Shown one piece after another: positions 1 through 18,161 of a stretch of DNA of 18,161 nucleotides (position 1 is the first letter of the stretch; each line of letters opens with the position of its first letter). The position numbers were made by a program, and so were the translations under genes. The notes below the pieces were generated by a model. That model had not been told where the DNA came from. It ran no database searches and saw nothing but the letters and a program-made list of their open reading frames with translations. The stretch lies in the UHGV virus genome UHGV-0095938; one strand, given 5' to 3'. The DNA comes from a virus.

Positions 1-137
1 TTTGATAGCCAGTCATCCCATTGCGACACTCGGCTAAAAAACAGGTCATTTGTCGCCTCGGTTCTGGCTTCATCGCTCGCCATCCAGTCTGCGTCAAACT
101 TACACAGAATGGAATTGAGTCTGTTTTCGTCGGCCAT
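1..137 (-). CDS. Portal protein, 5' end only (gene continues past the window start)
   Basis: Minus-strand ATG at 137..135 directly follows the terL stop (140..138). Translation reads [45 protein letters not shown], matching the N-terminus I recall for P22-type portal proteins. Position downstream of terminase fits. Confidence 0.65.
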
Positions 138-1637
138 TTAAGTTCTCCGTGCGATGGGCCTGATTGGGGCTGGTATCTTTTTCTCTTTTGGTTTTTTGAT
201 GTCGCGCATCATTTTGGCGAAGCGGCGCATCATGTATGCATAGCGAACGGCTGAGAGAACGTCGTCGTTAAGCTTGACGATCTTCCCGTTTTCATCACGG
301 TGATAGAGGCGGAACTCCTCAAAGAATGGCTCACAGGTGTTGAATACTTTGAAGCGACCATCGAGCATCATGTCGCGCAATTCAGTGATGCCAGGCTCCA
401 CAGCATTACCGCCATCAGGCCATGTCGCATGCTCCTGCAACATCATAAAACCAGCGTCTGCATACTGCCCTTTGAGCTGCTCACCGCCGCCCTTCTCATG
501 CTGGTTTCCGTCATGAGGCCATGCGGTTGGCACTTTATGCGCCCATGATTTAACAGCTCCCCATGCCTGAACAGCTGTTTTTTCTTTCGCCTTCCACACG
601 CGTGAAACGTAGATTGTGTCTGCGTCCTTATCCCACCAAAGCTGAACCTGCGCCTGTGGGTGATCCCATCCGAAATCCATCCCGCCAATTACGTAGAAGT
701 GATCAGGACACTCGAACGGCTGACACTTAATAGTCTCTTCCGGTATCTGGAAGATTCGACCACTACCCATTGTAGGAATACCGCGAGCACGCGCTTCTCT
801 CTCATGCTCAGGATAGGATGCGATGATTTGCTCTTTCTGCTCGTCGGTATAGTGCTCAGCGTCATAGATGGTCATGTTGACCACTTTCTGCGACTTGCTG
901 GGATTCTTCAGGAACTTGGTAACAACGTCAGACATCCCCATCAGCGGGGTAAACGTCAGAATTGAGAATTGCCCGTATTTGTTGGTACGGGTAAGACCTT
1001 CGCCATAAATGCTGTATGGTGGCTCTTCGTCAAACCACACGCCGTGGATTGTGTCACCCTGCCAGCGAGCACGGCCTTGCGAGTATGGTTTGAAGTAGCA
1101 GATTGAAATGCCATCTTCAACGCCATCAGCCGTGTGATGCTTAACCAGAAGATGATCAACAAGGTTCGGAAAGAAAGGAGACTTCTTCCAGCTAATGATG
1201 TCTTCTTTCGGTATGGAACCGTAGCCTGGCTCGTCATTCTCTTCGATACGACCGCACAGGATGCGTTGAGTCGTTTTGGTTACAGTCTCGTTTGTCTCGC
1301 CGCCAATCCAGAAGACAACAGGCTCATAGAAACGCTTACCTTTCCACTCCCCACCATATTTACCATCAGCCGGATAGCCTTTTGTGCCCGGATAACGCCC
1401 GGTAAGGTGAAACGCGACTTCAGCAGCACCAGTAAATGACTTACCAAGCTGGTTACCAGCCATAAAACATCGCTCTGGATAGTCATGTCCGGCGTCGATG
1501 AACTCACGCTGTTTGCTGTATGGCGTAAATTCATATAGCAGGTGTGTGTTCCGGTAGTACTCTTCTTCTTCGAGTAGCTCGAGCAACTCGATTTGCTCTT
1601 CGTCGCTCAGGTTATCAAGAATCGCGTCCAGTTCCAC
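138..1637 (-). CDS. Terminase large subunit (P22 gp2-like)
   Basis: 499-aa ORF, the same length as P22 gp2. Overlaps the upstream small-subunit gene by 23 nt and is followed by the portal start. Confidence 0.9.
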
Positions 1638-2103
1638 GGTTGAATAGCTCCTTGATACGAGAGCGCCGCTTATCGCGATCTCCCTTATCAGGTGTCACGT
1701 CTTCAACTTGCGACTGCTCTTTGAGGCCCAAATCACGGGCGATGATGTTAGCGTTGAGAAGGTCAGCGGCTGCGCCAGAGAATTTCTGATCGTAGATGAT
1801 GTCTTCCGCTCGTGATGTGACGTCAGAAAAACCTTCCATTGACCGGAAGGTTCCCCATGTTTGCCTGGTGATATCAAGGAAGGTACACAATCCTGAAATA
1901 GTCATGGCTCGCATCTTAGGGACATTAGCCTTAATTATTTCTCCCTGATATGAAAATACCTTACCCTCCCATAGCGGGTTATCATCAGCCCACTCGAAGT
2001 ATTCACAACAAGCAGCCCACAGCGCCTCAGGCGATTCGAATTTAGGATTTCGCCCATGACTACTGCGGGCCTCCCAAAATCGGTTGCCCTTTGGTGCTGC
2101 CAT
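1615..2103 (-). CDS. Terminase small subunit (P22 gp3-like)
   Basis: 162-aa ORF immediately upstream of and overlapping terL; same length as P22 gp3. Confidence 0.8.
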
Positions 2104-2197
2104 ATTGATTATTTCCCTTCTGCTTGCTTATCCCGTTCATCGCGGAATTTGGATGGGTTGTCGAAGCCCTGAGAGCCGGAACAAACTTTGATTACCA

Positions 2198-2392
2198 TTA
2201 CTTAGCTCCTTCCTGCTTGCCTGTGTTTGATGTCGTTTCAGTAGCAGCCCAAGAGCAATTAATGCTACCCGCAACACCATATCCATAACCAGTCTTGAAG
2301 AAATTGTTGCCAGTAAATTGTTTAACAATCTTCCCGCAGCACGGGCAGCGTTGGCATTGGCAATAAGGGGATTGATTATTCCAGTGATGCAT
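2198..2392 (-). CDS. Small Cys-rich hypothetical protein (64 aa)
   Basis: Internal ATG at 2392..2390 has an AGGAG Shine-Dalgarno 7 nt upstream. Product MHHWNNQSPYCQCQRCPCCGK... has 6 Cys in 20 residues. The longer 89-aa frame upstream lacks an RBS. Confidence 0.4.
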   Translation of the reverse strand: MHHWNNQSPYCQCQRCPCCGKIVKQFTGNNFFKTGYGYGVAGSINCSWAATETTSNTGKQEGAK

Positions 2393-2765
2393 CTTGTTTC
2401 TCCTGAATGAATGGCAGGAAGTGATTAACCATCCTGTCCAGCATGTAACAGTACGTCTCGTTGGCATCTTCAGGCCTTGTCGTCACGCCGACATCAGAGC
2501 AAACGTAAAAGCAGACGTGGGCGCGCTCATGAACGAGCGTAGCGATCTGCTGATCGAATACTCCAATCAGATAGCATCGCTCACCCGTATCAGTGTTTTC
2601 ATAGTTGCTTGCAAGCCCAAGATTGAATGGCTTCTCATCCCCGCTGCCGCCAAGGAATTTATCAGCGTGCTGAAACTGTTCTCTGGTTGTTGCGAGGTAG
2701 ACGTGTGCACTTTGAAACAGCGGAATGGTGAACGCCGGGAGTTTGTGCCATTTGGCCTTAGCCAT
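2376..2765 (-). CDS. Hypothetical protein (129 aa) with an HExxH motif
   Basis: Start ATG lies 1 nt after the stop of the upstream 80-aa gene (translational coupling). Contains LVHERAHV, an HExxH motif typical of zinc metallopeptidases, but no fold could be assigned. Confidence 0.6.
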   Translation of the reverse strand: MAKAKWHKLPAFTIPLFQSAHVYLATTREQFQHADKFLGGSGDEKPFNLGLASNYENTDTGERCYLIGVFDQQIATLVHERAHVCFYVCSDVGVTTRPEDANETYCYMLDRMVNHFLPFIQEKQDASLE

Positions 2766-2766
2766 A

Positions 2767-3009
2767 TCACACTCCAGCGGTGAACAGGTCTAACGCTTCC
2801 TTCGATTTACGCACCGCTTCGATAGTGCGGGTCGTGATATCTGAATTAGCGCCGCCTGACTGGAAGTGAATTTTGAATAGCTCAAGCTTCAGCTCGTCAG
2901 TACCAATGAACTGAAATGCTTCCTCTGCGGCTGCGTTCTGGTTCATGACCAGCTTGTAAATCTCTAGCTGGAATTTCTGTTCTTCAGTCATGGGAATAAT
3001 CTCTGCCAT
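2767..3009 (-). CDS. Hypothetical protein (80 aa)
   Basis: ORF with a GGAG RBS; first gene of a tightly coupled cassette upstream of terS. It occupies the position of the small ORF that follows rha in P22. Confidence 0.55.
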   Translation of the reverse strand: MAEIIPMTEEQKFQLEIYKLVMNQNAAAEEAFQFIGTDELKLELFKIHFQSGGANSDITTRTIEAVRKSKEALDLFTAGV

Positions 3010-3361
3010 TGTTGGCTCCGTTTATCCGTTAAAAGGGATATCAGTTAAGTTATCCCGTGTAGGGTATAAGCCATTGTCGAGACCACTCATTGAATGGCCT
3101 CTGCAATAACCGATGTCTTTCCATCAGTCCGCCACCACAAAGAATCTTTTTTGCCATAAGGCTGGAGGTTCATCTTTCAGTGGCTGCCAGTGTTATTTCC
3201 CCACTTTCTGGCTTGGGTTGTTTCGCTGTACTGCCGCAACTGGTGGTGCACAGATTTAGTTAAATCTGTTCTCGCCTGAACTATCTTTTACATACCCGGA
3301 TTGTGGGGATGTAAATCACGGTTTCATTATCAAGCCCACCCGTAGATGAGCTTTGGAATGG

Positions 3362-3880
3362 TCACTTTGGCAGTCCGGGGATCGATATTTGCGCCTGCTG
3401 CTCAAGCCTTTCGATTCTTGCTATGAGTTGCGGTTTTTTGATCCTGCCCCAGCGGTTCAGCAAGCGTCCTGACATACTGGCAACATCCTTTTCCTTCATG
3501 AACTCCAGCATTAACTCGTTGTGCTCTCTTTGGTATGAGTGAGCCATCTCCATCAGCCTGTCACGCATCCAATTAAATGCTTTGATAAACGCCTCTTTGA
3601 TGGCGGCAGCTTTTTTGCCGGTAAACGACATGATGATGTACATCGCGCCGTCTTTGGAAATTTCATATTCAACATACTGATTACCCTTGTGTTCATAGGT
3701 AACCCGCGAAAAGTTGCTGGTTAGAAATTCATCCGAACAGTCTAGCTTTTCGATTTTCTGAATGATGTGGTGATGCTGCTTGTCGAAGTAAGCTGCTACC
3801 TTGCGGGAGGTTGTGATCACGCGATCACCAGAAACAACCACCATGTCCCGGAAATCGAGATTAGCCAATTGATGATTCAT
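3362..3880 (-). CDS. rha: Rha-family phage regulatory protein
   Basis: N-terminal MNHQLANLDFRDMVVVSGDRVITTSRKVAAYFDKQHHHIIQKIEKL resembles Rha-family proteins. Likely start is the ATG at 3880 (AAAGG RBS); the track start at 3916 is a GTG extension. Confidence 0.8.
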   Translation of the reverse strand: MNHQLANLDFRDMVVVSGDRVITTSRKVAAYFDKQHHHIIQKIEKLDCSDEFLTSNFSRVTYEHKGNQYVEYEISKDGAMYIIMSFTGKKAAAIKEAFIKAFNWMRDRLMEMAHSYQREHNELMLEFMKEKDVASMSGRLLNRWGRIKKPQLIARIERLEQQAQISIPGLPK

Positions 3881-4022
3881 AGCGTCTTTACCTTTTAGAA
3901 AGTGAGCCTGTCTCACAGAAAAGCCGCCCGAGAGAGGTCGCCACCTATAACGGCATTTCTCAGGCTCGCTTACTGAAAGGCTCTCGTTAATATGCGCGTG
4001 AGATGCGCTGTGAAATTCAGAT

Positions 4023-4047
4023 ATAAAAAGCCCCGCGAATGCGAGGC
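4023..4047 (-). terminator. Intrinsic terminator downstream of the lysis cassette
   Basis: On the minus strand: GCCTCGC-ATTC-GCGGGGC (7-bp GC-rich stem, 4-nt loop) followed by TTTTTAT. Confidence 0.55.
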
Positions 4048-4221
4048 TAAATCCTGGTATTTGTAATGACTGGCTCTTATCTCAACGCAGCCCCTTACCG
4101 CGCGCCAGATGCTCAATATCAAGCATCAGCAATGAGATGTTTAATCTGGATTCACTCCAGAAGTGATCATCACCCTGTCTACAGAGCCAGATGTGAAGGA
4201 TGATGAGTAAAATTATCGCTA

Positions 4222-4659
4222 TCATCGAAGGCATTGCGTCCTGATGTACTCCTGCAGGTAGTTAACCTGCGCGGTTATCCTGTCGATTCCACTTCGGAGA
4301 CGGTAATAATTGAGTTCAGCATCTGCTGTAAGTCTTGGGCTTTCTCCATCGCCCATGCTGCTGGCTCCGGTCGTTGACTTTGCACAGGTGGCGGCGACTT
4401 GCAGGCGCTTACGACCAGCAGAAACATCAGCACGGAGACTTTCGATAGTCGCGTTAGCATCAGCAAGCTCCTTTGTGTATCTGGCGTCGAGTTCTGCTAC
4501 ATCACGTTGACGCTTCTGCATGTCAGAGATGATGGATGTGGCTTTATCGCGCTGTTCTTTATAGGCGATGGCGTTATCACGGTAATGATTAACAGCCCAT
4601 GACAGACAGACGATGATGCAGATAACCAGAGCGGAGATAATCGCGGTTACTCTGCTCAT
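4222..4659 (-). CDS. Rz: Rz i-spanin
   Basis: N-terminus [31 protein letters not shown] matches lambda Rz as I recall it. Overlaps R by 4 nt (ATGA). Confidence 0.85.
4275..4466 (-). CDS. Rz1: Rz1 o-spanin lipoprotein, embedded in Rz in the +1 frame
   Basis: ORF wholly inside Rz in another frame. Has a lipobox-like LLVVSAC followed by a Pro-rich tract, as in lambda Rz1. True start may be an internal Met. Confidence 0.7.
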
Positions 4660-5132
4660 ACCTCAATCTCTCTGACCGTTCCGCCAGCTTCTTTGAATTT
4701 TGCAATCAGGTTGTCAGCCTTATGCTCGAACTGACCATAACCAGCGCCCGGCAGTGAAGCCCAGATATTGCTGCAACGGTCGATAGCCTGACGAATATCA
4801 CCGCGGTCAATCATCGGTAAAGCGCCACGCTCCTTAATCTGCTGCAGCGCAACAGCGTCCTGGCTTTTGGGAGAGAAGTCTTTCAGGCCAAGCTGCTTAC
4901 GGTAAGCATCCCACCAACGGGAAAGAAGCTGGTAACGTCCGGCTGCTGTTGATTTGAGTTTGGGGTTTAGCGTGACAAGCTTGCGAGGGTGATCGGAGTA
5001 ATCAGTGAATAGCTCTCCGCCAACAATGACGTCATAACCATGATTTCTGGTTTTCTGTCGTCCGTTATCAGTTCCCTCTGACCACGCCAGCATATCGAGG
5101 AACGCCTTACGTTGATTATTGATTTCCACCAT
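4656..5132 (-). CDS. R: Endolysin R (lambda-type lytic transglycosylase)
   Basis: 158 aa; sequence [39 protein letters not shown]... is near-identical to lambda R as recalled. Confidence 0.9.
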
Positions 5133-5439
5133 CTTCTACTCCGGATTTTTTAGCAGCGAAGCGTTTGATAAGCGAACCAATCGAGTCAGTACCGATGTAG
5201 CCGATGAACACGCTCGTTATATAAGCGAGATTGCTACTTAGTCCGGCGAAGTCGAGAAGGTCACGAATGAACCAGGCGATAATGGCGCACATCGTTGCGT
5301 CGATTACTGTTTTTGTAAACGCACCGCCATTATATCTGCCGCGAAGGTACGCCATTGCAAACGCAAGGATTGCCCCGATGCCTTGTTCCTTTGCCGCGAG
5401 AAGGGCGGCTAACAGGTCATGTTTTTCTGGCATCTTCAT
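5116..5439 (-). CDS. S: Holin S with dual-start motif
   Basis: 107 aa beginning MKMPEK (Met1-Lys2-Met3, the lambda S107/S105 arrangement). Near-identical to lambda S as recalled; overlaps R by 17 nt. Confidence 0.9.
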
Positions 5440-5685
5440 GTCTTAGCCCCAATAAGGGGATTTGCTCTATTTAATTAGGAATAAGGTCGATTACTGATAG
5501 AACAAATCCAGGCTACTGTGTTTAGTAATCAGATTTGTTCGTGACCGATATGCACGGGCAAAACGGCAGGAGGTTGTTAGCGCAACCTCATGCCGCCCGC
5601 TTTCACGAAGATCATGTGTAGAAGGCCGCAGCGTAACTATCACTGATGAATTCAGGACAGCCAGTGGCTACGACTCAGTTTGGGT

Positions 5686-5811
5686 TGTGGCGGCCGGAAT
5701 CGAACCGGCTTCCATCGGTGCGCTGCCGATTGCAGTACGCGCGGCGGTCAGCTACATGACTAGTATTTTCACTGTCGCCTATCTGCTAGCTCGCCATTGA
5801 GCTTCACCACA
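5686..5811 (-). other. tRNA-like element (possible interrupted or degenerate tRNA)
   Basis: Minus strand has a canonical T-arm GCCGG-TTCGATT-CCGGC, then 3' acceptor CGCCACA. An anticodon-arm-like ATCGG-CAGCGCA-CCGAT precedes the T-arm. A matching 5' acceptor TGTGGTG plus a D-arm-like GCTC-AATGGC-GAGC lie about 58 nt further upstream. Lacks U33 and an encoded CCA; total span is too long for a normal tRNA. Confidence 0.3.
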
Positions 5812-5948
5812 ACGATAAGAGCACTGCTCGGCACTTTTCACCAATTCCGCGAGGTCTGCGGGTTCAATGCTCTTACCTGTTATGCAAACAAAAAAAGCCA
5901 CCGTTGCAACTTAAGAGTCACTAACGGCAGCTTACCCTCTAATTATGG

Positions 5949-6467
5949 CTAAATGGCTAATTGCATGTCAAGGTTTTTAACAGCAACATGCTTAACTTTC
6001 TCAACACGTTTACGCATTTTGAAAGCATTTTGCATTGGCTGGTATAAAACAAATAATGACGCTTTCAGGATGTCGTCAATTTCGTTTCTACAGGTTGCCA
6101 GTGAAGGTTTTCTCCATCCCTCACCACCACGTCCACACATCTTGCGTGGCTTTGCAGTCTCGTGATAGTAGGATGCAATTGCTCGCTTAGATGAACCATG
6201 AGCGTAGTAGCTGAGGAGGATGCCAAAGGCTTTCTTGTCAATGTACATGACGGAATCGACGACCTGAGAAATCAACATTCCATCATCATCATTGCACATT
6301 GGTCTTGTCATAACTCTTCCTGGCTCTACGCTCTCCATGAACTTCGCTATTACGCTGCTCATACGCTTTTCCAGACGACCTGAATAAACCCATGCGCCCC
6401 ACAGTTCAAGCCAGCCATTCAGCCACTCGTGCTGTTCTTTGGTGAGGTTTAGTTCTCTTATGCTCAT
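5949..6467 (-). CDS. Late-gene regulator in the Q position (putative antiterminator, family unresolved)
   Basis: 172-aa ORF between ninH and the S-proximal intergenic region, overlapping ninH by ATGA. Assignment is by position only; it does not resemble lambda Q as I recall it. Confidence 0.45.
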   Translation of the reverse strand: MSIRELNLTKEQHEWLNGWLELWGAWVYSGRLEKRMSSVIAKFMESVEPGRVMTRPMCNDDDGMLISQVVDSVMYIDKKAFGILLSYYAHGSSKRAIASYYHETAKPRKMCGRGGEGWRKPSLATCRNEIDDILKASLFVLYQPMQNAFKMRKRVEKVKHVAVKNLDMQLAI

Positions 6468-6652
6468 CGTCTTCCCCTTTTGCCCTGTTTGACCATCAGG
6501 ACGCCGTTAACTATTACGTGACGCTCGCCTTTGCTGTCTCGGTTGTACTTGAGCACTGTTCCTCTTGCGCAGGAAAGCATCCTCGCCACTTCGGTCTGAT
6601 TGCCTCGTGTCTGGATAAGAAGCTCTGGTATCGTTTGAATTGTGGCGTTCAT
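6464..6652 (-). CDS. ninH: NinH-like protein
   Basis: 62 aa; the motif GNQTEVARMLSCARGTVLKY and the C-terminal IVNGVLMV resemble lambda NinH. Confidence 0.7.
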   Translation of the reverse strand: MNATIQTIPELLIQTRGNQTEVARMLSCARGTVLKYNRDSKGERHVIVNGVLMVKQGKRGRR

Positions 6653-7011
6653 ACGTTCTCCAGTTCGGTGATTTTTATTCCAAGCCTTCCGCCTGGTACT
6701 TTCACACCACGAATTACGCGAATGTCATCGAATTGCTCGTCGTCTTCCGCAAATCCGGCGTGGATAAGGGAGTCGAGTAAACCTTTCAGGATGTTATCGA
6801 GGTCGCGGCGGCGGGAGTCTGGAACGTCTGCGATGACTTTGATGCGGAGTCGTGATTTGGTGAAAATGTCTAACTTGAGTTGGCGGATGATTTGCTGAAC
6901 GTCTTTTCGGTATTTCTGGCCTTTATCGCTTATGTAATATTGGCTTCCCAGTCTTCGCCAGTAGGTATTCACCGACGGCGGGTATGGAAGCACAAACTGA
7001 TATTCGTTCAT
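6649..7011 (-). CDS. rusA: RusA-family Holliday junction resolvase
   Basis: 120 aa, same length as E. coli RusA. Has the PPSVNTYW and RRRDLDN motifs characteristic of RusA. Confidence 0.85.
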   Translation of the reverse strand: MNEYQFVLPYPPSVNTYWRRLGSQYYISDKGQKYRKDVQQIIRQLKLDIFTKSRLRIKVIADVPDSRRRDLDNILKGLLDSLIHAGFAEDDEQFDDIRVIRGVKVPGGRLGIKITELENV

Positions 7012-7298
7012 GGCTTAATCTTCCCCTCCTTCAGCAGTATCGCCTGCGTCCTGATCACGCCTTCCAGGTGGTAAAGTCTGGCGTCTTTGTTGTCGAGGTT
7101 ATGGGTGCGTCGGTCGATTTCATCGTGACACGCGCTACAAGCCCATGCGCCGATCAGGTCGTCAGGCTTCATTCCCGTTCCGCAAATTCCAGCCATCCGG
7201 TAATGTGCCAGAACTGTAGTTTCAGGGTTGCCATTGCATACTCCGTAAATACGTACCTGGCATTCTCTGCCGCGTGCTTCTTTGCGTAGGTTAGCCAT
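7008..7298 (-). CDS. YbcO-like nin-region protein
   Basis: 96-aa Cys/His-rich ORF coupled (ATGA overlap) to rusA, in the same position as ybcO in the DLP12 prophage. Confidence 0.55.
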   Translation of the reverse strand: MANLRKEARGRECQVRIYGVCNGNPETTVLAHYRMAGICGTGMKPDDLIGAWACSACHDEIDRRTHNLDNKDARLYHLEGVIRTQAILLKEGKIKP

Positions 7299-7567
7299 TA
7301 TGGTTCACTCCAGTAATTCTCAATTGCAGCAGCCATTCTCTGCATCCACTCAGCCAGCTTTAACGCGGCTTCTCTTTCAGAACCACATTTAGGGAAATCC
7401 TTCATTTCCATGCTGGCCTTATATGTTCTGAATGCCAGGTCTCCGGTAATAACCAACTCCTGATCAAGCACCGAGCGTTTATTCCGGTGTTGAACGTAAT
7501 AGACAGATTCAGTCCGCATTTCTTCTCTGTCTTTTTTGAAGGAAATAAGCTCAGAGAAATCACTCAT
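7298..7567 (-). CDS. Hypothetical nin-region protein (89 aa)
   Basis: ORF in the collinear minus-strand gene array, with a start/stop junction to the downstream gene. No recognisable motif. Confidence 0.5.
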   Translation of the reverse strand: MSDFSELISFKKDREEMRTESVYYVQHRNKRSVLDQELVITGDLAFRTYKASMEMKDFPKCGSEREAALKLAEWMQRMAAAIENYWSEP

Positions 7568-7754
7568 CGTCTTCTTCCTCGTACATTGAGCTATTCGGGT
7601 CGCTCATCAGCTCTGCGCAGCAGTGCTCACACACGTGAACTTCCAGCACATGCAGCTTCTGACCGCAGTTAGCGCACGTTAAAGCCCGCTCGACGCTTTC
7701 TTGTTCGTAACTTCGATTTGGGTCAATCACCTTGTTTTCCTCATGCGGTTCCAT
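7560..7754 (-). CDS. NinF-like small zinc-ribbon protein (inside a 153-aa open frame 7560..8021)
   Basis: C-terminal LTCANCGQKLHVLEVHVCEHCC with an acidic tail resembles lambda NinF. Internal ATG at 7754..7752 is the assumed start. The basic upstream 90 residues may be a NinE-like part or a fusion. Confidence 0.5.
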   Translation of the reverse strand: MEPHEENKVIDPNRSYEQESVERALTCANCGQKLHVLEVHVCEHCCAELMSDPNSSMYEEEDDE

Positions 7755-8039
7755 TTGGCCTGTAACAGCCCGTAGACATAATCGAATGTCTTTACCTGGC
7801 TTTCTGTGGGGATTGGTTTCTTGCGGGATCTGGTGCGTTTGGTAGGAGTAAAAATCAGGTTGTCTAACGCTATTTGAGTAATGCTTCGTCGCTGTCTCGC
7901 CACACGTCCTCCTTTTCCTGCGGTAGTGGTAACACCCCTGTTGGTGTTCTTTCACACCGGAGACACCATCGATTCCAGTAAGGTTGATTTGGTCGGAAGC
8001 GGTTATCTTCTTTGCATTCACCGCACCGATAACATCGCA

Positions 8040-8912
8040 TCATGCAGCTTCCCTCCCGAAGTCGAAATCAAGCTGCCCTCCAAATATTTCGCATGATTCA
8101 GAACAAGAGCCAGTATCGAATCTTTTAGCTCGTACCATGTCCTGATACAGGGCTTGATAATCATTTTCTGAATACATTTTCGCGATACCATCCAGCGACA
8201 TTCTTCCTCGGTACATAATCTCCTTTGGTGTTTCCCGATGTCCGTCACGCACATGCGATCCCGTGATGACCTCATTAAAAACACGCTGCAATCCCTCCTC
8301 ATCTTTGCAGGCAAGTCCGATTTTTTGCGTTGATTTTTTAATGCAGAATATGCAGTTACCGAGATGTTCCGGTATTTGCAAATCGAATGGTTGTTGCTTC
8401 CACCATGCGAGGATATCTTCCTTCTCAAAGTCTGACAGTTCAGCAAGATATCTGATTCCAGACTTTGGCTTTAGCCGCTTCGGTTCATCAGCTCTGATGC
8501 CAATCCACGTGGTGTAATTCCCTCGCCCGAAATGGTCATCACAGTATTTGGTGAAGGGAACGAGTTTTAATCTGTCAGTGCAGAACGCGCCGCCGACGTA
8601 TGGAGTGCCATATTTCTTTACCATATCGATAAATGGCTTCAGAACAGGCATTCGCGTCTGAATATCCTTTGGTTCCCATACCGTATAACTATTTGGCTGC
8701 CCAAGCTCTGGGTTGATATCAACCTGCAATACGGTGAGCGGTATATCCCAGAACTTCACAACTTCCCTGACAAACCGATATGTCATTGGATGTTCACAAC
8801 CTGTATCCATGAAAACGTAATGCACGTCTTCACCTGCCCGTCGCTTTTGCTCCATTAGCCAGAGCAAATATGCTGACGTCCTGCCACCGGAGAAACTAAC
8901 GACATTTATCAT
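8040..8912 (-). CDS. NinC-like protein (PAPS reductase / PP-loop family)
   Basis: PP-loop-like [10 protein letters not shown] near the N-terminus. Start taken as the ATG at 8912, which gives 290 aa and an ATGA overlap with the ninB stop. Confidence 0.75.
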
Positions 8913-9349
8913 GCAGCCCTGTCTCCCCATCTCGCTTTCCACTCCAGAGCCAATCGAGCTTCGTCTGACCACTTAACGCCACGCTCTGTACCGAATGCCT
9001 GTATAAGCTCTAATAGCTCCGCAAATTCGCTTACACGCATCCTGCTGGTTGACTGGCCTATTACCACAAAGCCATTCCCGGCAAGGTTAGGAACAACATC
9101 CTGCTGCTTTAATGCTGCGGTAAACACACACTTCCAGCTTTCTGCATCCAGCCAGCGACCATGCCATTCAACCTGACGAGAGACGTCACCTAAGCAGGCC
9201 CATAGCTTCCTGTTTTGGTCTAAGCTGCGGTTGCGTTCCTGAATGGTTACTACGATTGGTTTGGTTGGGTCTGGAAGAATTTGCTGTACTGCGTGAATAG
9301 CGTTTTGCTGATGTGCTGGAGATCGAATTTCAAAGGTTAGTTTTTTCAT
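8909..9349 (-). CDS. ninB: NinB (Orf-family recombination mediator)
   Basis: 146 aa, the same length as lambda NinB/Orf; first gene of the nin array after the replication genes. Confidence 0.75.
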   Translation of the reverse strand: MKKLTFEIRSPAHQQNAIHAVQQILPDPTKPIVVTIQERNRSLDQNRKLWACLGDVSRQVEWHGRWLDAESWKCVFTAALKQQDVVPNLAGNGFVVIGQSTSRMRVSEFAELLELIQAFGTERGVKWSDEARLALEWKARWGDRAA

Positions 9350-9542
9350 GACTTCCCTCTCTAACAGATTTCAGGTTATTCCACTCCGTTACCGCACTGC
9401 GATAATTCGCGGCCGCCACAGCAGCGTGGTTAGCGCAGTAGATTTGGCACCCGTTCTCCATGTCGAATATTGTCGGTGATTTTCCGCATTTACATTTTTT
9501 GGCACGCGGTGCGTCTGAACACATTCCGTTAACGGTGTCCAT
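9330..9542 (-). CDS. Small Cys-rich protein (70 aa), possible zinc ribbon
   Basis: ORF with a GAGGGGGAT RBS just downstream of a terminator. Contains CKCGK and GCQIYC motifs. Overlaps the ninB start by 20 nt. Confidence 0.45.
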   Translation of the reverse strand: MDTVNGMCSDAPRAKKCKCGKSPTIFDMENGCQIYCANHAAVAAANYRSAVTEWNNLKSVREGSHEKTNL

Positions 9543-9566
9543 CAGGATCCCCCTCGTTCTTAATCC

Positions 9567-9597
9567 AATAAAAAAGGGCTACTGTGTAAATAGCCCC
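9567..9597 (-). terminator. Intrinsic terminator after the helicase gene (tR2-position)
   Basis: On the minus strand: GGGCTA-TTTACACAG-TAGCCC followed by TTTTTTATT. Confidence 0.6.
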
Positions 9598-9623
9598 TGT
9601 TATTAGCTCAGTGATGTAGATGG

Positions 9624-11000
9624 TCATACGTCAGCCCCTTGTGCATATCGTCTGCCACGCGCAGCAGGTGCATTTGATGTTGTGCAAATCTGTCTGGCTT
9701 CATCCTGGTCACATGCAACAAAGTGTCCGTTGCAGAACCGCTGGTAAACCGTACCAAGCGAGCCAAAACGGTTTTTCGTCACGATGATTTCAGCAAATGG
9801 CGCGGCGCTACTGTTCTCGTCATATACCGCCTCCCGATAGAGCATGATGATTGAGTCTGCGTCCTGTTCAATGCTTCCTGAATCACGCAAATCTGCGTTT
9901 GTCGGGCGTTTGTTTGGTCGCTTTTCAACATCGCGCGAAAGCTGACTCAGGGAGATAACCGGTGTTTTCAGGTCTTTCGCCATCGCCTTCAGGCTTCCGG
10001 AGATGTGGGCAATTGCGAGGTCGTTGCGGTCTGCTTTCGGCTTCTCAATCAGGCCAAGATAATCCGCCATGATGAGTGAGAGGTTTGGATTTTCCTGTTT
10101 GTGCCGTTCTGCGATTGAGCGTATTTCTTCGACCGATAATCGCGAGGCATCGACTACCCATACATCCAAATCTGCAAGCTGACTCATGCCGTTAGCAACG
10201 CGCGCCCAGCCTTCGTCATCCATCGCTGCAGGATTTCGCAGCACACTAACCGACATCCTCCCGGCGTTGGCAATGCTTCGCTCTGCAATCTGCAATGCGC
10301 TCATTTCCATTGAGAAAATCAATACCCCGCGCCGGACGTCAGAACCAGGAATAACGCGGCTTGCAACGCCTTCGGCAATCTTCAGCGCCAGTTCGGTTTT
10401 CCCCATACCAGGACGAGCAGCGATTATCACCAGGTCTTCCGCGTTCATCCCTCCGGTGATGGCATCAAGTTCTTCGATTCCGGTCTTCAGGGTATCTGAC
10501 TCTTCTCCGTTCCTCAGACGCCTGTCAAGCGTGTCAGTGTAGTCAGTAATGATTTCCCCTAACCGTACAGGTTTTAACTCGTCACGGGGCTTTCTGATGG
10601 CTGAGAGACGCTTTACAAGCTCGTCCATCGCCTGACTCGATGTATCGATGGTTCCGCTCTGAATTGGTTCACGCATTTCATCCATGATTTCCAGCACCAG
10701 ACGGCGGTGATAGTTATCCGCGACCATTCCGGCATACCCCTTCAGGTTTGCGGCACTCGGGCAGTTTTTGCTGGTCATCAGGATTGACGTGAAATGCTCC
10801 TCTCCGCACGCCTCGGCAACCATCAGCGCGTCGATTAGGTTTCTGTTTCTCGCCTGCTTCCGGATAACCTCGAAGGCTTTCCGGTAGAGCGGAATTGAAA
10901 ACGCTTCCGGCTCCAGCGTTGCCAGAACGTCACTGGCAGTTGGTGTTAATCCACCAATCAGCAGGCCACCGATAACGCTCGCTTCGATATCCTGTCTCAT
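9624..11000 (-). CDS. Replicative DNA helicase (DnaB family, P22 gp12-like)
   Basis: 458 aa, the same length as P22 gp12. Walker A-like [10 protein letters not shown] and Walker B-like IMADYLGL. Coupled to the upstream O-like gene. Confidence 0.9.
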
Positions 11001-11818
11001 GCAATCCCCCTGTCTGCAAACTTCCCTTCCCGAACTCCCGTTAACGAGTCTTCCCTCAGCAGGTAATCAAAATCTGCCGTCCAGCCCGTGTCGTTGTCTC
11101 CGAAGTAAAACGGCTTGGCCTGATGCACAAACGCCCTGACATACGCTCTGAAACCGTCCACGTTTGGCGTTTTCAGTTGCGGAATGATTTTCTTCAGGCG
11201 ACGTTTGCGTTTCTCGTTGACCGCAACAGCGTGTGGCAGTCTGTCACCGACTTCGGTGTTGTAGGCGTTCAGGAAGGATTCATAGTCGATTCGTTCTGCC
11301 TTGCGACGTTCAGGTTTAACCTGCCCATCGCCGCCCCCGTTAGGGGGTAAGGGGGTATTTGTATTTATTGTCTTTTGTATATTGTCTTTTGTGTTTAGCT
11401 GACTTGGCTTATACCCATTAGCCGACTTGGCTAATGTTTTATTAGCTGTTTTAGCTAATGTTAAGCTGTCCTGGCTAATCCACTGAGAAACCACCTTGTT
11501 CACTCCGATTTTCACGCCATCAGCAATGAGGAATTTACGCTCGATAAGCTGGCGCTTGGCAGCGCAAACATGAGTGTGATGAATACCTGTCATGGCTGCT
11601 ATCTGCGTGTTTGTGAGTCGATCCATCGGCTTATTGAATCCGTATGTCTTGCGCATGATAGCGAGCATCACCTTCATCTGCCGGACGGTTAAATCAGCCA
11701 TCAGCAGACTGTCGGTAATCTCGTTAGCAACGCGCATGAAACCATCTTCGGTATCTGCCACGCGATGCTCCACGACCTCCAGTTGAGGCCTGTAATCAGC
11801 TAACTTAACGACGCCCAT
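10997..11818 (-). CDS. Replication initiator (lambda O / P22 gp18-like)
   Basis: 273-aa ORF directly upstream of the helicase. The iteron repeats lie inside it, where they encode a repetitive linker ([14 protein letters not shown]), as in lambda O. Confidence 0.85.
11395..11479. repeat. Replication origin iterons (4 direct repeats) with an adjacent AT-rich tract
   Basis: Four ~18-bp repeats with consensus TTAGCTGACTTGGCTAAT starting at 11395, 11418, 11442 and 11461. The AT-rich tract GTATTTGTATTTATTGTCTTTTGTATATTGTCTTTTGTG (about 11355-11394) is on the downstream side relative to O transcription. Confidence 0.6.
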
Positions 11819-11966
11819 GTTTCACTCCTGCTTTGGCTAGTCTGTAAACACCAACAAGGCGTTCTGCGAACGCCCTGTTATTTGCTGCGGCTACCACTAA
11901 TCCCTCAGGTGAATCAGGGTGTCGAATCTCTTCTTTTTCCTGGTATTTCTTACGACGTTTTGTCAT
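11805..11966 (-). CDS. Small basic ORF (53 aa) between the CII-like and O-like genes
   Basis: ATG at 11966 with an AGGAG RBS 5 nt upstream. Product [53 protein letters not shown]; stop overlaps the O-like gene start. Below the ORF track length cut-off. Confidence 0.3.
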   Translation of the reverse strand: MTKRRKKYQEKEEIRHPDSPEGLVVAAANNRAFAERLVGVYRLAKAGVKHGRR

Positions 11967-11998
11967 AATTACTCCTGTGGATTGATCCAGTAATTCCC

Positions 11999-12295
11999 TC
12001 AGAATTGCATATCAATTTGCTTAAAATCCTCGGTGGCGGCCGGGGATTTTTTCTTTGTGATTTCATCAAGCGCATACTTAAAAGCCCTGCTAATCGGACT
12101 GATGTCTGATGCCATTCCAAAAGCACACAAGACCGAAGCAATAAATCTCCAGTCCGTTCTGCTTATCTTCGATTCATGACAGCCAATCATCTTTGCCAGA
12201 CCGCGCTGGGTAAGCGTTGACAGGTTGATGAGTAAATCAGTTTCAGCGCGATCAATTTCTCGCTGTGTTGGCTTGCTGTAACTTGCTTGTGTCAT
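11999..12295 (-). CDS. cII: CII-like transcriptional activator
   Basis: 98 aa, positioned after cro. C-terminal KKKSPAATEDFKQIDMQF resembles the lambda CII C-terminus KKRPAATERSEQIQMEF as recalled. Confidence 0.75.
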   Translation of the reverse strand: MTQASYSKPTQREIDRAETDLLINLSTLTQRGLAKMIGCHESKISRTDWRFIASVLCAFGMASDISPISRAFKYALDEITKKKSPAATEDFKQIDMQF

Positions 12296-12416
12296 TTCTT
12301 ACTATCTCCATAGGTAAATAATTTGTGTTTTTATCGTGCACCATTGACAGTCATCCTTGACCACGCCGGGCACCCGACCGTATACCGGGCCGTTCGGTAC
12401 TGAAAGTACATTTTTA

Positions 12417-12647
12417 TTACATGACAAACTGCTGTTTACCGATACGGCGAATCTGTGCTGCTGAGTACTTGCCGCCTGATGCCTTGGCGATCTTATCCGC
12501 ATATTCGGTTTCACCAGTGAACTCGGTGCGCGGCAGAGAACCACGCTCAAGCCACTTATAGATGGCTTTTGGCGTAAGTCCACAAACATCAGCCACAACA
12601 GAAACTCGAACGGATTTGATAACTTCTGCAAACGTAACTTCGTTCAT
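12417..12647 (-). CDS. cro: Cro-like repressor (first gene of the PR operon)
   Basis: 76-aa ORF with an AGGAG RBS, transcribed divergently from the CI-like gene. The PR-like promoter and an operator lie immediately upstream. Confidence 0.7.
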   Translation of the reverse strand: MNEVTFAEVIKSVRVSVVADVCGLTPKAIYKWLERGSLPRTEFTGETEYADKIAKASGGKYSAAQIRRIGKQQFVM

Positions 12648-12662
12648 GCTTCTCTCCTGTGG

Positions 12663-12734
12663 TGAACTTATGGTTCATATTATGACGGAACTGATAGTAC
12701 AGTCAATACCTAATATAGTTGAACTTATGGTTCA
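12663..12734. promoter_or_regulatory. Immunity switch: two identical 15-bp operators flanking divergent PR-like and PRM-like promoters
   Basis: TGAACTTATGGTTCA occurs at 12663-12677 and again at 12720-12734. A minus-strand promoter has -35 TTGACT (12706..12701), a 17-nt spacer and -10 ATAATA (12683..12678). A plus-strand TAATAT (12711-12716) sits just upstream of the cI ATG. Confidence 0.6.
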
Positions 12735-13434
12735 ACAGAAAGAGCGTGAAACTTTCTCGCAGAGGCTTGCGCTGGCCTGTGATAAAGCGGGATTACCTTT
12801 GCATGGTAGGCAGGCTGATTTAGCTGTCAGGCTTAAGGTCACACCAAAAGCCATTAGTAAATGGTTCAACGGGGAGTCAATACCAAGAAAAGACAAGATG
12901 GAATCTTTGGCTTCGGTGCTGGGAACCACTGCGGCATATCTGCATGGCTATGCTGATGATGACGGTATCACGGTAAATCATCTATCAAGATCAAATGATT
13001 CTTATCGTGTTGATGTATTGGATGTTCAGGCGAGCGCCGGGCCAGGAACCATGGTTTCCAATGAATTTATAGAAAAGATAAGAGCAATTGAATATACGAC
13101 CGAGCAGGCAAGAATTTTATTTAATGGAAGGCCACAGGAAAGCGTAAAAGTCATCACGGTTCGCGGTGACAGCATGGAGGGAACCATCAATCCGGGAGAT
13201 GAGATCTTTGTTGATGTATCCATAACCTGTTTTGATGGCGATGGCATTTATGTGTTTGTATACGGGAAAACAATGCACGTTAAGCGCCTGCAAATGCAAA
13301 AGAACAGGCTTGCCGTCATCTCTGACAATGCCGCTTATGATCGATGGTACATAGAAGAAGGTGAAGAAGAGCAACTTCACATTCTAGCCAAAGTCCTCAT
13401 TAGGCAGTCAATCGATTACAAGCGATTCGGATAA
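12727..13434 (+). CDS. cI: CI-like prophage repressor (HTH plus S24 LexA-type peptidase domain)
   Basis: 235 aa from the ATG at 12727. N-terminal HTH-like region (QADLAVRLKVTPKAISKWFNG) and C-terminal GDSM...KR autocleavage motifs. The ORF-track start at 12562 is an unlikely upstream extension that overlaps cro. Confidence 0.85.
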   Translation: MVQQKERETFSQRLALACDKAGLPLHGRQADLAVRLKVTPKAISKWFNGESIPRKDKMESLASVLGTTAAYLHGYADDDGITVNHLSRSNDSYRVDVLDVQASAGPGTMVSNEFIEKIRAIEYTTEQARILFNGRPQESVKVITVRGDSMEGTINPGDEIFVDVSITCFDGDGIYVFVYGKTMHVKRLQMQKNRLAVISDNAAYDRWYIEEGEEEQLHILAKVLIRQSIDYKRFG

Positions 13435-13449
13435 AAATAAATTTCCTTA

Positions 13450-13540
13450 AAGTTCACTAACTTATGATGTAGTGAGCTTTTTATACCCATAAAATGTACT
13501 ATTGGTACTTTACATTAATGAACTTTAAGTACATCATAAG
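13450..13540. promoter_or_regulatory. Putative OL/PL region
   Basis: Degenerate operator-like sites CTAACTTATGATGTA (about 13457-13471) and TGAACTTTAAGTACA (13519-13533). An 11-bp inverted repeat CTTATGATGTA / TACATCATAAG lies at 13461-13471 and 13530-13540. Confidence 0.35.
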
Positions 13541-13695
13541 CCCATAGACGAACGGCGCGTCTTTAAACCATGCGTCGGGAGCGCGGCGGGTTCAGGATGA
13601 ACGGCAATGCTGCTCATTAGCGAGAAGGCTTTTTTGCTTTTAGTCACAAAAAGCAAAGCAGCTTTTTGATATAGAAAAAGAAAAAGGAGGCTGAT

Positions 13696-14139
13696 TTGAA
13701 GAGTGCTACAGTTTACACGGCAATGAGAGTTAAGCAATATGGCGGCGTACCTTCGGTAGAGGTAAGGTGTGATGATAAAAGAACCAAAGTTGTTACTGAT
13801 TGCCTTCTGCTTTTTAAAAGCATAGATGAGGTAATTTTTATTGGCGCTGAAAATCTTCACCCTTTGATAAAAGCAGAGATGAAGCAATGTGCAATCGATG
13901 CATTGGGAGTTGGGCAAGGCAAGTCTCAGATCGAAGCAAAGCAAATGCTTACAGAGCTTGAAAGCAGCAGACGTAGACAAGCAAGCAGGGCAAGACAATT
14001 TCACGATGCGATCGCAGGATGGAGCAGAGAGCTTATGTCTTTAAATGTAGACATACAGAGAGGAATTGATATTCCAACAATAAGGTCAAGAATAGGTACG
14101 ATCGCAGAGAACATGGAAAAGCTAAATCCAAAGAAATAA
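13696..14139 (+). CDS. Hypothetical protein (147 aa), TTG start, first gene downstream of the putative PL
   Basis: AGGAGG RBS 5 nt upstream of a TTG start; tandem stops TAATAA; intrinsic terminator directly downstream. AT-rich. Contains an internal Arg-rich stretch SSRRRQASRARQF. Confidence 0.55.
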   Translation: MKSATVYTAMRVKQYGGVPSVEVRCDDKRTKVVTDCLLLFKSIDEVIFIGAENLHPLIKAEMKQCAIDALGVGQGKSQIEAKQMLTELESSRRRQASRARQFHDAIAGWSRELMSLNVDIQRGIDIPTIRSRIGTIAENMEKLNPKK

Positions 14140-14141
14140 TA

Positions 14142-14165
14142 ACCCGCTAAGGCGGGTTTTTTATT
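14142..14165 (+). terminator. Intrinsic terminator
   Basis: ACCCGC-TAAG-GCGGGT followed by TTTTTTATT. Confidence 0.7.
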
Positions 14166-14274
14166 ACATAAATAACCGTATTTACTACCGCAAGCCACGC
14201 AGTGAAATGGGTGTGACTTGTGTTGGTCGCCAGAAAATGAAATTAGGCAGCAAACCACTTATTTGAGGTGAGAT

Positions 14275-14463
14275 ATGGAACGTAAATTTGAAATTTGGTT
14301 GGATTCCGGCGCAAACATTCATTCTTGCAAAAAGACAGTTGTAACACTCGATGATCTTGGCTTATCCGAGAATGAGTGGAATGAAATGGATCAGGACGAA
14401 AAAGACGAAAACATGCGTGATGTAGCATTTGAAACGCTTGATTGGGGATGGAAGGAAATTTAA
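14275..14463 (+). CDS. Small acidic hypothetical protein (62 aa)
   Basis: GAGGTG RBS 4 nt upstream of the ATG. About 17 Asp/Glu in 62 residues. Followed by an intrinsic terminator. Confidence 0.55.
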   Translation: MERKFEIWLDSGANIHSCKKTVVTLDDLGLSENEWNEMDQDEKDENMRDVAFETLDWGWKEI

Positions 14464-14468
14464 GTGAT

Positions 14469-14493
14469 GGCCGCATAGTCGGCCTTTATTTTT
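14469..14493 (+). terminator. Intrinsic terminator
   Basis: GGCCG-CATAGT-CGGCC followed by TTTATTTTT. Confidence 0.65.
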
Positions 14494-14515
14494 GGCATAA
14501 ACAACAGAGGCTAAC

Positions 14516-14806
14516 ATGGAATTTAAAGGTACTGAAGGTAAGTGGGAAATAATGATGGATGGCGATGAGATTAAAATCATCCAGGCAGACTCACTTGAAA
14601 ATGGCGCAGGCTGGCGTTCGTATATTGCAATCTGTGAGGAAGTTCAATGCATTGAAGATGCCAATCTAATAGCGGCAGCACCAGACCTTTTAAATGCCAT
14701 GCAAGCGATGCTAAACAAGGCATACAAGCAAAAATGGAATGACCATTATCCTGATGAAGTATCGAAAGCACTGTCAGCAATCAGCAAGGCTCTGGGAGGT
14801 GAATGA
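14516..14806 (+). CDS. Hypothetical protein (96 aa)
   Basis: ORF with an AGAGG RBS; its stop overlaps the next gene's start (ATGA). Confidence 0.55.
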   Translation: MEFKGTEGKWEIMMDGDEIKIIQADSLENGAGWRSYIAICEEVQCIEDANLIAAAPDLLNAMQAMLNKAYKQKWNDHYPDEVSKALSAISKALGGE

Positions 14807-15006
14807 TGTGCGAGTTTTATGAAGCAGATATCAAACGCCCAGAAATGGCAAGTGATGCGACATTACGTGATTACTTCGCGGCAAAGGCTATGCAAGCAAT
14901 GATTAGCAATCCATCGATTATCGATAATGATTCTGATGGAGCTGTTAATTATGCAGCAAGCGCTGCATATAAGTTTGCAGACGCAATGCTCAAAGCTCGC
15001 GAATAA
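14803..15006 (+). CDS. Hypothetical protein (67 aa)
   Basis: Translationally coupled to the upstream 96-aa gene. Followed by a perfect 9-bp stem hairpin and then an intrinsic terminator. Confidence 0.5.
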   Translation: MMCEFYEADIKRPEMASDATLRDYFAAKAMQAMISNPSIIDNDSDGAVNYAASAAYKFADAMLKARE

Positions 15007-15101
15007 GCACTGTGTATTCATTCCAACGAGTGAATACACGGAGCAATGTCGCTCGTAACTAAACAGGAGCCGACTTGTTCTGATTATTGGAAATCTTCTT
15101 T

Positions 15102-15125
15102 GCCCTCCAGTGTGAGGGCTTTTTT
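15102..15125 (+). terminator. Intrinsic terminator
   Basis: GCCCTC-CAGTGT-GAGGGC followed by TTTTTTAT. Confidence 0.7.
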
Positions 15126-15191
15126 ATATGCATACCAATAACGCTTCACTCGAGGCGTTTTCGTTATGCAATCAAACAGAAGGAGCATCCT

Positions 15192-15362
15192 ATGCAACAG
15201 TTCGCTATTGCAGGGGCGGCATCGGTTCGCCCTTTCAACCCGATTTTATCGGTACAGCATTCACGAAAAAATATTTTAACCGGAGCAGACTTTAAACAAC
15301 CAAGAATGAAAAGCTTGCTCGAAAAGCTTTGGGATATTTTGAAACAACAAGGCCGTCCATGA
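15192..15362 (+). CDS. cIII: CIII-like protein (56 aa)
   Basis: ATG at 15192 with an AGGAG RBS 6 nt upstream. N-terminal MQQFAIAG and C-terminal LWDILKQQGRP resemble lambda CIII (MQYAIAGW ... LIDILNQPGVP) as recalled. Confidence 0.55.
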   Translation: MQQFAIAGAASVRPFNPILSVQHSRKNILTGADFKQPRMKSLLEKLWDILKQQGRP

Positions 15363-15517
15363 GTTTTACAGATAACTGGTCAGACGAAGAATTCATTCGT
15401 CAGATGAAAGAATTAATCGGTAACGAAGGAGATATTCATGTCACTTGCAACCACAGTGAAGGAGAGCAAGTTACAGAGACGCATGTACACGCAGAAAGCT
15501 CTCTGGTATCGCCATAA
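15359..15517 (+). CDS. Small hypothetical protein (52 aa, kil-position)
   Basis: ATG overlaps the stop of the CIII-like gene (ATGA). Acidic product. Weak RBS. Confidence 0.4.
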   Translation: MSFTDNWSDEEFIRQMKELIGNEGDIHVTCNHSEGEQVTETHVHAESSLVSP

Positions 15518-15616
15518 TGGTGACCGCGAAGGAATGCGGGTATGCCTTAATTTGTCACGAGTCGAAGTATTAAATCAGCGTTATTTCCTTGGGCCGTGTC
15601 CATTCTGAGGTGAATT

Positions 15617-16324
15617 ATGGATTTGAACAAATTCGATGAGCCATTCAGCCCTGAAGATATCGAATGGCGAATACAGCAAAGCGGTAAAACACGCGATGGC
15701 AAGGTATGGGCTATGGTGCTGGCTTATGTAACGAACAGGGCAATCATGAAACGCCTGGACGATGTTTGTGGCAAAGCAGGATGGCGCAATGAATACCGCG
15801 ATATTCCCAACAACGGCGGAGTTGAATGCGGCATATCAATAAAGATTGATTCCGAATGGGTAACCAAATGGGATGCTGCTGAAAACACGCAGGTAGAAGC
15901 CGTCAAAGGTGGTCGTTCCGGTGCAATGAAGCGCGCTGCCGTTCAGTGGGGAATCGGTCGGTATCTGTATAACATTGAGGAAGGTTTCGCACAAACATCT
16001 CTCGATAAAAAGCAGGGATGGCACAGGGCAAAACTCAAGGATGGAACAGGATTTTACTGGCTCCCTCCATCGCTGCCGGGATGGGCAATCCCAGCATCAG
16101 ATAACAAACCATCACCAGAAAATACCAACCAGAAATCTCCATCGGTTGACTGCGAGCAAATCCTGAAAGACTTCAGCGATTATGCGTCGACAGAAACTGA
16201 CAAGAAAAAACTCATCGAACGTTATCAGCATGACTGGCAATTAATGGCTGGCAATGAGGATGCGCAGGCTAAATGCGTTCAGGTAATGAACATCAGAGTT
16301 AACGAACTAAAACAGGCGGCATAA
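15617..16324 (+). CDS. Rad52-like single-strand annealing protein (recombinase)
   Basis: 235-aa ORF immediately upstream of ssb. The GVECGISI and AAVQWGIGRYLY motifs are consistent with the Rad52/Sak fold, judged from memory. Confidence 0.6.
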   Translation: MDLNKFDEPFSPEDIEWRIQQSGKTRDGKVWAMVLAYVTNRAIMKRLDDVCGKAGWRNEYRDIPNNGGVECGISIKIDSEWVTKWDAAENTQVEAVKGGRSGAMKRAAVQWGIGRYLYNIEEGFAQTSLDKKQGWHRAKLKDGTGFYWLPPSLPGWAIPASDNKPSPENTNQKSPSVDCEQILKDFSDYASTETDKKKLIERYQHDWQLMAGNEDAQAKCVQVMNIRVNELKQAA

Positions 16325-16798
16325 ATGGCAAGCAGAGGCGTAAATAAGGTGATCATTATTGGTCGCCTTGGGCATGATCCAGAAATCAGATATTCACCAT
16401 CAGGAACGGCATTTGCAAACCTTACAGTTGCTACGTCAGAACAATGGCGTGATAAGCAAACTGGAGAGCAAAAGGAGCAGACGGAGTGGCACCGCGTGGT
16501 AATGAGCGGAAAACTGGCAGAAATTGCCAGCGAATATCTGCGAAAAGGCTCTGAGGTTTATCTTGAAGGAAAATTGCGGACAAGAAAATGGCAGGATCAA
16601 AGCGGACAGGATCGGTTCACTACCGAAGTCATCGTGGGCGTTGGTGGAACCATGCAAATGCTTGGTGGCAAGCAAGGAGGCAATGAACAGTCTTCACCTC
16701 AGCGAAATAACGGTCAGCAACAAAGACAGCAACCTCATCAGCAGGGAAATCACAGAGAACCACCTATGAACTTCGACGATTCGGATATTCCGTTCTAG
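16325..16798 (+). CDS. ssb: Single-stranded DNA-binding protein
   Basis: OB-fold N-terminus ([20 protein letters not shown]), a Gly/Gln-rich linker and the acidic C-terminal tail DDSDIPF. Its ATG directly follows the upstream stop. Confidence 0.9.
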
Positions 16799-16807
16799 GA
16801 GCTGAAT

Positions 16808-17287
16808 ATGAAAATCTGCTCAAGATGCCATCAACAGAAGGAAGAAAGGGACTTTCAAATCAGAAGAGCATCCAGAGATGGATTAACTGCCGCTTGCCGG
16901 GCTTGCCTGGCTGAATACGACAAAGAGCGCGCGGGATTGCCACATCGAGTATCAGCAAGGAGAGAATATCAATCATCGGAACGCGGCAGAGAACGGTGTA
17001 ACGCAGCCAAAAAGCGGTTCATTCAGAGCAACCCATGGAAAAGAAAAGCCCACATCATCGTGGGTAATTTTTTGCGCGACGGTAAGCTAATCCGACCACC
17101 ACAATGTGAGTGCTGCGGATCAGAATGCAAACCACAGGCGCACCACTGCGACTACAGCAAACCAACCGATGTGATGTGGCTCTGCAAGTCATGTCATGTC
17201 GAGTGGCACAAACATAACAAACCTATCTACCCAGACGAGGAGCCAGTAACTCTCCCCTTCCCTCGTCACGCTATTCACGCAATTTAA
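16808..17287 (+). CDS. HNH-like zinc-finger protein (putative endonuclease)
   Basis: N-terminal CxxC...CxxC pairs and a C-terminal AHHCDY...WLCKSCH..H segment resembling the HNH signature. Confidence 0.55.
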   Translation: MKICSRCHQQKEERDFQIRRASRDGLTAACRACLAEYDKERAGLPHRVSARREYQSSERGRERCNAAKKRFIQSNPWKRKAHIIVGNFLRDGKLIRPPQCECCGSECKPQAHHCDYSKPTDVMWLCKSCHVEWHKHNKPIYPDEEPVTLPFPRHAIHAI

Positions 17288-17300
17288 TCAGGAGAAAATC

Positions 17301-17597
17301 ATGCCAGCGCCTCTGTATGGTGCGGATGACGCGCGCCGCTGTTCCGGCAATTCCGTATCGGAGGTGCTGGATAAATTCAGAAAAAACTACGATCGGATAA
17401 TGTCGCTACCGCAGGAAACGAAAGAGGAAAAGGAATTTCGCCACTGTATATGGCTTGCAGAGAAAGAAGAACACGAGCGAATTTACCAGACATCAATCCG
17501 ACCATTCCGCAAAGCCACATATACCCACTTCCCTGAATATATCGACCCGCGCCTGCGTAATTACCGCTCACGCTATGGCGCTATCAGTAATGACTGA
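17301..17597 (+). CDS. Hypothetical protein (98 aa)
   Basis: ORF in the collinear early-left array, with a GGAG-type RBS. No recognisable motif. Confidence 0.5.
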
Positions 17598-17775
17598 GGA
17601 ATTTACCATGAGAGGACTTGCATACAATCCCGGCATTCTTCCGGCAGAAATGATTATTCGCCAACGCGTAAAGCCAATGCCATCGAGAGAGGAATTGCTT
17701 AAGAGAAATTCTTTTCCATCAGTGAATCAAAACAAATATCTGAATGCTATGTGGCGCAAAGGAGGCAACCAGTGA
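17590..17775 (+). CDS. Hypothetical protein (61 aa)
   Basis: ATG at 17590 overlaps the upstream stop (ATGA). An alternative ATG at 17608 has a GAGGA RBS. The 106-aa track ORF is probably an over-extension. Confidence 0.4.
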
Positions 17776-18161
17776 GCAAGATTGACTATCAGGCACTGCG
17801 TGAAAAAGCAGAAAAAGCAACGTGTGGTGTATGGTCGCTCGAATATGGAGAGAGCCGATTTGATAGTGATGATGCGCTAATTCATCGTGAAGTTGCTGGA
17901 TATATTCCTATTTGCAGAATTGAAGGAGCGCATCCTGAAAGCGGTTTCGATGAAGATTTCCAAATGGAACAGCAGGCCAATGCTGAATTCATCGCCGCAG
18001 CCAATCCGGCTACCGTCTTGGCGCTGCTGGATGAACGGGAAAGAAACCAGCAATACATAAAACGCCGCGATCAGGAGAACGAGGAAATTGCGCTTACGGT
18101 TGGGAGGCTGCGCGTTGAGCTGGAAGGCAAAGACAGCAAAATAGCCAATCTTACCGCCGAA
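17772..18161 (+). CDS. Ead/Ea22-like protein, 5' part (runs off the window end)
   Basis: GTG at 17772 overlaps the upstream stop (GTGA) and has a GGAGG RBS. The frame stays open for 130 codons to the window end. Product is coiled-coil-like ([20 protein letters not shown]...). Confidence 0.5.

Follow-up and report, generated by a model that had tools for sequence, protein, structure and literature searches.

Between the antiterminator Q gene and the holin S gene of a phage DNA of 18,161 nt (the whole stretch analyzed, referred to below as the window), the minus strand carries a sequence that looks like a tRNA but is too long to be one. The question raised by this locus is whether it is a decayed or interrupted tRNA gene, the tRNA fragment of an integration core site, both of which had been proposed in the first-pass annotation, or an RNA in its own right. 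The data presented here suggest that it is a widespread, unannotated, five-armed tRNA-shaped RNA of many enterobacterial phages, which is probably cut from phage transcripts and would then act independently. Its parts are as follows.

5684..5813, minus strand: the tRNA-like RNA as a whole, termed 'type A' cargo; its five-arm cloverleaf has a 9-bp closing helix; the 7-bp acceptor register corresponds to 5811..5686
5811..5805, minus strand: 5′ acceptor strand TGTGGTG, from the sequence
5788..5803, minus strand: D arm AGCTC-AATGGC-GAGCT, loop with GG, from the fold; nearly invariant among the family
5732..5786, minus strand: extra long arm with a 4-bp base GCAG/CTGC, an internal loop and a distal stem whose apical loop measures about 20 nt
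5742..5736, minus strand: 3′ side GCGCGTA of the asymmetric internal loop of the long arm (5′ side ATA(G)); invariant in the alignment
5759..5764, minus strand: ACTAGT, a hexamer complementary to itself, at the tip of the long arm; putative site of dimerisation by kissing loops
5714..5730, minus strand: hairpin ATCGG-CAGCGCA-CCGAT (5 bp, 7 nt), the sole variation being C/T at the first loop position
5693..5709, minus strand: canonical T arm GCCGG-TTCGATT-CCGGC, from sequence and fold; the stem covaries (C-G, U-A, A-U)
5692..5686, minus strand: 3′ acceptor strand CGCCACA, from the sequence

The T arm and the 3′ acceptor strand were present as had been described, and so were the 5-bp/7-nt hairpin lacking U33 (5730..5714, with A at that position) and, further upstream, the matching 5′ acceptor strand and D-arm-like hairpin (5811..5805 and 5803..5788). 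The D arm and the hairpin are indeed separated by about 58 nt, and this stretch forms an arm of its own (5786..5732). The element occupies positions 5811..5686 (126 nt), and its helix can be extended to 5813..5684. The minimum-free-energy structure calculated with RNAfold is a five-arm cloverleaf (−50.5 kcal/mol, z = −2.7; 2 of 200 shuffled sequences were equally stable), in which an acceptor-type helix of 7–9 bp is accompanied by the D arm, the canonical T arm, the 17-nt hairpin and the 55-nt extra arm, which confirms the over-long structure. No ORF of 50 or more amino acids was found across the element in the window; some database records do place annotated proteins over it.

The tRNA-like character also held, and resides in the acceptor helix of 7 bp, the canonical T arm with the loop consensus GTTCGAYTC and the D loop with GG, with the elbow formed by the D and T loops; these are the features that give a tRNA its L-shape and by which tRNA-handling enzymes recognize it. 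In other respects the element differs from tRNAs. It is 126–131 nt long in different copies (70–95 nt for a tRNA), it has the 55-nt arm on top of the 17-nt hairpin where a tRNA has four arms, or five with a variable arm, positions 8–9 are AA with A in place of U8, the discriminator position is A or C between copies, and a 3′ CCA is not encoded, its place being taken by ACCC in the window and by different flanks elsewhere. The 7-nt loop reads YAGCGCA in all 51 distinct sequences, with A33 rather than U33 and C rather than a purine at position 37, and is non-decoding. The reading of CAGCGCA as an anticodon arm is one of two defensible alignments, the other making the hairpin equivalent to a class-II variable arm.

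ARAGORN in default, intron and tmRNA modes made no call at the element, and Rfam at gathering thresholds found no match in the window. In E-value mode nothing beyond a partial match of the T arm to tmRNA models, at 16 bits, was obtained for the window copy, and its tRNA-clan matches did not exceed 16.2 bits (the RF00005 threshold is 29 bits). ARAGORN run at 60–80% threshold reported a 'tRNA-Ala with intron' (38-nt intron at 80%) among obvious junk calls. Silence of the tRNA finders had been named as an argument against a tRNA-like element, and with default settings they were indeed silent, but a homologue from Pantoea phage PdC23 was accepted by the Rfam tRNA model with 37.4 bits and aligned as a class-II tRNA, and covariation in the region proved to be strong.

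Pair statistics were obtained from an alignment of 31 distinct homologous sequences with 31 base pairs. Changes on both sides that preserved pairing were seen in 11 of the 31 pairs, against 1–3 pairs in controls slid by 1–3 columns, and 97.4% of the pair cells were paired as compared with 31–45% after the same sliding of partners. The compensatory pairs are located in the acceptor helix, in the T stem and, within the long arm, in the base and the distal stem. The YAGCGCA hairpin (bar C/T at the first loop position), the internal loop and, nearly so, the D arm are invariant among 51 distinct sequences. A covariance model built from the 31 homologues scored members of the family at 130–153 bits (the sequences used to train it, with the window copy, are among those scored) and genuine tRNAs at 14–30 bits, so that the family is a discrete one. 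It is very likely, in our judgment, that these sequences represent a functional structured RNA family.

The apical loop of the long arm contains a 6-nt palindrome at the same aligned position in 51 of 51 distinct sequences. Six versions of it were found (ACUAGU, UCGCGA, UCUAGA, GCUAGC, UCUGGA and ACCGGU). Control offsets were palindromic in 0–5 of the 51 sequences, with one offset reaching 18. A palindrome that covaries is the signature of a kissing-loop dimer, and from this pattern we would give dimerisation of the RNA an even chance; another cause for the palindrome is conceivable.

Copies ranging from near-identical to about 75% identical were found in more than 116 IMG/VR contigs, in 92–112 GenBank phage records and in 175 of 5426 complete E. 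coli genomes; E. coli 55989 has a copy. The carriers are lambdoid and P22-like phages, Skatevirus siphoviruses, and phages or prophages of Pantoea, Klebsiella and Enterobacter. A scan of species-representative genomes gave three matches only, one of which is a 9.7-kb contig binned as Cellvibrionaceae; its ORF layout is the same as that of the window, and it is therefore uninformative on host range. None of the copies was correctly annotated: one was labelled tRNA-Ser and a few lay beneath CDS calls, the erroneous labels including 'tRNA-Ser', 'polyubiquitin-A' and 'hypothetical protein'. We found no description of the element in the literature on sequence motifs, on tRNA-like RNAs of lambdoid phages, on anti-defence tRNA-like RNAs or on RNase III and the N leader.

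The genomic settings of these copies are diverse. The strand of the element always agrees with that of the surrounding transcription unit, or else the element has a unit of its own, as in Skateviruses, where a promoter (TTGACA-17-TAGATT) and a terminator surround it with no ORF in between. Real tRNA genes lie downstream of it on the same strand in gmqsjt-1, and in L021 and L016 a single array comprises tRNA-Arg/Tyr/Thr, two module-1 units (see below) and tRNA-Met. The next gene begins anywhere from 18 nt to about 245 nt away, and the 3′ flanks are not the same in all contexts. The neighbouring genes change with every context, and no linked partner protein gene was found.

The element of the window lies in the late leader, the landmarks of which are listed here.

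5949..6467, minus strand: antiterminator Q gene (Pfam PF06530, E = 7.6e-26)
5942..5971, minus strand: late promoter pR′, TTGACA-18-CATAAT, 11/12 matches; overlaps the 3′ end of Q
5890..5931, minus strand: terminator tR′ of the late leader, with stem GCTGCCGTT/AACGGTGGC and then T7, from reading of the sequence; its homologue is annotated as tR′ in Sf6 and HK75
5814..5877, minus strand: 'module 1', a three-way-junction hairpin made of a 13-bp stem GGTAAGAGCATTG/CAGTGCTCTTATC with two small hairpin caps (fold z = −3.1)
5861..5847 and 5844..5828, minus strand: cap hairpins of module 1, from the fold
5116..5439, minus strand: holin S gene (Pfam PF05106, E = 1.8e-30), followed by the lysozyme and Rz genes (Rz, PF03245)

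Upstream of the element, the minus strand has no promoter-like site other than pR′, which is annotated at the homologous position in Sf6 and HK75. The terminator tR′ was not picked up by a simple terminator scan because its loop exceeds 8 nt. Since the element is downstream of tR′, its transcription is expected only upon Q antitermination. In Sf6, BTP1 and many other phages exactly this slot between Q and S is occupied by tRNA-Asn and tRNA-Thr(UGU), which bears out the suggestion that it accommodates tRNA genes as cargo.

Module 1 adjoins the tRNA-like helix directly, with zero spacer. A 16-mer from it is present in more than 120 viral contigs, and its stem covaries between subfamilies (GGAGAGAGTATTT/AAGTACTCTCTTC, AGGTAATGGCACT/AGTGCCATTACCT and GGAAATCGCTTTG/CAAAGCGATCCCC). 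The interior is hypervariable (30–138 nt), and cargo lengths obtained by the first automatic boundary detection are lower bounds. The upstream flank CATAAC (5884..5879) can alternatively pair with GTTGTG (5813..5808); this pairing competes with the acceptor helix and is preferred in the predicted fold of one relative. No second socket or module-1 copy was found within the window.

The element invariably rests on long helices, and in another antiterminated leader it was found on a different one. In 23 sampled copies it takes the place of the stem interior between nutL and N, and the helix there is continuous over 17–22 bp (fold z = −6.1); in BIS08P22 and relatives the element is 18 nt upstream of the N gene. 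Lambda has the identical outer stem, GCTTTGGGGTGTG.../...CACACCACCAAAGC, with a different interior, and the covariance model did not match the interior of the lambda N leader. We take the lambda stem to be an RNase III site; Steege in 1987, Kameyama in 1991 and Wilson in 2002 are said to have dealt with it. In 74 sampled copies of the window type a covarying 13-bp hairpin stands beside a 9-bp helix, about 22 bp when stacked. The flanking helix in the window is accordingly a composite of 9 bp and the stacked 13-bp hairpin stem with a strand exit, not a continuous duplex, and is therefore possibly no RNase III substrate.

The explanation that we favour, with moderate confidence, is that the window contains one representative of a non-coding phage RNA that is conserved and moves horizontally, and that this RNA is a five-armed tRNA mimic that is processed and acts in trans. 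The prophage would transcribe it within the late leader, from pR′ past tR′, only when Q antiterminates. RNase III, cutting at the flanking helices, and RNase P or 3′ trimming at the acceptor would then free the RNA from the transcript; we infer these cleavages from helix length, tRNA likeness and, by analogy, lambda. Excision as a discrete RNA is predicted at slightly better than even chances. The product, of about 130 nt, would accumulate as a stable RNA, pair with a second copy through the palindromic loop and act in trans on a host factor that recognizes the tRNA shape.

The element might alternatively act purely in cis, as a processing or folding element. RNase P and RNase III, recruited by the tRNA shape and the flanking helices, would separate the downstream mRNA from its leader (qut/tR′ or nutL) and, much as in tRNA punctuation, adjust how stable S or N mRNA is or how well it is translated, whereas the RNA cut out would itself be functionless. 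Its position within the 5′ leaders of two antiterminated operons, after tR′ and upstream of N, is consistent with such a role, as is the outer pairing of the N-leader fold, which spans the N start region; the equivalent stem of lambda presumably regulates N translation through RNase III. However, the promoter-to-terminator unit of Skateviruses has no downstream ORF on which it could act, the distance to the next gene is not fixed (18 nt to about 245 nt), and recruitment of RNase P requires neither an invariant YAGCGCA loop nor an invariant internal loop nor a covarying palindromic loop. We regard the cis-acting role as unlikely.

A chargeable but non-decoding tRNA-like RNA, cut by RNase P, provided with CCA and aminoacylated, could serve a non-ribosomal process or titrate a synthetase, with SerRS or LeuRS as candidates if the invariant hairpin is a class-II variable arm. 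The elbow and the 7-bp acceptor are intact, the PdC23 copy is a class-II tRNA by the Rfam model (37.4 bits against a threshold of 29), ARAGORN at relaxed threshold gives the same picture, and some copies begin with GGTGAGGTG, which we believe to be the 5′ end of E. coli tRNA-Ser(GCU). This reading is nevertheless very improbable: CCA is not encoded, the discriminator is A or C, A replaces U8 and the window copy stays below 16.2 bits with the tRNA model. Moreover, in the N-leader copies the helix continues for 17–22 bp, and there is therefore no free 3′ end unless it is trimmed.

It is more improbable still that the sequence functions at the DNA level, as an attachment or recombination core or as a boundary sequence for the exchange of mosaic modules, with no role for the RNA. 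In CUS-3 the flanks are annotated as boundary sequences bsq3 and bsq4, the order CACAAC-stem ... stem-GTTGTG ... CACAAC is reminiscent of recombination sites in which the core is duplicated, and homing endonuclease genes lie near the element in HK629, PdC23 and BIS08P22. A DNA site would not account for five helices whose intra-strand pairing is preserved by compensatory changes, for an orientation that always follows transcription or for the dedicated promoter and terminator in Skateviruses. As for the integration core site proposed earlier, both halves of the tRNA-like structure are present, the element is situated between Q and S and not at a prophage end, and it also occurs inside Skatevirus and PdC23 genomes, at a long distance from any such end next to an integrase. 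Similarity to a host tRNA was sought with the 3′ 65 nt, which at E values up to 10 matched no tRNA gene in 5426 E. coli genomes; the matches, in 175 of these genomes, were all full copies of the element. The conserved flanks may help cassettes to move by homologous recombination, which is compatible with the RNA being functional.

A decayed or interrupted tRNA gene (pseudogene or intron-bearing) can practically be dismissed: despite tRNA-derived D and T arms and acceptor helix, tRNA genes in the same slot of sister phages and the intron modelled by ARAGORN at 80% threshold, the aberrant parts are the most conserved ones, U33 and a purine at position 37 are missing in every copy, Rfam gives no match in the window at gathering thresholds, we know of no protein-dependent tRNA splicing in enterobacteria and the extra arm, maintained by compensatory changes, is presumably not a group I intron; the deviating parts are invariant or covarying in at least 51 distinct sequences from unrelated phages, which is not expected of a pseudogene.

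The trans-acting RNA may be viewed against known phage and bacterial RNAs. With canonical tRNA (RF00005) it shares the 7-bp acceptor, the GG of the D loop, the GTTCGAYTC T arm with a closing pair of the G53-C61 type, and the location, since it occupies a tRNA slot and in relatives stands in tRNA arrays; its length of 126–131 nt, its additional, fifth arm (55 nt), the YAGCGCA loop (A33, C37), A8 and the lack of CCA set it apart. The stable RNAs species 1 and 2 of T4 (rnaC and rnaD) are likewise phage-encoded, about 120–140 nt long and in line with tRNA genes. In rnaC, as in the element, long non-tRNA hairpins are enclosed by a T arm and a terminal helix, which in rnaC is short and of the acceptor type. 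Maturation of rnaC is by tRNA-processing enzymes; it has no D arm and no invariant hairpin. The covariance model matched neither rnaC nor rnaD, and there is no sequence similarity.

YrlA and tmRNA also combine a tRNA elbow and T arm with a non-decoding tRNA-like module or domain. In YrlA both RNA ends are located in a stem that takes the place of the anticodon stem, the acceptor being closed, whereas in the present element they are located in the acceptor helix; tmRNA is related to it in Rfam only by the 16-bit partial T-arm match. The element is phage-borne and adjoins tRNA genes, which recalls self-assembling phage-associated RNAs such as phi29 pRNA and ROOL/GOLLD. The interacting loops of pRNA are non-palindromic and pair hand in hand, however, and ROOL/GOLLD are 500–800 nt long and unrelated in sequence. 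In kissing loops of the HIV-1 DIS type a self-complementary hexamer in a hairpin loop is kept by covariation, as it is here, but the DIS loop has 9 nt as against about 18–20 nt in the element, for which a dimer is predicted.

Many lambdoid prophages house the tRNA mimic inside the very stem of the lambda N leader, and module 1 plus the closing helix of the window have a similar stacked length; the differences are that the interiors are unrelated and that the helix in the window is composite and belongs to the late rather than the early-left leader. We tentatively suggest, while considering it rather doubtful, that enterobacterial phages have a previously unrecognised RNA cassette system in which conserved helical sockets carry interchangeable structured RNAs that are excised and act as self-assembling (dimeric or oligomeric) tRNA mimics, blocking host tRNA-directed immunity or tRNA-handling enzymes. 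Two sockets are envisaged, one being the stem of the lambda N leader and the other the module-1 hairpin, in which CACAAC/GTTGTG/CACAAC would serve as a pairing switch. As cargos they would take true tRNAs, the five-arm type A mimic, some 30 further types and a type B scaffold, the central domain of which is hypervariable. On this view, what fills the lambda N leader would itself be a cargo of the system, either degenerate or alternative. The modular layout of sockets and cargos could be a natural scaffold for the expression of structured RNAs.

The family offers a comparative handle on the function of stable tRNA-like RNAs of the T4 type and on the structured interior of the lambda N leader. 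In several hundred phage and prophage genomes the element is unannotated or misannotated, which the covariance model would mend.

With regard to the possible target, phage tRNA genes have lately been recast as counter-defence cargo, and the non-decoding mimic, in which the non-tRNA parts are under strong purifying selection and a self-pairing loop covaries, shares their slot. Cells attacked by the tRNA nuclease P2 Old are rescued by a phage-encoded tRNA-Thr(UGU) (PMC12445682); as cited in that article, tRNA-Tyr counters PtuAB and tRNA-Lys counters AriB (PARIS). The anti-defence tRNAs resemble the element in occupying the same allelic slot (Sf6, BTP1) on the same strand as patchy accessory cargo, but they replace the cleaved host tRNA in decoding. 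The element cannot decode and therefore would be at most a decoy or inhibitor. A decoy directed against a tRNA-targeting defence or stress nuclease is a guess, and one that we consider rather improbable: it was prompted solely by the other occupants of the slot, which in sister phages are tRNAs of a type known to protect phages against nucleases of this sort. If true, it would widen the idea of counter-defence from replacing cleaved tRNAs to mimicking them. As a separate observation, the stem of the invariant hairpin contains paired CGG/CCG, a CNG motif of the type preferred by P2 Old, shifted by one pair and with C37 in place of A37, which is evidence neither way.

The window was found to be a lambdoid/P22-like prophage with its late region on the minus strand, and its tRNA-like element lies immediately downstream of the leader terminator tR'. 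The following features, all on the minus strand, were located.

6467..5949, Q antiterminator gene (Pfam Phage_antitermQ)
5971..5942, late promoter pR', TTGACA-18-CATAAT, overlapping the Q end; annotated in Sf6 and HK75
5931..5890, short leader terminator tR', after pR'; annotated so in Sf6 and HK75
5877..5814, module 1, a 13-bp stem with two small capping hairpins (upstream flank 5879..5884)
5879..5884, 5808..5813 and 5684..5689, three-copy motif CATAAC / GTTGTG / CACAAC; the first copy is CACAAC elsewhere
5813..5805 with 5692..5684, closing helix, 9 bp (RNAfold)
5786..5732, long (fifth) arm (RNAfold)
5764..5759, palindrome ACUAGU
within the five-arm cloverleaf, hairpin ATCGG-CAGCGCA-CCGAT, D arm and T arm (RNAfold)
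5439..5116, holin S gene, followed by lysozyme and Rz genes

Because the element (the tRNA mimic) is downstream of tR', the only expected source of its RNA in the window is the Q-antiterminated late transcript, and this copy should be transcribed only within it. E. coli strain 44 matches the 208 bases around it exactly (100%), and phages HK75 and vB_EcoP-611R6 match them at 97-98.6% identity.

All features named in the first-pass annotation were found at 5811..5686, and the 58 bases that it left as surplus fold into a fifth arm. The RNAfold minimum-free-energy structure is a five-arm cloverleaf (z-score -2.7). Standard ARAGORN and Rfam searches made no call on the window element. ARAGORN at an 80% threshold with introns, a setting that made junk calls as well, modelled it as a tRNA that has a long variable arm and a 38-nt insert.

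Analysis of homologues showed that the window element is not debris but part of a conserved RNA family. It has copies in Skatevirus Salmonella phages (95% identity), gmqsjt-1 and ST1UNAM (about 80%), Pantoea phage PdC23 (79%), and Klebsiella and Enterobacter prophages. When IMG/VR was searched with a 17-mer taken from the invariant hairpin, at least 116 true copies came up, with 51 distinct core sequences among the copies listed. The element is present in 175 of 5426 complete E. coli genomes and is annotated in none of these copies. RNAalifold recovered the same five helices from 31 distinct sequences, with both-sided changes in 11 of 31 base pairs. In the alignment 97.4% of pair cells were paired, compared to 31-45% with slid partners, and none of 500 shuffles matched the observed covariation score. 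Many unrelated sequences make up the long arm's distal stem, and all of them pair. The D arm, the long-arm internal loop (5' AAUAG, 3' GCGCGUAA), the 17-nt hairpin including its loop, and the linker GGAAG are invariant. The covariance model R1, built from 31 distinct homologues including the window copy, scored the family at 130-153 bits, real tRNAs at 14-30 bits, and the sister type B RNAs at about 21 bits. The architecture is well supported; the family was not found in Rfam 15 or the searchable literature and is apparently undescribed. Another carrier, JAUVQU010000080.1, is a 9.7-kb contig labelled "Cellvibrionaceae MAG". Its ORF sizes and order match the Q-S-R region of the window; it probably comes from an enterobacterial phage and was mis-binned, and it lends no support to a wider host range.

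The contexts point to an RNA product that probably acts in trans. Skateviruses provide the unit with a dedicated promoter (TTGACA-17-TAGATT) and close it with a terminator hairpin and T-rich tail; it has no ORF and runs antisense to the tail genes on either side. An exclusively cis role is less likely, because the spacing to the next gene varies (18 nt to about 245 nt) and the neighbours differ in each context. In gmqsjt-1 two real tRNAs follow the mimic on the same strand. Two other loci, L016 and L021, each have a tRNA-Arg/Tyr/Thr ... Met array that includes one or two module-1/cargo units, again on the same strand, and in L021 the first module 1 starts about 5 nt past tRNA-Thr. T4 rnaC and rnaD similarly come after tRNA genes, and the end of rnaC likewise combines a T arm with a short terminal helix; R1 matched neither of them, nor the lambda leader. 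The arrays of L016, L021, L088 and L098 comprise Arg-UCU or Asn, Tyr-GUA, Thr-UGU, ... Met, a set resembling tRNAs known to counter tRNA-cleaving defences.

The description of the element as tRNA-like was justified: it has the canonical D-loop GG, T-loop GTTCGAYTC and G-C closing pair. The equivalent of the anticodon arm is ambiguous between two arms. R1 aligned the anticodon arm of a phage tRNA-Asn with the invariant hairpin, which would turn the long arm into an insertion at position 26. The PdC23 copy scores 37.4 bits with the Rfam tRNA model, enough to be accepted; this alignment treats its long arm as an anticodon arm carrying a 45-nt insert and its invariant hairpin as a class-II variable arm. 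A33 and C37, present in all copies, render the anticodon loop unusable under both alignments. Since, in addition, U8 is absent and CCA is not encoded, the element was not classed as a tRNA. A chargeable non-decoding tRNA has a low probability. The earlier proposal of a decayed or interrupted tRNA is contradicted by the conservation pattern, which speaks against both a pseudogene and an intron-containing tRNA; that of an integration core site fails on location and on the absence of a matching host tRNA gene in the 5426 E. coli genomes; and a DNA recombination module is contradicted by intra-strand compensatory changes and strand consistency.

The tip loop of the long arm (~18 nt) contains a self-complementary hexamer at one aligned position in 51/51 distinct sequences. 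Besides ACUAGU, the versions UCGCGA, UCUAGA, GCUAGC, UCUGGA and ACCGGU occur; positions 2 (C) and 5 (G) never change, and the outer and central pairs covary. Palindromic hexamers are almost absent at neighbouring offsets. As the hexamer is unable to fold on itself, the simplest reading is that it would mediate loop-loop pairing of two molecules. GCGC of the invariant 7-nt loop and GCGCG of the invariant internal loop could also pair, in cis or in trans; both are invariant, so covariation is uninformative here.

The slot was correctly recognized as cargo-prone: in Sf6, BTP1 and many P22-like phages it is occupied by tRNA-Asn and tRNA-Thr(UGU), with exchange boundaries right after the tR' U-tract and at the downstream tRNA 3' end. 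A phage tRNA-Thr(UGU) protects cells against the tRNA-cleaving P2 Old protein, and phage tRNAs generally suppress tRNA nucleases (PMC12445682). Given a non-decoding mimic in a tRNA slot, with invariant loops and a putatively self-pairing tip, the context is most economically read as that of a decoy or inhibitor, which would act on some tRNA-recognising host factor.

Module 1 abuts the tRNA-like helix with zero spacer. Its 16-mer AACAGGTAAGAGCATT occurs in >120 IMG/VR viral contigs; its stem covaries between subfamilies, and its interior is hypervariable (30-138 nt), sometimes with T-arm-like hairpins, e.g. GAGTTCGACTCTC. The order of parts is module 1, GTTGTGGTG, cargo, CRCCACAAC. The tRNA mimic is one among many cargos, which include a true tRNA-Arg(UCU) in locus L023 and some 30 further sequence clusters. 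The same socket carries type B cargo in CUS-3 (L003 590-800), HK629 (L004), ep3 (L010 1572-1718) and EC.P3 (L011). In 27 distinct units its 5' hairpin NNNNN-GGCTGA-NNNNN and 3' hairpin NNNNN-AGWTCAGCA-NNNNN are conserved, with covarying stems, and the central domain (32-162 nt) is wholly different between phages; it looks like a tRNA-shaped scaffold displaying a hypervariable domain. In Skate-like phages a 13-bp hairpin, CTTAACATCCAGC ... GCTGGATGTTAAG, lies between cargo and terminator (L005 2636-2725; equivalent in L007 and L009) and is kept irrespective of the preceding cargo.

GTTGTG can pair with either CACAAC flank, upstream or downstream of module 1, giving two mutually exclusive conformers. 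The arrangement might serve as a switch during co-transcriptional folding, or be left over from cassette insertion. The three-copy arrangement was also considered in L135, L153, L193 and lambda (L241). N-leader sockets have the analogous order CCAAAGCATTTC, GGAATGTTTTGG, CCAAAGCATTTC, and the corresponding place in lambda is taken by a small CAAAGC/GCTTTG hairpin.

In 23 sampled copies the tRNA mimic is enclosed by the nutL-N gene stem, with recognisable boxA and boxB and a lambda N reading frame downstream. The helix is 17-22 bp long (fold z = -6.1). The window has instead a composite of 9 bp and a stacked 13 bp, of comparable helical length. Lambda has an identical outer stem between nutL and N, where RNase III cuts the N leader, but its interior differs from the tRNA mimic. 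The interior is replaceable while the outer stem and N start are conserved (L132, L136, L152, L159, BIS08P22 L242; lambda L241 340-545), which suggests that the sequence inside lambda's stem may itself be one cargo among several alternatives.

Database records misannotate the element or cover only part of it: a 58-nt "tRNA-Ser" in vB_CECAV_048 (L005 2587-2644), a "polyubiquitin-A" CDS in vB_EcoP-611R6/683R2 (H31/H160), and "hypothetical protein" CDSs in Skate, INT55 and PhiR5_2. The element is kept in every listed genome-reduced derivative of Salmonella phage seszw (MZ375295-MZ375355 and OL9647xx; 36.5-45.9 kb, CiPGr study, PMC9825161), which hints only weakly that it cannot be lost freely there; whether the region was targeted is not stated. 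The conserved flanks may aid cassette exchange. HNH/homing endonuclease genes recur beside RNA and tRNA cassettes (L004 647-1159; L006 552-932, 3965-4504 and 4821 onward; L242 1799-2299; T4 L240 1754-2419, segB) and may help the cassettes move.

Follow-up and report, generated by a model that had tools for sequence, protein, structure and literature searches.

The left immunity boundary of an HK022-type, P22-like mosaic lambdoid prophage with a probable early accessory gene for a conserved orphan protein

Introduction

In phages such as lambda and P22, the slot following the PL promoter belongs to the N antiterminators (lambda N, P22 gp24), small basic proteins with an arginine-rich motif (ARM) at the N-terminus of an otherwise unfolded chain of about 100 aa. 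The lambda gene order continues with ral and sieB just after N, and lambda Ral lies behind tL1. Ral, a protein of 66 aa, is accessory and occurs sporadically; its gene lies a short way past the antitermination gene and shares the PL transcript with it. HK022 Nun, lambda SieB and RexAB, and 933W Stk are lysogen-protective genes at neighbouring positions, and the genes for Nun, SieB and RexAB are served by promoters of their own or by PRM. A terminator right after the gene is a classical feature of morons.

A different solution to early antitermination is found in HK022, a phage that has no N and whose nascent put RNAs bind the zinc-binding domain of the RNA polymerase beta' subunit and suppress pausing as well as termination without any phage protein (PMC9378689).

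In the present study, we analysed an 18,161-nt stretch of viral DNA (UHGV-0095938; referred to as the window), in which an initial annotation had pointed out the gene of an unrecognised 147-aa protein behind a CI-like repressor gene and a putative OL/PL. Two readings had been offered for this gene, namely that (i) it encodes a divergent antiterminator with an internal arginine-rich motif; or (ii) it represents a lysogeny cargo gene.

Results

Positions 13435–13676 of the window are 100% identical to HK022 (X16093, AF069308) and O276 and 99.2% identical to HK75, and the counterpart of this segment is annotated as OL1-3, PL and putL in the HK022, O276 and HK75 records. Given the 100% identity to the annotated HK022 operators and PL, the OL/PL assumed in the initial annotation is real and the 147-aa gene is the first gene behind it, but the putL element at 13546–13619 had been overlooked. 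The region consists of the following features:

12336–12392, minus strand: putR antiterminator RNA site in the cro-cII spacer, mapped from the misc_RNA putR of O276
12727–13434, plus strand: HK022-type CI repressor gene, 99% identity to the cI of HK022/O276, mapped from annotation
13473–13532, no strand assigned: operators OL3, OL2 and OL1, mapped from the HK75 features oL3, oL2 and oL1
13509–13537, plus strand: PL promoter, -35 TTTACA and -10 CATCAT, from a promoter scan and the HK022 pL elements annotated in O276
13546–13619, plus strand: putL antiterminator RNA (annotated core 13553–13615), 100% identity to HK022 putL
13625–13672, plus strand: AU-rich hairpin with UUUUUGA behind it, located between putL and the ribosome binding site (RBS), -14 kcal/mol, z -2.8, common to HK022

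The early-left region of the window hence shares cI, OL1-3, PL, putL and the hairpin behind putL with HK022, HK75 and O276 at 99–100% identity, and putR is present as well, the spacer between cro and cII being nearly identical to the region that is annotated as putR in phage O276/HK022. What differs is the part behind the common leader, where HK022 carries the nun promoter and nun, whereas the window carries the 147-aa gene, a terminator and a remnant of N. Since the put sites occupy the nut positions, no nut sites are found in the window, and the presence of HK022-type putL and putR likewise accounts for the lack of an intact N: both elements act in cis, and early antitermination therefore needs no N protein. 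Put-dependent read-through of terminators is known for the HK022 sequence to which the putL of the window is identical (PMC9378689). Judged by this identity, early antitermination at the locus is RNA-mediated and of the put type, and the puzzle of the missing N is explained by the well-studied put RNA mechanism of HK022, which is already known and ordinary.

The minimum free energy fold of 13546–13619 comprises two stem-loops, whose thermodynamic z of only -0.6 is not significant alone, and stem I of putL displays one compensatory exchange (GaCG..CGtC / GtCG..CGaC) among prophages with a different repressor. No put family exists in Rfam, and a scan of the window against this database gave two sub-threshold matches only.

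A stable hairpin a few nucleotides 3' of putL stem II is present in every put-type locus, HK022 included, and equivalents of the hairpin at 13625–13672 were found in L005, L026, L028, L030, L034, L039 and L042. These hairpins belong to three unrelated sequence types, each of which folds stably (z -3.5 to -7.6, compared with -2.8 in the window), and in the E. coli type they are followed by UUUUUGA. The structure is thus conserved and the sequence is not. The hairpin may represent a third element of the put module, for example a pause site, an attenuator or a means of protecting the RNA 3' end.

Behind this leader, the window continues with:

13685–13690, plus strand: Shine-Dalgarno sequence AGGAGG, 5 nt ahead of the TTG, read from the sequence
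13696–14142 including the stops (ORF 13696–14139), plus strand: gene of the 147-aa orphan protein, TTG start, TAA TAA, PHROG 13686
14141–14165, plus strand (the hairpin also reads on the minus strand): intrinsic terminator, tL1 equivalent, AACCCGC-TAAG-GCGGGTT followed by T6
14171–14266, plus strand: remnant of a lambda-type N gene, last 31 codons and stop, detected by tblastn with lambda N

The length of 147 aa, the TTG start, the AGGAGG RBS, the tandem TAA TAA stops (14137–14142) and the strong terminator were all found as initially annotated, and a GGAG-type RBS is conserved across the loci homologous to the 147-aa gene. The terminator hairpin folds with -11.9 kcal/mol (z -3.3), and 7 terminator-like sites were counted between 12300 and 15700, compared with 3.0 ± 1.7 in shuffled sequences. 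The gene had further been described as visibly more AT-rich than its flanks. It is indeed AT-richer, but only modestly so, with a GC content of 40.9% versus 44.6% for cI and 42.8% for the next 1.5 kb (47.7% for the whole window), and the effect is real but small. In other phages, the GC content of the gene tracks the local one (38–51%); compared with its own locus, it is 0–5 points lower in most cases, slightly higher in two and about 10 points lower in L039.

On the opposite strand, an ORF of 156 aa with a GTG start (13534–14004, minus strand) overlaps putL and the gene; it is probably spurious, as the codon-position variation among the homologues fits the plus frame. A sub-threshold Rfam match to the STnc370 sRNA (14131–14182, minus strand; 32 bits versus a gathering score of 54) corresponds to the minus-strand version of the terminator hairpin.

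A consensus promoter scan from PL to the start codon found no sigma-70-like promoter besides PL, with the proviso that weak promoters may escape such a simple scan. A weak extended -10-like sequence (TGATATAGA) is located at 13667–13675, and a weak hairpin (about 13452–13490) lies between cI and the region of the 147-aa gene. In a second immunity type, a strong terminator is placed between the repressor gene and PL and insulates the 147-aa gene from repressor transcription.

For a comparison across phages, 51 loci with the 147-aa gene were fetched, many of which are near-duplicates (the first 40 represent 26 distinct gene sequences). All full-length copies have exactly 147 aa, down to 60% identity, whereas two of the 51 loci carry a frameshifted allele, and 59 residues are invariant in the family, with the strongest conservation from E87 to R132. 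The start codon is TTG in 40 of the 51 loci, ATG in 8 and GTG in 3. The variable columns of 25 distinct intact homologous sequences are distributed as 91/67/142 over the three codon positions. The dN/dS ratio amounts to 0.04–0.27 in the seven comparisons with unsaturated synonymous sites, and in the other comparisons the synonymous sites are saturated while dN is 0.15–0.35. Such a pattern of substitutions indicates that the 147-aa ORF is a real protein gene under strong purifying selection.

Shortened forms occur as well. A frameshifted 89-aa allele (protein P0020; L010 3020–3289, L040 4001–4270) is found on 164 contigs of the protein collection, which stem from bovine and O-antigen-diverse E. 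coli prophages, and Salmonella carries a truncated 86-aa allele (P0037). In lysogens with the 89-aa or 86-aa alleles, the 147-aa gene is dispensable.

In searches for relatives, the protein matched the HMM of PHROG 13686, a family of unknown function, over its full length (E 5e-92, residues 1–147 on profile positions 1–147 of 147). No match was obtained in Pfam at E ≤ 1, N36 and N_peptide included, among the PADLOC-DB defence models at E ≤ 10, or in a sequence search of the PDB. NCBIfam gave nothing significant (best E 0.042, 12 bits versus a cut-off of 299.6), and an exhaustive profile search of 1.84 billion representative proteins returned only the own family with 4 representatives. The description as an unrecognised protein consequently holds, as profile searches lead to PHROG 13686 alone and to no characterised relative. 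Literature on the protein accessions, PHROG 13686 and phiEt88 contained nothing useful on function. At 90% identity, the family falls into 15 clusters. Its named members, all of them called 'hypothetical protein', come from E. coli, Salmonella, Cronobacter, Enterobacter and Erwinia; of 5426 complete E. coli genomes, 21 carry the gene, as do 6 phage records. PHROG 13686 is a tiny orphan family restricted to enterobacterial lambdoid phages.

Structure prediction with AF2 gave a confident fold (pLDDT 84.6, pTM 0.56), in which a four-stranded sheet (residues 5–49) is followed by helices 56–72, 76–121 and 126–143. Informative fold relatives were not obtained: a BFVD fold search gave nothing below E 0.02, and the N-domain weakly resembles the nucleic-acid-binding protein SpoVG (PDB 2i9z). 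The internal arginine-rich stretch emphasised in the initial annotation is present (SSRRRQASRARQFHDAIAGW, residues 90–109) and represents the best-conserved part of the family, with the exception of its second Arg, which is not conserved. Residues 90–101 of the stretch are located in the middle of the predicted 46-residue helix 76–121, and the long central helix bears an invariant R-x-R-Q-A-S-R-A-x-Q-F motif. The protein is basic, and its pI of 9.4 rules out a DNA-mimic anti-restriction protein.

The gene order is constant in all 51 loci, the antitermination module (putL or N) being followed by the 147-aa gene. Its upstream neighbour is putL without N in 27 of them and an intact N in the other 24. 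In putL-type loci, the core lies 104–153 nt upstream of the gene, except for L028 with 459 nt, where a Nun homologue (58% identity to HK022 Nun) is found between the putL core and the gene. In N-type loci, the N gene ends 2–52 nt ahead of the 147-aa gene; these N proteins have lambda-type or P22-type ARMs and exceed the Pfam thresholds. Since the homologues coexist with intact N and with Nun, the 147-aa protein is no substitute for either of them. A terminator (ACCCGC-loop-GCGGGT and a T-run) follows 0–45 nt past the stop in 50 of the 51 loci, the hairpin of L027 being degenerate.

Further downstream, the genes vary from locus to locus, which rules out a conserved partner gene. One locus, L026, contains both the 147-aa gene and a Ral homologue, which rules out a simple mutual exclusivity with Ral; a Ral homologue is absent from the other loci.

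The assignment of the gene to the N position is literally correct, as the 3' remnant of N lies just past the terminator of the gene. The accompanying statement that there is no N downstream of PL is valid for an intact N but not for this 31-codon C-terminal remnant. In tblastn searches, the remnant was detected with E 3e-5 to 7e-5 and 58% identity (80% in the allele of L013, L015 and L017), its translation NNRIYYRKPRSEMGVTCVGRQKMKLGSKPLI corresponding to the end of lambda N, NQRTWYSKPGERGITCSGRQKIKGKSIPLI, each followed by the stop. Its location behind the terminator implies that the unit of putL, gene and terminator replaced nutL and about three quarters of N. The segment 13537–14280, which includes the -10 element of PL, putL, the gene, the terminator and the spacer, is 98–99% identical among prophages with different repressors and, on this evidence, forms one mosaic block. 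Identity to HK022 breaks off at 13676–13679, 20 nt ahead of the TTG.

In most loci, N-tail remnants consisting of the C-terminal 25–45 codons occur in frame 30–90 nt past the terminator. They are of the lambda type (..GRQK.K.KS.PLI, then stop) or the P22/Tbat type (CLP[DE]VA.Y.AG.R...TAR, then stop) and are found also where an intact N precedes the gene, with two or three copies in L036 and L042. Examples are:

L006, 3530–3607: N-tail remnant
L027, 4837–4914: N-tail remnant
L031, 4486–4614: N-tail remnant
L036, 4485–4619, 5290–5439 and 5670–5750: N-tail remnants
L042, 4490–4620 and 5035–5115: N-tail remnants

These remnants, whose frames stay open and retain the motif, fit scars of successive swaps of antitermination modules, in which the right-hand crossover would have taken place inside the resident N. 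A related junction is seen in phage APC_JM3.2 (L007, about 2280–2372), where putL and the same RBS are followed by the first 3 codons of the gene (TTG AAG AGT G), which continue in frame into an N tail of 21 residues (CLPEVALFAAGHRTSKQVTAR, then stop); by its sequence, this is a chimeric junction at which the 147-aa gene was lost. Two divergent forms of the family were also observed. P0018 (L046 1195–1491) joins a lambda-N-type N36 ARM of 41 residues to residues 49–107 of a divergent short family form, and P0017 (L044 3225–3545) is a 106-aa short form without the C-terminal helices that adjoins an N-tail remnant in a degraded prophage.

Past the N remnant and before cIII (14275–15160, plus strand), the window contains more terminator-bounded cassettes:

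Within 14275–15160, plus strand: 62-aa ORF, PHROG 8831, with a terminator at 14469–14484
Within 14275–15160, plus strand: 96-aa and 67-aa ORFs, PHROG 1273 and 2201, with terminators at 15102 and 15140

These layers of cassettes are consistent with stepwise accretion. Two observations concern other parts of the window. Between the Q-like gene (5949–6467) and the holin gene (5116–5439), a segment with 66% GC (5682–5740, minus strand) is similar to the T-arm and the 3' acceptor end of a tmRNA or tRNA; Rfam scores it as tmRNA with 20 bits, below the gathering score of 47 (E 1e-4), and ARAGORN called no tRNA there. It may represent the relic of a tRNA gene in the late leader. A PAPS-reductase-like gene (8040–8972, minus strand; PHROG 33262/424) lies in the nin region, with the replication genes on one side and Q on the other; it may have a DNA-modification or auxiliary function.

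Discussion

From our point of view, the locus is best read as follows: it marks where the immunity region of an HK022-type lambdoid (P22-like mosaic) prophage ends on the left, and it carries an early accessory gene. We consider this reading probable. Within it, we are highly confident of the transcriptional anatomy as described and of the conclusion that the 147-aa protein is not N.

Since the gene is positioned between PL and the first terminator and no other promoter was found, it would be a PL-driven immediate-early gene that is repressed by CI. The layout of promoters and terminators makes an exclusively immediate-early expression somewhat likely; TGATATAGA or read-through from cI across the hairpin at about 13452–13490 could provide some expression in the lysogen. 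In the lysogen, CI would repress the gene. Upon induction or infection, PL would fire, putL would modify RNA polymerase, and the first message to be made would encode the 147-aa protein, with the usual non-ATG start keeping translation moderate. The modified polymerase would then pass the terminators at 14141–14165, 14469, 15102 and 15140, and read-through would reach cIII, kil, erf, ssb and abc2.

The analogy that we favour is the Ral protein of lambda and P22, which is likewise accessory, sporadic and encoded on the PL transcript a short distance past the antitermination gene. Ral has no sequence similarity to the 147-aa protein, however, and unlike ral the 147-aa gene precedes the first terminator. 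With a Ral-like role, the product would be a stand-alone early accessory factor in host takeover, counter-defence or early regulation. The basic surface, the invariant motif and the lack of a conserved partner gene would fit a factor that acts on its own. One could speculate that, early in infection, this cytoplasmic basic protein with its small beta-sheet domain and three helices, of which the long central one bears the invariant motif, binds a conserved component of the host or a nucleic acid. This proposed mode of action is a conjecture that we put forward tentatively and would not call likely.

Among the alternative explanations, the one that survives best is lysogeny cargo, i.e., a moron that is expressed in the prophage and protects the lysogen, for instance by superinfection exclusion or abortive infection. 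We consider it rather unlikely. The gene occupies the slot of HK022 nun, which encodes an exclusion factor and has its own promoter, and lambda sieB is found in the corresponding place; the nun promoter region is absent, however, with the identity to HK022 ending ahead of the TTG, and no promoter-like site was found between PL and the ORF. In the N-type phages, the short distance to the N stop even leaves no room for a promoter. Beyond the shared genome neighbourhood, Nun, SieB and RexAB have no homology to the 147-aa protein, no promoter of the gene's own was detected here, and L028 possesses both a Nun homologue and the gene. The slightly higher AT content compared with the flanks would suit a moron, but the GC content of the gene follows that of its own phage. 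Similarly, the sporadic occurrence in complete E. coli genomes and the strong terminator directly downstream of an unrecognised accessory protein point towards cargo, whereas the wide distribution of frameshifted 89-aa alleles in prophages and the lack of a PADLOC match point away from it. The initial cargo proposal is supported in part, and weakly.

It is also conceivable that the gene is an accessory component of lambdoid early-transcription modules, which would be carried along in exchanges of N or putL and made before the first terminator. That it is found next to an antitermination module without exception could have its cause in a functional connection with transcription. We nevertheless regard this idea as improbable, and give equally little credence to its mechanistic form, in which the protein would act on Rho, Nus factors, RNA polymerase or the early transcript via the invariant Arg/Gln-rich helix.

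Very improbable is the notion of a transcription factor proper, either a divergent N-like antiterminator that operates through the internal Arg-rich helix, as initially suggested, or a modulator of termination and antitermination that targets RNA polymerase, Rho or Nus. The protein does share with the N antiterminators the slot after PL, a basic character and an Arg-rich stretch, and this helix is conserved; but the stretch lies within a predicted fold and not in an N-terminal, disordered ARM, and its second Arg varies. Pfam gave no N match, and hhalign of the family against an alignment of 7 N proteins returned a probability of 0.1%. In 51 of 51 loci, the gene is the direct neighbour of the antitermination determinant and lies ahead of the first terminator, but antitermination is explained without a protein by putL and putR, which are identical to the proven HK022 elements, and the homologues sit behind bona fide N genes, coexisting with lambda-type N, P22-type N and Nun. 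The family is moreover absent from most lambdoid phages. P0018, which combines an N36-type ARM with the middle of the family, would be a further argument for an N-like function, but its contig has a length of 1.7 kb, and the protein has the appearance of a deletion fusion; the weak resemblance of the N-domain to SpoVG also speaks for such a role.

Finally, the possibility that there is no functional gene at all and that the ORF arose by chance or is a relic that decays in the leader separating putL from the next gene, as the unassigned function, the non-ATG start and the shortened alleles might suggest, is for practical purposes refuted by the conservation pattern, with a length that stays constant in full-length copies even at 60% identity, saturated synonymous sites at dN 0.15–0.35, third positions that vary more than first and second ones and a conserved RBS, and is further opposed by the confident AF2 model.

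Returning to the early accessory gene as the preferred reading, proteins that are made so early are good candidates for counter-defence or host takeover. The N remnants at the cassette junctions record the exchange of antitermination modules between lambdoid phages. With the missing N accounted for, a tightly conserved orphan protein is left, whose gene has a constant address behind the antitermination element and ahead of the terminator that comes first in the early-left operon; this address is seen in phages of E. coli, Salmonella, Cronobacter, Enterobacter and Erwinia.

Follow-up and report, generated by a model that had tools for sequence, protein, structure and literature searches.

Three small genes of families without assigned function in the variable ral region of a lambdoid early-left operon

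Results

The locus

The stretch of DNA analysed here (the window, 18,161 nt) is a lambdoid prophage with the immunity of phage HK022. Its positions 14166-15130 hold the gene of an acidic 62-aa protein, an overlapping pair of genes for a 96-aa and a 67-aa protein, three terminator-like sites and a strong hairpin. This part of the lambdoid early-left (PL) operon is its accessory (“ral/gene 17”) region, known to be variable. The first-pass annotation had set the 62-aa ORF and the overlapping pair between a 147-aa gene and a CIII gene, and all of them were found there; it had also equated the slot with the lambdoid ral region, which relatives carrying homologues of Ral and P22 gp17 in this slot, as lambda and P22 do in theirs, confirm. 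The features used below are:

12336-12392, minus strand: putR antiterminator RNA site, HK022 type, mapped from the O276 annotation (99-100% identity to HK022/O276)
12727-13434: cI, mapped from the O276 annotation
13509-13537, plus strand: PL promoter, HK022 type; -35 at 13509-13514, -10 at 13532-13537 (promoter scan TTTACA/17/CATCAT)
13553-13615, plus strand: putL antiterminator RNA site, HK022 type, annotated “putL: antiterminator RNA” in HK022/O276
13696-14139, plus strand: 147-aa gene, TTG start, strong RBS; phrog_13686 (E 5e-92), no assigned function
14141-14165, plus strand: intrinsic terminator after the 147-aa gene; 7-bp GC-rich stem followed by TTTTTTATT; -11.9 kcal/mol, z -3.2
14174-14266, plus strand: 3' remnant of the N antiterminator gene, last 30 codons, without start codon or arginine-rich motif
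14275-14463, plus strand: 62-aa protein, Pfam DUF7167 (PF23768), phrog_8831; ORF with a Shine-Dalgarno-like sequence upstream
14469-14500, plus strand: intrinsic terminator after DUF7167; GGCCG-6-CGGCC followed by TTTATTTTT
14516-14806, plus strand: 96-aa protein, phrog_1273, homologues carrying PF27050; Shine-Dalgarno-like sequence upstream
14803-15006, plus strand: 67-aa protein; 4-nt ATGA overlap with the 96-aa gene, Shine-Dalgarno-like sequence, PHROG family match
15007-15127, plus strand: lambdoid “bsq4” boundary and tL2a; 14-bp hairpin (15007-15044), spacer, terminator tL2a (15102-15127)
15192-15362, plus strand: cIII, right-hand border of the slot; phrog_550 (E 1e-22), 100% identical to WP_001183771.1

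Position, strand and flanks are those of the ral region of lambda and P22 (N-ral-...-cIII; 24-ral-17-c3 in P22), with the first PL gene on the left and bsq4/tL2a and cIII on the right. The content differs: this prophage has neither ral nor gene 17, and carries DUF7167 and the 96-aa/67-aa pair instead; putL and the 147-aa gene replace nutL and N, the latter being left as a remnant only.

CIII is an inhibitor of the host FtsH protease, and WP_001183771.1 occupies the same position in related prophages. Just downstream (15359-15608, plus strand) we noticed two overlapping small ORFs of 52 and 56 aa, homologous to HK97 gp42.1/gp42 (matched via Sf6 and Sf101 genes annotated as similar). They carry the PHROGs label “recombinase”, which looks like an annotation transfer from the neighbouring Rad52-like annealing-protein gene at 15617-16324.

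A composite early-left operon

The segment 11959-13676 is 99.1% identical to phage O276, a phage of HK022 immunity, and its last part (13420-13676) is 100% identical to both HK022 and O276. All of cII, putR, cro, cI, oL/PL and putL are 99-100% identical to HK022/O276. The O276 annotation was transferred by an offset (window position = position in O276, L004, + 8919); the -35 and -10 of PL then coincide with the annotated HK022 pL. The site putL lies directly downstream of PL, and from this arrangement the early-left operon, on the plus strand, is assigned to HK022-type factor-independent put RNA antitermination. In HK022 itself, this antitermination is established to read through terminators. 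At the gathering threshold Rfam gave nothing meaningful over the entire window, putL and putR included, because it holds no model for put sites; at E <= 5 the best match within 13400-15300 was STnc370, on the minus strand of the terminator 14131-14182, with 32 bits against a threshold of 54.

The identity to HK022 stops at 13676. The stretch from cII to putL is shared with HK022 at 99-100% identity, but in the early-left operon (PL-putL-nun... in HK022) nun is swapped here for the unrelated 147-aa gene, which occupies its position, and the genes downstream come from N-type phages. The 147-aa protein found no match in Pfam, NCBIfam or PADLOC; compared with an 88% identical homologue (in L034), its gene has a dN/dS of 0.04, which indicates strong purifying selection. 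An arginine-rich stretch inside the protein, SSRRRQASRARQ, recalls the RNA-binding motifs of N and Nun. The copy of the gene in E. coli OkiPb01689 (L002) has a frameshift and an annotated length of 89 aa.

On the 3' side of the terminator of the 147-aa gene sits the remnant of N. N itself is absent from the operon, where only its final 30 codons were found; their translation (NRIYYRKPRSEMGVTCVGRQKMKLGSKPLI, then the stop) is identical to the C-terminus of N in IME10-like and Sf101 phages, and their DNA is 99% identical to the stretch upstream of DUF7167 in a related locus (L019). In such N-type phages DUF7167 begins 9 nt after N. The remnant marks the join between the HK022-type put block and an N-type PL operon: the operon is a recombinant, in which a block with the HK022 immunity, put sites and the 147-aa gene meets, within N, the PL operon that stems from a phage of the N type. 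The locus illustrates cleanly how an N-type PL operon can be re-fitted with the put antitermination of HK022.

Three genes under selection

That the three genes are real and under purifying selection is indicated by their substitution pattern: amino-acid identity of 45-60% is kept while synonymous sites are saturated. The ORFs are conserved with pN well below pS, and their first reading as genes holds. The same reading had held that none of the three is recognisable from sequence, which is wrong: the 62-aa protein belongs to DUF7167, homologues of the 96-aa protein carry PF27050, and all three match PHROG families, none with an assigned function. For the same three proteins, searches against PDB sequences found nothing, the NCBIfam scan gave no match, and the Ral HMM (PF11058) did not match, whereas the true Ral of a related locus scores 147 bits with it. 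PADLOC defence families gave 0 matches at E <= 1 for the 147-, 62-, 96- and 67-aa proteins. Full-text searches of the literature for DUF7167, PF23768, PF27050, the PHROG identifiers and peptide motifs returned no papers.

The 62-aa protein is strongly acidic, as first described at about 27% Asp/Glu: 17 of its 62 residues are Asp or Glu (27.4%), with a net charge of -10 and a pI of 4.2. Its match to DUF7167 (E 2e-8, 34.7 bits for a gathering cut-off of 24.4) spans residues 3-62, on positions 1-58 of the 60 of the profile, and the identical protein is named “DUF7167 family protein” at NCBI. Searching 1.84 billion representatives with the profile yielded 186 clusters at E <= 0.001, nearly all of stand-alone proteins of 55-70 aa, which share the motifs WLDSGAN(I)HS, G-x-[ST]-x-EEW and DWG[WFY] and conserve aromatic residues at three positions. 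Acidity runs through the family: among 52 diverse members the median net charge is -10 (range -19 to -5) and the median pI 4.2. In comparisons with homologues of 45-60% identity, pN comes to about 0.27-0.35 for a pS of 0.6-0.9 (e.g. 0.27 vs 0.83). The AF2 model (pLDDT 80) predicts a small beta-beta-alpha-alpha-alpha-beta domain; no fold or sequence similarity was found to any solved PDB structure, DNA mimics included.

The family ranges from lambdoid coliphages to phages of Pantoea and Synechococcus (a cyanophage); in the distant phages the gene adjoins those of ThyX, ribonucleotide reductase, DNA polymerase A and SbcC-like proteins. In phage mEp043 (L012/L013, 4001-4185) it is frameshifted near its 5' end, and is thus dispensable there. 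A 58-aa variant starting at an alternative ATG occurs on 25 contigs. We also looked at fusions and duplicates as clues to function and rejected them: a metagenomic DUF7167 protein of 126 aa (P0286) carries an N-terminal RF-1/peptidyl-tRNA hydrolase fragment that is borderline (35.4 vs 35 bits) and is probably a merged gene call, and the tandem duplicates that exist are uninformative.

The 67-aa gene is, from the ATGA overlap, translationally coupled to the 96-aa gene. PF27050 comes from precomputed hits to homologues 92-95% identical to the 96-aa protein; the Pfam scan of the 96-aa protein itself gave no match. This protein has a variable N-terminal part, a conserved EDANLIAAAPDLLEAL motif and a helical hairpin ending in AISKALGEE; the AF2 model predicts an N-terminal three-strand beta-meander, at low confidence, and confidently the C-terminal helical hairpin. 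Recombination breakpoints fall at the EDANLIAAAPDLLEAL motif, which makes it a mosaic break. Members of the family are also found in virulent phages of Klebsiella, Salmonella, Cronobacter and Proteus, and all their records are “hypothetical” except for a few labels that belong to adjoining genes. The 67-aa protein is 100% identical to gp33 of Shigella phage Sf101 (AII27857.1, which is UDP0057 in Supplementary File 3 of Silas et al.); its relatives across Enterobacteriaceae have variable N-termini and near-identical C-terminal 48 residues.

Terminators and boundary sequences

Each unit was described at first as ending in an intrinsic terminator, and three plus-strand sites, all with a T run behind them, agree with this (14141-14158, 14469-14484 and 15102-15119); their hairpins have folding energies of -11 to -12 kcal/mol (z -2 to -3.2). 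In all, 14 terminator-like sites were counted in the scanned region, against 6.0 +/- 2.2 in shuffled sequences. The last ~32 nt of the DUF7167 terminator are 100% identical in about 300 complete E. coli genomes, where they stand behind unrelated genes, e.g. of the Nmad5 family, and the terminator is kept in a relative (L009) in which DUF7167 joins bsq4 directly. It is apparently a second junction that cassettes share.

The 9-bp hairpin reported at 15012-15039 is real and longer than described, with 14 consecutive pairs inside 15007-15044 and a folding energy of -21.7 kcal/mol (z = -6.7; none of 200 shuffled sequences folds as well); it lacks a U tract. With the spacer and terminator that follow (15007-15127), it matches 327 phage records at 97-100% identity, among them lambda (97.6%), HK97 (100%) and Sf6 (98.3% over the annotated bsq4/tL2A). 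Sf6 is annotated there with “bsq4; boundary sequence” and “terminator, homology to phage lambda; tL2A”, and displays the same mosaic boundary-sequence architecture; O276 has tL2a annotated. This near-identity, together with the same position upstream of the cIII region, places the element among the bsq4/tL2a boundaries, and in the alignment it is invariant whatever gene precedes it. The 14-bp hairpin may serve in RNase III processing, in transcript stabilisation or as a recombination linker. Reading hairpin to terminator (15007-15127) as an sRNA was dropped, the element being an annotated bsq4 boundary/tL2a that is present in lambda itself.

A slot with exchangeable content

The slot had been suspected to be a variable cargo site, and comparison across related prophages shows just this: gene content differs between conserved junctions. 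Viral contigs were scanned for DUF7167 loci (a 16-sequence alignment). From the first PL gene to cIII, L001 has DUF7167, the 96-aa/67-aa pair and cIII; L003 has Ral, the pair and cIII; Sf101 has Ral and the pair, then a 322-aa gene before cIII; in L009 DUF7167 is followed directly by cIII; in L002 and in HK97 (gp45) the slot is filled by an unrelated 156-aa gene. Since there are loci with DUF7167 but no pair (L009), and others in which Ral takes its place beside the pair (L003, Sf101), the cassettes are independent, and an obligatory linkage of DUF7167 to the pair was rejected on the evidence of L009. We read the region from these sequences as shuffled cassettes joined at conserved junctions: the N 3' remnant, the shared terminator, and bsq4 with tL2a. 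Among 5426 complete E. coli genomes, the slot flank (bsq4/cIII) is found in 2288, this DUF7167 gene in 31 and this 96-aa/67-aa pair in 16.

Some relatives have Ral at the exact position held here by DUF7167. Others (L039, L040, L041, L044 and L049) have Ral (PF11058, E 1e-43) and DUF7167 in one operon, and we rejected on this ground the idea that the two are alternative alleles of one function. In these IMG/VR arrays (e.g. L044, 4219-5192) Ral is followed by DUF551 or another gene of ~60-70 aa, then by DUF7167; in L040 and L044 a PF27050-like gene stands between Ral and that small gene, and in one array a P22 gp17 homologue (PF17420) comes after DUF7167. Right before DUF7167, the small middle genes all end in ...PPAE at the C-terminus, a hint of a further junction.

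In 11 of 36 loci DUF7167 has a PF27050-like gene within ~600 bp; this proximity may reflect a functional linkage or merely a shared slot. In L070 (4445-5201) three genes, one 96-aa-like, one 67-aa-like and DUF7167, adjoin each other at 3-bp spacing, in an order unlike that of the window, the latter two at only 43-48% identity. In other loci the same slot holds a DUF2528 protein, and in L037 (4184-4783) a 199-aa pentapeptide-repeat protein lies just upstream of DUF7167; some pentapeptide-repeat proteins are DNA mimics.

Discussion

The feature is real and was correctly described, but it is ordinary: catalogued families without assigned function between known boundary elements of a known mosaic accessory region, to which it adds little. 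What these genes do for the phage can nevertheless be weighed. The reading that we favour, with moderate confidence, is that they form two independently shuffled accessory cassettes of the PL operon—DUF7167 with its terminator, and the translationally coupled 96-aa/67-aa pair—expressed early in a put-dependent manner and encoding small, probably dispensable proteins, with counter-defence or host takeover as their likeliest role.

The promoter scan detected no promoter-like site between 14093 and 15365, including the stretches 14160-14275 and 14485-14515 that precede the 62-aa and 96-aa genes; with no detectable promoter of their own, the three genes would be expressed from PL, early after infection or induction. 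Given the identity from cII to putL with HK022/O276, the terminators would most likely be read through by putL RNA antitermination and not by N: by analogy with HK022, polymerase modified by the putL RNA would pass the three sites at which unmodified polymerase would stop. The proteins are probably dispensable, to judge from their rarity in the slot and the frameshifted copy of mEp043. They would most likely be small acidic binding or inhibitor proteins directed against a target of the host or of a competing element, and the slot does hold known counter-defence or exclusion-bypass genes in relatives (Ral, P22 gp17 PF17420). This target is probably not the type I restriction handled by Ral. A broader proposal, which we make tentatively, is that DUF7167 represents a new widespread family of small acidic phage inhibitors, acting in counter-defence or on a host protein and possibly as nucleic-acid mimics; as the family spans lambdoid coliphages to Pantoea and Synechococcus phages, the target would need to exist in enterobacteria and cyanobacteria alike.

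An acidic early protein in the place of Ral calls to mind DNA mimicry as a means to block type I/II restriction enzymes. With its 27% Asp/Glu and net charge of -10, DUF7167 has the high density of acidic residues expected of such mimics, the acidity is conserved in the family, and Ral sits in some prophages exactly where DUF7167 sits here. T7 Ocr, ArdA and T4 Arn likewise combine strong negative charge with early expression; however, they share no sequence or fold similarity with DUF7167, which is half their size or less and resembles no solved structure, mimics included. Its model predicts a compact beta/alpha domain of 62 residues built on a Trp core, with no evident elongated array of charges. 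Ral itself (PF11058, lambda restriction alleviation) is a small early protein too (~65 aa), but it is Cys-rich, not acidic, and has no sequence match to DUF7167; the two moreover coexist in one operon (L039, L040, L041, L044, L049), and DUF7167 reaches cyanophage and Pantoea phage. An anti-restriction role by DNA mimicry is possible for DUF7167 but unlikely to duplicate that of Ral, and we hold a restriction-blocking mimic filling the Ral slot to be improbable. We give a similarly low credit to the idea that the genes serve the phage's own DNA transactions, e.g. as modulators of replication or of the downstream recombination module. In lambdoid loci DUF7167 is indeed always upstream of, and on the same strand as, a Rad52-like, RecT or Erf recombinase module, and its distant homologues lie among replication and nucleotide-metabolism genes. 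But the gene is present in only ~1% of the prophages that share the slot, combines with three different types of recombinase and is frameshifted in the viable phage mEp043: these are features of accessory, not of core genes.

Gene-plus-terminator units are also typical of morons, and nun of HK022, in the neighbouring slot, is an exclusion gene expressed in the lysogen from its own promoter. The cassettes could then protect the lysogen by superinfection exclusion or defence, each being insulated by its terminator and expressed from the repressed prophage. This is quite unlikely: the scan detected no sigma-70-like promoter ahead of either the 62-aa or the 96-aa gene, the DNA that precedes DUF7167 is the tail of N, which DUF7167 follows by 9 nt in N-type phages, and PADLOC defence families gave no match. 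As to chance or decaying frames, the ORFs are short, lack a known function and are dispensable in some phages; yet dozens of comparisons give a pN far below pS, the motifs persist across 186 clusters, the AF2 models are reasonably confident, and ribosome-binding sites and translational coupling are intact. The selection analysis effectively refutes non-functional frames.

To return to counter-defence or host takeover as the favoured role, a published screen is relevant. Silas et al. tested 200 accessory genes in MG1655 and ECOR strains (bioRxiv 10.1101/2023.04.06.535777; Nat Commun 2025, PMC12373910) and reported anti-immune hits for genes 1, 87 and 169 on MG1655/lambda and 48, 63, 92, 116, 126, 143 and 148 elsewhere, with 68, 107 and 153 as weak or doubtful hits (PMC12373910). 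The motif strings of DUF7167 were not found in the supplementary files of this study, so that DUF7167 was probably not in the screen. Small, conserved, consistently acidic, presumably expressed early, found beside Ral and gp17 and probably absent from one large accessory-gene screen, DUF7167 makes a cheap and reasonable candidate to assay for anti-defence or host takeover. The library does include the 67-aa protein, as orf57/UDP0057, and Sf101 gp34, as orf123 (PMC12373910); neither is among the listed hits (PMC12373910). In Sf101, gp33 and gp34 have the same coupled arrangement, downstream of ral, and gp34 shares the C-terminal half of the 96-aa protein while its N-terminal domain differs.
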